Shown here: positions 1 through 64,000 of the stretch, in pieces
Layout of the letters: every line of letters begins with the position of its first letter
Numbering within the stretch: position 1 is the first letter of the stretch
Source: a virus
Direction: 5' to 3' (one strand)
Length of the DNA: 64,000 nt
IMG/VR virus record: IMGVR_UViG_3300046092_000205
Coordinates: 1 to 64,000 of that record
Translations under genes and position numbers: made by a program
Notes under the pieces: generated by a model
Told to the model about the DNA's origin: nothing
Database searches by the model: none
Seen by the model: only the letters and a program-made list of their open reading frames with translations

Positions 1-5
1 AGTTA

Positions 6-836
6 ATGAAGCAGAGTGCTATTAGTAATAATCTCAGCACTGAAGTTATTGGAACCAAAAAACTTATCTATTACACTGTGTACGGTGAGTGGTACATTAA
101 ACTCTTGGAGAAATCCATAGAGTCTCTTATTGAAACCAGTATTGCGAGCTTTGATATATTAATCATATCTGATGGGGAATCTCAAAAGAAAATAAAAAAC
201 CTTAATGTAATGCAAAACAATACATTAAATGTGTTTTACCATACGGTAAATGTCCCAGTGGACGGAATCGCCGCATCAATGAATAAAACTATAATTTATG
301 ATTTTGAGTTGATTGATAATTATTCACATGTTTTGTTTTTGGACTGCGATATTCTCGCTCTTAAAGATGTGGATATGATTTTTAACCTTTTAACAGAATC
401 AGAAAAATTCTATTGTGTTTGTAATCCGCAAGTCAACAGCGGAGGTTACTTGGGTATTTTTCACGGTTTAGATTACAACAAAGAAGAGGTATTTGAGCTA
501 GCGGTAAATCAGCGCCAAAGACCTTTTAACGCAGGTCAATTTGCATTTTTAAACACTGCTCGTATGCGCAAGCACTTTAAAAATATTAATTATTTTATCG
601 CCAATTGGAATGGCCCTTACTTTTTTGAGCAAGTTTTTATGAACATTTACTTTTTGTATGCAAATTGCTGCAATAATGTTCTTTCTGATTCTGTGTGTTT
701 GGCTAACGCATCTGTAAATAATACAGAAGCTAAACACTCTTCTGGTGATATTTTAATTCATTTTATTGCTCCTGCTCTTAGCGGTGAAGTTAAACTTGAT
801 TACCTCACCCAATATTTCGATGCCCATAAGTTATAA
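6..836 (+). CDS. Glycosyltransferase, GT8-like
   Basis: DxD motif LFLDCDIL, FNAG, FEQxxMN and C-terminal IHF motifs typical of GT8. Confidence 0.75.
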   Translation: MKQSAISNNLSTEVIGTKKLIYYTVYGEWYIKLLEKSIESLIETSIASFDILIISDGESQKKIKNLNVMQNNTLNVFYHTVNVPVDGIAASMNKTIIYDFELIDNYSHVLFLDCDILALKDVDMIFNLLTESEKFYCVCNPQVNSGGYLGIFHGLDYNKEEVFELAVNQRQRPFNAGQFAFLNTARMRKHFKNINYFIANWNGPYFFEQVFMNIYFLYANCCNNVLSDSVCLANASVNNTEAKHSSGDILIHFIAPALSGEVKLDYLTQYFDAHKL

Positions 837-1485
837 TCACGAAACAATTTTTGTTCACATTCCTAAGACTGCTGGAACAAGCATTAACAAAATGTTGGAA
901 TGCAATTCTGAAAATGAATTTGTCTCATTCGATTGGATGAGGAGCATGAAAAATAAACCTTTTTTACCGAAAATGAGCTATGAGGAGTTGATGAATTACT
1001 TATATTGTCATCCACAACATCTCAAAGCGCATCAATTGCGAACCATCTTTCCTGTGGAGTGGAATAAATTTTATAAATTTACGGTTGTTCGTAATCCTTA
1101 TGAGAGATTTGTTTCTGAGTATGAATACGTTCAATACCACCCAGTCAATAAGGCTTTAGATTATAAAGGTGTTGACTTTGAGACATTCGTAAGAATGGTT
1201 TACAAGTTACCTGATTTTACCCGAAAGCTTATTTTTGATTATCATTTTGATTTACAAAAAGACTTTATTGTTGATGATAATAAAGTGATCATAGATGAAG
1301 TATTTAAATACGAAAATATAAATACATGCTTTAAAGTGTTGCAAATCATAACGGATAATGAACCTAGTCACGAATTGAAATACAAGCAAAAACCTTACCA
1401 AGAATATTATACTAAAGATGCAAAATATCTTGTGGAACAAATGGTCAAAAAAGATTTAACCTATTTTGGTTATTCTTTCGAATAA
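820..1485 (+). CDS. Sulfotransferase (Sulfotransfer_2-like)
   Basis: PAPS-binding motifs FVHIPKTAGTS and VRNPYERFVSEY, C-terminal DLTYFGY; ATG at 820 chosen as start. Confidence 0.85.
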   Translation: MPISYNHETIFVHIPKTAGTSINKMLECNSENEFVSFDWMRSMKNKPFLPKMSYEELMNYLYCHPQHLKAHQLRTIFPVEWNKFYKFTVVRNPYERFVSEYEYVQYHPVNKALDYKGVDFETFVRMVYKLPDFTRKLIFDYHFDLQKDFIVDDNKVIIDEVFKYENINTCFKVLQIITDNEPSHELKYKQKPYQEYYTKDAKYLVEQMVKKDLTYFGYSFE

Positions 1486-1509
1486 GAAACTTTCGGCGAA
1501 TCTTTTATT

Positions 1510-1899
1510 TTACTTTGAACCAAAGTCGATAGTCACGCCATTCTTTTTGATTACTTTATCCTTACTTGAGTCGAAGTAATCAACGTTGTTGGTTTTTTTA
1601 TAATCGCCAAGCCATTTTTCTTTAACAAAATCTTTACCAGCTTTCTCAGTTCGAAGAATACTAGCCTCTTTTGCGGCATCAAGTAAATTGCCGTATGTTC
1701 CTTTTTTTCTGCCAGTTTTCTCTACAAAATCTTGTTTAGAGAATGGGTCAATTCTATTATCAACACTAGCAGTTGGGACTGTATAAACTCTCCTCCACTC
1801 TTTTTTATCGGGTCCAACGAATTTTTTTTCGTCATTCATGTGGAAAAATACATCAACGTATTCGGTTTCCGTTTCATTAGTGAAAATATAGAGTGGCAT
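1510..1899 (-). CDS. Hypothetical protein with FmdB-like N-terminus lacking cysteines
   Basis: MPLYIF...WRRVY pattern resembles FmdB-family starts, but no CxxC. Confidence 0.4.
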   Translation of the reverse strand: MPLYIFTNETETEYVDVFFHMNDEKKFVGPDKKEWRRVYTVPTASVDNRIDPFSKQDFVEKTGRKKGTYGNLLDAAKEASILRTEKAGKDFVKEKWLGDYKKTNNVDYFDSSKDKVIKKNGVTIDFGSK

Positions 1900-1907
1900 A
1901 GTAAATA

Positions 1908-2165
1908 TTAACCTTGAATACTGGAAGCTTCCATTAGTTCTTTATTGCGAATTTCAATAAAATGCTTTGCCTCTTCTATGGTTTTAAAATCACAAGAGTA
2001 TTCGTCACTAATATCCTCGTCATGATTTTCATACCAAATAACTTGGTCGCACTCTAGCTTTTGAGAGAGTCTCCAATAATAATCATTTGATTCATCACTA
2101 AGGTATGATGAGCAATACCATTCGGTATTAGAATCATCGTCATAACATTTAATCCAGTTAAGCAT
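1908..2165 (-). CDS. Hypothetical acidic protein
   Basis: 85-aa ORF packed in a minus-strand operon. Confidence 0.6.
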   Translation of the reverse strand: MLNWIKCYDDDSNTEWYCSSYLSDESNDYYWRLSQKLECDQVIWYENHDEDISDEYSCDFKTIEEAKHFIEIRNKELMEASSIQG

Positions 2166-2166
2166 A

Positions 2167-2532
2167 TTAAAGAATTTTAATTGCTGTTTTTGCCGTAACT
2201 TTCATTGGAAAGGCGATGCTCAATAAGCCATCCTCAACTTTCGCAAGGCAATTATCCAAGTCAAAATACTTGTAATTTGGAATTCTATATTCTTCCTTGA
2301 AACCATTTTTTTCTTTTTTTCCAACAACAGTAAGAGCTTCGCTATCGCCTTCGATAGTTACGGAAATTTCATTTTTAGAGTAGCGTGGAACCTCAAGCTC
2401 AAAAAGCATTGAACCATCTTCATTATAAGACCAAACATCGTTAACATAAGTTCCGTCTTTGATCAGATTGATTTTTTCTTGCTGTTCATCAATAAGGTTT
2501 TGAATGAAGTTTTGTAGTGATTGTGTATTCAT
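2167..2532 (-). CDS. Small heat-shock protein (Hsp20)
   Basis: LEVPRYSKNEISVTIE, LTVVG, AKVEDGLLSIAFP alpha-crystallin motifs. Confidence 0.85.
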   Translation of the reverse strand: MNTQSLQNFIQNLIDEQQEKINLIKDGTYVNDVWSYNEDGSMLFELEVPRYSKNEISVTIEGDSEALTVVGKKEKNGFKEEYRIPNYKYFDLDNCLAKVEDGLLSIAFPMKVTAKTAIKIL

Positions 2533-3593
2533 GAGAGTATTTGGTTTAGTGTTTTAGAGTATGTCATATTTTGGCCTAAAGCTAGGCCATCTGTATTGAC
2601 CGCACTAACTTTACTTTCTGCGCGTTCAAAAGCGTTGATCAAAGCTTCGTCTGAGTAGTAACAGAAAGATCCTTGATTAAAATCTTGCCCTTTATGGAAG
2701 AACCAATCATCGTAGCACTCTTTCATTCCTTCGCTCTCTAAAGAGATTGAGTTTTCGCTTGTGGCCCAACTTTTATGACCGCCATAATTTGTAACGATAC
2801 TCCACTTACCAAGGCATGTGGAATTAAAAGCTGGGAGATTCCAAGACTCAGAAAAACTTGCGCCACTCAAATCAATATCAATAGCATTAGTCAAATCAAC
2901 AACTTCGGCATTTGTTCCAAGTGGAGGAATAATACTTACATTCCACCATTTTTTATTATCAAGAGCAGCAGCTAAAAGTTTTTGATTATCTTCGTCGCTA
3001 AAAAATGGATTATGAACGCATAAAGTCAGCGAGTGATCAGGGTTGTTGCCATACTTCTTAACCCACAAATTAATAATCTTTTCGGTATTTTTTCTGCGTT
3101 CAAATTTCTGAACCAGACCCCAAGACGTTCTTCCTTCAAGATACTTCTTGCCTGAAGGTTTAATATCTTCATCAAATCCGAGATTATAAGAACCAACATT
3201 GGAAATGCCATTGTTCCGAAATACATTTTCAGAAAACTGTCCGCACATCCATGTTTTCTTCTGCAAGTTCACAATAGACTTTTCTGCATCAGTTGGGGAA
3301 TTACATTCATAAAATGTAATAAGCTGTTGATTCGGCCCGAAAAGATTTTCTGAGCCATTTATATGCCAAAGCTTATATGAAGCAACATCTCGATTGAGAA
3401 TCTTAAATCTTTGGTCAACACTCTTTTGTAGCCATTTTACAAAATCTTGATGCGGCTGAAACGGAGCTAAATCAGTTTTACCGATTGGAAAAAAACCAAC
3501 ATCATAATCTCTCCTCCACATTTCGCGAAGAAGATTGTAAGAAACTTGACCGAGACTAAGGCGGGAAACTGGGGCTGAAAAAACTAATTGCAT
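2529..3593 (-). CDS. Glycosyltransferase, GT-B (GT4-like)
   Basis: KFERRKN, SFSESWNLP, LGKWSIVTNYGGH resemble the GT4 C-terminal signature. Confidence 0.7.
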   Translation of the reverse strand: MQLVFSAPVSRLSLGQVSYNLLREMWRRDYDVGFFPIGKTDLAPFQPHQDFVKWLQKSVDQRFKILNRDVASYKLWHINGSENLFGPNQQLITFYECNSPTDAEKSIVNLQKKTWMCGQFSENVFRNNGISNVGSYNLGFDEDIKPSGKKYLEGRTSWGLVQKFERRKNTEKIINLWVKKYGNNPDHSLTLCVHNPFFSDEDNQKLLAAALDNKKWWNVSIIPPLGTNAEVVDLTNAIDIDLSGASFSESWNLPAFNSTCLGKWSIVTNYGGHKSWATSENSISLESEGMKECYDDWFFHKGQDFNQGSFCYYSDEALINAFERAESKVSAVNTDGLALGQNMTYSKTLNQILS

Positions 3594-3687
3594 AATTTAA
3601 AAGGTTTTTTGGCTTTTATGCGATTACCAAAATGGGGATGAAAATTAACCACTCAAACAAAAAGAGCGCCGCAATCCCAAGTGTTTA

Positions 3688-3954
3688 CTACTCGCAGTCT
3701 GGCAAGTCGCTAGACTTGATATTCGGAATAAATACCATTGACTCAGATTGAGTCGCAGGACTTTCAGTGCGAACAATAACTCCGACTCGCGCAATCTCAA
3801 AAATGTAAGTGATGATTGATTCATCAGATTGAAGAATCTTCCATGGGGAATTAGGGGCAAGAAGTTGCTTCTTCAGGTAAGGCTCCACTGTTTCTACAAG
3901 AATTTCTGGTTCACTATTCACGATGGTATTTTCTGTTGTTTCGTTTTTAGGCAT
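3688..3954 (-). CDS. Hypothetical protein
   Basis: 88-aa ORF with A/C-rich leader. Confidence 0.6.
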   Translation of the reverse strand: MPKNETTENTIVNSEPEILVETVEPYLKKQLLAPNSPWKILQSDESIITYIFEIARVGVIVRTESPATQSESMVFIPNIKSSDLPDCE

Positions 3955-4008
3955 ATTATTAGTTGGTTATGTGTTTTTGTGTTTTTGTTTAATTAAACAT
4001 TTTTTTAA

Positions 4009-4407
4009 TTAAAATGGAGGGCCGTCGTCATTTTCATCTTGAGCGACTACAGATTTCTTATTAGAGGCTGCGGGTTTTGATTCTGTCTTGCTATCCGCCT
4101 TATCGCTTTTTCCACCAAGAAAATTAAACTGAGTAGCGTTGCAAACAATTTTAGAGAACTTTTGACCATCTTTCTCCCATGACTCTTCATCTGCTGACCC
4201 AGCAACAAAGACAGATGATCCTTTCTTTGCATACTTAAGGGCGACTTCTCCAGCTTTATTATTAAAGAATTTAGCTGTGAAATATACGGTTTTGTCCTTA
4301 CCTTGGTCAGTAGCGATTCTAAGCTCAACGATTTCAAGACCGCCATTTGTTTTGCGGAGTTCGGGGTCTGCGCAGAGGTTTCCTGCGATAGTTAGTGTGG
4401 TAGGCAT
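4009..4407 (-). CDS. ssb: Single-stranded DNA-binding protein
   Basis: IAGNLCADPELRKT OB-fold start, KGSSVFVAG, acidic tail DDGPPF; start reassigned to ATG 4407. Confidence 0.92.
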   Translation of the reverse strand: MPTTLTIAGNLCADPELRKTNGGLEIVELRIATDQGKDKTVYFTAKFFNNKAGEVALKYAKKGSSVFVAGSADEESWEKDGQKFSKIVCNATQFNFLGGKSDKADSKTESKPAASNKKSVVAQDENDDGPPF

Positions 4408-4411
4408 ATAT

Positions 4412-4978
4412 TTATGGGTTGTTTGTTTGAGAGAAATGTTTTTTAGCGTCATTTATAAATTGACCGTGAACTAAAGTAGCCCATGACACGCTGATGTCAA
4501 GTTTTTTTGCTATTTGTTTCCAGCCTAATTTACTTCCGCTATTATAACGCATCTCAACAATATTTCTTGCAAGTTCATTTGGATAATTTTCAGCGTATTG
4601 GAAAATTTGTTCAATTTTAAACTTATTTGAATAGTCTTCTGGCTCTTTTTCTGCTAGCGGAGTGTCTAGAGAATCAATAAAAACAGTATCCTTATCTTGG
4701 CCGCGATTCTTTAAGGTTAAACATTTCCATTTAATTGTTTGCCCAAGATAAGTTGAGAACTTCATATTGCTCTCTGGCTTATACTTCATTACTGCGTCAT
4801 ACAAATGAAATGCTCTCTCGTTTTTAAAATCCTCTTTCTGTGTTGCAAAGGTATCGCTTGGCAAGGAACGATCCAATACTTGCAGAAATACGCCAGTATG
4901 ATTACTGATGAGTTGCGACATAGCTGCGCTATCACCAGTTTCTTTAACTCGCATTACAAGGGAAAAATCGTCTGCCAT
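4412..4978 (-). CDS. Phage sigma-70-family factor
   Basis: GDSAAMSQL, AVMKYKPESNMKFSTY (region 2), WKQIAKKLDISVSW (region 4 HTH). Confidence 0.75.
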   Translation of the reverse strand: MADDFSLVMRVKETGDSAAMSQLISNHTGVFLQVLDRSLPSDTFATQKEDFKNERAFHLYDAVMKYKPESNMKFSTYLGQTIKWKCLTLKNRGQDKDTVFIDSLDTPLAEKEPEDYSNKFKIEQIFQYAENYPNELARNIVEMRYNSGSKLGWKQIAKKLDISVSWATLVHGQFINDAKKHFSQTNNP

Positions 4979-5541
4979 TCGGAGAGTTTGTGTTCAAACA
5001 AACTGTTTATCAGTTGTTCACCTTTATAATAAAGAATTTCTTTATTATCACTACAATTTTCCCAAGAAAATTTAAAATCTGCCATATCTTTTAAGATTGG
5101 ATTATTGATTTCTTCGTCAGTGCCAATTGGGGGATACTCATTACCAAGTTCGTCGTATCGGGTAATATGAAGAAGAAACTTTTCGCCACAAAAATAATCA
5201 AACTCTGAAGGATAACGGCAATCAGACACAATTGCTAAGTGTGGAGTTTTGTCATCTTGAATTTTCTGCTCTACCGTTTTTACCCAATAATTCTTATCAA
5301 TATTTCGGCACATTTGACCGTATGCCAAAAGCATTGGGCGAATTAAAGGTTTTTCAACAGCGTCCTCTGTGAACGCTGAAACTCCATGATTCGACAAAAG
5401 AAGTGGATCTAGTTTGTTCTTTAATTCATCTGCAAAAGCATATCGCTTAGCAAGAATTCCTTTTTTAGTTAGAAAACGAATGAAGCCTTCCGTCACCGAA
5501 TCTTTCCCAACTCTTCCATTTCCAGAATTAAATATAATCAT
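4954..5541 (-). CDS. Deoxynucleoside monophosphate kinase-like P-loop protein
   Basis: GNGRVGKDS P-loop, AFADELK, SDCRYPSE. Confidence 0.75.
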   Translation of the reverse strand: MIIFNSGNGRVGKDSVTEGFIRFLTKKGILAKRYAFADELKNKLDPLLLSNHGVSAFTEDAVEKPLIRPMLLAYGQMCRNIDKNYWVKTVEQKIQDDKTPHLAIVSDCRYPSEFDYFCGEKFLLHITRYDELGNEYPPIGTDEEINNPILKDMADFKFSWENCSDNKEILYYKGEQLINSLFEHKLSEWQTIFPL

Positions 5542-5798
5542 TGTTTTAAAACCCTTTCTTGATCTTCGTCGTCAAATAATTTGTCATTTGGTTCATCAAA
5601 CTCGTCCCATTCGAAACTCGGTAATTTCATACGACGAACAGTTCCATTCATTTCGTCCATTTCCCAGCGAGTATCTGCCTCTGAATAATCCCTATTTAAG
5701 GTTTCAAGAACATTGACTAATCCCTTAAAACAATCAGATGCGCGAGTTTTTAAATACTTTAATTGTGTGTCCATATTTTTAACCATAACTGTAATCAA
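5538..5798 (-). CDS. Hypothetical protein
   Basis: 86-aa ORF overlapping both neighbours. Confidence 0.5.
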   Translation of the reverse strand: MITVMVKNMDTQLKYLKTRASDCFKGLVNVLETLNRDYSEADTRWEMDEMNGTVRRMKLPSFEWDEFDEPNDKLFDDEDQERVLKQ

Positions 5799-5964
5799 CT
5801 AACCGATCATACTTAAAAACTAAATTTAATCGGCGAGGATCATAATCATTCGATTTGATAAATGGCCTATTGTTAACTTCTGCAATGCGCCATGGAATTT
5901 CTTGCTCATTTAAAGTTGCAGTGACATACCTTACTGACTTTTGAAGTAGGTCTTTAATATTCAT
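5779..5964 (-). CDS. Small protein, peptidase-inhibitor I78/I13-like motif
   Basis: SNDYDPRRLNL...LVDYSYG resembles TxDYxxxRLNV...VxxxxxG. Confidence 0.45.
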   Translation of the reverse strand: MNIKDLLQKSVRYVTATLNEQEIPWRIAEVNNRPFIKSNDYDPRRLNLVFKYDRLVDYSYG

Positions 5965-6320
5965 GATAGTTTATCTGCGCGAATTTGAGCGGCCTCATCG
6001 GAATATCCTTTGTTGTAACGAACGCACAATTTTTGATAGTTAGTATCGAGGACTTCTTCTCTTGTGACGCCAATAGATTGACGGATTGCTTCAACAAAAA
6101 ATTCAATATCGCCAAGCTCTTCGATTACGTTTTCACGATCAAGAGGTTTGTTATAAACAATATACTTTTTAAAAGCATCGGAAAGCTCTCCAGCCTCCCC
6201 AGAAATTCCAGAAGCTAAATGCCACTGATTGCATTTTTCTGGAGTAAGGGAATCAAGAATATCTTGGCCGCTTTTTACAAGGCGCGAAACAAATAAGGAG
6301 TAATTAATGGGTAGGCTCAT
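5961..6320 (-). CDS. MazG-like NTP pyrophosphohydrolase
   Basis: GEAGELSDAFKK, EELGDIEFF, NYQKLCVRY. Confidence 0.88.
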   Translation of the reverse strand: MSLPINYSLFVSRLVKSGQDILDSLTPEKCNQWHLASGISGEAGELSDAFKKYIVYNKPLDRENVIEELGDIEFFVEAIRQSIGVTREEVLDTNYQKLCVRYNKGYSDEAAQIRADKLS

Positions 6321-6323
6321 CAA

Positions 6324-6883
6324 CGATATATACGAGTATCAAATTAAATTCTATCATAAGGTCAAACTGCGGAAAATATTTTTGGCTCCTCGCGTACGTT
6401 TTTATATGGTTCGCTTCGCTCACTCAGTTTCCGATTTTCGCTTCGCTTCAATCTTTGAATGGGGATTAATCCCCAAACCCCTTTAGCTCTCAGAATCTTG
6501 TGTTGTTCCAACCCTTCGCTTCTTCGGTGCATCGCTTTCGCTATCTCATCTCTACTACCATGGGGCGCTTTCTTTCGCGAACTCTAAAGCTTTAGATTGC
6601 CAACGTTCAGCCCCCTTCTTTTATGTTTCCCCCAATCATACATATTTTTGCCTATCAATCTATCAATTTTTTTTTCGACCGCTTTATAAAATGTTGTTTT
6701 TGAAGGAATTAGAAAATTGTTTCATTCTTGTCACATTGATAGATTTATAAAATCATTGGAAATTGAGAGCTTAAAATTAAAGCTATTGAATCTCAATCTC
6801 AATAATAAATCTGCTTCAAATCGAAGAAAAAAATGAAAAACAGCTAGACATTCAATTTTTAAACTGTAAGTATATTGCACCTT
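6324..6883. other. Divergent non-coding region with GCGAAGC/GCGAAAGC mini-hairpins; candidate replication origin
   Basis: No ORF in the track; GCTTCGC at 6413 and 6440, GCTTTCGC at 6534, palindrome GGGGATTAATCCCC 6461-6474, AT-rich 6660-6860. Confidence 0.4.
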
Positions 6884-7876
6884 ATGAAAGAAGAATCAAA
6901 AATTACAATTTTCGACGAACAAATCGCCAGAAAGCCAGACCGTTATCCATGGGCGCAGGACTATATTTCTGCAATGCACGATGGTTTTTGGACCCACAAA
7001 GAGTTTAGTTTTTCTAGCGACATTCAAGATTACAAAGTAAACTTGTCGGAAGAAGAGCGTCAAATTATCACAAAAACGCTTTCTGCAATTGGGCAGATTG
7101 AAATCGCCGTTAAAAAGTTTTGGTCGCGCCTAGGAGACAATCTACCGCACCCAAGCTTAACAGATCTTGGATTGGTCATGGGAGCAGTTGAAGTTATTCA
7201 CAATAACGCTTACCAACGGCTTCTTGACGTTCTTGGCATGGAAGATATTTTTGAGGAGAATTTGAAACTTGATGTTGTTTCTGGAAGAGTTAATTATCTT
7301 CGGAAATACACTCATCGTTTTTATAAGGATTCTAAAAAGCAATACATTTACGCCCTGATTCTTTTCACCTTATTCATCGAAAACGTATCTCTATTTTCTC
7401 AATTCTATGTTATCCTTTGGTTTGGAAGATATAGGAATGTGCTGAAAGACACTACTCAGCAGGTGACTTATACAAAAAATGAAGAATTGATCCACGCAAA
7501 AGTTGGCATCAAACTCGTCAATACGATTCGCCAAGAATTCCCAGAGCTTTTTGATTATGATTTGGAGCAAAGAATTCTGCACGAAGCAGAAGAAGCATTT
7601 AAAGCTGAGTCTAAAATTATTGACTGGATTATTGGAGATTGGCAAGATAAAAGAATTTCCGCGCCGATCTTAAAAGAGTATATCAAAGGAAGAATTAATG
7701 ATTCTTTGAGTGAAATTGGCTTCGCAAAGATTTTTGAGATTGACAAAGACATCTCCCGCGATTATGAGTGGATGGATGAAGAGGTTCTCGGCAATAACGC
7801 CGTTGATTTCTTTTACCAACGCCCAGTTGATTACAGCAAAAAGAACAAGAGTTTTGACGAAGACGATCTGATTTAA
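6884..7876 (+). CDS. nrdB: Ribonucleotide reductase beta subunit (class Id-like signature)
   Basis: FWTHKE, QIEIAVK, EVIHNNAY, ENVSLFSQF, EELIH, DFFYQRPVDY. Confidence 0.95.
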   Translation: MKEESKITIFDEQIARKPDRYPWAQDYISAMHDGFWTHKEFSFSSDIQDYKVNLSEEERQIITKTLSAIGQIEIAVKKFWSRLGDNLPHPSLTDLGLVMGAVEVIHNNAYQRLLDVLGMEDIFEENLKLDVVSGRVNYLRKYTHRFYKDSKKQYIYALILFTLFIENVSLFSQFYVILWFGRYRNVLKDTTQQVTYTKNEELIHAKVGIKLVNTIRQEFPELFDYDLEQRILHEAEEAFKAESKIIDWIIGDWQDKRISAPILKEYIKGRINDSLSEIGFAKIFEIDKDISRDYEWMDEEVLGNNAVDFFYQRPVDYSKKNKSFDEDDLI

Positions 7877-7881
7877 AAAAT

Positions 7882-8630
7882 ATGGAATATAAAAAATACT
7901 ACTGGTTAAATGATAAGTCCCGCGAATTCCTCACTAGAGGATATGTAAGGGACGGACAAACCGCCGAACAGAGAGTTCGTGAAATTGCAGAGGCGGCAGA
8001 GAAATACCTTGGAATCGAAGGATATGCTGATAAATTCGAGGATTATATGTCTCGCGGATGGTTTAGCCTTTCATCTCCATTATGGGCTAATTATGGCCTA
8101 AAAGAGGCTTGCCATGTTCATGCAATGGCTCTTACATTGAAGATACGATGGATTCAATCCTCACTAAAGTTGGTGAGCTTGGAACAATGGACAAGCATGG
8201 CGCTGGAACATCTGCTTTCTTTGGGGCATTAAGAGAAAGGGGTGCGGAGATTTCATCTGGAGGTTCGTCTAATGGGCCAGTTCACTTTATGGAATTGTTC
8301 GATAAAGTTACGAGCGTAATTTCTCAATCAAATGTGAGACGCGGATCAATGGCCGCGTATCTCCCAGTAGATCATCCTGATATTCTTGAATTTTTAAAAA
8401 TCAAATCAGAGGGTAATCCAATCCAAGATTTAAGCATCGGAGTTTGCATTTCTGATGAATGGATGGAAAGTCTCCTTAATAAGGATAAGGATAAGCTAAA
8501 AATTTGGGGCGAAATTATCAAAAAGCGCTTTGAGAGTGGCTATCCGTATGTATTTTTCACTGGAACAGCCAATAAAAATGCACCAAAAGTTTACAGAGAT
8601 AAGGGCATTAAGATTCATGCTAGCAATCTT
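7882..8630 (+). CDS. nrdA: RNR alpha N-extein, interrupted by a -1 frameshift at ~8100-8103
   Basis: Frame A gives ...SSPLWANYGLK; the -1 frame continues RGLPCSC...GAGTS...RRGS...GYPY...HASNL. Confidence 0.9.
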
Positions 8631-8948
8631 TGCGTGACAGGAGATACCTTAATTGATGTTTTAATTGATGATGAAGCTTTTCAAATAAAAATCGAAGAAC
8701 TTGGCTTTTACCTAAAAAAACACAAAAATATTAAAGTTAAGTCTTTTGACGTAGAAACCGAAAAAGAAGTTTTCTCTGAAATTCTTGATTTCGCTCAAAC
8801 TGGAGAGTCGGAGGAACTCTATGAAATTGAAGATGAAAATGGAAACGTAGTTAAATGCACTGGGAATCATAAGATTTATACGCAAAATAGAGGTTATGTA
8901 GAAGCTCGTCTTCTAGAAGAAACTGATATTTTAGTTAACGCAAAATAA
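8631..8948 (+). mobile_element. Split intein N-half (105 aa) fused to NrdA N-extein
   Basis: Block A CVTGDT directly after SNL; block B CTGNHKIYT; stop at 8948. Confidence 0.93.
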
Positions 8949-8949
8949 A

Positions 8950-8983
8950 GTGTAATCTCTAAGCACAGGTAGTGCTTAGAGAT
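8950..8983 (+). promoter_or_regulatory. GTGTAA motif plus 12-bp hairpin abutting the endonuclease start
   Basis: ATCTCTAAGCAC (8955-66), loop AGGTA, GTGCTTAGAGAT (8972-83), ATG at 8984. Confidence 0.75.
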
Positions 8984-9823
8984 ATGAATTACAAAAAAAT
9001 ACATGACAAATTTGTTGAATATATAAAAACAACTAGACCAAGGCAAAGATTAATTAGCAGAAATCCACTAGATGAGAGATTGCAAAACCGCTTTATCTAC
9101 ATAGAAATTCATCATATTATTCCGCGCTCTCTTGGTGGCTTAGATGATGAAAAAAACTTAATAGAACTTCTTCCAGAGGAACATATTTTTATTCACATGC
9201 TTCGTTATAAAATTTTTAACAAAAGGGAAGATATGCTCGCTATAAGATTCATGCTTAATGGATTTGATAGCTCTAATCGTACCAAGGGAGCATTTAAACT
9301 CGTATTGAATAAAAAAATAAGAATGGGATACGCATGGATTAGAACTCATGCCCAACTTTTTCGTGAAACAAAAGGATGGCAAACAAAAGAAGGGATAAAA
9401 AGAATTTCAGAGGCAAGAAAAGGCACAATGCCAGTTAGAGACTTAGAAAGTGGTAAGATCGTAGGTTCAGTTTCCACTGATCATCCGAATGTGCTTTCTG
9501 GCAAATGGGTACATCACTCGAAAGGCAGGAAGCAATCTCAAAAAGAAATAGAAAAAAAGAGAATAAGACAGACTGGACAAAATAATGCAAATGCATCTGG
9601 GTTAAGTGATGAATATTTTATTCAGAAAGGCGTTGAAGTTTCTGGTATTTTTGATAGAATTCTTTCGTGGGGAAATATGTTAATTCTTTCAGAAAGGGAT
9701 GGATTCAAATGGATTAAAAGCTTTAAAAGTAGATTTGGCGGAAAAGGGTTAAAAGAATACTATCGTTTAGTAGAAGAGAGAACGGGAAAAAAATTTGACA
9801 ATACAAAAAGATTTAAACTATGA
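8984..9823 (+). mobile_element. Free-standing HNH homing endonuclease (MobE-like) between intein halves
   Basis: EIHHIIPRSLGGLDDEKNL...EEHIFIH; NUMOD3-like basic segments. Confidence 0.88.
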
Positions 9824-10821
9824 TTAAAATTAAAAAATATAAACATTCAGAGCCAGTATATGACATTACAGTGGAAAAAACTAAAAACTTTTTCGCCAAT
9901 AATATCTTGGTTCACAACTGCAATGAAATAAGTTTGTCGTCCGATAAAGATTCTTCATTCGTATGTGTTCTTTCTTCCATTAATTTACTTCATTGGGATG
10001 AACTAAAAGATACTGATGCTATTGAAACAATGACGTATTTTCTCGATACCGTTACCGAAGAATATATCAAGAAAACAAATGGCGTAAAATTCATGGAAGC
10101 TGCGAATAAATTCGCTAAAGAACAACGCGCAGTTGGACTTGGTGTTCTTGGATGGCACTCTTATCTTCAAAGCAAAATGATTTCTTTTGAGAGCATGGAA
10201 GCCAAAATGCTTAATTCTCAAATTTTCTCGACCCTAAATAAAAAATCTTTAGCGGCGAGCAAAGAGATGGCTATCAAATATGGCGAACCAGAACTTCTCA
10301 AGGGCTATGGAGAGAGACAGGTGACGCGACTTGCTGTTGCCCCAACAACGAGTAGCTCATTTATCCTTGGACAAGTATCTCAAGGAATTGAACCTCAGAA
10401 TTCAAACTATTATGTAAAAAAACTGGCAAAAGGTTCCTTTACATATAAAAATCCCTATCTAAAAGACCTCCTTGAAAGTAAGGATAATGATAGTCAAGAA
10501 ATTTGGAAAACTATTCTTGAACGCGGCGGTTCTGTTCAGCATCTTGAATTCTTGTCTCAAGAAGAAAAGGATGTGTTTAAAACATTTGGAGAAATTTCTC
10601 AAAAAGAAATTGTTATTCAAGCCTCTGCTCGTCAAAAACATATCGACCAATCTCAGAGCTTAAACTTATCCCCTCATCCAGATACAACAATCAAAGAAAT
10701 GAGTCAGCTTATGATCTTTGGTTGGCAGCAAGGAGTAAAGGGTTATTATTACCATCGCAGTTCAAATCCAAGTCAAATGCTGGCTAGAAATTTACTTCAA
10801 TGCCAGAGTTGTGAAGCGTGA
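9820..10821 (+). CDS. nrdA: Split intein C-half (33 aa, 9820-9918) plus RNR alpha C-extein
   Basis: PVYDITV...NFFANNILVHN then CNEI; VCVLSSIN, APTTSSS, YY pair, C-terminal CQSCEA. Confidence 0.95.
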   Translation: MIKIKKYKHSEPVYDITVEKTKNFFANNILVHNCNEISLSSDKDSSFVCVLSSINLLHWDELKDTDAIETMTYFLDTVTEEYIKKTNGVKFMEAANKFAKEQRAVGLGVLGWHSYLQSKMISFESMEAKMLNSQIFSTLNKKSLAASKEMAIKYGEPELLKGYGERQVTRLAVAPTTSSSFILGQVSQGIEPQNSNYYVKKLAKGSFTYKNPYLKDLLESKDNDSQEIWKTILERGGSVQHLEFLSQEEKDVFKTFGEISQKEIVIQASARQKHIDQSQSLNLSPHPDTTIKEMSQLMIFGWQQGVKGYYYHRSSNPSQMLARNLLQCQSCEA

Positions 10822-10918
10822 TAATTTTCTCGGAGCGCCTCTTCTGAATGCGCAATTCTTCGGGATTCTTCAAAAAGTCCACGACAGGAACAAATAAACA
10901 AACACCCTGAAACGGCAA

Positions 10919-10964
10919 AATCCCCCTCAGATAGACGGTTGCAAACGTCCTGAGGGGGTTTTTT
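10919..10964 (+). terminator. Intrinsic terminator between convergent genes
   Basis: CCCCCTCAG...CTGAGGGGG stem followed by T-run. Confidence 0.75.
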
Positions 10965-10967
10965 ATT

Positions 10968-11645
10968 TTAACACTCTCCGCATTCTCCGTCACATCCACA
11001 ATCATCTGATTCTGGAATGTCGATCAAGAGTGGATCAAGGGCCAAAATATCTTTTTGTTCTGGAAGGTTATCCCAGTCAATTTGATCTTCATTCTCGAAA
11101 GAGAAAATAATCTCAGATCCAACTACTTTACTCACTGGTTTTTTTGACCAATTCTTGCATGACCAATAATTGGCCTTCCATTTTGGACCTGGATTATCGC
11201 AGTTATGACGGGCGCGATAATTTTTTCTACGTTCAGGGTCGTCTCTTTTAATTTCCATATTTGGGTCGCCGAATGTGACCTTGACAATATTACCTTTGTC
11301 ATTTTTTACGTAAACACCGAATTTTTTCTTTGACCCGCTTGGAAGGCGAAATGGCTTATTTAGCGCTTTACCTTCGTTTGCGGCTGCGGAAATTTCCTCC
11401 CACTCATCAATCATGTCTATAATAGAATCATTAATATCGAATGAACCAATCTGTTTTTGGATTTTCTTTCCAGATGGCTTCTTACCTTGGTAGGATACTT
11501 TTCCACCGCGTTTTTTATATTCGTTTAACACCCATAGATTCTTAACATAAGAGTTGTCGCCGCCAAATTTTTTTGTGGCGTCTTGTCTAACTTTATTCAA
11601 TAGCTCTGAGTTTTTATATTTTACCGCGCTTAAAGAAATATCCAT
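10968..11645 (-). CDS. Conserved phage hypothetical protein
   Basis: KKFGVYVK...KVTFGDP...RRKNYRARHNC...ANYWSC pattern recalled from large phages; GTGTAA upstream. Confidence 0.65.
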   Translation of the reverse strand: MDISLSAVKYKNSELLNKVRQDATKKFGGDNSYVKNLWVLNEYKKRGGKVSYQGKKPSGKKIQKQIGSFDINDSIIDMIDEWEEISAAANEGKALNKPFRLPSGSKKKFGVYVKNDKGNIVKVTFGDPNMEIKRDDPERRKNYRARHNCDNPGPKWKANYWSCKNWSKKPVSKVVGSEIIFSFENEDQIDWDNLPEQKDILALDPLLIDIPESDDCGCDGECGEC

Positions 11646-11663
11646 ATATTATATTTACACTGA

Positions 11664-11691
11664 TAGATAATGTGCATTCTTTCGTTACTAT
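11664..11691 (+). promoter_or_regulatory. Putative promoter TAGATA-N16-TACTAT
   Basis: 6 nt upstream of ATG 11698. Confidence 0.45.
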
Positions 11692-11697
11692 AAGAGA

Positions 11698-12423
11698 ATG
11701 ATAAGGGTTTTATTTAGAACATGTGATAATGTCTCCGCTGTGAACGGCGGTGATTCTTGCCGTCCTCTACTCCTTAAGAAAGAAGAAATTTTAAGAGTCG
11801 CCGCAAATTCTTTATCTCAATGTTTGAAAAATGCGGATCATGAAGTTTATCTAATTGGAGATGGCCTTAGGGATGAAACCGTCTCCTTTTTAACGGGCGT
11901 TTTTGAAACAGAAAACGTATTTAACTCTCAAACTAGGCTTGGAAGTGGTGGTAGTTTATTGGCTGCATCCAATATGGTTTCGGACTTTAATGAAGACGAT
12001 ATAGTATTTTTTGCCGAAGACGATTATTTGTTTATTCCAGAGGTATTTTCCACAAGACTTCTTGATTTTATAAAATTCGCTAATAGCGAAATAAAAACGC
12101 CATGGTTTATTCATCCAACGGATTACCCAGATCAATATACTAGATCATTCAATAGAAGCTATATTATTCAAACCAATTCTGGCTATTGGAGAGAGGTATC
12201 TAGCACGACAGGAACCTTCTTATGCCGCGCAAAAGATTATATGCTATTCAAAGATTATTTTGATGAATGCTATAACTCCCAAGATAAAGATGGGAACCTA
12301 TCTAAAATTTTTGGCAAAAATGCTTTGTGTTTTTCTCCAATTCCATCTATTGGAACGCATCTCCATATCGGAACAATGCCAAATTATATAGATTGGGAAA
12401 CTCAAATTAAAAAATTTAAATGA
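11698..12423 (+). CDS. Glycosyltransferase, GT-A fold
   Basis: LIGDG, FFAEDDYLF, SPIPSIGTH. Confidence 0.65.
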   Translation: MIRVLFRTCDNVSAVNGGDSCRPLLLKKEEILRVAANSLSQCLKNADHEVYLIGDGLRDETVSFLTGVFETENVFNSQTRLGSGGSLLAASNMVSDFNEDDIVFFAEDDYLFIPEVFSTRLLDFIKFANSEIKTPWFIHPTDYPDQYTRSFNRSYIIQTNSGYWREVSSTTGTFLCRAKDYMLFKDYFDECYNSQDKDGNLSKIFGKNALCFSPIPSIGTHLHIGTMPNYIDWETQIKKFK

Positions 12424-13772
12424 AAAAGCAAAAAATAATTATTACTGGTGGATTAGGTTATATTGGTTCAGAGCTTTGCAAAATTTACTCTGGCGTATCG
12501 AGATTCCATAATATCACTGTTTTAGACAATAGATTTGTCTCTGAGAGAGTATCTCAATTAAGAAATTGGGGAATCAATTTTATTCAGTGCGATATTCTTG
12601 ATAAAGAAAACCTTTTGAAAATTATCTATGATGCTGACGTAATTATTCATCTCGCTGGGGTAACAGATGTTGCTTATACGAAGTTCGGTGAGAACGATGA
12701 AAATAATAAAAAAATCAACGAAGCTGGGATCGACGGAACATCAAATATTTTAAATCTTAGCCCAAAAGACTGCAAGATTATTTTTCCATCAACTCATGTT
12801 GTTTTTGAGGGTTGCACTGAGACAAAAAGGGGTATTGCAGAGGACTTTGCTCCATGCGCTGAACTAACATACTCGAAAGCAAAAGTTCAATCTGAAATTG
12901 ATATTGCAGCATCTGGAAAACCTTATGTCATCTTGCGCCTTGGCTCCGTCTACGGATACTCTGGAGACGCTATGAGAATTGGGATTATGCCAAACTTGTT
13001 CTCGAAAATCGCATCTCAGGGTGGTAAAATTAAATTATTCTCTGGTGGCGTTCAATTGAAAAGTCTAGTTTCAATTATTGATGTGGCAAGATGCTTTAAA
13101 TTCATGGCGGATTCCGATATTAAAAATGAAATCTTCCATGTGTCAAAAGAAGAGGTGACTGTAAAAGGCGTTGCCATGCTATGCAAAAAATTTGCTCCAT
13201 CACTAGTCCTAGAGGAAACAGATGATGAAATTCCTAATCTTGGTTATACGATCTCTAATGAGAAGCTTTTGAAAACAGGATTCTCTTTTATTTTTAATCT
13301 AGAAGAGAGCATTAAAGAAATGATTGAAAAATGGTCAAAACAACCAATCAATGAAGAGCTTGAATATCTTCAAAATGGTCAAAAAGAGTTTGTTGACATT
13401 AGAGGTAAAATTTCAAATTACGAACTATCAGAGCCAATTAATCTTATTGGTTTGATTCATTCAAAAACAGGATCAGTTAGGGCGAATCATTTTCATCCGA
13501 TTCAAGAGCAGAAATGCTTATTGGTTTCTGGCTCATATATCAGCGTTACAAAAGATCTTTTGATTGAAGACGCTTCAGTCGAAACTCGCTTAGTAAAAGC
13601 TGGTGATTTAGCCGTTATCAAACCTAATGTCGCTCACGCAATGGTCTTCCTAGAGGATTCTACTTTCTTAAACCTTGTGAGGGGAGAGAGGGAGCATGAA
13701 AATTATGGAATCACCCATACTGTCCCATATATTTTAGTTAACGAAGAACTTAGAAAACAAATTTTATCATGA
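12420..13772 (+). CDS. NAD-dependent epimerase/dehydratase fused to a cupin
   Basis: TGGLGYIG, HLAG, YSKAK; C-terminal RANHFHP...PNVAHAM cupin. Confidence 0.85.
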   Translation: MKKQKIIITGGLGYIGSELCKIYSGVSRFHNITVLDNRFVSERVSQLRNWGINFIQCDILDKENLLKIIYDADVIIHLAGVTDVAYTKFGENDENNKKINEAGIDGTSNILNLSPKDCKIIFPSTHVVFEGCTETKRGIAEDFAPCAELTYSKAKVQSEIDIAASGKPYVILRLGSVYGYSGDAMRIGIMPNLFSKIASQGGKIKLFSGGVQLKSLVSIIDVARCFKFMADSDIKNEIFHVSKEEVTVKGVAMLCKKFAPSLVLEETDDEIPNLGYTISNEKLLKTGFSFIFNLEESIKEMIEKWSKQPINEELEYLQNGQKEFVDIRGKISNYELSEPINLIGLIHSKTGSVRANHFHPIQEQKCLLVSGSYISVTKDLLIEDASVETRLVKAGDLAVIKPNVAHAMVFLEDSTFLNLVRGEREHENYGITHTVPYILVNEELRKQILS

Positions 13773-14980
13773 ATAAAAAAGAATGCAGATCGTGTAGTGG
13801 AATTGATTTAAAGGATGTGCTTTCTTTAGGAGATAGTCCTCTTGCTAATAATCTCACAAGGTATGGGGAAGTTGCTCAGAAATTTCCGCTTGAGATTAAA
13901 TGGTGTGCCGACTGTTTCAATGTGCAGTTGTCCTATGTCGTTCCACCAGAAGAAATGTTCAAAAACTATCTTTATGTTTCTTCGACATCTAAATCATTTA
14001 GAGAGCATTTTAGTTGTGCCGCCAAAAAGTATGTTGAAATGTTTTCTCTTGATGAAAACTCCCTTGTCGTAGACTTGGGAAGCAACGATGGTGTTTTTTT
14101 AAAACCAATGCAAGAACTTGGTATTAGAGTTTGTGGAGTTGAACCAGCAGAAAATATTGCACAAATCGCGCTATCTAATGGTGTTCCTACGATTAATAAG
14201 TTCTTTGACGAAACCGTGGTTGAAGAAATCACCGCTAACTTTGGCAAAGCTAATATAGTAACCGCATCAAATGTTTTTGCTCACGCAGATGATTTAGATG
14301 GAATTGCAAAAAATGTTTTGAAAATACTAAAAGAAGATGGAACTTTTATTATTGAGGTTCAATATCTTATTGATACAATCAAGGATTTGACTTTCGATAA
14401 TATTTATCATGAACATGTTAATTATTGGACCGTAACATCATTGGAGACATTCTTTTCTAAACGAGGGTTGAATATTAATAGAGTTGAATATATAGATACT
14501 CATGGAGGATCAATTAGAGTTTACAGTAGCCGCTCCCCAGCTAAGGAATATTCTGTTGATTCCTTTCTCCTCGACGAAGAAAATTTTGGCGTTAAAAATT
14601 ACAGGACATATTTATCTTTCGCAGATAAAGTAAATGAAATTAAGGAAGCGACAAAGCTCAATGCTGCAAACTTAAAGACGCAGTATAAAAAAATCTACGG
14701 ATATGGCTCTCCTGCAAAAGCCACAACGGCGTTAAATTTCTACGAATTAGACCCCTGCTTTTTATTAGCCACGATTGAGGATAACGCCCTGAAACACGGG
14801 AAACTTATCCCATGTGTTAATATTCCAATTATTTCAAAAGAAGATGCAATTAAAGATTATCCAGACCTGATTGTGGTATTAGCGTGGAATTTCTTTGATG
14901 AAATCGTTAAGAATAACAAGAATTTATTTCCAAACACTAAATTTATCTCTATTAAAGATTTGGAGTTATTAAATTTTTAA
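13769..14980 (+). CDS. NDP-hexose C-methyltransferase
   Basis: CRSC/CADC Zn site, DLGSNDG, FDNIYHEH, THGGSIR, YGSPAKA, LAWNF. Confidence 0.9.
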   Translation: MNKKECRSCSGIDLKDVLSLGDSPLANNLTRYGEVAQKFPLEIKWCADCFNVQLSYVVPPEEMFKNYLYVSSTSKSFREHFSCAAKKYVEMFSLDENSLVVDLGSNDGVFLKPMQELGIRVCGVEPAENIAQIALSNGVPTINKFFDETVVEEITANFGKANIVTASNVFAHADDLDGIAKNVLKILKEDGTFIIEVQYLIDTIKDLTFDNIYHEHVNYWTVTSLETFFSKRGLNINRVEYIDTHGGSIRVYSSRSPAKEYSVDSFLLDEENFGVKNYRTYLSFADKVNEIKEATKLNAANLKTQYKKIYGYGSPAKATTALNFYELDPCFLLATIEDNALKHGKLIPCVNIPIISKEDAIKDYPDLIVVLAWNFFDEIVKNNKNLFPNTKFISIKDLELLNF

Positions 14981-15014
14981 CACTACGATTGCATACTCCA
15001 TAAACTAAAATAAT

Positions 15015-15722
15015 ATGATTGAAGAATTACTGAATGAAATAAAGCCATACTCTTTACCTTTTAAAATGGTAAGAGTCGGTAATCCTTTAAGAGACGGAGG
15101 CTATGGGTTATATGAAAAATTTACAATAGAGTCTGATGCTGTTTATTCTTTTGGGGTTGGACAACTTCCAGAGCAAGTCGAGTTTGATAGGCAGATGGCT
15201 TCGTTAGGTAAAAAAGTTTATATGTATGATTATAGCGTAGATGGACCTCCTATTGATCATGAAAATTTTATCTTCCATAAAGAATTTGTATCGTCTGAAA
15301 ATGCTTATGAATTTTTAAAAATTAACGGAGATTTAGATAAGAATAATCTTTTGGGGCAATTTGATATTGAAGGTGCTGAATACGAAATGATTTTAAATGT
15401 GGAAGATGATTTTTTTAATCATTTCTCTCAGTTGTGTTTTGAGTTTCACGAACTTTCAAATCCAACAATTGAAAAAATTGAAGCATTCAGAAAATTGAAT
15501 GATAAATATTACCTATACCATATCCATGCAAATAATCATACAGATATTTTTGACGAAAGCGGCCAAATGCCTTATGCATTAGAAATTTCTTTTTTAAGAA
15601 AAGACTTGGTTAAAAATATCAATCCTTATCTTGATAAGAATCCAAGACCTATTCTTGGCATTGATAGATCCTGCTGTTTGGAGAGGCCAGAATTTTATTT
15701 AAATTGGTGGTGCAAAGATTAA
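15015..15722 (+). CDS. FkbM/Methyltransf_22-like methyltransferase
   Basis: RVG..RDGGY, YSFGVG, DIEGAEY, QLCFEFH, HIHANN. Confidence 0.75.
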   Translation: MIEELLNEIKPYSLPFKMVRVGNPLRDGGYGLYEKFTIESDAVYSFGVGQLPEQVEFDRQMASLGKKVYMYDYSVDGPPIDHENFIFHKEFVSSENAYEFLKINGDLDKNNLLGQFDIEGAEYEMILNVEDDFFNHFSQLCFEFHELSNPTIEKIEAFRKLNDKYYLYHIHANNHTDIFDESGQMPYALEISFLRKDLVKNINPYLDKNPRPILGIDRSCCLERPEFYLNWWCKD

Positions 15723-15724
15723 TT

Positions 15725-16879
15725 ATGGAACACATATATAAAAACATTGAAGGTTGGTTTGATTTTTTAAATCTATACTCATTTATAGTCAATCAAGCTG
15801 ATGGAGAATCTAAATTTGTTGAGGTCGGCAGTTGGCTTGGCAAAAGCTCTTCTTACATGGCTGTCGAGATTGCCAATTCAAAAAAGAATATTTCTTTTTA
15901 TTGCGTCGATACTTGGCAGGGCAGCGTAGAGCACTCTTCTAATGATTTGATTATTAAAAATGAACTATATGACTCTTTTTTAAAAAACATCTCGCCCGTA
16001 AAAGATTACATTACTCCGATTAGGTCATTGTCGAAAGAAGCTTCTGAGAAATTTGAAGACGAATCTTTGGACTTTGTTTTTATTGATGCTGGACATTCAT
16101 ATGAAGATGTATATGAAGATTTAAGATGCTGGTTTCCGAAGTTGAAAAAAGGAGGATACTTTGCTGGGCATGATTATAGCTATGCTTGGCCAGGAGTAAT
16201 GAAAGCAGTAGTTGAATGGTCAGTCGAGAATAACTACATTATTTCAATGGTAGAGGAAAGCTGCTGGTTAATGAAAAAACCAATAGAATCTAACAAAGTA
16301 ACTGTTGCTTCTTCTCATTATAAAGAAGACTTAAATTGGGTTAATTTTATTAAATATCCTGTTCGAATTTATTCTAAAACTTTGGAAAATAAAAACTTTA
16401 TCAATTTTAATAAAGTTCAAGAAGTCCCAGCCTATTTAAAATATATTATTGAAAATTATCAGGCATTGCCAGAATACAGTATTTTTATTCATGGTCACTT
16501 AATGGCAGAACATCAAAGCGATAATATCGTCAACATTATCAATAATCTTGATTTCAATCAAGATATTATTAATTTGAATCGCAAAGATTGGGTTCAAACA
16601 ATTTCTAAAGGCGACGAATTTGAAGATAGAAAGTTTTCGTGGATTGAAGAGAATTGGAATGATTTAATTGGAGAATATTTACCAATGCCAAATTCATTAA
16701 CTTTCCCGTCTTGCGCTCAATTCGCGATACACAAATCAAAAATTACTCAATACCCAATTGAATTTTGGAAAAGTTTATTTAAATGGTGCGAAGAAACAAA
16801 ATTAGAAAATTATATTTCCAGTAGAATTTTCGAATATATTTGGTATTATATTTTTTCAAAACAAAACATTTTTCAATGA
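15725..16879 (+). CDS. Class I methyltransferase (Methyltransf_24) fused to DUF3431-like domain
   Basis: VEVGSWLGKSS, FIDAGHSYE, AGHDY; then YKEDLNW, EVPAYLKYIIENY, FIHGH. Confidence 0.8.
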   Translation: MEHIYKNIEGWFDFLNLYSFIVNQADGESKFVEVGSWLGKSSSYMAVEIANSKKNISFYCVDTWQGSVEHSSNDLIIKNELYDSFLKNISPVKDYITPIRSLSKEASEKFEDESLDFVFIDAGHSYEDVYEDLRCWFPKLKKGGYFAGHDYSYAWPGVMKAVVEWSVENNYIISMVEESCWLMKKPIESNKVTVASSHYKEDLNWVNFIKYPVRIYSKTLENKNFINFNKVQEVPAYLKYIIENYQALPEYSIFIHGHLMAEHQSDNIVNIINNLDFNQDIINLNRKDWVQTISKGDEFEDRKFSWIEENWNDLIGEYLPMPNSLTFPSCAQFAIHKSKITQYPIEFWKSLFKWCEETKLENYISSRIFEYIWYYIFSKQNIFQ

Positions 16880-17928
16880 AAACAGTTATCATTACAGGAG
16901 TAACAGGTCAAGATGGTTCGCTAATGGCGGACTATCTATTGCAAAATACAGATTTTTTTGTATATGGAGCGCATAGGCGTTTAAGCGTTCCTAATCATGG
17001 CAACATCGAGCATCTTAAAAATAACTCAAGATTTTCTACAATAGACTTGGATATTACTGATACTGAAAACATCAATCAGGTCATTCGCGAAATTAAACCA
17101 GATTATTTTATTAACTTTGCCGCCAATTCCTTTGTTGGTAATAGTTGGAAAATGCCAGTAAACCACATGCAAACAAATTGCATGGGAGTTCTTTTCTGTT
17201 TAGAGGCTATCCGTAACTACTCGCCAGAAACTAGATTTTATAATGCTGGTAGTAGCGAGCAATTTGGAGACGTAATTTATTCTCCTCAAGATATTAATCA
17301 TCCGTTTCGTCCAAGATCACCATATGGAGCGGCTAAATGCGCTGCGCATCACCTTGTAAAAGTCTATCGCGACTCTTATAACATTTACGCTGTTCAAGGT
17401 ATCTTGTTTAATCATGAGGGCGTCCGTCGCGGCGAAGAGTTTGTAACTCGAAAAATTACAAAAGGAGTTGCCAGAATCAATTCAAGTATTTGCGACGAAA
17501 AACCTTTTGAGCCAATTAAACTTGGTAACCTCTCCGCCACTAGGGACTGGTCTGATTCAGAGGACTTCGTTGAAGCTGTGTGGTTAATGCTAAATAAAGA
17601 AGAACCTAAAGATTACCTACTTTCTTCCAATGAGACTCACACTATTAGAGAGTTTGTAGAAAAGGCATTTTTAGCTGCTGGTATCGAAGGCGCTTGGATT
17701 GGAGAAGGCTTGAATGAGAAGTTTATTGTGCCAAATTGGGTGCATGATATTTCTGGAGTTAAATCAAGTGTACTTGTTGAAATTGATCCAGTTTTTTTTC
17801 GACCTTGCGAAGTCCAAAGTTTATTTGGAAATTCAGACACGGCAAGAAAAGAGCTTAATTGGAACCCAAAAGTGTCATTTGATCAGCTTGTTAAAAAAAT
17901 GGTTATGTGGGATATAAATAACTCTTGA
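16876..17928 (+). CDS. gmd: GDP-mannose 4,6-dehydratase
   Basis: ITGVTGQDG, PRSPYGAAK, GILFNHE, FVTRKIT, RDW. Confidence 0.95.
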   Translation: MKTVIITGVTGQDGSLMADYLLQNTDFFVYGAHRRLSVPNHGNIEHLKNNSRFSTIDLDITDTENINQVIREIKPDYFINFAANSFVGNSWKMPVNHMQTNCMGVLFCLEAIRNYSPETRFYNAGSSEQFGDVIYSPQDINHPFRPRSPYGAAKCAAHHLVKVYRDSYNIYAVQGILFNHEGVRRGEEFVTRKITKGVARINSSICDEKPFEPIKLGNLSATRDWSDSEDFVEAVWLMLNKEEPKDYLLSSNETHTIREFVEKAFLAAGIEGAWIGEGLNEKFIVPNWVHDISGVKSSVLVEIDPVFFRPCEVQSLFGNSDTARKELNWNPKVSFDQLVKKMVMWDINNS

Positions 17929-17952
17929 CATTTCCAAGTTCTACTTTAAAGT
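17925..17952 (+). promoter_or_regulatory. Putative promoter TTGACA-N16-TAAAGT
   Basis: Same hexamers and spacing as at 30412; heads the replication block. Confidence 0.6.
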
Positions 17953-17957
17953 AGTTC

Positions 17958-18116
17958 ATGGATTTTTCACCAGTTATTCACATTTGTAGATGCATTTCCG
18001 ATTTAACGGAAATGATGTTGCCGTATTTAATTTGGCCAACAATTGTCATTTTATTACTTTGCTTGCTTTTAGCGATAAGCACATGCTTGAACAGTAAAGG
18101 AAAATTTTTAGATTAA
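17958..18116 (+). CDS. 52-aa single-pass membrane protein (not in ORF track)
   Basis: MDFSPVIHICRCISDLTEMMLPYLIWPTIVILLLCLLLAISTCLNSKGKFLD fills the gap exactly. Confidence 0.55.
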   Translation: MDFSPVIHICRCISDLTEMMLPYLIWPTIVILLLCLLLAISTCLNSKGKFLD

Positions 18117-18117
18117 T

Positions 18118-18477
18118 ATGCCGCGCTCAAAAAAAATTAAAAACCCCAAGCCTCCGCAAATTAATAAAAAAAACTTGCTGGAAAAGTTAGTTGAAAAGCC
18201 AACTCAAAACATTAGAGAATGGTCTATTCGTGAGTTTACCTTGATGAAAAGACTGGAAGATGCTTACTCATTAGAGTTCTTGAATGTTATTGATTTTGGA
18301 AAGAAGCTTCCAAGCTTAGCCGTATTGTCTAGTGAATGGGGTAAAACCGAATTGGCGCGAAGATTTCACGCCTTTAATTATCAACCGCTACCGCAAGAGC
18401 AAATAATTTTATCATCTGAAAAATTTGGAAAAGACGTTGAGGTAAAGAAGAAACAATCTCTGAGAGAAATACTATAA
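18118..18477 (+). CDS. Hypothetical basic protein
   Basis: 119-aa ORF in operon. Confidence 0.65.
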   Translation: MPRSKKIKNPKPPQINKKNLLEKLVEKPTQNIREWSIREFTLMKRLEDAYSLEFLNVIDFGKKLPSLAVLSSEWGKTELARRFHAFNYQPLPQEQIILSSEKFGKDVEVKKKQSLREIL

Positions 18478-18479
18478 TT

Positions 18480-19625
18480 ATGGCCGTGAATCGAAAAACC
18501 CTACCACCAAAAGAGGAAAAAAAACAATCCTCAAGTTCCGCCCTTCAAAACTTTTTGAAGACAGCTACTCATTACAACAATGTAATTCCAGAAGAGACAA
18601 TTATTTCTTCTGGATCATTAATCCTTGATTCTGATATTCAAGTTAGGTCTGGAATGATTGTGCGCCTCGTTGGTAAAGGCTCAGAAGTTGGAAAGTCTAG
18701 TCAAGGATTTGTTTTCCTTGAAAACTATATGAAGACAATGCCAAACTCAAAGTGCTTATATGTGAAAGCAGAAGGGCGTCTTTCTAAAGATAAGTCAGCG
18801 AAGACTGGCCTTAAATTTGTTTATGATATTGAAGATTGGACAGAGGGAACGGTGTTTGTTGTTTGCTCAAATATCGCAGAACCAATTTTTAAGCTCATCG
18901 TCGATACAGTCCATGATGCATATCACGCTGGAGAACGTATTGCGTGGATGATTGATTCTATGGATGGACTAATCCTAGAAGACGATTTGAAGAAGGGAGT
19001 GACGAGCGGAGGCATGGTTGCTGGCGTTCCTAAGCTAACTAAGTTGCTTTTTAGGCATTTAGCACTGCCTAATATGCATTATGATGCTCTTGGTATTATC
19101 ACGGGTCAATATGCTGCGCAAATTAAAATCGACACATACTCGCCTACCGCTCCAAACCAAGGGAGTTCTAGTGGTGGATCATCACAGCAGCATCAAGCAG
19201 ATTATGTTTTCGAATATCAGCCAGTGAATCAAGGAGACTTAATTCTCGAAAATGACGCACTTAAACCCGACAAGTTTACAAATAAAATTCTTGGTAAATT
19301 CGCCCGAATTAAGATTTTAAAATCCGCTGATGATGTTACTGGCAACATGTATTCAGTGCCAATTCGTCGCGGAGAGCAATATAAAGGTTCGCTTCAAGTT
19401 TGGCAGAGTAAAGAGGTAGCCGATTTATTAATTGGTTATCAGCTTCTATCTAAGGGTGGAGCGTGGTTGACTTTTGAAGCAGATATTATTGAATCAGCAA
19501 AATCAGAAGGTGTTGAACTCCAAGAAAAAATAAATGGAATCAACAAGCTATATAACTACCTTGAAGAAGATTCTGCGGCAATGGAATTTCTAAAAAAGAA
19601 AATCTTAGCAATCATTACTGAATGA
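18480..19625 (+). CDS. RecA/UvsX-like recombinase
   Basis: ISSGSLILD, P-loop GKSS, KAEGR, Walker B WMIDS, SSGG, KGGAW. Confidence 0.85.
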   Translation: MAVNRKTLPPKEEKKQSSSSALQNFLKTATHYNNVIPEETIISSGSLILDSDIQVRSGMIVRLVGKGSEVGKSSQGFVFLENYMKTMPNSKCLYVKAEGRLSKDKSAKTGLKFVYDIEDWTEGTVFVVCSNIAEPIFKLIVDTVHDAYHAGERIAWMIDSMDGLILEDDLKKGVTSGGMVAGVPKLTKLLFRHLALPNMHYDALGIITGQYAAQIKIDTYSPTAPNQGSSSGGSSQQHQADYVFEYQPVNQGDLILENDALKPDKFTNKILGKFARIKILKSADDVTGNMYSVPIRRGEQYKGSLQVWQSKEVADLLIGYQLLSKGGAWLTFEADIIESAKSEGVELQEKINGINKLYNYLEEDSAAMEFLKKKILAIITE

Positions 19626-20032
19626 CATTCCTTGATTTACAAGGCAGAAAAAAAACCCTAAAAAAAGCTACAAAATACTTAATAGATTGGGACGCTAAAA
19701 CTCGTTCTAAATTTCAAGATTCTGTTAAACAATTTTTACGTCCATATTGGAAGCGCGATCAGGTTTTTGAAGAACTAAGAATCGTTGGGACTCTTTGCAC
19801 ATTTGATTTGTATAATGCGTCCCAGAGAATTGCTTGCGAAGTTCAAGGGAGCCAACACGGTTCATACAATAAGTTTTTTCATCGCGGAAGTAAAATGAAC
19901 TTCCTTTCGCAAATTAAAAGAGACTTGGATAAGCATGAATTTTGCCGACTCAACAATATTATCTTGGTGGAAATTCTTCCCAAAGATCAACTTAGTGAGC
20001 AATTTTTTTCTGATTTAGGCGTATTATTGTAG
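19622..20032 (+). CDS. PD-(D/E)XK (Vsr/DUF559-like) nuclease
   Basis: FDLY..IACEVQGSQH, RDLDKHEFCRLNNIILVEI. Confidence 0.7.
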   Translation: MTFLDLQGRKKTLKKATKYLIDWDAKTRSKFQDSVKQFLRPYWKRDQVFEELRIVGTLCTFDLYNASQRIACEVQGSQHGSYNKFFHRGSKMNFLSQIKRDLDKHEFCRLNNIILVEILPKDQLSEQFFSDLGVLL

Positions 20033-20034
20033 AG

Positions 20035-20283
20035 ATGTCTAATCAATCATTCCAAATTCCAGAGCAGTTTCTAGTGAAACTCTACGAACTAACGGGTTCC
20101 GCCGATAAAAATAAAGGATTTATACTATTCTTAATAGATAACGATGGAAACCCGCGTCCTATTTTAAGTAAAATGGACATGTCAACAAATATGTGCCTAA
20201 GAAAATGCGCTGAGATATACTTGCGCGAACTTGATGATCATGATGCTATTGGCTCAAGTGAACGAGATGATCATGAAGAATAA
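20035..20283 (+). CDS. Hypothetical protein
   Basis: 82-aa ORF in operon. Confidence 0.6.
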   Translation: MSNQSFQIPEQFLVKLYELTGSADKNKGFILFLIDNDGNPRPILSKMDMSTNMCLRKCAEIYLRELDDHDAIGSSERDDHEE

Positions 20284-20286
20284 TCC

Positions 20287-20314
20287 TTGACTGTAACTTA
20301 AAACAGTTTATCTT
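20287..20314 (+). promoter_or_regulatory. Putative promoter TTGACT-N16-TATCTT
   Basis: Intergenic, 5 nt before helicase ATG. Confidence 0.5.
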
Positions 20315-20319
20315 TAAAT

Positions 20320-21819
20320 ATGCTATACGATTTCACTCTCCAACAAAAACTAATCACTTCCATTCTTAAATACCCACAAGAATGGTTGTCTGTTAAGTCT
20401 TTTTTTTCTGAAGATGATGTAGTCGATGGAGACTATAAAGATTCATTAGTTGTTTCTTTGGTGCGTCAAGCAGTGGAAAAGGGTGAGGCTGTTGATGCGA
20501 ATATTATCGCTCAACGAATTGAACGAATGAATCTAAATATAGATACGGATATGAGCTTAGCTCAATATGTCCTATCTCTTGGAATGAGGAACTGCGCGGA
20601 AGGATCTGTTTTAAGAATCGCTAAAGAGTTGAAGAAACTTTCTTTGAGGCGTGAATTAGCTGCCACTGGAGAAGAAATCAAGAAAAGGATGGAAAGCTTA
20701 GATCCATCGGCAAGCTATTCTGAGATCATTGAAACATCAGATTCAATTTACAACAAAAAAGTAAATCATTTTGAATTAGATGGTGATATTCCAGTAAATA
20801 TTTACGATGATATGGAACGTATCATTGAGGAGGCTGGAAAAAATCAAGACGAAGCAATTTTCGGTAAGTTTCCTACGGTAAATAAGATTTATGGGAGCCT
20901 CCATAAACCAGGAAATATTACTTGTATTACGAGTCGATCAGGAAGTGGCAAAACAACCTTGGCCATGGATGAATGCTGTTTTGTTGGCGACAAATACGAC
21001 ATTCCAGTGCTGCATTTTGACAACGGAGAAATGAGTATTGAAGAATTAACTTTTCGCCGCGCATCGTCGTTATCTGAAGTTCCACATCATCTTATTGAAT
21101 CTGGGAAATGGAGAAACAATCCTTTAACCGCACAAAAAGTTCGTGATGCTCTGAATAAAATCAAGAGTGGCAAAAGTAAATTTTACTACTACTGTGTTGC
21201 TGGTATGACGGCAGATGAAATGGTTGGCTTAGCAACAAAGTTTTATTACTCTACGGTTGGGCGTGGTAAAAAAATGATCTTGTCTTTTGACTATATTAAG
21301 ACAACTAATCAGCTTGGTGGAAGTATGACCGAATGGCAAGTGGTCGGAGAAATTGTTGATAAATTTAAAAAGTTTGTGCAGAAAGATATTCTTTTTGAAA
21401 ATCGGCCAATGGTTAGTATGTTCACATCTGTTCAGAGCAATAGAATGGGTGTCACAACAAATAAAAAAGCCGATCAAATTGTTGATGATGAAAGCACTGT
21501 GAGTTTGTCAGACCGCATTATTCAATTTTGCTCTCACATGTTTATCTTGAGAAAGAAAACAATGGATGAAATTGCTGAAGAAGGGGTTGAATTTGGCACT
21601 CATAAATTAATTTGCATTAAAGCGCGTCATCTTGGAGAAGACGTAATGGGTCACTTGGAGCCAGTGAAAGTAGGAGATAAATTACGCCAAAACTTTATCA
21701 ATTTGCAATTTGCTAATTTTGCTCTTGCGGAGAAGGGAGATCTGCGTAATATTGCGAGATCGAAATCAGTGAACCCAAAATTACAATCAGAATATGAAGA
21801 TGAGCCATCGCCATTTTAA
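20320..21819 (+). CDS. dnaB: Replicative DNA helicase
   Basis: SRSGSGKTT, NGEMS, FDYI, QSNR, SDRI, KARH. Confidence 0.9.
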   Translation: MLYDFTLQQKLITSILKYPQEWLSVKSFFSEDDVVDGDYKDSLVVSLVRQAVEKGEAVDANIIAQRIERMNLNIDTDMSLAQYVLSLGMRNCAEGSVLRIAKELKKLSLRRELAATGEEIKKRMESLDPSASYSEIIETSDSIYNKKVNHFELDGDIPVNIYDDMERIIEEAGKNQDEAIFGKFPTVNKIYGSLHKPGNITCITSRSGSGKTTLAMDECCFVGDKYDIPVLHFDNGEMSIEELTFRRASSLSEVPHHLIESGKWRNNPLTAQKVRDALNKIKSGKSKFYYYCVAGMTADEMVGLATKFYYSTVGRGKKMILSFDYIKTTNQLGGSMTEWQVVGEIVDKFKKFVQKDILFENRPMVSMFTSVQSNRMGVTTNKKADQIVDDESTVSLSDRIIQFCSHMFILRKKTMDEIAEEGVEFGTHKLICIKARHLGEDVMGHLEPVKVGDKLRQNFINLQFANFALAEKGDLRNIARSKSVNPKLQSEYEDEPSPF

Positions 21820-21856
21820 TATATCCAATGTCCTGTAATTGCGAAACTTCTGACCT

Positions 21857-22084
21857 ATGCTCCAACAATTAAAAACCCTTATTGCTACTTGCGACAACTG
21901 TGGATATGATCAAGAATTTCAATCCACAAAACATGAATACCCAGTTGGCTGGGCCAAAGCGGTTCGTCGAGAATACCTCGGAACACGCATGGACAACGAA
22001 AGAGATGCGCTATGCCCACACTGTATCCACTCAGTCCAAAATGGATTCAAAAAATACCACAAATCAACCATCTGTATCCCTTGA
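21857..22084 (+). CDS. Small zinc-binding protein
   Basis: TCDNCG...PVGW...LCPHC. Confidence 0.6.
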   Translation: MLQQLKTLIATCDNCGYDQEFQSTKHEYPVGWAKAVRREYLGTRMDNERDALCPHCIHSVQNGFKKYHKSTICIP

Positions 22085-23108
22085 ATTTGAAGCAGGACGA
22101 GTTTATGAGATACTATCTGACCTTGGATACCAACTACAGGATTTCGGCCAGTATTATCGAACTAAAGCGCTTTATCGAGGCGGCGATTCCACTAACTCAT
22201 TAAAAGTCTGGAAGAATTCTGGTTACTGCGTTGACTACGCTGCTGATAAAAAGTTTTCACTGAGAGAGCTATTAAGCCATCATATTCAAGATTGGCGAAA
22301 GATTAAAGAAATACTTGGTGGGCAAAAAGTTTTAGCCCCAATCAAAATTGAGAAAAAAATAATTATGCCAAGAATTTATCCACCTGATTGTTTAGACCGC
22401 TTACTTCCCAACTACTCATTTTATGAAAAACGTAAAATAAGTAAGGACGTTCAGCGTAAATATAAAATCGGATACGCTACTGTAGGCAAGATGTACCAAA
22501 GAATGGTTTTTCCAATCTATAATGAAAATGAACAAATTATTGGTTTTTCTGGAAGGCATATTGATTATAAAGAAGAAGCTAGTGCTCCAAAATGGAAACA
22601 TCTAGGAGAAAAGCAGGAATGGATTTTTCCATATAATCTACCCAGCTTATTAGCCGCCAAAGAAAAAATTGATAGTGGCGCAAAAGTAATGCTTGTTGAG
22701 AGTATTGGAGATTCTATGGTTTTAACAGAGAATGGATTAGAAAATCATCTTGTCACTTTTGGTTTGGGATGCTCGCCAACAATGCAGGGCTTCCTACTCT
22801 CTAAAGATCCAGAAGAAATTATTATCGTTGGAAACAATGATGAAGGCCCAAACTTTGATTACAACCGTGGATTAGTCGCCTCAATTAAAACATTGATGAA
22901 GTTATCTAGCATTTTCCCGATTGACAAATTAAAGATTCGGTTGCCTAGTCTTAATGACCTTGGGGAAATGCATGAAGCTGGTATTGATATAGTTAAGTGG
23001 TCCTGCAATCACGAAGTCTTGGCGAACTCAAAAATCAAAGAATTTATTAACACTAACCAACAATATTTTGCCGTGGATAAAGTGGCGAAATTTTTAAAGA
23101 AAATCTAA
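22041..23108 (+). CDS. dnaG: DNA primase (DnaG-like)
   Basis: RMVFPI...IGFSGR, PKW, TOPRIM VESIGD; start placed at ATG 22041. Confidence 0.85.
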   Translation: MDSKNTTNQPSVSLEFEAGRVYEILSDLGYQLQDFGQYYRTKALYRGGDSTNSLKVWKNSGYCVDYAADKKFSLRELLSHHIQDWRKIKEILGGQKVLAPIKIEKKIIMPRIYPPDCLDRLLPNYSFYEKRKISKDVQRKYKIGYATVGKMYQRMVFPIYNENEQIIGFSGRHIDYKEEASAPKWKHLGEKQEWIFPYNLPSLLAAKEKIDSGAKVMLVESIGDSMVLTENGLENHLVTFGLGCSPTMQGFLLSKDPEEIIIVGNNDEGPNFDYNRGLVASIKTLMKLSSIFPIDKLKIRLPSLNDLGEMHEAGIDIVKWSCNHEVLANSKIKEFINTNQQYFAVDKVAKFLKKI

Positions 23109-24187
23109 TGTCCTTACAAATAACTCAATCAGCTAGCAAAGTTAAAACAGCATTAGGTTGCTCTTGGAAATACTACAGTAGTTACCTTTTGCACATTCCA
23201 TCACGCTCCAACAATGGAGCGAAAGTCGGGGGTAATGTCCACATCATTCTTGAGTGCCTTGCTGTTGACAAAAGAAAAGCGCTAGTTCAAAAAATTCTTG
23301 AAGCTAAAGATATTTTTGTTAGCCAAAGCATTAGACATTTAACTTATAAACTAGCGCGTAAAAACGATACTGATACGCCAGAAAATATTGAAAAGGTTAA
23401 AGATTTTGTATTGAATGGTTTGTCTTATGATTTCTATGGAAATCTTCGTGAAAACTTAGCTCATTCTTATACAGAAAAAGATTTCTTATTCGAAGAGCCA
23501 GAGAAATATAAGATCAGGGGATTTATTGACCGCCTCTTTCTTTATGAAGACGGTCATGCTTTAATTAGAGATTATAAAACGAGCAAAGAAACTTATCGAG
23601 GCTCCGATATTAAAGATCCACTGCAAGCAAACTTCTACGCAAAAGCTGTTAGAAAAATGTCAGACGCAGGAATTATTCCTCCCGTTAAAACTATCAGTTG
23701 TGAGTTTCTTTTTCTTAAGTTTGATTGCTCTTTGGAATCGGAATGGGCAACAGGAGAGTATCAAGGGAAAGTCACAAAAAAACAGTATCACAATGGTGGA
23801 GGTAAAATCACTGTAAATTTCACAGAGGAAGAAATTGATGGGTTTGATTATGAGCTAGAGGATTACCAACAATATCTTGAATCTTTTGATGAAGAAAAAG
23901 CTACTGAAAATTTTGCTGTAGATCAAGGTATGCCATCTGATGATTCTTTTTCTGGTAAACTATTGTGTGGTTTTGGAACTTATGCTGGCCAACTTAAAAA
24001 AGATGGCACGTTAATGTTTTCCTGTGAGGCCCGTCACCCATTCCCCTATTATTATATCGAAAAAGATGGCCAATGGATTGCATCTTGTTTTATTGATGAA
24101 CGCGAAAAGCTCTTGACAAAGTATCCTATTGAAGTATATTTATGGACAGAAAAATTCTACAGCGGCTGTCTGCGCCATCAAAAATAA
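23108..24187 (+). CDS. RecB/Cas4-like PD-(D/E)XK exonuclease
   Basis: CSWKY, RGFIDRL, IRDYKTSK, QANFY, C-terminal cysteines. Confidence 0.82.
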   Translation: MSLQITQSASKVKTALGCSWKYYSSYLLHIPSRSNNGAKVGGNVHIILECLAVDKRKALVQKILEAKDIFVSQSIRHLTYKLARKNDTDTPENIEKVKDFVLNGLSYDFYGNLRENLAHSYTEKDFLFEEPEKYKIRGFIDRLFLYEDGHALIRDYKTSKETYRGSDIKDPLQANFYAKAVRKMSDAGIIPPVKTISCEFLFLKFDCSLESEWATGEYQGKVTKKQYHNGGGKITVNFTEEEIDGFDYELEDYQQYLESFDEEKATENFAVDQGMPSDDSFSGKLLCGFGTYAGQLKKDGTLMFSCEARHPFPYYYIEKDGQWIASCFIDEREKLLTKYPIEVYLWTEKFYSGCLRHQK

Positions 24188-24188
24188 A

Positions 24189-24929
24189 ATGATTCCACTC
24201 TTCAAGTCTACTTACTCCCGCAAGAGCATACTCACTCTTGATAAACCATCACCACCAAACTCTGGCCCAGATTCAATTCTTTCCATTGCCAAAGACTACA
24301 GCTTGGATCAAATAGTTTTAGTGGAGGATGAGTTCACTGGCTTTAAAACTGCACTTGACAGATGTAAAGAATTGGGTATTAAATTGATTTTTGGCATCCG
24401 TTTCAATATCTGCAATGATAGGATGGCGGAGGATAAAAAGTCATCAAATCATAAATTAATCGTTTTCGCTAAAAATGACAATGGCGCAAAGCTTTTGATG
24501 AAACTCTATTCTTTAGCGTTTTCTGAGTCAGAAGGTTTTTTAGACTGTATGACTTTAAAAGATAAATGGTCGCCAGACTTAGCCCTTGCAGTTCCATTTT
24601 ATGATTCATTTATGCATCGTAATTCTTTTTACTTCCAGACTTGTATTCCAGATTTGGGGTTCGCAGCGCCCACATTATTCTTGGAGAATAATGGTTTACC
24701 TTTTGATGAAAAACTTCGATCTAAAGTATTTAAATTAGCCGAAGAAAATAATTGGCTCACCAAGGAAGCGAAAACCATTTACTACCGCAATAAAAAAGAC
24801 TACGAATCGTATGTCACGTATCGTATCATAACTGGTCGAATTGGCGGTAAGAATCAAACCTTAGATAAACCCGAATTGGAGGATATGTCTAGTAATGAAT
24901 TCAGTTGGGAAAGCTTTGTGGAAAAATAA
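24189..24929 (+). CDS. Stand-alone PHP domain of DNA polymerase III alpha
   Basis: PLFKSTYS, GIKLIFG, LIVFAKNDNGAKLLMKLYS match the DnaE N-terminus. Confidence 0.78.
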   Translation: MIPLFKSTYSRKSILTLDKPSPPNSGPDSILSIAKDYSLDQIVLVEDEFTGFKTALDRCKELGIKLIFGIRFNICNDRMAEDKKSSNHKLIVFAKNDNGAKLLMKLYSLAFSESEGFLDCMTLKDKWSPDLALAVPFYDSFMHRNSFYFQTCIPDLGFAAPTLFLENNGLPFDEKLRSKVFKLAEENNWLTKEAKTIYYRNKKDYESYVTYRIITGRIGGKNQTLDKPELEDMSSNEFSWESFVEK

Positions 24930-24930
24930 T

Positions 24931-25269
24931 ATGAACCGACAAAAATGGCTAAAATCTTTAAAACGCGGCGATAAAGTTTGGATTGTTCCTTTTCAATTTT
25001 ATTGCGTGAGCCGATTAACTTGGAAGCAAACATTTGGTGGGTGGTTTGATTTAAAAGGTTCGAATGGAGAAGATTGTCTTTTAGACTATGGTGGTCTTTT
25101 GCAGTTTCCCGCCTCAAATATCTTTCCAACAAAGAGAGAGGCGCAAATTTTTGCCGCACCTTTAAAAATTAAATTCATTAAGAAAAGAATGAATTCTCTG
25201 AACAAAGAATCACAAAAGCTCTATAAAGAATGGAGTAAACTTGAAAAAATTTTAGAAAAACATGACTGA
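24931..25269 (+). CDS. Hypothetical protein
   Basis: ORF filling the gap; C-terminal coiled coil. Confidence 0.55.
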   Translation: MNRQKWLKSLKRGDKVWIVPFQFYCVSRLTWKQTFGGWFDLKGSNGEDCLLDYGGLLQFPASNIFPTKREAQIFAAPLKIKFIKKRMNSLNKESQKLYKEWSKLEKILEKHD

Positions 25270-25897
25270 TCAACTATTAAGATTTAATTACGGGCAGAAA
25301 TTCATTACATTTGATTTCGAAACAGCCAATCTTGCATTGGGAACTGGTCTTCCATGGCAGCTTGGCTATATAACTCATCAAGGTAAAAAACAAACTGGCG
25401 AATTTGAGCGAAAAATATTTTGGCCAGATTATCAAATAGCTGATAATATTGCAATGCTAAATCATTTTGATCAGCATACCTACGAAAGTGAAGCTCGCGA
25501 CCCACTGGAGGTTTTAGAAGAATTTGAAGCTTATCTTTACAATCCAGAGTATATTGTAGTTTCAATGAATGGATTGGGTTTTGATTGCTTTATCCATAAT
25601 AATTGGAGGAAGGCTCTTGGTAAAAAAACAGACTATTCATGGATGAATAGACACTTGGATATTTTACCTTTGTATAGAGCGGTTCACGGTGGAGCTAAAG
25701 TCGCTGATAATGACGATCTTTTATGCTGGCAATATAGACATCTACACAATAGGGATCGAAAGGTTAAAGCTTCACTATCGGCGCAGTTAAAGTATTTTAG
25801 CATTCCATTTGATGAAGCTAATAAGCACGATGCGGTTTACGATGTAAAACTGACCTTTGAAGTCTTTCAGAAGATAATCTGGCAATTAGAAATCTAA
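25262..25897 (+). CDS. DEDDh 3'-5' exonuclease (DnaQ-like)
   Basis: FDFET, NGLGFD, HDAVYD. Confidence 0.88.
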   Translation: MTDQLLRFNYGQKFITFDFETANLALGTGLPWQLGYITHQGKKQTGEFERKIFWPDYQIADNIAMLNHFDQHTYESEARDPLEVLEEFEAYLYNPEYIVVSMNGLGFDCFIHNNWRKALGKKTDYSWMNRHLDILPLYRAVHGGAKVADNDDLLCWQYRHLHNRDRKVKASLSAQLKYFSIPFDEANKHDAVYDVKLTFEVFQKIIWQLEI

Positions 25898-25900
25898 TAC

Positions 25901-26533
25901 ATGAACATTATTCAAGTAGATAAAAAAACAGCCGATCACTGGATAACTCAAAAACATTATTCTCGTCGCGCATCTATTTTCTGGGCAGCATTCGGATTGG
26001 AAATTAATGGTAAACTTGAAGGCGTTGTGGTTTATGGTCAACCATCTCCACCTATTCAAAAGCACGCATTTAAAGATCGTGATTTTCGTTTGTATGAACT
26101 TTCGCGTTTAGTAATCCAAACAAAAGAAAAGAACGCGGCAAGTTTCTTGATTGGTAATTCGCTCAAGCTGCTAGAGAAACCATGTGCTGTCGTATCTTAT
26201 GCGGATAGCGAATGGAATCATTGCGGATTCGTTTATCAAGCTACAAATTGGCTGTATACTGGAGCAACAAAGTCTCACGATCATTCTTATATGGTAAACG
26301 GAGAAAGACTTCACCCAATGACCATTAGGGACAGATTTGGGGTTACTAATTTAAAGCAATGGGCAAAAGAAAATAAAATACAAACCATTAAACCTGCCGA
26401 AAAACATCGCTATTTTTATATCTGCGGAAACAAGCGAGAAAAAAAATCTATACTTGACAGACTGAACTATTCGGTGTTAAGTAGTTATCCAAAAATCAAT
26501 CCATCTCGATACAACGACGGCGACACTATTTAA
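25901..26533 (+). CDS. Mom-like DNA modification enzyme (GNAT fold)
   Basis: HYS, ELSRL, SYAD...HCGFVYQATNWLYTG, KHRY. Confidence 0.75.
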   Translation: MNIIQVDKKTADHWITQKHYSRRASIFWAAFGLEINGKLEGVVVYGQPSPPIQKHAFKDRDFRLYELSRLVIQTKEKNAASFLIGNSLKLLEKPCAVVSYADSEWNHCGFVYQATNWLYTGATKSHDHSYMVNGERLHPMTIRDRFGVTNLKQWAKENKIQTIKPAEKHRYFYICGNKREKKSILDRLNYSVLSSYPKINPSRYNDGDTI

Positions 26534-26534
26534 T

Positions 26535-28019
26535 ATGTTTGAAGAATTCCAATCACTAAATAAACCATTACTCGCGGGAGTTCGGCTTCCAAAAATTTCT
26601 ATTGAACCACGCTTCTATGAGCAATTAGAAGTTTCGCCAAAGGTTTCCAATTATGAATTTTTACGCCGCCTTTGCTGGAGGGGTATTAAAAAATTGGGAA
26701 TCGACAAGAAATCAAATGCCAAAGAATATTACGAGCAAGTCAAAAAAGAATTGACCACCTTTGAAGAGCTTTCTTTCACAGATTATATTCTTCTCAATTG
26801 GGAGATCCTCAACTTTTGCCATGAAAAAAATATCCCAACAAATGCTGGTCGAGGTTCTGCTGGCTCATCATTAGTTTTGGCTCTTATCGGAGTTACAAAA
26901 ATTGATCCCTTTGAATACAAGCTCTTCTTTGAGAGGTTCGTTTCCAAAAGTCGAGCCAAGAAAATTATTGACGATGGAATAACCTATCTTGATGGATCAC
27001 TAGTTCCAGACGTTGACAATGATATTGATTACAGTCGTCGTCATGAAGTAATGTCTTTCATCGAGGAGAAGCATAGAGGACGCACATGCAAAATCCTTAC
27101 ATTGAATACTCTTAGTGGAAAACTCTGCATTAAAGAGGCTCTCAAAATTGTTGATGGAGTTAATGAGGATATTGCGAATGCTGTTTCAAATTCTATTCCA
27201 AAAAAGTTTGGAAAGGTTTTGGATTTTGAAGATGCAATTAAAGAAAGCCCAGCTTTTGCTCAATACATCAAGCAGTATAGTCGCTCTTACGAAGTGGCTC
27301 TTAAGCTGGAAGGATTGATTAAAAACACTGGCGTTCATCCATCTGGAATCGCTATCTGCCATGATGATCTTGATGATACAATGCCGTATGGAAGAACAAA
27401 AGATGGCGACCTTATTTCTGGATTTGAAATGAATGACGTTGCATCAGTAGCAATTAAGTTTGATATTCTTGGGCTAAGAACACTAACAGTTTTAGACCAA
27501 GTTTGCAAAATGACAGGACTGGTTCTTGAAGATATTGATAAAGACGATAAAGAAACATATCAATTCTTGCAGAACTTAATTGCTCCTCAAGGCTTATTCC
27601 AGATTGAAACCGATACTGGATTTAGAGTTTGTCAAAAAGTGCGGCCTAAAAACCTACATGATTTATCTGCTGTGTTAGCAATTGCGCGCCCTGGGGCTTT
27701 GGCTTTTGCGGATCAATATGCAAAGTTTTCTAATACTGGTGAGGTAACAAGTATTCACCCATTCTTTGATGACATTCTAGGTTGGACAGGATCAATTCCT
27801 CTATACCAAGAACAGTTGATTGCAATGGCCCGTAAAATTGGGTTCACCGCTGATGAAGGCGAGCAACTGAGGCGCATAGTTGGCAAAAAGAAAGTCGATC
27901 AGATGAAAGAGTGGCGCGAGAAGATCCAATTAAAAATTCAAGAAAATAGTCTTGATACAAAAATTGGAGAAATCTTATGGAAAGTTGCTGAGGACTCTGC
28001 GAATTATAGCTTTAATGCT
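26535..28019 (+). CDS. dnaE: DNA polymerase III alpha catalytic N-extein
   Basis: GRGSAGSS, FERF, PDVDND, GVHPSG, KFDILGL, YQEQ, ANYSFNA. Confidence 0.95.
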
Positions 28020-28304
28020 TGCCTTTCTCCAGAAACCGTTGTTCAAAAAGAATCTGGATTTGACTGTCTTTCCAATATCAAAAAAGGGGACAAAGTGTTG
28101 GCTTATGACGTAAAAAATAAGAAAGACCATTTTGTAGAAGTTGTTGATATTCATCCTAATTTTGTAGAGCTATTTAAGATTGAATTTGAAGATGGAAGGA
28201 TAATCGAATGTTCCATGGATCATAAATTTCTCTGCGAGGACGGAAAAATGAGGGCGATGAAAAATATATTGAGAGGTAATCATAGTATTGTGTGTAAAGA
28301 TTAG
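28020..28304 (+). mobile_element. Split intein N-half (94 aa) fused to DnaE
   Basis: CLSPET block A, CSMDHKF block B, stop 28304. Confidence 0.92.
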
Positions 28305-28305
28305 T

Positions 28306-29265
28306 ATGGCCATCATTGAATATAGCGATAACAAAAAAATCATACCTCAATCAGCATTTGAAACTTGCTTAATTTCTGGGAAAACAAAAACTCAAATTTC
28401 GAAAGAGTTTAGGGGAAGGGAAAATGGAGTCTATTACTTAGATAAATTTGCAAATAATTTAAAAGGCTACGATATTTCTGTTAAGGAGTATGTTTGCCGA
28501 TTCTTAAAAATTGAATGGCCAAAATGTCCAGTATCAAATGAAGACGTAGGATACCTCATCCGAGGTAACGGCCTTATTTTTAGCTTATTTAAGAGAGGAA
28601 GGGTAAACAAAGAACATTGCGAGGCATTTAGAAAAGGATGCGAAAAACTCTCCAAAGATAGAGTGGGGGAAAATAACCCAATGTTCGGCAGGGATTCGTG
28701 GAATAAAGGTCTTTCTATCGAAGACGAAAGAGTAAGAAAAATGGCGGAAAAAACTCGTGGGAGAAAAGCCTCGCAAGAAACGAGGGAAAAGCAGAAAGCA
28801 GTTAGAAAAAATCATCCACTCAAAGCTAGGCACACTCAAAAACATAGTGAAGAAAGCAAGAATAAATGCAGAGAAGCCACTGCGAAAGGTTGGGCAAATG
28901 GGCGATTTAATAAAAAAACTTCTATCGAACAGAAAATGGAGGACTTTTTAAAAACGCTCCCCCTAAAAGAAGATTTCATTTTTCAGTTTCAACACGGTTA
29001 TTTTACTCTTGACTTTGCGTTTCCGAATGCTAAAGTGGGTATCGAGTGTCAAGGTGGATTTTTTCACACCGACCCTAGATTATACCCAAATGGTCCAAAA
29101 ACAAAAATACAAGAAAGAAATCTCGTTAGAGACATTGAGAAAAGGAAGTATTTTTCCTCAGAAAACTGGCAAACAATAGAGTGCTGGGAAATTGAAATAA
29201 ATAATAATAAATTTAAAGAAGAAATTATATGCGCTTTGCAAAAATTAAATCTGCTACAAGAATAG
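28306..29265 (+). mobile_element. Free-standing Vsr-like homing endonuclease with NUMOD3-like segments
   Basis: GENNPMFGR..WNKGL, HSEESK; TSIE...LDF...IECQGGFFH...RDIEK...WE. Confidence 0.85.
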
Positions 29266-30410
29266 GAAAGAGAAGTACGTTGGATTTAGAAGTCGATCAT
29301 AAAGATCATAACTTTTATGCGGAAGGACTAGTCACGAGCAATTCACATTCTTATTGCTACGGGGTGACTAGTTTTTATACAGCCTACTGCAAAGTTCATT
29401 ATCCACAGGAATTTTTCCTTGCATTATTGAAGATGGCTCAAAATGAACCCGATCCGCTATCCGAAATTTTCAAAATCTCCCAAGAGCTTGCTCTATTTGG
29501 AATCAAACTCTTACCTCCTGACCTTTCTAAGTCTAAAGAAGAGTTTTCCATTGAGGGTAAAGACCTCCGCTATGGATTGAATTCGATCAAAGGTGTTTCA
29601 GAAAAGAGCATTCAAAACCTATTAGACTTTCGCGGTCAAGAATTCTCAAATAAATATCAAGTATTCCAATCGGCCAAAGATTGTGGATTGAATATTGGTA
29701 TTGTTTGCACATTGATTCAGGCTGGATGCCTAGATTCTTTTGGGGAGAATCGTTGCAAAATGGTTCTTGAAGCTCAAATGTTTAGCAAGCTCACGGAAAA
29801 AGAAAAACTCTCTGTTTTAGAACTTGGAGAGCATCATAAGTATGATATTTTTGCCGCCTTAAAAGATGGCGCTGATGGCAAAATACTTAATGATAAAAAT
29901 AAAAGCACATTCACCGAAAAGCGAATCCAAAAACTTCGCGAGGAGCATGGCAAATATAAACAAATCTATGATCAAAATATCAAACACCAAAAATTCTGTA
30001 ATTGGTATTTCGAGCGCGAAATGTTGGGGTATTCATATTCGTATACATTAAGAGAAGTGTTTGAAGAGCCGAAGAGCGCATTTACTTCAATTCTAGAATT
30101 TAATTCTCTCGACGACAACACGTTAGTTCGTATTGTTGGAGTCGTGACCGAAGTGAAAAAGACAACATCTAAAAAAGGTAATAAATACATGATGCTAGAC
30201 ATTTCTGATGAGAGCGGTAAGCTATCTGGAATGTTTGGAGATAACGGCAAAGATAATAAATGGTCGCGTCATCTTGAAGAAAAGCTACCAGTTCCACAAG
30301 AGGATTCTATAGTTACAGTGGTAGGAAAGAAATTCGGAGATTTGCTTATGGTAGATAAGTTCTCAATTATTGATGAGAAAATATATACTCGCCTATCGCA
30401 AATAAAATAA
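29229..30410 (+). CDS. dnaE: Split intein C-half (38 aa, 29229-29342) plus DnaE C-extein
   Basis: TLDLEV..HNFYAEGLVTSN then SHSYCY; YPQEF, LRYGLNSIKGV, ExxxLG, OB fold. Confidence 0.94.
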   Translation: MRFAKIKSATRIGKRSTLDLEVDHKDHNFYAEGLVTSNSHSYCYGVTSFYTAYCKVHYPQEFFLALLKMAQNEPDPLSEIFKISQELALFGIKLLPPDLSKSKEEFSIEGKDLRYGLNSIKGVSEKSIQNLLDFRGQEFSNKYQVFQSAKDCGLNIGIVCTLIQAGCLDSFGENRCKMVLEAQMFSKLTEKEKLSVLELGEHHKYDIFAALKDGADGKILNDKNKSTFTEKRIQKLREEHGKYKQIYDQNIKHQKFCNWYFEREMLGYSYSYTLREVFEEPKSAFTSILEFNSLDDNTLVRIVGVVTEVKKTTSKKGNKYMMLDISDESGKLSGMFGDNGKDNKWSRHLEEKLPVPQEDSIVTVVGKKFGDLLMVDKFSIIDEKIYTRLSQIK

Positions 30411-30411
30411 C

Positions 30412-30439
30412 TTGACAAATAACATATACCGATTAAAGT
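30412..30439 (+). promoter_or_regulatory. Putative promoter TTGACA-N16-TAAAGT
   Basis: Intergenic, 9 nt before Clp ATG. Confidence 0.6.
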
Positions 30440-30448
30440 CACACAGTA

Positions 30449-32776
30449 ATGCAACAAACACCTAATTTAATCCGCCATATTGAAGAAGCCTCAAAAACTT
30501 CGCAAAAAAATAATCGCCCAAACAATGTTGTCGATTTATTTTCGCAACTTTTAAATGAGAGCAAATTTCAAAATTTGCTAACATCTTTTAAAATAAATCC
30601 CGAAGCTGTTAAAGATAGCTTATCTGAAAAATTACCAGATGTTTTCCCAGAGATTTTTGAAGGATGTGAGGAGGAATATAATACTGTCTTAAAAGAGGCT
30701 GAAGATTCGGCAAAAGAATTGGGTTATGGATATTTTGATACCGAACATCTTTTTCATGAGCTTCTAAATTCATCGCCCACCATTAAATCTTTTTTCGCCA
30801 TCCACGATATTTCCTTGGATGAAATTTTAGAAAAAACAGCAGACATGGTTTCTTTAAAAGATGAAGGCTTGAAAGAATTATCAAGAGAATTATCTGAGCC
30901 AGATTTCCCAACAATTGATAAGTTTTGCAAGAACCTATCAATTGATTATGGAACTGAATCTCAAAAAATCTATGGACGTTCCGAAGAAATTTCCAATATT
31001 TTAGATGTTCTTTGCCGACATAAAAAAGGAAATGCTATTCTAATTGGAGATCCAGGAGTTGGTAGAAAAAGCATTATTCGCGGCGTCATCGAAAAAATTA
31101 ATAGCGGCAAAAGCTCAGAGGTCTTGCGTGAAAAAACATTTTATGAGCTTGACATTACAGCAATTATTGCTGGAGCTTCAATGTTTGGCTCTATCGAAGG
31201 TCGTTTTAAAAACCTGACAAAGGAACTGGAGGATCACGGCAGCGCTGTTCTTGTTATTCCAGATTTCCAAGTAGTTTCTGGAAGTGGATTTAAAGATGGT
31301 CCAAGTGAAATTTCAAATTTCTTGAAGAGTATTTTAGCGCGGCCAAATATTTCTTGTCTCGCGACAATTACCCAAGTTGATTACAAGAAGCATATTGAGA
31401 AGGATCAATCTATGACTAATCTTTTTGAGGTTATCAAAGTTAAAGAGCCAACTAAAGAAGAAACGCGCCAAATCATTGTGAATTCAATCTACGAATTGGA
31501 AGATTGTCACTATGTTGAATTTCCAATGGAAACAGTTGATATGGTTTTGGATCTTTGCGAAAAGTATCTTCCCTATAGACGTTTCCCAGAAAAAGCATTT
31601 GATACACTTGACTTTCTTGGAGCTAGAACTAAGAATGAGCACTTTACTCATCCGCCAAAACTTCATGAAGAATGGCAATCTATCATGGATAAAATTGGCC
31701 CAAATATCCAACAAGACTCTCCAGAGTTTATCAAATTGAATCGACGCATGGAAAAATGGGCGAAAAAACTGAATAAGTGGATGGAATACACCGATAGAAA
31801 TATTCCATCAATTTCACCACAAAAGGCTATTTCAACATTTGCTGAAAAGTATAAAATTACCGAAAATCAACTCAAGCAACTTCAAACATCAACAATTGAT
31901 GGGCTTGCCGAAAAATTAAAAAGCGCAATCTTTGGCCAAGATCATGCTATTGATAAAGTATGCGATGTTCTGCTGTGCTCGAAAGTTGGTTTGAGAGATA
32001 AAAATAAACCACTAGGTAAATTCATGTTTGTTGGATCAACTTCGACTGGCAAGACCGAATTAAGTAAGCAGCTAGCAGTAAATTACTTTGGCGATGACAA
32101 GGCTTTATTAAAGTTGGATATGTCTGAATTTTCAGAAAAGTTTTCTAGCTCATCTCTAATTGGAACAACTGCTGGGTACGTGGGATATGAAAACGGTGGG
32201 CGTCTAACTGAATTCGTAAAGCATAACCCATCATGCGTTGTTCTGTTTGACGAAATTGAGAAGGCTGATAGGAGCGTTCACAATCTTCTACTTCAAATCA
32301 TGGACGATGGCTATCTTACTGATGGTCAAGGATTCAGGGTAGATTTTACAAACACAATCGTTATTCTCACAACAAATTCTGGTAGTGAACCACCAAAATC
32401 AATGGGCTTTAATATTGAGCCGTCAAATGATCATCATGAAAAAGCGGCCAAAAAAGATTTTGCCCCTGAATTTAGAGCGCGAGTCGATGAAATTGTTGTA
32501 TTCAAAGATATGGATGACAAAATGATGACGAGTATCCTTAGCAAATTCATTAACCAGTCACTGGAAAAACTAAAAGAATCTGGAGTTTCAGTTACTATTG
32601 AAGAATCTGTAAAAAATCTTTTGCTCAAAGAAGTTAAGTCCCAAGGCTCGCACTCGCGAGAAATCCAAACAACTGTGAGACGAAAATTAGATGTGCCACT
32701 TGCAAAGTTTATTATTAATAATAGACCCAAAACAATTTTTGTAAAATCTTGCGAAAACAAGATAGAAATATTGTAA
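30449..32776 (+). CDS. ClpA/C-like AAA+ ATPase
   Basis: TEHL N-domain, LPYRRFPEKAFD, IFGQDHAI, GSTSTGKTE, GYVGY, LFDEIEKA, MGF loop. Confidence 0.9.
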   Translation: MQQTPNLIRHIEEASKTSQKNNRPNNVVDLFSQLLNESKFQNLLTSFKINPEAVKDSLSEKLPDVFPEIFEGCEEEYNTVLKEAEDSAKELGYGYFDTEHLFHELLNSSPTIKSFFAIHDISLDEILEKTADMVSLKDEGLKELSRELSEPDFPTIDKFCKNLSIDYGTESQKIYGRSEEISNILDVLCRHKKGNAILIGDPGVGRKSIIRGVIEKINSGKSSEVLREKTFYELDITAIIAGASMFGSIEGRFKNLTKELEDHGSAVLVIPDFQVVSGSGFKDGPSEISNFLKSILARPNISCLATITQVDYKKHIEKDQSMTNLFEVIKVKEPTKEETRQIIVNSIYELEDCHYVEFPMETVDMVLDLCEKYLPYRRFPEKAFDTLDFLGARTKNEHFTHPPKLHEEWQSIMDKIGPNIQQDSPEFIKLNRRMEKWAKKLNKWMEYTDRNIPSISPQKAISTFAEKYKITENQLKQLQTSTIDGLAEKLKSAIFGQDHAIDKVCDVLLCSKVGLRDKNKPLGKFMFVGSTSTGKTELSKQLAVNYFGDDKALLKLDMSEFSEKFSSSSLIGTTAGYVGYENGGRLTEFVKHNPSCVVLFDEIEKADRSVHNLLLQIMDDGYLTDGQGFRVDFTNTIVILTTNSGSEPPKSMGFNIEPSNDHHEKAAKKDFAPEFRARVDEIVVFKDMDDKMMTSILSKFINQSLEKLKESGVSVTIEESVKNLLLKEVKSQGSHSREIQTTVRRKLDVPLAKFIINNRPKTIFVKSCENKIEIL

Positions 32777-32810
32777 TCTGTCGTTAATATACTGACAACA
32801 GTCAATACAT

Positions 32811-32993
32811 ATGAACAACATCGAAACAACCCTAAAGTCTACCCGTGGCCGCTTTTTTACACTCTCCACTAAGCAAGGAGAGAAGTTTAATGCTCAAGCT
32901 CGCGGAATGACAAAGTGCTACATTACAGTCTTTGATCGCAATAAGAATCGCTTGCGTAAGCTAGCCAAAACAAGTGTGATTGGCGTAAACTAA
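32811..32993 (+). CDS. 60-aa basic protein, possible Sm/Hfq-like fold
   Basis: Helix plus five-strand pattern alignable by eye to Hfq. Confidence 0.5.
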   Translation: MNNIETTLKSTRGRFFTLSTKQGEKFNAQARGMTKCYITVFDRNKNRLRKLAKTSVIGVN

Positions 32994-32994
32994 A

Positions 32995-33130
32995 TGTCGC
33001 GCGCACTTGATGGAAAGCTACCATCGAGAGCAACGCACAAACTTAAGGTACCGCACCAATTTGGGTCGCTCAGTTCAACCAAGACCCAGAACGGAAAATG
33101 TGATAAGTTGAACTATCACGGCCTTGAGCA
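32995..33130 (+). ncRNA. Candidate structured RNA: three-way junction with kissing loops
   Basis: Stems 33006-13/33021-28, 33042-48/33122-28, 33062-67/33083-88, 33100-05/33114-19; loops GTTCAAC and GTTGAAC are complementary. Confidence 0.55.
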
Positions 33131-33132
33131 TC

Positions 33133-33168
33133 AAATCCCAAATTACTGAAAAGTAGTTTGGGATTTTT
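33133..33168 (+). terminator. Intrinsic terminator
   Basis: 15-bp stem with one GU pair, GAAA loop, T-rich end. Confidence 0.8.
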
Positions 33169-33182
33169 CGTTTATTATAAAT

Positions 33183-34220
33183 ATGCGTCTAGAAAATATT
33201 CTCCGAGAAAAGATTTACGCTTTTTCAATGCACTCAGAAACTTCTGAAGCAGAAATCTTTCTCCTAAAAGAAATTGCCGCTAAAAATAAATTGGGTGAAT
33301 ATATTAGCTCATTAGTATTGGATAATAATGATAACTATGACTCTTATCGCTTGGATACGTCAGATGGTCATTTTTGCGTAAAATTATCTCTTGATCCTCA
33401 AGATTCCTCTATCAAAAAAGACTTTGAGACGCTTTCTCAATTATTGGATAAACATTTACCTTACGCTATTGCTCTGGGAGATTTAAAAGATTTTCACGCT
33501 CAATATTCCGTCTCTTCATTTGTTTATGGACAAAGTTGCGCTGAGTTAGGCAAATCTCACATCACATCTCTAAAGGATAAATTTTTAGAATTAATTAACG
33601 GTTTGGCTGAGAAAAAAATAAAAGCTCAATCATTTAAAGAATTCGTAGAGGAGAAATACCTATTTTCAGATATTACAAAAACGCCTCAATTCAAAGAAGT
33701 TGATTTTTCTAAGGATATGGAAGTTTTAGAAATCTGCACATCTGAACTTATTGCTACAAAAAAACTAATAAAAGAAGCCTATAATTCCTGCATGGAAGGT
33801 CAACAATTATGCCATGGAAACATTACTCCATCAAGACTATTAATTCGTGGCGACGAATTTTCTTTAATTAATTTTGATGATTCTTATATTGGGAATCCAT
33901 TAATTGATCTTTGTTCTCTAAAATATGAGTTTTTTATTCAAGATGGTATGGAGGCGGCAATTATTAATGATTTTCGCGCAAAAAATAATTTTGAGATGGC
34001 CGACTATAGAAAATGTGCGAATTTAGTTAAGATTATGAAGTTTCATGATTTAATTAACGACTTTATTAAGTATGTTTATATTTATAGGGGAGTAAAGCAT
34101 AGAAAAATTCTTGAACTAACTGAAAAAATGAGTAGATCATTTGGCTTATTCGGTGGGTTGCCACCGTTCGAAAGACACAAAGAAAAAATAGCTGAGCTAT
34201 TTACGTCAAGCGTAATTTAA
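33183..34220 (+). CDS. APH/choline-kinase-fold protein, probable pseudokinase
   Basis: FCVK, LCHGNITPSRLL, LINFDD, GNPLIDL. Confidence 0.7.
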   Translation: MRLENILREKIYAFSMHSETSEAEIFLLKEIAAKNKLGEYISSLVLDNNDNYDSYRLDTSDGHFCVKLSLDPQDSSIKKDFETLSQLLDKHLPYAIALGDLKDFHAQYSVSSFVYGQSCAELGKSHITSLKDKFLELINGLAEKKIKAQSFKEFVEEKYLFSDITKTPQFKEVDFSKDMEVLEICTSELIATKKLIKEAYNSCMEGQQLCHGNITPSRLLIRGDEFSLINFDDSYIGNPLIDLCSLKYEFFIQDGMEAAIINDFRAKNNFEMADYRKCANLVKIMKFHDLINDFIKYVYIYRGVKHRKILELTEKMSRSFGLFGGLPPFERHKEKIAELFTSSVI

Positions 34221-34250
34221 GATTTGGAGCACGGTGTAAAATAATACACA

Positions 34251-34595
34251 ATGAGTGCTTCATATAATTTAACAGGTTCTAGTGCTATAGAGAGAGGCTC
34301 TTGTGCGTCTTTTTCTTTTGATTTAAATGCTTCCTCTGGCGAATATGGAATCTCTGGATATTTAGTTTCTGGATTTATTCGCCGCAAATGGGATAGAAAT
34401 TTAGAAACAACTTGGAATTCTCAAATTCTTTCTACTGGATCTGGTATTGTTAATATGACTCTTACCGCCGATCAAACATCCAGATTATCATTAGCTCCAT
34501 TAGAGCATGAAGTATTTCTTTATCCCCCATCTTCTGGATGCCCCATAAGAATTCTTGACGGAGAAATAGAAGTAAAAGGCGGTGATATTTTTTAA
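34251..34595 (+). CDS. Small tail/baseplate-associated protein
   Basis: ERG..F, GIVNMTLTADQT, RILDGEIEV; precedes fibre gene; GTGTAA at 34234. Confidence 0.55.
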   Translation: MSASYNLTGSSAIERGSCASFSFDLNASSGEYGISGYLVSGFIRRKWDRNLETTWNSQILSTGSGIVNMTLTADQTSRLSLAPLEHEVFLYPPSSGCPIRILDGEIEVKGGDIF

Positions 34596-34598
34596 TTT

Positions 34599-37500
34599 AT
34601 GGCTGATTTAAATATTACAATTAATCCTCCGCCAGCAATTTCCGTAGGAATTAGTCCGCCGCAATCCACTTCGATTACTGTTGGAGATGGAATTCCACCC
34701 CATAATATAACTCATTCTCCTGCTGGATCAGATAGTTTGGCCACATGGTACGCTACAGTTAATGATTTAAGTATCGTGAGTGGTTCACTATCAAGCGGCA
34801 CTGTATCACTTACTGGCAATCAAAATATTTCGGGCGTAAAAAACTTTTATTCTCGACCAACACTTAATGACATCGGTCTTCAAACAACTGGCGAATATGA
34901 AGAATTTAATTCGTGGAAGGAATATAAAGGCACTCTTTATCCTAATCCAAATAACGACTTAAATAGAAACTATAGTGTCTTACTAGACGCCGAAGATAAT
35001 TCTGGCCCATCTGGAGCAACGATTTGGTACAATATTCCCCAATGGACAGGAGCGAAACCAGTTGGAACGGGTATTTCTTCGTTTTATAACACTGGTTTTT
35101 GGGCGCGGGATTATGACTGGTCATGCGTATCGTTTAAGGGCGCTAGAGCGCGTGCTGATGGGTTTCCATCAATATGTATAACGTTAATCTCCAAGAGACA
35201 CGCTATTGGCGTTCAACATTGGCAACTTGGGCGGGGGGACAAGGTAGCATTTGTTTCTAATGTGGAAACTGGTTACACTTGGGAGGCGACAATCGCGGAT
35301 GCTTACAATTTGAATGGGGATTTGTTATTATACTCATTCACTGAAGATGCTCCAAGCCAAATTCGTCCAGCCTCAATTATTCGTTCTCCAGTAGCGTCAT
35401 CATGGCAAGCAAACTCGTTATTAGGGACAAGAGGGTTCATGGTTAAGGATTCGACAGTATTGAATGAGACTTTTGGCGGTATTAAAACTGGAGTAGGCGG
35501 CTTTATTGGGGGAGCTTTAGATATAACATATTCGCTTAGTGCTGGCGGTGCTGGCGCGAGATATACTGGCTTTCATGTGGGCGGAGACTCGTCAAGCCCT
35601 GTATTTATACCACTTAGAGATGGGAGACTTGTGTATGTTAGCTCTGCGACTTTTGTTGGCAATGGGACTTTTGTGGGTGATCCAAATATTATATCTGGAA
35701 TCAATGTTTTTACAACTGGATATTCTATAGATTATTGGGATGTTCCAAAAGTTCCAGTATTTTCCGTCGATCCAACAAATGTAATCCGTAACCTCGGAAC
35801 GGAGACGAATAAATGGTATGAAATAAACTGCGGTTATGTTAAAGCATTAAATCTTGATGGATTGTTGTCTGAGAGTAATATTCAACTATTTAACGAGGTT
35901 TTATATGGGGAAGATGTTGTTATCGCAGATCCAATAACTTCTAAAGGATTAACTTACAATTCAGAAGGTTGGGATTATCCAAACCTAATTAATTTTAGCG
36001 GCACTTTCCCAAATAATTATTTTTCTAGATTTGTTATCCCAAATTCTGGCGCATCCATTAACTTCACTTCATCAGGACCAACATTATTGATGCCAAATGG
36101 TAGTGGGTTTTCTGGCGCTGGCTATGTTATTGAGGCTAGAGGGGTAGATTCTAACAAAATACTCATTCAGCCAATATCAGTCCCATTTGGAACTTATGCA
36201 ACTGGCAACGTTATCCGACCCTCTCAAACAGGTAATTTTGTTGATAAATCTTCTGCTGTATTACTCACTGGTAATCAAAATATTTCGGGCGTAAAAAACT
36301 TTGCTCATATTACAGCCTTAAGTCTTCAAGGAGATTTAAGGGAGTTGGATATTTCTACCTATAATGAGTATTTTTATGGGGAAACAGTTAACGCAACCCA
36401 AGAAAATCTTCAGGGATTAACTATTAATACACAAGAAGTTGCCGAATCAAATACAATTAATTTCAGTGGCAACTACCGAGATACCTTTTGGGCTAGATTT
36501 GTTATCCCAAATTCTGGCGCATCCATTAATTTTTCTTCATCAGGGCCAACATTACTGATGCCCAATGGTAGTGGCTTTTCTGGTGTTGGCTATGTTATTG
36601 AGGCTAGAGCGGTGGGCTATAACAAAATACTTATTCAGCCAATAGCTTTCCCATCTGGAACTCATGTAACTGGCAACGTTATCCGACCCTCTGAAACTGG
36701 GCAATTTACTGGGGTGTTCTACCCGTATTCAGGTAATCCAGCGGGTTATGTTCAAGGGGCAGTTGTTAGACCATCTAATACTGGAAATTTTGTTGATAAA
36801 TCTTCCGCTGTACTGCTTACTGGGAATCAAAATATTTCGGGCACTAAAAACTTTACTTATGTTACAGCATTAAGTCTTCAAGGAGACTTAAGAGAGTGGG
36901 ATACTTTAATCTATAATGAGTATATATATGGGGAAACGATTAATATAACCCAAAACGATCTTAATGGAATAACTGTTAATGCAGCGCTGCCTGACATAAC
37001 CAACATAATTAATTTCAGCGGAGCTTACTCTGATACCTTTTGGGCTAGATTCGTTATCCCAAATTCTGGCTCATCTATAAACTTTTCTTCATCAGGGCCA
37101 ACATTATTAATGCCCCATGGTAGCGGTTTTTCTGGCGTTGGCTATGTTATTGAGGCTAGATCAGTAGATTTTAACAAAATACTCATTCAGCCAATCTCAT
37201 TTCCATCTGGAACTTACAGTAGTACTACTGGTTATCTTACGGGCTATGTCAATAAAACAGAAACAGGAAGTTTCATAACAACCGCTCAAACAGGTCAATT
37301 TGTTTCGACTGGATCTACAGGTCAATTTGTTACAGGAAGCGTTGTAAGGCCAAGCCAAACTGGAGCATTTCTTACTACTGGCGCGGCTGATAATCGTTAC
37401 GCTTTGCAGTCAGCAACTGGTAATTTTGTTACCACAGGTCAAACGGGTAATTTTCTAACAAGTGGAACACCCATTGAAACTATTCAGTTATACGCTAAAA

Positions 37501-38165
37501 ATGACGAATCTTTTACCTTGTACAAGGGTCAAGCTGTTTATATTGGCGGAGCCAATGGAACAAATGCATTAATCAAAAGAGCGTCAAATACTGGAGAACT
37601 AACCTCTTCAAAAACTATTGGTCTTTTAGCTCAGAACTTAAATGCTGATGATTTTGGCTATATTATATCAGAAGGAATTCTGGAGGGAATTAACACAAGT
37701 GCGGCTACCGCTGGTGATCCAATGTGGCTTGGCACAACTGGAGATCTTATTTTTGGCACTGGCAATAAACCTTATGGCAATAATCACCTTGTTTATTTAG
37801 GTGTTGTTCTGCGCTCTCAATCGAGTAACGGTAAAGTTTATATCAAGCCTCAAAACGGTTTTGAGATTGAGGAATTGCATCGTGTCTACGCTAAAAATGC
37901 AATCAGTAAAGATACTTTAATGTATGATTCGACGAGCGGATCTTGGTTTGCGCGTCAAATTTCAACTGGAGACGTATCTGGTATTTCGTCTTACGCCACA
38001 AATAGTTCTGTTGTATCTCTTACTGGAGATCAAAATATCTCTGGAGTTAAAAATTTTTATTCTCGCCCAACAGTCAATGGAACAGGAGTTTTACTCAGCG
38101 GAGAATCAATTACTACTCAACCCAATGATGCCAATTTGATTATTGGTTTATCTCTCTTTCTTTAA
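34599..38165 (+). CDS. Tail fibre-like protein with trypsin-like domain and internal repeats
   Basis: LTG(N/D)QNISGxKNF x4, TGQF repeats, H/D/GDSS triad. Confidence 0.75.
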   Translation: MADLNITINPPPAISVGISPPQSTSITVGDGIPPHNITHSPAGSDSLATWYATVNDLSIVSGSLSSGTVSLTGNQNISGVKNFYSRPTLNDIGLQTTGEYEEFNSWKEYKGTLYPNPNNDLNRNYSVLLDAEDNSGPSGATIWYNIPQWTGAKPVGTGISSFYNTGFWARDYDWSCVSFKGARARADGFPSICITLISKRHAIGVQHWQLGRGDKVAFVSNVETGYTWEATIADAYNLNGDLLLYSFTEDAPSQIRPASIIRSPVASSWQANSLLGTRGFMVKDSTVLNETFGGIKTGVGGFIGGALDITYSLSAGGAGARYTGFHVGGDSSSPVFIPLRDGRLVYVSSATFVGNGTFVGDPNIISGINVFTTGYSIDYWDVPKVPVFSVDPTNVIRNLGTETNKWYEINCGYVKALNLDGLLSESNIQLFNEVLYGEDVVIADPITSKGLTYNSEGWDYPNLINFSGTFPNNYFSRFVIPNSGASINFTSSGPTLLMPNGSGFSGAGYVIEARGVDSNKILIQPISVPFGTYATGNVIRPSQTGNFVDKSSAVLLTGNQNISGVKNFAHITALSLQGDLRELDISTYNEYFYGETVNATQENLQGLTINTQEVAESNTINFSGNYRDTFWARFVIPNSGASINFSSSGPTLLMPNGSGFSGVGYVIEARAVGYNKILIQPIAFPSGTHVTGNVIRPSETGQFTGVFYPYSGNPAGYVQGAVVRPSNTGNFVDKSSAVLLTGNQNISGTKNFTYVTALSLQGDLREWDTLIYNEYIYGETINITQNDLNGITVNAALPDITNIINFSGAYSDTFWARFVIPNSGSSINFSSSGPTLLMPHGSGFSGVGYVIEARSVDFNKILIQPISFPSGTYSSTTGYLTGYVNKTETGSFITTAQTGQFVSTGSTGQFVTGSVVRPSQTGAFLTTGAADNRYALQSATGNFVTTGQTGNFLTSGTPIETIQLYAKNDESFTLYKGQAVYIGGANGTNALIKRASNTGELTSSKTIGLLAQNLNADDFGYIISEGILEGINTSAATAGDPMWLGTTGDLIFGTGNKPYGNNHLVYLGVVLRSQSSNGKVYIKPQNGFEIEELHRVYAKNAISKDTLMYDSTSGSWFARQISTGDVSGISSYATNSSVVSLTGDQNISGVKNFYSRPTVNGTGVLLSGESITTQPNDANLIIGLSLFL
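35830..37220 (+). repeat. Three imperfect direct repeats (spacing 468 and 552 bp)
   Basis: CTAGATT(T/C)GTTATCCCAAATTCTGGC at 36025, 36493, 37045. Confidence 0.88.
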
Positions 38166-38168
38166 ATT

Positions 38169-38534
38169 ATGCCAACCTATACTAAAATACCACTATCTCA
38201 AAACGCTATTGGAGCGGGAATTATCGTAACATCTTCAGGAGTTCCAGGCACTTTCTTGCACGCTACACCAAGCAATAGTGTGGACCTTGATGAAATTTGG
38301 TTGTATGCTAACAATACAGGAATGTCGGATGCATTTCTTACTCTGTATTGGGGAACTACTGGAGCTTCTAACGTTCTTGGCCCTGTTACTGTTCAGGCTT
38401 ATGCTGGACCAACTCTTATATCTCCTGGGCTAGTGCTTGAGGGTAGTGGCTCAACAGCTAGTGTTGTTTATGGCACAAGCTCAGTTCCTAGTGGAATCAG
38501 TGTGTATGGTTACGTTAATAGAATCACAGCTTAA
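38169..38534 (+). CDS. Small structural/fibre-associated protein
   Basis: DEIWLYANN...ISVYGYVNRI beta-rich. Confidence 0.55.
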   Translation: MPTYTKIPLSQNAIGAGIIVTSSGVPGTFLHATPSNSVDLDEIWLYANNTGMSDAFLTLYWGTTGASNVLGPVTVQAYAGPTLISPGLVLEGSGSTASVVYGTSSVPSGISVYGYVNRITA

Positions 38535-38536
38535 TT

Positions 38537-41062
38537 ATGAGTGCTCGTTACGGTCAAAAAGTTGGTCCATTTTCAACTAAAAAGGTTGCTTCTTCTTTTG
38601 TTTCTAACAATAGAAATGATCTACCATATACAGGAACTGCTGCACCATTTAGACCCGCACCACCAACTCCTTATGTAAGACCAGCAGATTATCTAGCAAT
38701 GCCAACAATTGCTAACACTGAACAAAAAGTAGCATTGTTGGTTTTTATTAGTAATGATAATTCTAATTTTTTATCATTGATTGTCGCGGGAAATTATACA
38801 GTTGATTGGGGTGACGGTGTGGTTGAAAATATAAATACTGGTGTTCAAGCAAACCATATTTACGATTTTGCAACTTATGATCCAACCAATTCAACACTAA
38901 CGACAGATGGATTCAAACAAGCTATTGTTATTATTACACCCCAAGCTGGTAGCAACTTAACTGGTTTAAATCTTGTGGTAAGGCATCCATCCACCACAGG
39001 ATTTAATGCTTATGCCCAACCTATTATAGAAGCATATGTTTCTTGTCCCAACGCAACAAGTTTGGCGTTTTCGTTTTCAGCAACTTCTGTTTTTTGTAGA
39101 AAAACAAGTTATATAAATTTAATTAATACTGGATCAATAACATTATTCAGTAATTTATTTAACCTGATGTCGGGTTTACAAAAAGTCGATATAGGCAAAA
39201 CCGCTGCAATTACTAATACACAAGCCATGTTTCAGTATTGTTATTCGTTAAAAGAAATTACGGTTTCAAATGATACAAATTTTTCCAGTATTACAAATAC
39301 ATCATCTATGTTTAGTACTTGCTACTCTTTAATAAATGTTCCTTTGTTTAATACTGGAAGTGTAGGAAACATGAATTTCATGTTTCAGGATTGTAGGTCA
39401 TTGATTTCAGTACCCTTGTTTGATACTAGAAGTGCAACAACAATGACAAACATGTTTCGTGAGTGCAGGTCATTGATTTCAGTACCCTTGTTTAATACCG
39501 TGAATGTATTAACCATATCAGACATGTTTGTGAACTGTTTTGGTTTAACAGCAGTCCCTTTGTTTGATACTAGAAGCGTAACAACAATGGCAAACATGTT
39601 CTCTAGCTGTACAAGTTTATCATCAGTTCCTTTATTAAATACCATAAATGTAACGACCATGAATGGTATGTTTTATGAGTGCAGGTCATTGACTACAGTG
39701 CCATTGTTTGATACTACAAAAGTAACAATCATGAGCAATATGTTTATAAACTGTTCTGCTTTAAGAACAGTACCTTTATTTAATACTGCAAATGTTACAG
39801 CTATGGACTCTATGTTTAACGGGTGCATTAGTTTAACAACTGTTCCTTTATTTAACACAATCAAAGTTACAACTATGGCTAGTATGTTTTTAAGTTGTGT
39901 CAGTTTAGTAAATGTACCCTTATTCAATACACCAGCTTTAACAAATATTAGTGGTATATTTGCTAACTGCGCTATGTTAAAAACTATACCTTTATTAAAT
40001 ACAGAGAATGTGACAAACACAAGTAGTATGGTTAATGGTTGTGTATCTTTAACGTCTATACCTTTGTTTAATACAACAAAGGTAACAAATATGAATTCTA
40101 TGTTTCAGAATTGTTATTCTTTAAAGTCTGTACCTTTATTTGATACAGCGAATGTACTAAGTATGCGCAATATGTTTACTGCTTGTTATTCTTTAATGTC
40201 TGTACCTTTATTTAATACGGTAAAAGTTACAGATATGTATCAGATGTTTGCTAGTTGTGTATCTTTAACATTTTTACCTTCGCTCAACACTTCTCTTGTA
40301 ACACTTATGGAAAGTATGGTTAACAATTGCCCATCTTTAACGGCTATTCCCAGCTTTAATGTTACCAATGTATCTATTTTTAATGCCTTCACTGGCAATG
40401 CTTGTTACTCTGTTGCATCTTTATTAATGACTAATGTAAAATATACATTAGATATTAATAACTGTAAATTGTCAAAACAAGCCTTAGAAACTTTTTTTAC
40501 AAACTTAGGAACGGCAACTGCTGGTGCAACTAGAACATTAACATTAACAAACAACTGGGGAGCGCCTACGCCAGTATCGTTGAATGGTACTACAACCGAA
40601 GGGTCTGTGACGATAGCGATGGCAAGCACAACTGGATTATCTACTGGTATGCAAGTTACTGGAACCAACACCCCTTTAACAACAGGTGAAACTGTAACAT
40701 TTACAGATACAGGTGATTTGGTAAGTACTGTTGTGGCGCATGGCTTGAGTAATGGAGATGAAGTGTCTTTTTCAGCTATCACTACAACAACAGGTATTGT
40801 AATTAATACAATTTATTTTGTGGTTAATGCTGATACTAATACTTTTCAGGTTGCAGCCTCCGTTGGTGGTGCAGCATTGCCATTAACAACTAACGGATCT
40901 GGAACAGTTAAATACAATTCAACAATTGTGAGTATTAATCCAAATGTCAGTGTTACAATGTCTAGACCAATGGTGGGTAATAGTGGAACTCCAATATCAC
41001 TCTCTTTTCGTTTGCTTCAAACATACAGAGCAGTACTCAAAGGTTTCGCAATTACAGGATAA
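38537..41062 (+). CDS. BspA/DUF285-type LRR protein (putative adhesin)
   Basis: YTVDWGDG; about 16 repeats of 24 aa TxMxxMFxxCxSLxxVPLFNT; C-terminal HGLSNGD domain. Confidence 0.85.
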   Translation: MSARYGQKVGPFSTKKVASSFVSNNRNDLPYTGTAAPFRPAPPTPYVRPADYLAMPTIANTEQKVALLVFISNDNSNFLSLIVAGNYTVDWGDGVVENINTGVQANHIYDFATYDPTNSTLTTDGFKQAIVIITPQAGSNLTGLNLVVRHPSTTGFNAYAQPIIEAYVSCPNATSLAFSFSATSVFCRKTSYINLINTGSITLFSNLFNLMSGLQKVDIGKTAAITNTQAMFQYCYSLKEITVSNDTNFSSITNTSSMFSTCYSLINVPLFNTGSVGNMNFMFQDCRSLISVPLFDTRSATTMTNMFRECRSLISVPLFNTVNVLTISDMFVNCFGLTAVPLFDTRSVTTMANMFSSCTSLSSVPLLNTINVTTMNGMFYECRSLTTVPLFDTTKVTIMSNMFINCSALRTVPLFNTANVTAMDSMFNGCISLTTVPLFNTIKVTTMASMFLSCVSLVNVPLFNTPALTNISGIFANCAMLKTIPLLNTENVTNTSSMVNGCVSLTSIPLFNTTKVTNMNSMFQNCYSLKSVPLFDTANVLSMRNMFTACYSLMSVPLFNTVKVTDMYQMFASCVSLTFLPSLNTSLVTLMESMVNNCPSLTAIPSFNVTNVSIFNAFTGNACYSVASLLMTNVKYTLDINNCKLSKQALETFFTNLGTATAGATRTLTLTNNWGAPTPVSLNGTTTEGSVTIAMASTTGLSTGMQVTGTNTPLTTGETVTFTDTGDLVSTVVAHGLSNGDEVSFSAITTTTGIVINTIYFVVNADTNTFQVAASVGGAALPLTTNGSGTVKYNSTIVSINPNVSVTMSRPMVGNSGTPISLSFRLLQTYRAVLKGFAITG
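39210..40370 (+). repeat. 72-bp coding tandem repeats
   Basis: Recurrent ATGTTT...GTACC(C/T)TT(G/A)TTT(A/G)ATAC. Confidence 0.85.
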
Positions 41063-41067
41063 TTTAT

Positions 41068-41490
41068 ATGAACAACCAAGGATTTTATAAAAAAGAAGAC
41101 ACTCAAATTCTCTATGCCCCAAACATTGTAGAGGGTCCAAGCTATGTATTAGTAGCGGCAGATAAAGACTCCTACGATTATCCCGTAGACGGCTGGATAT
41201 GGTCTGAGTCAGAAGAAAGCGCAATCTCATACTTTGAAACCGCAATTCCTAACGCTCCATTATTTGATGTACAGCCAGAAAATTATAAACTCGCAGCGGG
41301 TAAAACTGACGAAGAAGAGTTTATGAAACTTGTTACCTTATCGACTCTTGCGTTGTCGCAAAATAGATTTGAGCCAACCACTGAACTAACAATTTGGGAT
41401 CACATTAAAACTCCGCGAACAATCTCTGTTGAGAGGTTTTTGGAAATCATGGTAGACTACGGAATGTATTGCTACGCTTTAAGAAACTAA
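41068..41490 (+). CDS. Hypothetical fibre-associated protein
   Basis: YDYPVDGWIW; follows fibre genes. Confidence 0.55.
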   Translation: MNNQGFYKKEDTQILYAPNIVEGPSYVLVAADKDSYDYPVDGWIWSESEESAISYFETAIPNAPLFDVQPENYKLAAGKTDEEEFMKLVTLSTLALSQNRFEPTTELTIWDHIKTPRTISVERFLEIMVDYGMYCYALRN

Positions 41491-41891
41491 TTAATCCAAT
41501 CTCTCTCTTCTATTGGGTAGAAACAATAGAGTTCTTCTCCTTGTTTTATATCTCGATCAGTGTAGTAAACATCTGCTGTTTCGTCATGCCATAAATTCGG
41601 CAATTCCGAATGGTTGACGTAATAGCTCATGTCTATTCTGTCTAAATGGCCGTCTATCCAAAAGCCAACCTCATTAGAGTGGCAAACATCTCTAACATGT
41701 TTCTTAACTGAGAAATCGCAGTCTTCTATTTCTTTCCACTCAATAAAATGAGAGAATCCTTTGGGGCCAAATATAGGGTATCCTTCGGGGATACTTGTTA
41801 GGGCAAAAACCCCTACTCCAGCATTAGGTATTTTTGATGGCGCTAGTTTGCACTGTGGCAAGTTGAGGCTCTGGATGATGGATTGGCGCAT
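41487..41891 (-). CDS. SET-domain protein
   Basis: SKIPNAGVGVFA, YVNHSELPN, RDIKQGEELYCFY. Confidence 0.9.
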   Translation of the reverse strand: MRQSIIQSLNLPQCKLAPSKIPNAGVGVFALTSIPEGYPIFGPKGFSHFIEWKEIEDCDFSVKKHVRDVCHSNEVGFWIDGHLDRIDMSYYVNHSELPNLWHDETADVYYTDRDIKQGEELYCFYPIEERDWIN

Positions 41892-42507
41892 CTGAAAATT
41901 CTGTAAAATAACTATAATCAGTGAACTTATTTCTTTTGTTCTCTACAGAATATACATTTAAATCAATTTTATATCCTGGATTTTTTTCAATAGGTTCGTA
42001 AACCCAAGCATCATCATGCCAAATGATTCTATTGTTTGGATAGGCATAGAAATTGCCATTATCCATTTTAAAGAAATGAGCGCATTTATGTTCTGGGGTT
42101 TCGCTGAAATTAGTATCTAGCATTGCTTTGTTCTCCCATGACCAATCCATGGTAAACATGTATTCGCCACACTCTTTAGTGTTAGATGGTGTGACTAGCT
42201 TTGCTCTCAATCCTTTGAGTCTCTGGCGCACTTGAACGTCAACGTAGGGACTAAAGCAGTCCCAATACATTGCGTGCTGTAAAGGCACTGGATCACAAGG
42301 CTTCCAACAGAACGCAGTGATTGGGCGACGAGTCCAATTCACTCCATTGTTAAGGTATGATTCAAATAATGGAACTCTCTTTTCTATTGACGCTACAGAA
42401 TGAACATCGGTTGGAGTGTATTCACCATGACCTTTTTCATGGTTAAATAAATATTCGTTTCGGATTAAGCAAGTAATTGTTGGAATATTATGATTAAGGT
42501 AAGCCAT
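41824..42507 (-). CDS. Conserved phage hypothetical protein
   Basis: MAYLNHNIP...WDCFS...EHKCAH...GNFYAYPNNRI. Confidence 0.65.
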   Translation of the reverse strand: MAYLNHNIPTITCLIRNEYLFNHEKGHGEYTPTDVHSVASIEKRVPLFESYLNNGVNWTRRPITAFCWKPCDPVPLQHAMYWDCFSPYVDVQVRQRLKGLRAKLVTPSNTKECGEYMFTMDWSWENKAMLDTNFSETPEHKCAHFFKMDNGNFYAYPNNRIIWHDDAWVYEPIEKNPGYKIDLNVYSVENKRNKFTDYSYFTEFSDAPIHHPEPQLATVQTSAIKNT

Positions 42508-42521
42508 AAATCGCTTCGAAA

Positions 42522-43934
42522 TTAAACTCCTATTGGGAACCAAACGCCAGAGCGCGGCGTTCCATTTGTAGTTCCTACGTTAACTAAGAGAACCGCGCGT
42601 CCATAAACTGGAAAACTAGTAGTTCCAGTAGGCAAACCATTATTGCCACCAACAGCAGTCGAACCAGTCAAGAATAGGCCCATTTCTCCAATTATCCCAG
42701 TGTATGGTGTAATCCAATTTCCAGTGGCGGAACCTGCTGTTGCGGCTGGAACTGCTTGTGATGCCCAAAAATCCGCTAAGGTATCATAGACGGTATTAAC
42801 GGTAGAAGATCCAAGTCCAGCGGCAATAATTTTTGGGCGAATAAAGCCGTCGAATTTGACGTATTGGCCAGTGCCATTTCTAATCGTTAAATCCCCAGAG
42901 TGAGTGGTATTTCCAGTAATGAAGTTATTCCCAAGCAGAGAATTATTTCCAGTCAAAACAGTTGTTCCAGTGACAACAACGCCGCTAAAATAACCAGTTT
43001 TAGCAGTTAAAATACCGTTAATGGTTTCGTTGCCAGTCACGAACAAATTATTAGAAACACGAAGACTACCAGTTAAATTATAGTCTCCAGTTTGATCAAC
43101 ATTTTGATTAATCTTTAATCTATCGCTCTCACTAGCTCCAGTAGTGAAAAACGTAGAAGAGCGAATCGTAGTCGTTCCATTTGCCACGGTTAAGTCGCCA
43201 GTAAGAGCCGTATTACCATTGACAAATAAATTACCAGTTAATGAAAACGGCCCACCCTGATAAAAATTACCAGTATGAGAAAATACGCCACTTAAATTAG
43301 CAAAACCAGTATGAGAGAGTGTGCCGCCAGTAATGGAAACATTAGAATGAAAAACTGCTGATCCGCTAGTTGCTAAATTTCCACTAATTGAAGCATTATT
43401 TCCAAAAACTACTGCATTTACAAATGTTGCAGTATTTCTAAATAGATTTGTGCCCCCGAAAGTGTTATTGCCAGATGATACGATATTGCCAGAAATATTT
43501 GCGTTGCCGCTTAAAAAAGTTAACCCAGTAACTGTTAAATCTTTGATAGACGCCGCTCCAGTTACAGTAATTGAAGTAAGCGCAGTTGCCGCGACATTAA
43601 AATTTGCATTAAGAGTTCCATTGACGGTTACATCTCCGCCGAAAACAGCATTTGTCCCAGTAAATCCCGTAGCATAAATCGTTCCAAAACGATTGGACAC
43701 TGCACCTAAATCTACTAGTCCATCGTTATGGGGGGAAAATCTTCCAGAAACGTTTCCAGATGCGTCTAAACCATTTCGCGCAACTAAATTACCACTAAAG
43801 GTTTTTACTCCATTAATTGTTTGGTTTCCTGATTGATAAACAACGCCAGAACCATTGGGGAAAAGACCTGAATGAGCGGCGCTAACTGCTTGGTCAATTC
43901 TTTGCGATGTATTAAGTAGTGAAAAAACAGCCAT
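42522..43934 (-). CDS. Beta-solenoid tail fibre/spike-like protein
   Basis: About 6-residue G-rich repeats (VxGxL), DLGAVSNRF, GNQTINGVKTF. Confidence 0.6.
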   Translation of the reverse strand: MAVFSLLNTSQRIDQAVSAAHSGLFPNGSGVVYQSGNQTINGVKTFSGNLVARNGLDASGNVSGRFSPHNDGLVDLGAVSNRFGTIYATGFTGTNAVFGGDVTVNGTLNANFNVAATALTSITVTGAASIKDLTVTGLTFLSGNANISGNIVSSGNNTFGGTNLFRNTATFVNAVVFGNNASISGNLATSGSAVFHSNVSITGGTLSHTGFANLSGVFSHTGNFYQGGPFSLTGNLFVNGNTALTGDLTVANGTTTIRSSTFFTTGASESDRLKINQNVDQTGDYNLTGSLRVSNNLFVTGNETINGILTAKTGYFSGVVVTGTTVLTGNNSLLGNNFITGNTTHSGDLTIRNGTGQYVKFDGFIRPKIIAAGLGSSTVNTVYDTLADFWASQAVPAATAGSATGNWITPYTGIIGEMGLFLTGSTAVGGNNGLPTGTTSFPVYGRAVLLVNVGTTNGTPRSGVWFPIGV

Positions 43935-43939
43935 ATTCC

Positions 43940-44149
43940 TTAGACTGTTTTACACTCAACCGTTAAAATGTTCGCATCGCCCGAATAAAAATAATAATTA
44001 GGATATTCGTCTTGAGACGAAAGACATAAGTCAGAATCAACATATCCTCCGCCCTCGAATAAAAGAAAATAATTCTCTCCGTCTTCGGATTTTAAAACGG
44101 GACCGCTCGAATTAATTGTTATGGAATTATTTGAAAATATAGCAGTCAT
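43940..44149 (-). CDS. Hypothetical protein
   Basis: 69-aa ORF coupled to upstream gene. Confidence 0.5.
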   Translation of the reverse strand: MTAIFSNNSITINSSGPVLKSEDGENYFLLFEGGGYVDSDLCLSSQDEYPNYYFYSGDANILTVECKTV

Positions 44150-45768
44150 GGGATATATACAGAAATTCCGTTTCCAGCGATAAAATTAACATTACTCCAA
44201 GCAGTTACTCTATAAGAATAATAAGACTCATTACCGCGAGAAGGACTATTATCAGAATAATTTGTTGAAGTTGTTGTGGCTCCAATAATATCGCTATAAG
44301 TAAAGCCCCCATCTTCTGAAATTTGCACCTGATAATAATCTGTAAAATTAGATGCATTCCATGTTAAATTCACACTAGAGCCATTATCCACAGCAGTAAT
44401 CATATGAGGCGATGGACTAGGCTCGTTGCACCAATTGTCTGAAAGCATCAAACATCCATTTTCATCCACCAAGTAATTAAAGGAATTCCCATCTCCAGAA
44501 ATATACAAATAAGGATCAATAGTTAAAACATCTCCAGAGCTATCAATTAATTTGCTAGAATCAGAAGAGTATAAATAATATGGCTCTGCGCCATCAGACA
44601 GAACTCCAAATTTTTGCATTAATCCACCACCCTCATGGCATTGGAAACCAAATGAAATGTCCGCAGAAACAAGGTCATTAATTGCAGATGTCTGAGAGTA
44701 AGAGTTGAGCTTGGCATTTTCAATTTTAATAGAGCGACTCTCGGTGAAGAATCCAGTGGAGCCAGAAACTCCAGTTAATAAAAAACCAGATAATTCGGCA
44801 AAACTTTTACCCGATAAAAATAAATCTTGCGGGTCGAGAAAATTTAATTGAGCGCTGTATTTTTGCTCCCCGCCCATAATCCCAGAAAAGAAACCAGATG
44901 AAAAATTAGAAACAACAGTTGAAACGCTCAATTGACCCTGAACTGGATATTTAATTTTTCTCCCGCGAGGAAAATTACTTCCAAATCCATAGACAGTTTC
45001 CCTTTGAATCGAGAGTCCAAAATCTAGCGATTGAATCTTAGCGTCTGATAGCGGACTTAAAACAGCAGATGGGATTTCTAAATTATTTAAAATAGCCGCA
45101 AATTTTATTTCAGTTGTTGGCAGAATAGGCATTTGACCTATTGTAATCTCATCAAGAGCTACAGCGATTTGAGGCCAATCCAAAGACAAATAGTAAGAAT
45201 TTTGTTCGCCACTTTCTAAATGGATTGCTGGAACTTTTACGCGGTTCGAAGAAATAACACTAGCTTCTATATTAGATCCAACGAAAGAAGCGGAAGATCG
45301 CGCTAAGTCTCCGACTTTTATTGAAAAACCATACTGATTAATAAAACAGTTTCCAATGGCCAAACATTCAATACCATTAAGAGACTGTTGATCTTGTATT
45401 TGTTTAATAAAATCATGTGATTGTTTGTCGGAGATGAAAAGATAAACATTGAACGAGGATTCACTCCTGTCTTTAAATACAGAAGAATATTCACTATTAA
45501 ATCCAAAATTTAGACCAAGAGCATTTTCATTATCGAATTTTCTTGTGGGTAAAAAAGATAAATCAAAAGAAATATCGGGAGCCAAAGAAGGATCATCCAC
45601 GGCTAGCTTTTGAGAGCCAATTTGAGCAGCGGAGTTTCTAGCGACTTCCACCGAAAAACCAAATGAGTCATTCAAACCAATAAACGATAATCCGCGACGA
45701 TCATTTGATTGGTAATCCAAAAAATCAACCGCCACTAAAATAGAGTTACTTTTAATCCAATGCTTCAT
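44146..45768 (-). CDS. Tail-tube paralog with C-terminal FN3 domain
   Basis: IGNCFINQYGFSIKVGD and IQSLDFGLSIQRE align to 60613 gene; VNLTWNAS...YSYRVTA. Confidence 0.65.
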   Translation of the reverse strand: MKHWIKSNSILVAVDFLDYQSNDRRGLSFIGLNDSFGFSVEVARNSAAQIGSQKLAVDDPSLAPDISFDLSFLPTRKFDNENALGLNFGFNSEYSSVFKDRSESSFNVYLFISDKQSHDFIKQIQDQQSLNGIECLAIGNCFINQYGFSIKVGDLARSSASFVGSNIEASVISSNRVKVPAIHLESGEQNSYYLSLDWPQIAVALDEITIGQMPILPTTEIKFAAILNNLEIPSAVLSPLSDAKIQSLDFGLSIQRETVYGFGSNFPRGRKIKYPVQGQLSVSTVVSNFSSGFFSGIMGGEQKYSAQLNFLDPQDLFLSGKSFAELSGFLLTGVSGSTGFFTESRSIKIENAKLNSYSQTSAINDLVSADISFGFQCHEGGGLMQKFGVLSDGAEPYYLYSSDSSKLIDSSGDVLTIDPYLYISGDGNSFNYLVDENGCLMLSDNWCNEPSPSPHMITAVDNGSSVNLTWNASNFTDYYQVQISEDGGFTYSDIIGATTTSTNYSDNSPSRGNESYYSYRVTAWSNVNFIAGNGISVYIP

Positions 45769-48047
45769 AAAATTTCCAATCCATGCTTGGCTCCAAGGTC
45801 ACGCATCATTAGTGAGAAGTTCACATCTCCAGTCATCACAACAATTTCTGAAATATGCCCAATAAATGGCGCTGGAACTTGACTGTCGTGTCCAGTAGAT
45901 AAAACTCCATTTGATCCATAACGATTTATGCCAATAGATCCAGGAAAAACAATATTTGAATTCCCAACCTTTAGTCCAGTTGATGGGGTTTGAGTATTTA
46001 CAGCACCAGTTATAATTCCAGCAGCGCCCCCATAAATTCCTACTACATTATAAGAATTTCCAGATAATTCAGCAAAAAACGTGTTGCCGAGATTAGTCTT
46101 GCTGTATAAACGGTTGTTGGAAATCATCATTCCTCGATTCCAATAATCAGAAAAAACGCTCATAGTTCCATTCGACTGGGGTTTCACTACGGCAAAAATT
46201 GCGTATTGATTAGGGCAGTCAAGATAAGTGGATTGAGTCAAATAAGACTCGCCATTAAAATAAAGTGCTGGCCGAGCATTTAATTCCAACTCATCAAATC
46301 GAGGACGTAAAGAATCGGTGACAACCGATCTTGAAGCATTGTAATTACGAATGCTATCGCGCCATGTAAAAATACTTTCTCCATTTTTAGAATCTTTCAA
46401 AGTATCCTGTTGGAAATGGCAAATTGGATACCCATATCCAGATACATCTAAAGGAATTTTAACATTGTCGGCGTTAATGGTCCATCCGCGCCAACCTAAA
46501 GTATTAATATTATTAAAACTAAAGCTGCCAATTTTTTCATTATTCTGAAAATCTACAAACTCCCCGTCTTTAAGATCGAAAACGCCTGAGTGATTTTGAA
46601 AATTCACAAAAGCATCTAAACAATTATTGATTTGCGTCGAAGAAAATTTATTTCCGCTACAATATAATCCAGTCAGAGAGCTATTACTGTAAGTATCCAA
46701 TGTCGAAATTCTATTATTGGCTATTTTTAAACTTTTTAAATTAGTTAACCCAGCAATAGATAGCTCTGACAATGAATTACTAGTTAAATCTAAATGCTCC
46801 AATTTTCTAGAGTCACTCACTAGAGCTTGAGAAATTGTGTTGCTTGGAAGAGATAATGATTTAATTGAAGAACGATCACTCAAAGAAAATGATTCAATTC
46901 TTTGGTCCTTAATAAAAACACCAGTAGCAGCGCCATAAATACCAACAGTTTCTGGGCTATTTACCCAATGCTTATCAACAAGTCCGTCCACTTGAACGAA
47001 TTTTTCACCCCCATTATAGCTCAATAAGAAAAAATCATTTATAGAATCAACAGTAAATTTAATACTAGATTCATCGTTATGTTGGTTTATTAATATTGCT
47101 GGCGAATTATTTTTAAGTAATACCCCTAATGTATCTTCAATTAAATCCAACTCAATATTATTAGAGTTCTTATATACCCATGTATGACGCCATGATGGAC
47201 AAAAGAAAATTTTGTCACGGTTATAAATTTTTGGAGCGCGATAAATAAATTTCAATTCTCCAAATTTACTTTCCACAAAATGAAGTAGTGATTTCGTTTG
47301 AGTATCTGTTAATCCATTAAATTTTAAATTAAGATTTTCAATAGAGTGGATATTCTTTTTATCATATACTCTTTGATAAAATGAATTGGAGAATTCAATT
47401 CTCGACACATCTGGTTTTGTAGCAACGGAATACTCGAAAGCAGTGTCTAAAAATAAATTCTGAGTCCACATACTCCCAGTGGAAAATGGGGCGTTAGAAG
47501 GGCTAGAAACGTGATTTCCTGTACAGTAAAAGAAATTGTTAAATTTATTTTGATTGTCAGCTTCAAAATATCTAATCGCGTAATTATTTACAGACTCGCC
47601 AATCTTCCACTGCTCAATATCCTGATTAACAAAAGACAGTCCACTCCAATTTAATTGAGGAGAACGGTTGTCGATAACTATTCTCGCCGCTACTTCATTT
47701 TCGGTATTAGAACGTGCCGTCCATGAAAAATCATCCGCAAAGCCACTAATGGTTTGATAAATATTAGAAGCATCTTGCATCACAACTGGCAGAGTTCCGC
47801 TTCTTGATTCGAAATAATTTAAAATTTGCGCCGCCTCCTCATCTCTAACTTTAAAAGAGAGATTATATTCAGCTATCACAGAATTCAGTGATTGGCCCAT
47901 TCTTCTAAGTACACGATTAGGATATTTAACTTCGGAAGCTCGCGTAGAAAAAGAAACGGAAGATCCATATGTTGGAGATATTGTTAAACCAGTAAGCTCC
48001 GTAACACCAATAATGTTTCTGTCTCTATTGTAAAATAAATCACTCAT
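45765..48047 (-). CDS. Minor tail (distal-tail-like) protein with LRR and ConA/LamG-like domains
   Basis: Two gpM-like units, LEHLDLTSNSL LRRs, RPALYFNG...FIGHISEIVV. Confidence 0.6.
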   Translation of the reverse strand: MSDLFYNRDRNIIGVTELTGLTISPTYGSSVSFSTRASEVKYPNRVLRRMGQSLNSVIAEYNLSFKVRDEEAAQILNYFESRSGTLPVVMQDASNIYQTISGFADDFSWTARSNTENEVAARIVIDNRSPQLNWSGLSFVNQDIEQWKIGESVNNYAIRYFEADNQNKFNNFFYCTGNHVSSPSNAPFSTGSMWTQNLFLDTAFEYSVATKPDVSRIEFSNSFYQRVYDKKNIHSIENLNLKFNGLTDTQTKSLLHFVESKFGELKFIYRAPKIYNRDKIFFCPSWRHTWVYKNSNNIELDLIEDTLGVLLKNNSPAILINQHNDESSIKFTVDSINDFFLLSYNGGEKFVQVDGLVDKHWVNSPETVGIYGAATGVFIKDQRIESFSLSDRSSIKSLSLPSNTISQALVSDSRKLEHLDLTSNSLSELSIAGLTNLKSLKIANNRISTLDTYSNSSLTGLYCSGNKFSSTQINNCLDAFVNFQNHSGVFDLKDGEFVDFQNNEKIGSFSFNNINTLGWRGWTINADNVKIPLDVSGYGYPICHFQQDTLKDSKNGESIFTWRDSIRNYNASRSVVTDSLRPRFDELELNARPALYFNGESYLTQSTYLDCPNQYAIFAVVKPQSNGTMSVFSDYWNRGMMISNNRLYSKTNLGNTFFAELSGNSYNVVGIYGGAAGIITGAVNTQTPSTGLKVGNSNIVFPGSIGINRYGSNGVLSTGHDSQVPAPFIGHISEIVVMTGDVNFSLMMRDLGAKHGLEIL

Positions 48048-48844
48048 TTTAAAAATCCTCCAAAAGTTAGATTTTTTACAGGTTGACCATCGGCGGATGA
48101 TTGAATGGTTTCTCCCAGTAGTTGAGCGTTAGGAATAGAAAAATTTGCGACAGTATTAACCAAAGTACGATCCTTAATAATGATATTAACATTATCTGAC
48201 GCAAAATTCTCTGCATAAGAGTAAGAATTACGCATATTAGAATCTCCAATCTCCATATCAACTGAAGCAGAGATATTAAGTGGCGAAATAAAATTTACGG
48301 ACTCAGCTTTTATCCCGCCCTCCAAAGAATAAATAGGTTGCCGCGAAATATCAATAGAGTAATTTATAGACCTTACTCTATTCGATGCGAAATCCATGCC
48401 AGATACAGTAATACTCCTAGGGCTTGGAATAAATAAGCCATCATCAACTTCGCCAGTTAATACGGAAGCTCCGCTATTTAATCCACACCAAACAGAAACC
48501 CTAGCGGTTACTTGTGGGACATCTCCAACGCCGCAAGAAACAGAGTAACTGGTTAGATAGCCAGACTCAAAAGAGTAACTTTTGCCGCCGTAGGAAAAAT
48601 TTCCAGAAAAAGAAGAATCGCCCGTAAAATTCAATATAGGGTCACTATAAATTAATGACCGCGAAAACTCCACTACGCTTTCAATTGGGCCGTTCATAAA
48701 AAAACCAAATGATGAATCTCCTAATACGGGAGAATTCTCTAGTGGATTTGTATAACCCAAAGATAAGCTAGAAACTCCAGATAGTTTTTGCCCATTAATT
48801 GAAAAAACTTGTTCGGTGTTTAAAAATTGATTTGAGGCACTCAT
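48044..48844 (-). CDS. Tail-tube-like tail tip protein
   Basis: YLTSYSVSCGVGDVPQV, VRSINYSIDISRQPIY; directly after TMP. Confidence 0.55.
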   Translation of the reverse strand: MSASNQFLNTEQVFSINGQKLSGVSSLSLGYTNPLENSPVLGDSSFGFFMNGPIESVVEFSRSLIYSDPILNFTGDSSFSGNFSYGGKSYSFESGYLTSYSVSCGVGDVPQVTARVSVWCGLNSGASVLTGEVDDGLFIPSPRSITVSGMDFASNRVRSINYSIDISRQPIYSLEGGIKAESVNFISPLNISASVDMEIGDSNMRNSYSYAENFASDNVNIIIKDRTLVNTVANFSIPNAQLLGETIQSSADGQPVKNLTFGGFLK

Positions 48845-51800
48845 TTTCCTCTAAGAGTTCCCCCTAATCTTTTTTCTTCCTGAAGAATTTGAACGACAGC
48901 CTCTTTAATGCGGCGATTCATATTTTTCTGGTCCTCACTTTGTTTACCATCTTCAGAAGCTGTTGTTTGGCCATTTTTATCCATTGCCACATTAACAGTG
49001 ACATTATTTTGCGCGGATAATTTCTGAACTAATTCGTCGAGTTTGGATATAAGTTTTTCATTTAGCTCTTCTGATTTTTCATCAGATACGCCAGTGGATT
49101 GACCAGAGTTAATAGCGTTGAGCTTGGAAACTCCAAGATTTTTCATCGCTTTTGGATTTAAAACTCCCTCGCCTCCATTTAGTAAAGCTGGTACATTGTC
49201 TCCATAACCATCACCATTAACAACGCCGCCAGATGCGCGACGAGCAGAGCTTACAACGTTTCTTGATGAAAGAGATGATCCAGAAGACAATCCAGGAGGA
49301 CGATCACTAATGTTCCTACCTCCAGTCATATTAGTAGAACCAAGCTCAGAAGGAGTTCCTGCATTAAAATAGGAACCAACGGCAGCGCCAGCGACTGTGA
49401 CTGCGGCAGAAATAAGTAGTTGTTTTTGCCTTTCTTTTCTAGCTTTTTTAAGAGCTTCCATTTGCTCTTTATATTGCTTACGCAAATCTTTATCTTGGAA
49501 AAATAAACCAAGAGCTTGGTCTTTAGCTTCTTGAGTCGCAGACTGAAGAGGATTTCCGCTTTGGCGTGCAAAATTAGTTAAACGCACACTTTCTGGCTCA
49601 AGCTCTACTAAACCAGCACCGCTTCCTAAAGAAAACATTTTATCTGTCGCTCCAGAAGTAGCATTTTGACTTGCGTAAGCCAAAAGATTTTGCGAGCCAC
49701 GAATAGCTTTGCCAGAAATGCCTGGGTCAACTAGTCCACCCTTAGCCATTTTCTGAAGACGACCTTCATTCAATGCCTCGAACAATTGAGGGCCATATTT
49801 TTTGACGCTCTGTTTATTAATCATGAATTCACCACCCATACCCATGATAGGTACATCATCTTTAGTTCCAGAGCCTCCAGTAACAGGTCCACCAGAAGCC
49901 ATGCCAGAACCTCCAAAAAAACTTCCCACAGCTTTTAATCCACCAGAAACTAAGTTGCCTCCTCCGCCGCCTCCATTACCAAATAAAGCGTTCGTAGCAA
50001 TCTTAGCAAGATTATCAAGAGCAGCATCACGAAGTTTATTGGCAAAGGAAAGCGCCACATCCAAGAGAGAATTTTTCAAATCTCCAGTTCCGTTAGCGGC
50101 AGCTTTCAAGGCTTCCGATAGCGCATCTTTAAATCCAAATGTTGCCGCTTCTCCAAAGTCAGAATTAAATGTGCTAATTTCATCTCTCATCTGTGCCGTA
50201 GCATTGCCAACACCAGAACGTAATGAGCGCTGCTCTTTCAGTCTCTTATTCTGAGCTTCAATTAATGCGGCGATTTGCTCATCAACATTTCCACCGCGTT
50301 CTTTAATGGAAATTATATCCTCTAGAGCTTTTTTCTCTTGAGTTAATTGAATTTTTTGAACACTTGTGGTCGCCGAAGCAATTTCAAATTCTTTTTGGCG
50401 CAAAGCTGTTCTTTCGGCCAAAAACTTCTCTCCTTCAAGACCAGTTTTACCAGATGATTGAAGATCACCAAATGCTTGTTGAGAAGCGAGTGCGGAACCA
50501 AGAGAAGAAGTATCAGTGGACCTGAGGGCATTAAGAATATTAGAAGATTCAACTTCGCCAAGATTTTGGCTGAATTGATAAGCTGCATTTGCCAAGAGAG
50601 TCATGGCTGATGCGGATTGGCCTATATAATTCTTTTGAGTTTCTAACGCAGTAATTTGATCGTTAATAGATCTATTGGCCCTTTCATACTCATCTTCAAT
50701 AAGTTTTAAACCAATAACTTGCTCTTCGAGTGTTTGATCTTTATCTTTAAATAAATTTTTCTTAGCTTCCTCTCTTCGTATTTTTGCGGTATCAACACCC
50801 TCTCTTAGATTTTTAATTTGCAAATCTGTTGTCGAGCGTTGAATGTTCGCTTGCTGACTGGCTGGAAGATTTGGATTTGAACTTTGGGCGTTCAAAAGCG
50901 CAATTTGCGATTCCGTCAAAGACTTGCGAGATTCAATGTCGGAAAGCTTGGAGTTATTCTTGAGAGTTGCTAAAGATTGCTGTGCGCGAATTTGCTCAGT
51001 AATTTTAGCTTCAGCCTTTAACTGCTCATTAGTAATACCTAATTGACCTCTTTTTGCCGCGCTAATGTCATCAATTCCACTAAGCTGAGCTAGGATTTCA
51101 GCTTTGGTTGTTTCGAGCACTTGATCGCCGCCCAAAGTATCTATTAGAGCTACAATTTGCCTTTTTGTCTCCTCGACCCCAAGACCCAATCCTTTAATCT
51201 GCTCAACACCAGACTTCAACTCTTCCACCTTGATAGTGTAGCCACCTTCACCAGCAAGTTTATCAAGGTTTTTTGTGGCAATATCAAAAATATCGCCACG
51301 CAAGGATCTTTCCAGCTTTAAAACCTCAAGTCTGGCTTGTAAATCAGCCCGTTCAACGTTTGAAATTTGAGAAGTTTTGATTTGCGTCTCTAAAATTCTT
51401 TCTGCATCCGTGGCGAAATCTAGTTGTAATTTTTTTAATTGAATAGCGGATGCAACTTGAGCTTGAGCAGTTTCAGGATTAGAGAATAACTCTGGATCAC
51501 GAGCTTGTTGCTCCGCCCGTAATGATGGTTTTCCCTGAAAATATCCCGTTAAGCGAGTTGTCGCGGATTCTTTGCCGCCCGAAGATAAATTAAAAATATC
51601 TGGGCTGCGAATATACTCAAACGCTGAAGTAATAATTTTTTCACGCAACTGCTCAAGACCATCTTTTGCAGATACTTCGATTTTTTTATCTTTTGCAAAA
51701 GTTTTTAATTCTTCCTCGGATAAAGACCCTATTCTCGCAAACAAATCCGCCAAGACAGTTTGAACATCTTTTGGAAGGTCTGATACCAATTCTTTCCTAA

Positions 51801-54800
51801 ATACACCCGTTGCAAAACTCTTATTTACGGCATACCCGCCTACGTCCGATATTCTATTTTCTACAACTTCTACTCTGTTACCAGTCTTTTGTTTACCAAG
51901 AATTTCTCCAATTTGTTTTCTGAATAATTCAGACTGAACTTCTTCTGGTTTTTTACCTTCAGTATCAACACCTTGAAGCTTAGCTCGAATAGAGGCTTGC
52001 TGATTAGTTTGCTGGAGTTTTAAATCCCTAAAGACATCTTCTCTTGTTTTCCCTACGAATTGACCATTCTCAAATAAAGACTTACTAAAGGTTTCTAGTG
52101 ATTCTTTCGCCCTTTCGCCCTCTGCGGATAAACCAGTAACAAATTCTCTAATTGATGCATACGCATTAATACCGAAATATTTTAATACTGAATTAACAGC
52201 GAATAAACCAATTGCTACCTGCCCAATAACAGGAAGAAGTCTTACGAATCCAGCACTAAATTTAGTTAGACCCCCAGCAACTGATCCGAGGATAGATCCA
52301 ACCTTTGCAGCCCTAGAATTTCCAGCCAATAAACCAACGGCACTGGAACCAAGTCCTTGGCGTCTTGCAGAAAACGCTCTACCAAAATTACCGCCAACAC
52401 CCCCAAGTAATCTAGATCCACTACCAGCATTTAAGCCACCAAGCTCGCTAAGTTTTTTAATGCCGACAAAAGCAATAGCTAAATCCCTAATAGTATCAAT
52501 AGTAGTATCTATCTCAAACCCTAAAACTGAAAACGCCTCTTTGAGAACGCTTGCTCCAAGAAAAATAGTGCCAGTTTGAGCGCCAAATTCAGTAGCAGCT
52601 TCGCTGAAAGATTTACTAATTTCTTCGGTAGAATCAGCCAAGTCTGTTTGCTCTGACGCTAGTCTTTCAGACGCCCCAAATGAAGCCATGGAACCACCAG
52701 ATGTTCTATTCCTAACCTCAAAATTATTCACTGCATTTGCGGCAGCAGAAAATCCGCGAGGTTGATTTTCAATAGCGGCGAGTCTTCTTTCTAGTCCAAT
52801 TTGAGTCGCTCTAGTTAGTGGATCGCTTGATTTAGCTTGGCCACGAACAGGTTGATAAGAACCGAGAGGATTAAAAGCGCCAAAAGACTTTTTGTATTCT
52901 GGATTCTCTTCCACACCCTTATCCGTATTGATAAATGGCTCTATTAATTTACCGTCAACCATTCCCCCAAATCCACCTAATCTAGTAATACTTCTGCTCA
53001 AAGCAAGAGGATTGCCTCCTCCAATTTGTGTTCTAGCTTTAGATTGGCTAGTGTTGCTATAACCTATGTTATTCAACATAGCAGCTTTTGAAAGAGGATC
53101 GCTTAAATTAGCTGCATCAGTTTTTATTTTACTAACTCTAGCAGATTCAGCAGCTCTTAACTTTCGCTTTTGAGCGTTTTCTTTAATCTGTAAATCATAA
53201 GCGTCTTTGACCGAAGTCTCATATGTTTTTAATTCTTTAGAGAATCTAATCGCCGTTGTTCCAATCTCCCGCAAAGATTTACCCGTCAAATTAAAACCAG
53301 CCTCTCTTACGGCTTTATTAATTGCATTGGTAAACTTTAATCCAGCCACATTTTGATTTGATAAAGTACGAGCAGTTTGCTCAACTACTTTTTCAAGTTT
53401 TCCAACCGAAAGGAATTTACCTGATTTGCTCGCTACCGTTGAGCCAGAAAGGGATAAAGATGGAACTTCGCCTTCTGCCGCCCTTTTCCCATAGCCCATC
53501 TTATCCAACATATCCCGATTAAGAACTGCCGCCCCACTACCCATTGGAGCAATAGCTTCAGAAGTATTGGCTACCATCGGACCTTTTTTGCCGCCACCAA
53601 ATGGAAAATCTTTAATTAAAACAACGCCAGCGTTTCTATTTGCCCCGCCGACACCTTTTTTAATATCAGCATACTCAGCTTGAATTAAGTCAGGAACATA
53701 ACCTTTTGCCGCGCCAAATCCCTTTCTGCCTCTTGGGGTTGGCTGACCACTCGCGCCAATACCAAACGAAGGGGCAATAGCTCCAGCAATAGCTTTTGAT
53801 GTGGCTATTCGCCGAGCATCTTGGTCTGCGGCGTCTTTATAAGCTTTTGCAAGTAATTGAGCTTGAGCAACTTGGTTACCACCAAGACTGAGCAACTGCG
53901 CTTCAATATCCTCTCTAGTTCTAAGGGTATTTAAAATAGAAACTTGAATAGCCTCTTGATTTTTGGAGGCAGCATTAATTCCAAGAACATTAGTGAAACT
54001 ATCTTTTGCGAAGACGGCAAACTTCTTTAGAATCAAACCAATAGATAAAGCTCCAGCAGCACCAGCAACAAGAATACCGTCGCCAATAATATTAGCAAGC
54101 GCTTTTGTAAACGATGGCCCCTCTTTAGAAAGGCCGTCAATTAGAAACTTCCCAATTCCACCAAGAGCTTCAGTAATATTACTTAAAGCTGGAGCAATAG
54201 TCACATCTCCAAATAAAGATCCCAACTGAGTCCCAGTGGCAAGTAATCCTTTAATTTGAGAATCGAGAGTTTGATTCAGTTTTTCATTCGCAATAGCAGC
54301 TTCAATAGATGCGTTTGCTGAAGTAGAAACGACTTCATCATACCTTCTTGAAGCACCCTCTGCGCTTTTCAAAGCATTTGTTAAAGCGGATAACTGATTG
54401 ATTTGAAGCGTACCAGCTAATTGGCGTAAAGCGGTTCTTTTCGCCGTTTCATCCATACCGTTTAAACTATTGGCAAAATTGTCAATAATTTTAATGGCTG
54501 GCAAAAAATTTTCGTTAACATCAGTAACGGAAACTCCCAATTGACGAAGTTGAGCTATACTTTCTGGGCGACCAACGCGCTCGAAAATAGTTTTCAGGGA
54601 GTTACCAATAACTGAGCCACCGCGAGCAGTAGCCTCTTGAAGAACTGTAACCGTTGCTGTTAATTCATCAAATCCAACACCAGCCTCCTGAGCAAAAGAA
54701 CCAGACCTCTTGATAGCTTCAATCAAATCCGCACTTGAAACAGCGTATTTATTATCGACAGCAATTAATTTATTTAAAACATCCGTAGTTGAAAGACCTT

Positions 54801-55374
54801 CTTTTTTGAAAGTATTTACGGCGGCAGTTAAACCCTCAACTGAGGATTTGGCATCCAAACCAGAAAGGCGAGTAAGAACCAAGGCATCTTTAACGCGAGT
54901 AAGGGTTTCGGCAGCGCCTAAACCTTGACGAGCAAATTCGAGAGCAGCTTTGGAGGTTTCATCAAAAGACTGTCCCGTCTGACGAGCAACATCAAAAACT
55001 CCACGACCAAATTTTTCTAATTGGCCAGCAGTAGAGGTAAATTGGTCGCCAACAACAGCGATTTTCGCGAATGCAGCTTCAACTTCAATTGTTGATTTAA
55101 CAAGATTAACAAAACCTCTTTGAAGGGCTGAAATAACCGCAACAGAAGCGCCGAAAGCAAGAACGCGAGCATTTGCCGCTTCTAAACTTTTCGTAAATTC
55201 ATCCGCACTACCAGAAAGCCTACCAAGTCCTTTATTTATTCCATCTAAACCTCTAGCATCAGTAGCTAGATTAACTTTGAGTGGGCGTCTAGATACGGTA
55301 TCTTGGAGCTTACGCATTGCTTGCGTAATTCCATCGAATTCTGGCTGAAATGAAATTTTTGGGTCGTTGGCCAT
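48841..55374 (-). CDS. Tape measure protein (2177 aa)
   Basis: TP901-like core (EFARQG, VDNKYAVS, GSVIGNSLKTIFER), helical body, GGxVxG..DxVP motifs. Confidence 0.9.
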   Translation of the reverse strand: MANDPKISFQPEFDGITQAMRKLQDTVSRRPLKVNLATDARGLDGINKGLGRLSGSADEFTKSLEAANARVLAFGASVAVISALQRGFVNLVKSTIEVEAAFAKIAVVGDQFTSTAGQLEKFGRGVFDVARQTGQSFDETSKAALEFARQGLGAAETLTRVKDALVLTRLSGLDAKSSVEGLTAAVNTFKKEGLSTTDVLNKLIAVDNKYAVSSADLIEAIKRSGSFAQEAGVGFDELTATVTVLQEATARGGSVIGNSLKTIFERVGRPESIAQLRQLGVSVTDVNENFLPAIKIIDNFANSLNGMDETAKRTALRQLAGTLQINQLSALTNALKSAEGASRRYDEVVSTSANASIEAAIANEKLNQTLDSQIKGLLATGTQLGSLFGDVTIAPALSNITEALGGIGKFLIDGLSKEGPSFTKALANIIGDGILVAGAAGALSIGLILKKFAVFAKDSFTNVLGINAASKNQEAIQVSILNTLRTREDIEAQLLSLGGNQVAQAQLLAKAYKDAADQDARRIATSKAIAGAIAPSFGIGASGQPTPRGRKGFGAAKGYVPDLIQAEYADIKKGVGGANRNAGVVLIKDFPFGGGKKGPMVANTSEAIAPMGSGAAVLNRDMLDKMGYGKRAAEGEVPSLSLSGSTVASKSGKFLSVGKLEKVVEQTARTLSNQNVAGLKFTNAINKAVREAGFNLTGKSLREIGTTAIRFSKELKTYETSVKDAYDLQIKENAQKRKLRAAESARVSKIKTDAANLSDPLSKAAMLNNIGYSNTSQSKARTQIGGGNPLALSRSITRLGGFGGMVDGKLIEPFINTDKGVEENPEYKKSFGAFNPLGSYQPVRGQAKSSDPLTRATQIGLERRLAAIENQPRGFSAAANAVNNFEVRNRTSGGSMASFGASERLASEQTDLADSTEEISKSFSEAATEFGAQTGTIFLGASVLKEAFSVLGFEIDTTIDTIRDLAIAFVGIKKLSELGGLNAGSGSRLLGGVGGNFGRAFSARRQGLGSSAVGLLAGNSRAAKVGSILGSVAGGLTKFSAGFVRLLPVIGQVAIGLFAVNSVLKYFGINAYASIREFVTGLSAEGERAKESLETFSKSLFENGQFVGKTREDVFRDLKLQQTNQQASIRAKLQGVDTEGKKPEEVQSELFRKQIGEILGKQKTGNRVEVVENRISDVGGYAVNKSFATGVFRKELVSDLPKDVQTVLADLFARIGSLSEEELKTFAKDKKIEVSAKDGLEQLREKIITSAFEYIRSPDIFNLSSGGKESATTRLTGYFQGKPSLRAEQQARDPELFSNPETAQAQVASAIQLKKLQLDFATDAERILETQIKTSQISNVERADLQARLEVLKLERSLRGDIFDIATKNLDKLAGEGGYTIKVEELKSGVEQIKGLGLGVEETKRQIVALIDTLGGDQVLETTKAEILAQLSGIDDISAAKRGQLGITNEQLKAEAKITEQIRAQQSLATLKNNSKLSDIESRKSLTESQIALLNAQSSNPNLPASQQANIQRSTTDLQIKNLREGVDTAKIRREEAKKNLFKDKDQTLEEQVIGLKLIEDEYERANRSINDQITALETQKNYIGQSASAMTLLANAAYQFSQNLGEVESSNILNALRSTDTSSLGSALASQQAFGDLQSSGKTGLEGEKFLAERTALRQKEFEIASATTSVQKIQLTQEKKALEDIISIKERGGNVDEQIAALIEAQNKRLKEQRSLRSGVGNATAQMRDEISTFNSDFGEAATFGFKDALSEALKAAANGTGDLKNSLLDVALSFANKLRDAALDNLAKIATNALFGNGGGGGGNLVSGGLKAVGSFFGGSGMASGGPVTGGSGTKDDVPIMGMGGEFMINKQSVKKYGPQLFEALNEGRLQKMAKGGLVDPGISGKAIRGSQNLLAYASQNATSGATDKMFSLGSGAGLVELEPESVRLTNFARQSGNPLQSATQEAKDQALGLFFQDKDLRKQYKEQMEALKKARKERQKQLLISAAVTVAGAAVGSYFNAGTPSELGSTNMTGGRNISDRPPGLSSGSSLSSRNVVSSARRASGGVVNGDGYGDNVPALLNGGEGVLNPKAMKNLGVSKLNAINSGQSTGVSDEKSEELNEKLISKLDELVQKLSAQNNVTVNVAMDKNGQTTASEDGKQSEDQKNMNRRIKEAVVQILQEEKRLGGTLRGK

Positions 55375-55402
55375 CCTTAGTCCTTGTTCTAAGGATTTAC
55401 AC
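55373..55402 (-). promoter_or_regulatory. GTGTAA motif plus 8-bp hairpin overlapping the TMP start codon
   Basis: Minus strand GTGTAA-ATCCTTAG-aacaagga-CTAAGGAT-G. Confidence 0.55.
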
Positions 55403-55481
55403 GCTGGTCAGTTTTGTTCTCATAGGATTTTGACGTAGGGACATATTGTTTATGATAACTATTTAGTGTAAATAGGTATAA

Positions 55482-56573
55482 ATGGACATTGGAATATACA
55501 GAATTACTTGCACGGGAAATAATAAATGCTATATTGGACAATCTATATACCTCCATCGTAGAGAAAATGAGCATTTAAACGATTTAAAAAGAGGAAAACA
55601 TCACAACCGTTTTCTACAAAATTCATACAAGAAATATGGATCAGACTCTATAAAATTTGAAATAATCGAACTATGCGAAAAAAGCCAGCTAAATAAAAGA
55701 GAGGTTTACTGGATTGAATACCACAACTCTTTTCGCGATGGATTTAATTCCACGCTCGGCGGAAAACTAAATTATATCGAGCCTAAAAAGTTTGATTTTG
55801 TAAATTTGAAACGCGGAATTGAAGTTTATTGCAGCATACCAGAATTAGTGGCAATGTATCCAGACGACAATCTGGATAAAAGTTATTTATATAAAACAAT
55901 TAACGGAAAGACCTTTTCTTATAGAGGGTGGAGTTACAAACACTCAATTTTTAAATCTCAAAAAGGGGTCAAGCATAGAATCCCAATCTCTATGACAAAT
56001 ATAGCCTCTGGAGAAACGCTGTCATTTATTAGTATGACGGAAGCCGCTAAATATATTGGAACTGAGGTAAGTTCGATAATTTTAATTAAAAAAGGGAGGG
56101 GAACTCATGTGAAAGGTTGGACAATCGAAGGAGTCAAAAACAAAAAACAATGGAAAACTATTGAAATTAAACTTGAAAATATAAAGACTGGGGAAATTAA
56201 ATCCTTCGCTTCTCGCTCGGAAGCGGCTAAATATTTAAATGTTGATTCTGGGTTTATAACTCGGTTAGCTCAAAATAAAATTCAAACATGCAAAGGTTGG
56301 AAAATTCTTGGGACTACTTTGGAAAATAAGAGTAAAAAACATATATATGCGAAGAACCAAGGAAAAATTTATTTTTTTGAATCTGGTAACTCATTTGCTA
56401 AATACCTTAATGTGCATCGCGATACGCTCAAATTCTTCTTGACGGGAAAAAGAAATCACTATAAAACTTGGAGCAAACCTAGTGAAGACGAATTCCAAGT
56501 TTTGCCAATAATTGATCCTGCGAAAGATAACCATTCGAATTCTTCAATTCTTCCGCCAAATCTCCAACCTTAA
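55482..56573 (+). mobile_element. Free-standing GIY-YIG homing endonuclease with NUMOD1-like repeats
   Basis: GIYRIT...YIGQS, R..EH, REVYWI, GFN; repeated FxSxxEAAKYL; antisense to neighbours. Confidence 0.92.
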
Positions 56574-57468
56574 CACCGTCATCAGCCATATATTCAGCAT
56601 CCTCTCTCGTTCCTACGACAAAAGATGTTGAGCCTTCTCTGTCTGAATTCTTAGGTTTGGCCTTATCTTTATTTCTTGAGGATTCTGCGAAATCGAGTAA
56701 AGCTTTAGGATCTTTGCGAATACGATCAGGAATTTTATCAACATTTTGAAATATGTTAAGAAACATTCTTCCATAAACAAGAATCTTCTGCTGAAAAATA
56801 CTAGTTTTAATTAGTGGTAAACCAAAAAAATCCCATGGCTTTTCACAAAATGGCATATACATATTAAAAAAGTCACACAATACTGCTTTCTGAATATTCT
56901 CATCAGAAAAACGCACCATCATTTTTTGATAACCTTCATAAATGCCAGATAAGTCATCTAACTCAATAGCCCCAAATTCTTCGTCGGAAAATTTTAGATT
57001 CTTTAAACTTTCATCAAAATAAATTAAATGGCGCAAAAATTCTTCATTCGCTTTTCGCGCTGCAAAATCTTCAGCAGTTTGGCCAATTAATTCTCTTTTT
57101 TTAGAGCGTAAAATATTTAATTTACCCTCTTCTTCATCAATTAATTTTTGTGCTTCTTTTTGTTGCGAAGGTAAAACGCATTTTTTTTTACTTTGCAAAA
57201 GATTTTTAACGTAGATTTCGCTTTCTGAAATTTTTAAATCATCTTCGTCAGTCCAGTCGCCATCTTTTTTTAATTGCTCAAGACGATCATTTTCGGAGCA
57301 GATGCCTTTGGCGATAGTTTTTTCCGTGAAATATTCAACTAATTTTGATAGTCTATTTTGATCATTGATATTGATATGACGAAGAAAAACCGAGTCGCCT
57401 TGATAGGTCAACTCGGTATACCCTTGGAAAATCTCCGAAATAAGGGAGATGTAGTTACTATCAACCAT
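56479..57468 (-). CDS. Hypothetical, possible tail assembly chaperone
   Basis: Helical, upstream of TMP. Confidence 0.55.
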   Translation of the reverse strand: MVDSNYISLISEIFQGYTELTYQGDSVFLRHININDQNRLSKLVEYFTEKTIAKGICSENDRLEQLKKDGDWTDEDDLKISESEIYVKNLLQSKKKCVLPSQQKEAQKLIDEEEGKLNILRSKKRELIGQTAEDFAARKANEEFLRHLIYFDESLKNLKFSDEEFGAIELDDLSGIYEGYQKMMVRFSDENIQKAVLCDFFNMYMPFCEKPWDFFGLPLIKTSIFQQKILVYGRMFLNIFQNVDKIPDRIRKDPKALLDFAESSRNKDKAKPKNSDREGSTSFVVGTREDAEYMADDGVKVGDLAEELKNSNGYLSQDQLLAKLGIRLH

Positions 57469-58207
57469 TACCTTCGATAGACTTAATCATATCCGCCAAC
57501 TCTTCTGGCGTTGCATTGCGATTATACTGCCAAACAGCATAAACAATCCAAAGCTTTTGTCGCACTTGAGAATAAACCTCATCAGGATTTTCTTCTTTAG
57601 TATAGTAACTTTCGCGCCTTTCTTCCGTATCCGCGCCAGAATAAAGAGGAACAAGTTTTTCGCCGTCTTCAATCCATGAAAGATTCAGTGCATACCAGAG
57701 AAGTCTTTGAGAATCAGCCTTTGTTTCAGCGGTAAGCTCAAAAAGATTTTGGTAACGATTCTCAATCTTAAGAATAGTTTGAGTCAAATCAATAACTTGA
57801 GTAGATAGTTCGTCTACTTTCTTATTCTTTTTCTTGCCATTTTCGGCGAAGGCACTTAGTTTCGTATATTCATCACGAACTTCACCTAGCTCCTTGAGTA
57901 GTTTTGCATATTCCTTGGCGTCAGCATCGCTCATCAACCCGCCATTATCGCTATACTTGTTCGCAAGCATAGCCTTTGTAACGAGGCCACGCTTCAAAAA
58001 TTTTGAAAACTGAACAGCATACTCTTCTTCAGCCTCATCTTCTTGGCGGCGAGTTGGTCGCTTAATAACAACCTTAACTGGTTCATCGACAGTCTTTTTC
58101 AGCGTTTTAGTAATTTCGGCTCCAGATTCATCAATGGTTGTCTCTTTTTCAGACTTTTCCACTTTACGGTTTACGGAGAAGGTATAAAGAATTTTATCGT
58201 CAGGCAT
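57461..58207 (-). CDS. Hypothetical, possible tail assembly chaperone
   Basis: VVIKRPTRR, coiled coil, position. Confidence 0.55.
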   Translation of the reverse strand: MPDDKILYTFSVNRKVEKSEKETTIDESGAEITKTLKKTVDEPVKVVIKRPTRRQEDEAEEEYAVQFSKFLKRGLVTKAMLANKYSDNGGLMSDADAKEYAKLLKELGEVRDEYTKLSAFAENGKKKNKKVDELSTQVIDLTQTILKIENRYQNLFELTAETKADSQRLLWYALNLSWIEDGEKLVPLYSGADTEERRESYYTKEENPDEVYSQVRQKLWIVYAVWQYNRNATPEELADMIKSIEGNG

Positions 58208-58228
58208 GGTATTAATAATAGCAGAAAA

Positions 58229-58519
58229 TTATTGTTTAAACACAAAAGTTACATTATACCTATCAGTTTCAGAATCCATCGCTCGCGAGACATCGTTTCC
58301 AACATCAAGAATTTTCTTACGAATTCTTAAAAATCTGTCATCAGTTAAAGGATTTGCAGCGTAAAGCATTGGTAAATACTCACTTGGCAATTGATCTTGC
58401 AAAAGACGGTATCTCTCATCGTGATCTTCTTTAATGCTTTCAATCTCCGAAAGTAAAGTTTTAAAGAGACTTTTTACGTGGGCATGTTGCCGCTCCAATA
58501 GTTGTTCCTTGGCGTTCAT
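58229..58519 (-). CDS. Hypothetical protein
   Basis: 96-aa ORF with GTGTAA upstream. Confidence 0.6.
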   Translation of the reverse strand: MNAKEQLLERQHAHVKSLFKTLLSEIESIKEDHDERYRLLQDQLPSEYLPMLYAANPLTDDRFLRIRKKILDVGNDVSRAMDSETDRYNVTFVFKQ

Positions 58520-58542
58520 TTTTTCCTGTTCCTTAGCTATTG

Positions 58543-58559
58543 TTACACTTGCAGTGTAA
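58543..58559. promoter_or_regulatory. Back-to-back divergent GTGTAA motifs
   Basis: TTACAC-TTGCA-GTGTAA between divergent genes. Confidence 0.65.
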
Positions 58560-58567
58560 ATTCTACT

Positions 58568-59041
58568 ATGGCGACCAGTTATTTAACCACGTTACAAAAA
58601 CGAAATATTGCAGATGTGTTCGACAATATTGCGAAAACGTTTGAGAGAACAATTTATGGGTTTAAAGACGGCGAAAGAATTTCTTTGGCATCGAATCCGC
58701 AATTCAATGCTTTTTACAAGCAGCAAAGTTCAAATACCGAATTTTCTGAAGTCTCTATGGAGATTCAAGCACGCATTAGATATGTTAAATCTGATGAAGA
58801 ATTATTTACGCTTAAAGGTAATTCTAACGATTCAGAACAGCAAAATAAAATAGCCTTACCTGCTGGTTCAGTTAAAATAAAAGTAAATAGAGAAGGCTAC
58901 GAGTTTATCAGGGACGCACGCAGAATAGAACTTGATGGAAATAGATTTTCCATTGTTTCAAATGCTCGCCAAATTGCAATGTTCGGCCCAGACTATTCTC
59001 CATATTACGAATATATCCTCACTCCAACCGACGAGTCGTAA
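58568..59041 (+). CDS. Putative head-closure/neck protein
   Basis: IQARIRY, RIELDGNRFSI beta pattern; position. Confidence 0.5.
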   Translation: MATSYLTTLQKRNIADVFDNIAKTFERTIYGFKDGERISLASNPQFNAFYKQQSSNTEFSEVSMEIQARIRYVKSDEELFTLKGNSNDSEQQNKIALPAGSVKIKVNREGYEFIRDARRIELDGNRFSIVSNARQIAMFGPDYSPYYEYILTPTDES

Positions 59042-59673
59042 TGGCTAAATTTTCTATTGGAAATCTAAAAGAGCAACTTAAAAAGCAACTTAAAAATACT
59101 CAAGTTGTTAAAAAAATTATTACATATTTAAATCCGCCCACTCAAAAAGTTTTTTCTCGATTAAAATCTGAAATGATTAGCGAGTTTCGCCAATTGAAAG
59201 TTGTAGAAGCTATCGAATATGGGCCTGGGTTTGGAGACAATGACTTTGCTGGAATTTTGGGCGGGTCAGGCGATTTGTTTTCTTTCTTGGGTTTTAAGCG
59301 CCGTCAAAAACCCATTAATGCCTTAATAGCATTATTTAAAAAAATGAAAATTCGACGCACAGTTTATTTGACATGGGTGGTAGATGATTTTCCCACGATA
59401 GATAGTATTGAAGAAGTTACGAAAGACCAATTAGAATGGGCTAGCGGATATTCTTGGGCCACTGGATTAGAGGATGGAATTCCAGGTCTGGGCAGATATG
59501 TAAATGCACCTTTCGCTTCTATGGATGTGGGCGAATCAAGATCGCATTATGGCTTGCAGAAGAAAAATGGGTCAAATGCATCAACCCAACCGATAAAATG
59601 GATAACCCCTTTTATAAGAGATTGGTTTGTTAAATTTGAAGCCGCAGGGTTTAAAATAGCCAAAGAAGTGTAG
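59041..59673 (+). CDS. Putative neck/tail-completion protein
   Basis: Basic protein in neck block. Confidence 0.45.
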   Translation: MAKFSIGNLKEQLKKQLKNTQVVKKIITYLNPPTQKVFSRLKSEMISEFRQLKVVEAIEYGPGFGDNDFAGILGGSGDLFSFLGFKRRQKPINALIALFKKMKIRRTVYLTWVVDDFPTIDSIEEVTKDQLEWASGYSWATGLEDGIPGLGRYVNAPFASMDVGESRSHYGLQKKNGSNASTQPIKWITPFIRDWFVKFEAAGFKIAKEV

Positions 59674-59690
59674 GGGTGTAAATCTTTAAT

Positions 59691-60542
59691 ATGGTTCCGC
59701 AATTTTCCCACGAAGTTCAGTCGTCATTCATTTTATGGTTTGACCATCATCTTCTTGATAAAGGGCAAGCTTTCACTAATAAAACAGGAAAATTTTATTA
59801 CGCCGCTGATTCTTCTATTCCAACATATAAAAGTTTTTCTTCACCATACAAGCAATGGGTAGCCGATTCTTCAATATCTGGGGCTATAGTTCCTTCTGGC
59901 GTGTGGGTGAATAATAATTTTTCTGGCCGCTCAAATAATTTATTTTTAGATTATGATAACGGACGAGTTCTTGCTAGCGGCCTATCAACTTCCACTCAAC
60001 CAACAGGATCTTTTGCTCATAAAGAGTTTAATGTCTACGCTACGAATGATTCAGTAGAAGATTTAATTATTGAGAGAAAATATTTGCCAGCACCAAAAGT
60101 CGGCACAAATATTGCCGTTTCTGGCATTCCTCCGTATCAACCAATAGTTCCAGCAATTTTTATTGCAGCCCAAAATGTTGAAAATGCACCATTTGCCTTT
60201 GGTGGCATGGATACAACAGAGGTGAAATTAACTGCCACGATTTTCTGCGAGACAAACTATCAATTAGATGGAGTCCTAGGACTCTTTGCTGATACAAGAG
60301 ACAAAACAATTGCCCGTATTCCTTTCGCGAGCGCTCCTTTTAATGAATTTGGCGACCTTAAGACAGGATATTATAATTATAATAATCTATCTAGTCAGAG
60401 TCTTATTAGCGGATTGCCGCTCTTTATTGAAAGGGTTTCGACAGTTAAAATAACAGATCAATTACGGAAATCCGTGCAAAATGAAATGTTTATTGGCTTA
60501 ATTAACTTTACCGTAAGCCAACAAAGATACCCAAGAGCTTAA
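59691..60542 (+). CDS. Putative tail terminator-like protein
   Basis: PAIFI...FAFGG...LTATIF; precedes tail tube. Confidence 0.45.
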   Translation: MVPQFSHEVQSSFILWFDHHLLDKGQAFTNKTGKFYYAADSSIPTYKSFSSPYKQWVADSSISGAIVPSGVWVNNNFSGRSNNLFLDYDNGRVLASGLSTSTQPTGSFAHKEFNVYATNDSVEDLIIERKYLPAPKVGTNIAVSGIPPYQPIVPAIFIAAQNVENAPFAFGGMDTTEVKLTATIFCETNYQLDGVLGLFADTRDKTIARIPFASAPFNEFGDLKTGYYNYNNLSSQSLISGLPLFIERVSTVKITDQLRKSVQNEMFIGLINFTVSQQRYPRA

Positions 60543-60612
60543 ATTTTTGTGCAGTAAGCTAAATATACTAGCTCTTTAGTGTAAAGACAATTAACCCCTC
60601 TAATATACTAAA

Positions 60613-61746
60613 ATGGCCCGTAACAGAACTATTTACAACACTGAAGGCTTGATGGTAAGCCAAAACCTCCTATCTTCAGGCTCAACCACTCATGCCCAGC
60701 TAAAGCGAGTCCAGAGCGCTAACTATGGCTTTGAAATCGCCCGAACAGACGTTAATCAATTTGGCGAACTAGCCGCAATTGACCGTCTTGTTACCTCATC
60801 CCCAACAGTTAATCTTGATTTTTCTTATTATCTCGCTGATGGATATAATGAAAGAGCACTTGGATTCTTAGTTTCTAATTCGGGCGGCATTGGAGAAGGC
60901 AACTTCGCTTCTGGCGCAATCGTTGGAAATTCTGGTGTTAATTTCTATATCGTAACTGGCCCAGATGGAGAAGATCTTAATATCGCCAATCTCAGTGGCA
61001 AAGCTACTATTGGTATTGGTAATGCATTTATTTCCAATTATTCTGTATCTGCTGCCGTTGGAGATTTCCCAACTGTTTCTGTATCAGCAGAGGCTCTTAA
61101 TATTAATGCTGCCACTTATATTTCTGGCGCGACTACTCCTACTGGAACAGTTTCACCAGCTATTGCTCCCGAAAGCGGTACGCCAATTAATACTAATAAC
61201 GTTATCAGACTTCCAGCGCCAACTGCTGGCAGTGGCCCAACAGCATTGAGAGGTGGCGATATTACCTTTTCATTTGGCGACTTTATAGGTACTGCCACTG
61301 GAAAAGCATCTTCGATTGCTGATCTCAACATGTCTACTAGCAACAGTATCAACATTCAGAGTTTTGAACTTTCTCTTCCTCTTTCCCGAAGCCCAATTGA
61401 AAGACTTGGTTCTAAATTTGCATTTGCGCGAGTTACCGACTTCCCAATTACAGCAACGCTTTCTATCGAAGCTATTGTTAATGAAACTGTAGCTAGAAAC
61501 CTTGCTTCTATGATTGACGATACAACTGAAAACGATGTATCGGTTACTATTCGCAAACCAGGAAGCACTGAAGTAGCTATGAAATACACTCTTAAAGGCG
61601 CTCGCCTTGATAGTGAAAGCTTCAGTTCTGACATCGGATCAAATAAGAGTGTGTCTTTGACCTTTAGCTCTCAGATTGGTGGGCCAAATGCAACTGCTCG
61701 CGGAGTGTTCGCTTCAGGCGCTTCAGTAGATACTATCTTCAGTTAA
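60613..61746 (+). CDS. Major tail tube protein (internally duplicated)
   Basis: S/T/G-rich beta protein, own GTGTAA motif and terminator, LKGARLDSESFS...VSLTFS. Confidence 0.65.
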   Translation: MARNRTIYNTEGLMVSQNLLSSGSTTHAQLKRVQSANYGFEIARTDVNQFGELAAIDRLVTSSPTVNLDFSYYLADGYNERALGFLVSNSGGIGEGNFASGAIVGNSGVNFYIVTGPDGEDLNIANLSGKATIGIGNAFISNYSVSAAVGDFPTVSVSAEALNINAATYISGATTPTGTVSPAIAPESGTPINTNNVIRLPAPTAGSGPTALRGGDITFSFGDFIGTATGKASSIADLNMSTSNSINIQSFELSLPLSRSPIERLGSKFAFARVTDFPITATLSIEAIVNETVARNLASMIDDTTENDVSVTIRKPGSTEVAMKYTLKGARLDSESFSSDIGSNKSVSLTFSSQIGGPNATARGVFASGASVDTIFS

Positions 61747-61765
61747 TATACTAATTAATTACTTG

Positions 61766-61792
61766 AAACCCACCTGAAAAGGTGGGTTTTTT
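61766..61792 (+). terminator. Intrinsic terminator
   Basis: AAACCCACCT-GAAA-AGGTGGGTTT plus T-run. Confidence 0.88.
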
Positions 61793-61875
61793 GTTTTGTT
61801 TAGCGGACGCTTGAAATGCAACTCAAGTGTAAATATGATTACAGGGCGCATGACTTTCATTTGAATTGTCGCGCC

Positions 61876-61917
61876 AAAAAATAAAAAAATAGACCCGCCC
61901 TTTAATTGGGGCGGGTC
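61876..61917 (-). terminator. Intrinsic terminator
   Basis: GACCCGCCC/GGGCGGGTC stem with A-run on plus strand. Confidence 0.8.
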
Positions 61918-61935
61918 GCTAATTTTTAAGTTAAG

Positions 61936-62421
61936 TTATAACGAGTAATAAGACGCATACGCATACCCAGTAACCTGCATATCCAATCCGTTGATACTCT
62001 GAGGGCGTGCTCCATACATGCAATACTTATCCGCCGCTCTTTCTGCCGCGTTTGCAGCGTCTGTAGCCATGCCTCTAAAAGTCTTAGCAATCTCACTGCG
62101 GTTAGCAAATTGAATCTTATTATCGCCATCAGAAACAGAAAGAATATTCTCTCCGTTTGCGCTAGAAATCACTCCTCTAGCAGCATTTCTTGCTTGCCGT
62201 TCATAGTAACCAGCAAGATACATTGACTGAAAAATAGCTCGCGCCTCCTCATCAATTTCTGGATCAGCACCTGAAAAACTTGTATTTATCAAGTTATTTA
62301 AACTGCCAACACTAGCCGCAAACCACCCGCTAATTTGTGAAAACGTAGTGATTGTAGTATCAGAGTCGAACTCTGTAGTAAAAACGTCTCTGGCGAGTCC
62401 TGAGAATGTATTGTAGGGCAT
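61936..62421 (-). CDS. Putative head-tail adaptor
   Basis: Helical then ILSVSDGDNKIQF; near capsid gene. Confidence 0.5.
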   Translation of the reverse strand: MPYNTFSGLARDVFTTEFDSDTTITTFSQISGWFAASVGSLNNLINTSFSGADPEIDEEARAIFQSMYLAGYYERQARNAARGVISSANGENILSVSDGDNKIQFANRSEIAKTFRGMATDAANAAERAADKYCMYGARPQSINGLDMQVTGYAYASYYSL

Positions 62422-62443
62422 GTATTAATTTACACCTCTACAA

Positions 62444-62815
62444 CTAATACGTCTTCATTCCCAATGATTTCATTAACGCCAAATGCTGTGGGTTATTTTT
62501 ATCAAATTGAGGAGTTGGCGCTCTTTTAGGAATATTTAATGCGTGTTGATGCGTTCCAGCATTACGCTCAAAAGAGCGAATAAGCGCCGCTTTAATTTCT
62601 GTGGACGAAAGGTATTTATTAACGCCAACCTTAGCAGCCATATTTTGCAAATCTACAATTCCCATTGCTTCTAGATTTTCCTTGAATAAGCGAATATCAG
62701 TAGTGCCAAATGCATTTGTTTTTTTTGTGGCAAAAATAGCTTCTAATGAACGAAGTTCGTTCAAATCTTCAAGTTGGCCATTAGCGGTTTCCATATTATC
62801 TAGTGGATCAGTCAT
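62444..62815 (-). CDS. Hypothetical protein
   Basis: DLQNMAAKVGV helix-extension-helix-like segment; ATG 62815. Confidence 0.55.
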   Translation of the reverse strand: MTDPLDNMETANGQLEDLNELRSLEAIFATKKTNAFGTTDIRLFKENLEAMGIVDLQNMAAKVGVNKYLSSTEIKAALIRSFERNAGTHQHALNIPKRAPTPQFDKNNPQHLALMKSLGMKTY

Positions 62816-62851
62816 ATAGTTAATAATAAACAAAACGGCAGAAATAAACAC

Positions 62852-62881
62852 AAAAAAGCCCAAGGCTCGAAAGCCTTGGGC
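62852..62881 (-). terminator. Terminator after capsid gene
   Basis: 10-bp stem, UUCG loop, U6 tail on minus strand. Confidence 0.9.
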
Positions 62882-62898
62882 GAATTTGTTTAGTTAGT

Positions 62899-64000
62899 TT
62901 AGCAGATAAGACCAGTCAGCACACGGTTATCCAAGATGATGCGTCCTTCAGAAAGACCACCGAAGTAACCAATTTTCTTAGTGCGGCTAGAAGCAGTTTC
63001 GAACTGATTATCAACTTCGAAGACGAACTCAGAACCAACTTCTGCATCCACTTCCGCAAGGCGGATAAGGGAGTTAGCAGCGCGGGAGCGGTCAATGCCG
63101 AGGATAAGTTCGGTTGCAGCACCATCGAAGGCAGCAGATCCAGTAGAACCATCAGCTTGTGAGTAGTTGGTGCTACCAGCGGCAACATCGAATACGGTGT
63201 TGAAGCGTTGGTTAAGACCAAATTCATTGAACTCATGAATAGCTTGACCGTAGAAGGTTGTCACATCAGCGGCGCTGAAAAGAGCTTCACGAATGCTATC
63301 AGGAGCGGCAAGGCCGTCTTTGATTGCGCTAGTCTGAGGAGCGGCTTTGGTGTTGATTGGTTGGTAAGCCATTTCGCGTAGGCTGGCCATCTTCTCAGGG
63401 GAGAGGAAGAGGTCAGTTGTGCGGCCACGGGAGCCAACAGGAGTTCCACCCAGATAAGATGTATAAATTCTTTTGCTAAGAGTAATCAAAGCATTGAAGT
63501 CATCAGGCAAGAGGCGACCAGTGGAAGCAACGCGGAAAACGTGCTGTTTGCCGCTAGTTGAAGCTGCTGCAAGAGCGGCCATAATTGGACCAACAGACTT
63601 GTTTTCGACTTGGAACAGGATGCTCTGAAGAGCTTTGCTCATTGTGCGGCCAACGACATCGAGATTAGGCGATTTTGCAAGCATACGACGATCAAAGGAG
63701 AGAGCGGTATTAAGTTCGTAGGTGCGAACAAACATCTCAGAAATGACTGGCACAACTTCATTAGTTCCAAGACCACCAGCGGCAGTCGAACTGAAGACTT
63801 GAATGTATTCTTCATCGGTAACATCGTAGAACAGGTCAGTGCGAAGGCTTGGAGCCTCGTTGCTGTCATACGTAGTTGTCGTATAAAGATTTCCAAGAAT
63901 CGGAGCCTGTTCAGCGGCGGCTGAAAGAACTGGACCCATATAGGCAGCAAAGATCTGCTGTGCTTCAGCGGCAACCGTTTTGTCGCGGCTGGCCATAGCT
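62899..64000 (-). CDS. Major capsid protein (5' part outside window)
   Basis: GC-richer biased codons, strong terminator, TDLFLSPE and C-terminal GYFG..EGRIILD pattern. Confidence 0.7.
   Translation of the reverse strand, partial: AMASRDKTVAAEAQQIFAAYMGPVLSAAAEQAPILGNLYTTTTYDSNEAPSLRTDLFYDVTDEEYIQVFSSTAAGGLGTNEVVPVISEMFVRTYELNTALSFDRRMLAKSPNLDVVGRTMSKALQSILFQVENKSVGPIMAALAAASTSGKQHVFRVASTGRLLPDDFNALITLSKRIYTSYLGGTPVGSRGRTTDLFLSPEKMASLREMAYQPINTKAAPQTSAIKDGLAAPDSIREALFSAADVTTFYGQAIHEFNEFGLNQRFNTVFDVAAGSTNYSQADGSTGSAAFDGAATELILGIDRSRAANSLIRLAEVDAEVGSEFVFEVDNQFETASSRTKKIGYFGGLSEGRIILDNRVLTGLIC

What the first reader, a model, noticed from the sequence alone, without database searches (positions are those of the whole stretch)
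32811..33168. Sm/Hfq-like mini-gene directly followed by a kissing-loop, three-way-junction RNA
Seen: after the TAA of a 60-aa basic ORF comes a hairpin (33006-13/33021-28, extendable to 32995-33038). Next is a junction closed by CTTAAGG/CCTTGAG (33042-48/33122-28) carrying two hairpins, TGGGTC/GACCCA and GTGATA/TATCAC. Their loops contain exactly complementary GTTCAAC (33073-79) and GTTGAAC (33107-13). GCTCAG (33068-73) could alternatively pair with TTGAGC (33124-29), suggesting a switch. A 15-bp terminator follows at once. The protein aligns by eye to Hfq (FFTLSTKQGEKFNAQARGM vs VSIYLVNGIKLQGQIESF; RKLAKTSVIGV vs QMVYKHAISTV). Known: three-way junctions with loop-loop contacts occur in purine riboswitches and phi29 pRNA, but I see neither consensus. 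Inference: a phage protein-plus-ncRNA cassette, possibly oligomerising through intermolecular loop pairing. This is my best candidate for an undescribed system.
Basis: partly seen in the sequence, partly recalled or inferred. Interest (0 to 1): 0.85.

Follow-up and report, generated by a model that had tools for sequence, protein, structure and literature searches.

The report
Conserved kissing-loop RNA after phage Sm-fold gene
A rare group of freshwater phages carries a previously undescribed 87-base RNA (three helices, two loops that pair with each other) just after a tiny gene whose protein is predicted to fold like the RNA chaperone Hfq; the RNA is clearly real and under selection, but what it does is still unknown.

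Summary
The same 87-nt element (window 33042-33128) occurs in five distinct phage or metagenome contigs.

- **Covariation:** all four helices, including the 7-bp loop-loop pairing, show compensatory changes. 91.5% of cells are paired, 14 pairs change on both sides, and 0 of 500 shuffles reach this.
- **Conservation pattern:** 22 of 29 unpaired columns are invariant, against 23 of 58 paired ones. J1/2 is CCGCACCAA and J2/3 is ACGGAAAAUG.
- **Known families:** no Rfam family and no tRNA matches.
- **Overlapping ORF:** the 51-codon ORF is not conserved.
- **The 60-aa protein:** the model is confident (pLDDT 91), with an N-terminal helix and five strands. Its best structural matches are Hfq, Sm and WYL domains. 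It has no sequence match to Hfq or LSM, and ring formation is untested.
- **Protein family:** about 80 clusters, mostly viral. Most members lack the RNA, and one close relative (87% identity) has lost it.
- **Rejected:** the proposed GCTCAG/TTGAGC switch is not conserved.

Function is inferred only. My best guess is a 3'-terminal RNA domain of the Sm-fold gene's transcript that forms an RNP with that protein. The rivals are cis control of the adjacent terminator, or an autonomous ribozyme or decoy RNA. This same stretch was also noted once more by the scan (e1-6099492).

The parts
32782..32791 (+). Conserved box CGTTAATATA about 20 nt before the mini-gene start; possible promoter element (inference)
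   Evidence: The box is invariant in window, L002 and L003. It is also present upstream of the mini-gene in L121 and L122, and as CGTTAATAA in L140. It is not enriched across the window as a whole.
32811..32993 (+). Gene for a 60-aa basic protein with a predicted Sm-like fold (helix plus five strands)
   Evidence: There are 11 close clusters and about 80 clusters at 50% identity. The AlphaFold2 model has pLDDT 91. Foldseek's top hits are Hfq, with TM 0.75-0.82. VIA gives Z 8.8 for Hfq 1kq1 and Z 9.1 for the PafBC WYL domain. No Pfam, PHROG or NCBIfam family matches.
32995..33039 (+). First hairpin after the stop codon; lineage-specific spacer structure
   Evidence: It is part of the predicted fold. 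Its sequence is not conserved in the other loci, which have other hairpins or an extra ORF here. Two variants in a near-identical contig, 33026 G>A and 33031 C>T, keep the pairing.
33042..33128 (+). The 87-nt three-way-junction RNA. P1 is 33042-49/33121-28, J1/2 is 33050-59, P2 is 33060-67/33083-90, J2/3 is 33091-99, P3 is 33100-05/33114-19 and J3/1 is 33120.
   Evidence: Five distinct members are aligned. Covariation appears in P1, P2 and P3. Covariance model R1 scores the members at 89-102 bits and nothing else significantly. Many G-U pairs fix the + strand as the RNA strand.
33073..33079 (+). L2 segment GUUCAAC, the 5' half of the 7-bp loop-loop (kissing) helix
   Evidence: It pairs with 33107-33113. 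All cells are paired in all 5 sequences, three pairs change on both sides and one changes on one side (helix 3).
33107..33113 (+). L3 segment GUUGAAC, the 3' half of the kissing helix
   Evidence: helix 3. The other members read GUCUAAC/GUUAGGC (L003), GUCUAAC/GUUAGAC (L121, L122) and GUCUGAC/GUCAGAC (L140).
33133..33171 (+). Intrinsic terminator: 15-bp stem, GAAA loop, T run
   Evidence: A terminator follows the RNA at 0-6 nt in the window, L121 and L140 (in L122 the contig ends inside that hairpin), and about 90 nt after it in L003.
33170..33182 (+). AT-rich box GTTTATTATAAAT between the terminator and the next start codon. It resembles the box before the mini-gene and may be a separate promoter (inference).
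   Evidence: GTTAATATAA(A/G) stands at the same place in L002, L003, L121 and L140.
33183..34220 (+). Neighbouring gene for an APH/choline-kinase-fold protein. It is always the next large gene after the mini-gene.
   Evidence: Pfam APH gives E 1.3e-4, below the cut-off. The model has pLDDT 85, and the best structural matches are APH(4)-Ia and homoserine kinase. The synteny also holds in distant loci L126-L131.

Best explanation
**Shown.** The stretch is one transcription unit of an uncultured freshwater phage.
- A small gene encodes a 60-aa basic protein predicted to have the Sm fold.
- Behind it lies an 87-nt RNA domain that folds into a three-way junction. The P2 and P3 loops pair with each other over 7 bp.
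- The domain sits immediately before an intrinsic terminator.
- The RNA is under purifying selection for this structure and for the exact sequence of its junction strands.

**Inferred.** The RNA domain plus terminator is the stable 3'-terminal part of the mini-gene transcript, either left on the mRNA or released as a 3'-UTR-derived RNA. Its invariant junction (CCGCACCAA, ACGGAAAAUG) is a specific binding surface. The most likely partner is the co-transcribed Sm-fold protein. That protein would bind it as Hfq binds structured RNAs ending in a terminator and U tail, giving a phage ribonucleoprotein that acts on RNA or transcription during infection.

The confidence given is for this inferred mechanism. 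I hold the shown parts (a real conserved RNA, and an Sm-like predicted fold) at about 0.9.
For: **RNA structure**
- In 5 distinct sequences, 91.5% of cells are paired and 14 of 29 pairs change on both sides. All four helices covary. No shuffle of 500 reaches this, and the slid controls give 25-43% paired.
- Unpaired columns are 22/29 invariant, paired ones 23/58.
- G-U pairs fix the + strand, the strand of the mini-gene.

**One transcription unit**
- No terminator lies between the gene and the RNA. The RNA is always the last element before the terminator.

**Protein**
- The model has pLDDT 91 and the topology alpha-beta1-5.
- Hfq, Sm, Lsm and WYL structures fill the top of both structure searches.

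**Association**
- DNA-pattern searches that ignored the protein gave true RNA hits only beside a member of this protein family.
- That includes L140, where the mini-protein is only 48% identical.

**Insulation from the next gene**
- The next gene has its own copy of the AT-rich box behind the terminator.
- In distant relatives a -10-like TATAAT sits inside or just after the terminator.
- This suggests the terminator insulates the unit rather than gates it.
Against: - No binding or expression data exist, and all five RNA copies come from related, syntenic phages. Adjacency may therefore be inherited synteny rather than functional coupling.
- Most members of the protein family lack the RNA (L124-L132), and so does a close one (L002/L123, 87% identity). 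The protein does not need this RNA.
- In L121/L122 a 51-53-aa ORF separates the gene and the RNA.
- The protein has no sequence similarity to Hfq or LSM.
- An invariant junction with covarying stems is more typical of aptamers and ribozymes than of Hfq-bound sRNAs.
- One family member is fused to sigma-70 region 2 (P0047). That hints at a role in transcription rather than RNA chaperoning.
Confidence: 0.35

Rival explanations
1. Cis-acting control of the adjacent terminator. On this reading the RNA is a riboswitch-like aptamer, or a put-like processive antitermination RNA. It would decide whether RNA polymerase reads through into the APH-fold gene and the tail-fibre genes behind it.
For: - The architecture is that of an aptamer: a three-way junction, kissing P2/P3 loops, invariant junction strands and a weak, variable P1.
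- The RNA's position is fixed relative to the terminator and the next gene, 44-126 nt before its ATG. Its distance from the mini-gene stop varies from 27 to 302 nt.
- In the window and L140, the 5' strand of P2 (AAUUUGGG, AAUCUGGG) can pair with the 5' arm of the terminator (read).
- The start region of the APH-fold gene is wrapped in strong RNA structure in distant relatives too.
Against: - No antiterminator pairing is conserved in L003, L121 or L122.
- In L003 about 90 nt of other structure separate the RNA and the terminator. That rules out a classical overlapping expression platform there.
- The terminator is also present where the RNA is absent (L002, L126-L128).
- A promoter-like box stands between the terminator and the ATG in all members.
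- No ligand can be proposed. The downstream protein has lost the usual HGD catalytic Asp in most members.
Confidence: 0.25
2. An autonomous functional RNA that does not depend on the neighbouring protein. It could be a small self-cleaving ribozyme, a decoy or anti-defence RNA, or an RNA that oligomerises through intermolecular L2-L3 pairing as phi29 pRNA does.
For: - The invariant junction with covarying helices is the usual signature of catalytic or ligand-binding RNAs.
- L2 and L3 complement each other but not themselves, so head-to-tail dimers or rings are formally possible. Covariation cannot separate this from intramolecular pairing.
- The RNA is present or absent among close relatives, as accessory elements often are.
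Against: - Rfam gives no match to any ribozyme or to pRNA, even at E up to 10.
- By inspection, there is no CUGAUGA hammerhead core.
- There is one copy per record.
- The element is not near packaging genes.
- No own promoter is visible in front of the RNA.
Confidence: 0.2
3. The stretch is coding: the 51-codon ORF 32994-33149 is a real gene, and the apparent RNA structure is incidental.
For: An ATG-started ORF of 51 codons spans the hairpin and the junction in the window.
Against: - The same frame has stops in L003 and L121, and starts with a stop in L140.
- A 1-nt indel in L2 shifts the frame.
- Substitutions are compensatory in the stems.
- The ORF has no Pfam hit.
Confidence: 0.01
4. A chance or neutral structure: GC-rich spacer DNA that happens to fold, with conservation due only to recent common descent.
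For: There are only five distinct sequences, all from related phages. Overall identity of the RNA (66-75%) is no higher than that of the flanking genes (62-82%).
Against: - Changes are concentrated in paired columns and are compensatory in all four helices.
- The unpaired junction is invariant across phages whose flanking proteins have diverged to 48-50% identity.
- The slid-partner controls collapse to 25-43% paired.
Confidence: 0.03

Closest known systems
Purine riboswitch aptamer (Rfam RF00167) and other 'tuning-fork' three-way-junction aptamers
   Same: Both are about 70-90 nt with P1 closing a three-way junction. The P2 and P3 hairpins have interacting loops, the junction strands are highly conserved, the stems vary and covary, and an intrinsic terminator follows directly.
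   Different: - Rfam gives no match, and the junction sequences are unrelated.
- The loop-loop contact here is a full 7-bp Watson-Crick helix with an asymmetric 15-nt L2.
- J3/1 is a single nucleotide.
- The element lies after a gene rather than in a 5' leader.
- No conserved antiterminator is present, and no ligand-related gene context is evident.
Hfq / bacterial and archaeal Sm-like proteins (Pfam PF17209, PF01423)
   Same: The size (60 aa) and the predicted topology (N-terminal helix plus five bent strands) agree. Hfq structures are the best Foldseek hits and reach Z about 8-9 in VIA. The protein is basic. The neighbouring RNA ends in a terminator with a U tail, the kind of 3' end that Hfq binds.
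   Different: - No sequence similarity is detectable. Of 53 family members, one gives a weak Hfq hit at E 0.035, and nothing appears in PDB sequence searches.
- The Sm2 YKHAI-type motif is absent.
- The hexamer is untested.
- WYL domains and designed small barrels score as well as Hfq.
- The family is almost wholly viral.
phi29 pRNA (packaging RNA)
   Same: Both are phage-encoded RNAs with a three-way junction and two loops that are complementary to each other.
   Different: - Rfam gives no match.
- pRNA loops pair between molecules over 4 nt and act at the portal of small podoviruses.
- Here the pairing is 7 bp, and whether it is intra- or intermolecular is unknown.
- The phage is large: related contigs reach 156-164 kb.
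- The RNA is not next to packaging genes.
3'-UTR-derived Hfq-dependent sRNAs (for example CpxQ, SroC) - from general knowledge
   Same: The RNA occupies the last ~130 nt of an mRNA, ends in that mRNA's own terminator and has a conserved unpaired stretch upstream.
   Different: Such sRNAs have simple hairpins and a linear seed, not a junction with a pseudoknot. No target complementarity stood out in the window.
HK022 put RNA / EAR-type processive antitermination RNAs - from general knowledge
   Same: These are cis-acting folded RNAs of about 70-120 nt that lie between a promoter and a terminator. They can act at a distance from the terminator, as the L003 arrangement would require.
   Different: put consists of two stem-loops without loop-loop pairing, and there is no sequence or model match. 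Here a promoter-like box follows the terminator, so read-through may not be needed.

Membership tests
Hfq / Sm-like proteins | Sm fold: N-terminal alpha-helix followed by five strongly bent beta-strands | tested here: met
   The AlphaFold2 model has pLDDT 91, with H4-10 and strands at 15-20, 25-33, 37-42, 47-52 and 56-59. Foldseek's top hits are Hfq at TM 0.75-0.82. VIA gives Hfq Z 8.8 with rmsd 1.9 over 57 residues. This is a prediction, not a solved structure.
Hfq / Sm-like proteins | Sequence membership: Sm1/Sm2 motifs and a match to Pfam Hfq (PF17209) or LSM (PF01423) | tested here: not met
   The window protein has no Pfam hit at E up to 1. Of 53 family members, one matches Hfq at E 0.035, below significance. 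The family profile against PDB sequences gives nothing for Hfq, and Sm D3 only at E 1.4.
Hfq / Sm-like proteins | Assembly into a hexameric or heptameric ring | tested here: inconclusive
   A four-copy complex prediction gave no verdict. It is neither support nor evidence against.
Hfq / Sm-like proteins | Binding of U-rich or A-rich single-stranded RNA | not testable with these tools
   This needs gel shift or ITC with the recombinant protein.
WYL domain (Sm-like barrel of PafBC, BrxR, CapW, DriD) | Sm-like barrel that matches Pfam WYL and is usually fused to HTH/WCX domains | tested here: inconclusive
   Structural matches reach Z 7.8-9.1. No Pfam WYL hit was found. The protein stands alone, without an HTH.
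Purine riboswitch (RF00167) | Match to the covariance model, i.e. the conserved junction nucleotides | tested here: not met
   It is not listed even at E up to 10 on an 801-nt search, and no family reaches gathering score in the whole window.
Purine riboswitch (RF00167) | Three-way junction with P2-P3 loop-loop contact | tested here: met
   The architecture is shared; this does not show membership.
Riboswitch (generic, transcription-terminating) | Conserved, mutually exclusive pairing between the aptamer and the terminator (expression platform) | tested here: not met
A possible P2-5'/terminator-5' pairing exists in the window and L140 only. None is seen in L003, L121 or L122, and L003 has a spacer of about 90 nt.
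Riboswitch (generic) | Specific small-molecule binding | not testable with these tools
   This needs in-line probing or ITC.
phi29-type pRNA (RF00044) | Match to the family model, and a location in a phi29-like genome near the packaging genes | tested here: not met
   No Rfam match was found. The context is ClpB-like ATPase, mini-gene, APH-fold gene and tail-fibre genes.
phi29-type pRNA (RF00044) | Intermolecular loop-loop pairing that builds a ring | not testable with these tools
   Covariation supports the pairing but not its molecularity.
Hammerhead and other small self-cleaving ribozymes | Conserved catalytic core (for example CUGAUGA...GAAA) or a match to the Rfam models | tested here: not met
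   No Rfam ribozyme match was found. J1/2 is RCCGCACCAA and J2/3 is ACGGAAAAU. The loops that interact are those of the two closed stems flanking J2/3, unlike a type I hammerhead.

The most novel reading that the evidence does not exclude
The phage encodes its own Sm-type RNA-binding protein together with a dedicated, highly structured partner RNA. The pair would form a self-contained viral ribonucleoprotein, a 'phage mini-snRNP'. Its invariant junction would recognise a specific host or phage target, or it would assemble into higher-order particles through intermolecular L2-L3 pairing. Equally novel and not excluded: the RNA is the aptamer of a new riboswitch or antitermination class carried only by phages.
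Probability: 0.25. Interest if true: 0.85.

Novelty: new variant of a known kind. Interest (0 to 1): 0.6.

Why it matters
Well-supported structured RNAs with a covarying pseudoknot and an invariant junction are the raw material from which new riboswitch, ribozyme and RNP classes have come. This one is absent from Rfam and is found so far only in a rare lineage of large freshwater phages.

It sits in one transcription unit with a member of a mostly viral, unnamed family of Sm-fold mini-proteins. That family has about 80 clusters at 50% identity.

If the two act together, this would be a phage-encoded Sm protein with its own dedicated partner RNA, and I found no report of such a pair in my literature searches. 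If they do not, the RNA is still a compact 87-nt candidate for ligand binding or catalysis, and it is easy to test in vitro.

The limits are that only five distinct sequences exist, the host is unknown, there are no expression data, and function is wholly inferred.

Tried and rejected
**RNA family searches**
- Rfam at gathering score on the whole window, and at E up to 10 on 32600-33400, gave only terminator-driven noise.
- ARAGORN found no tRNA or tmRNA.

**Search for cultured relatives**
- blastn of the locus against the phage collection found nothing.
- tblastn of a distant mini-protein found nothing.
- The ClpB-like gene has only relatives below 34% identity.

The contigs of P0001-P0011 could not be fetched, so more RNA copies may exist there.

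**Searches for further members**
- Six DNA-pattern scans returned mostly chance hits: five of viral contigs and one of genome contigs.
- The only new member they found was L140. L285 is a chance match inside a gene.
- L136 and L328 are weak model hits (E 0.04-0.09) and I treated them as noise.
- No member was seen among the bacterial and archaeal hits listed.
- Protein-based locus searches with the mini-protein profile and the APH-fold profile found no further viral contigs.

**Complex prediction**
- A four-copy prediction of the mini-protein gave no verdict, with score 0.01 against a mark of 0.42.

**Sequencing runs**
- No RNA holder was listed.
- The DNA contigs that were laid gave only one near-identical variant.

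**Ideas tested and dropped**
- The GCTCAG/TTGAGC switch is not conserved.
- The 'AAUUUGG' Sm-site look-alike in the window is simply the P2 strand and is not conserved.
- Target search with the junction strands: TTGGTGCGG with up to 1 mismatch is over-represented (18 against 6.7 expected), but no coherent target emerged and codon bias may explain it. CATTTTCCGT is not enriched.
- Pfam Hfq was sought in the phage record and was absent. That call returned no control loci, so I could not build an Hfq alignment and no profile-profile comparison with Hfq was run.

**Literature**
- I found no description of a phage-encoded Sm/Hfq protein with a partner RNA, nor of this motif.
- A 2023 catalogue of more than 10,000 candidate viral structured RNAs (PMC10690425) may contain it unnamed. 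I could not check this.
Full report
**1. What is in the window**

The window is 64 kb of a 76.5-kb IMG/VR virus record, estimated about 55% complete. It is AT-rich and comes from freshwater metagenomes.

Around the finding, all genes lie on the + strand:
- a ClpB-like double AAA+ ATPase (30449-32776);
- a 60-aa ORF (32811-32993);
- 189 nt without a conserved ORF;
- a 345-aa protein of the APH/choline-kinase fold (33183-34220);
- a 114-aa tail-fibre-assembly-like protein and an 1188-aa fibre protein.

- RNAfold on 32990-33172 returns the hairpin (32995-33039), the three-way junction (33042-33128) and a 15-bp terminator (33133-33166). The energy is -63.6 kcal/mol, z = -6.1, and no shuffle of 200 folds as well.
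- GC rises to 0.48 here against 0.33-0.38 around it.
- No Rfam family reaches its gathering score anywhere in the window. At E up to 10 only terminator look-alikes appear. No tRNA or tmRNA is found.

**2. The RNA is real: comparative evidence**

Homologues of the 60-aa protein led to related loci. Independent DNA-pattern scans added one more.

The 87-nt element is present in five distinct sequences:
- window 33042-33128;
- L003 3310-3395 and L140 7851-7937, both IMG/VR contigs;
- L121 3369-3452 and L122 3409-3492, both JGI freshwater contigs.

On their alignment I tested the structure P1 (8 bp), P2 (8 bp), P3 (6 bp) and the L2-L3 helix (7 bp).
- 91.5% of cells form standard pairs, against 80.5 ± 2.2% in shuffles.
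- 14 of 29 pairs change on both sides, against 6.5 ± 1.8 in shuffles.
- No shuffle of 500 reaches the observed values for four of the five measures; for further pair types, 11 of 500 do.
- Sliding the 3' partners by 1-3 columns drops pairing to 25-43%.
- Each helix has pairs that change on both sides: five in P1, four in P2, two in P3 and three in the kissing helix.

The kissing helix reads as follows:

| Member | L2 / L3 |
|---|---|
| window | GUUCAAC / GUUGAAC |
| L003 | GUCUAAC / GUUAGGC |
| L121, L122 | GUCUAAC / GUUAGAC |
| L140 | GUCUGAC / GUCAGAC |

It is 100% paired in all five.

Further points:
- Numerous G-U pairs, including an invariant U-G that closes P1, show that the + strand is the RNA strand.
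- A near-identical contig in another study has 33126 G>A, which turns a P1 U-G into U-A.
- Variation sits in the helices. 22 of 29 unpaired columns are invariant, against 23 of 58 paired columns.
- The invariant blocks are J1/2 CCGCACCAA and J2/3 ACGGAAAAUG. CC and GG within them may add two pairs under P2, which cannot be tested because they never vary.
- These blocks are identical in phages whose flanking proteins are only 48-50% identical.

The 51-codon ORF over the region is not conserved. The same frame has stops in L003 and L121 and begins with a stop in L140, and a 1-nt indel lies in L2.

Covariance model R1 scores the five members at 89-102 bits. It finds one copy per record and nothing else convincing in about 0.9 Mb of fetched loci.

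**3. The protein**

The 60-aa protein is conserved. It has 11 clusters at 76-98% identity. It belongs to a family of about 80 clusters at 50% identity, nearly all 57-115 aa and mostly viral.

It matches no Pfam, PHROG or NCBIfam family.

With a 17-sequence alignment, AlphaFold2 gives pLDDT 91: a helix (residues 4-10) followed by five strands. That is the Sm topology.
- Foldseek against the PDB lists Hfq from M. jannaschii, Listeria, S. aureus and B. subtilis first. TM is 0.75-0.82 and E is 4e-3 to 2e-2. Sm, Lsm and SmAP follow.
- An all-against-representatives structural search gives Hfq 1kq1 at Z 8.8. The WYL domains of PafBC, BrxR, CapW and DriD reach Z 7.8-9.1, and a designed small barrel reaches Z 9.7.
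- These values lie just above the tool's stated noise level of 7-8.

So the fold claim is supported at the level of 'Sm-like small barrel'.

Membership in Hfq is not shown.
- Profile searches against Pfam and PDB sequences find no significant Hfq or LSM match.
- Ring formation could not be tested (see Tried and rejected).

One family member is fused behind a sigma-70 region 2 (P0047). This hints that the domain may work in transcription.

**4. How RNA and protein relate**

The synteny mini-gene then APH-fold gene holds across the whole family, including distant loci where the APH-fold proteins are under 20% identical. The RNA occurs only in one subclade.
- It is absent from L124-L132.
- It is also absent from L002/L123, whose protein is 87% identical to the window's. 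There about 250 nt including the RNA are missing between conserved flanks.
- In L121/L122 a 51-53-aa ORF lies between the mini-gene and the RNA.

| Locus | Mini-gene stop to RNA | RNA to next gene's ATG |
|---|---|---|
| window | 48 nt | 54 nt |
| L003 | 117 nt | 125 nt |
| L121 | 301 nt | 43 nt |
| L140 | 26 nt | 43 nt |

The distance from the stop varies widely. By contrast, the RNA is always the last element before the terminator in front of the APH-fold gene. On the other hand, every true RNA hit, including the one found by RNA pattern alone, lies just downstream of a family member.

A conserved box CGTTAATATA precedes the mini-gene. A similar box, GTTAATATAA, stands between the terminator and the ATG of the APH-fold gene. 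In the distant relatives L129-L131, a 10-14-bp stem with a U run encloses a TATAAT and the start codon of that gene. In L126-L128 a TATAAT stands just after the terminator.

Together this suggests that the terminator insulates the mini-gene unit and that the next gene has its own start. That reading favours the RNA as the 3' end of the mini-gene transcript over a read-through switch. It is inference, not measurement.

**5. Mechanism**

*Shown:* a conserved, covarying fold with an invariant junction, on the + strand, between a gene and a terminator.

*Inferred (confidence about 0.35):* the RNA plus terminator is the stable 3'-terminal domain of the mini-gene transcript, and it is bound by the Sm-fold protein made from the same transcript.

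*Rivals:*
- Cis control of the terminator, riboswitch-like or put-like (0.25). The aptamer-like anatomy and the fixed position before the terminator support it. The lack of a conserved antiterminator, the 90-nt spacer in L003 and the box behind the terminator weaken it.
- An autonomous ribozyme, decoy or oligomerising RNA (0.2).
- A coding region (0.01) or a neutral structure (0.03). Both are effectively excluded.

**6. Comparison with known systems and verdict**

The RNA works, architecturally, like the purine-riboswitch class of three-way junctions with kissing loops. It is not a member of that class, nor of pRNA, nor of any Rfam ribozyme family.

The protein has the fold of Hfq/Sm and of WYL domains, but it fails the sequence test for both.

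I found no report of a phage Sm-fold protein paired with a dedicated RNA, nor of this motif. A large catalogue of unnamed viral RNA candidates exists (PMC10690425) and may include it.

This is a new structured-RNA family next to a new family of viral Sm-fold mini-proteins. Function is unknown, and only five distinct sequences are available so far.

Noticed in passing
L129:3225-3290, L130:431-495, L131:3230-3290: In distant relatives, a strong 10-14-bp stem followed by a U run encloses a TATAAT box and the start codon of the APH-fold gene. The 3' arm lies in codons 9-13. The stem sequences differ between loci yet stay complementary (z -4.2 to -6.4). It looks like a terminator with the next gene's promoter and start nested in its loop.
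   Followed up: partly
window 33183-34220 (residues 211-213); alignment A6: The catalytic-loop motif of the APH-fold protein reads HGN in the window, and HGE, HGG or HGN in relatives. It is HGD only in L129. The usual catalytic Asp is therefore not conserved, so the protein may be a pseudokinase or have another chemistry.
   Followed up: partly
L140:4163-7603: The ClpB-like ATPase of this related phage is 1146 aa, against 775 aa in the window. The extra ~370 aa are inserted right after the second P-loop (GxxSVGK). This looks like an intein with a homing-endonuclease domain.
   Followed up: no
P0047 (265 aa), P0028 (191 aa): Two members of the mini-protein family are fusions. P0047 carries a sigma-70 region 2 in front of the Sm-fold domain (Pfam E 3e-7). 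P0028 has an unassigned 130-aa N-terminal part.
   Followed up: partly
window 32782-32791 and 33170-33182; same places in L002, L003, L121, L122, L140: The box CGTTAATATA or GTTAATATAA stands before both the mini-gene and the APH-fold gene in all related loci. It is only 4-7 nt from the ATG of the latter, which may mean a leaderless mRNA. It is not enriched over the whole window (33 matches with up to 1 mismatch, against 27 expected).
   Followed up: partly
window 33133-33168: The terminator hairpin alone recurs on other metagenome contigs with unrelated flanks in three studies (read laying records 4, 7 and 9). It may be a repeated terminator in this phage group or its host.
   Followed up: no
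whole window: TTGGTGCGG, the complement of the invariant J1/2 strand, occurs 18 times on both strands with up to 1 mismatch. The expectation is 6.7, and no shuffle of 100 reaches 18. No coherent target pattern emerged, and codon bias is a possible cause.
   Followed up: partly
L121:3137-3292, L122:3252-3413: A 51-53-aa helical-looking ORF (MNEE...AMQYAQAACNLS...) is inserted between the mini-gene and the RNA in two freshwater contigs. It is absent from the window.
   Followed up: no
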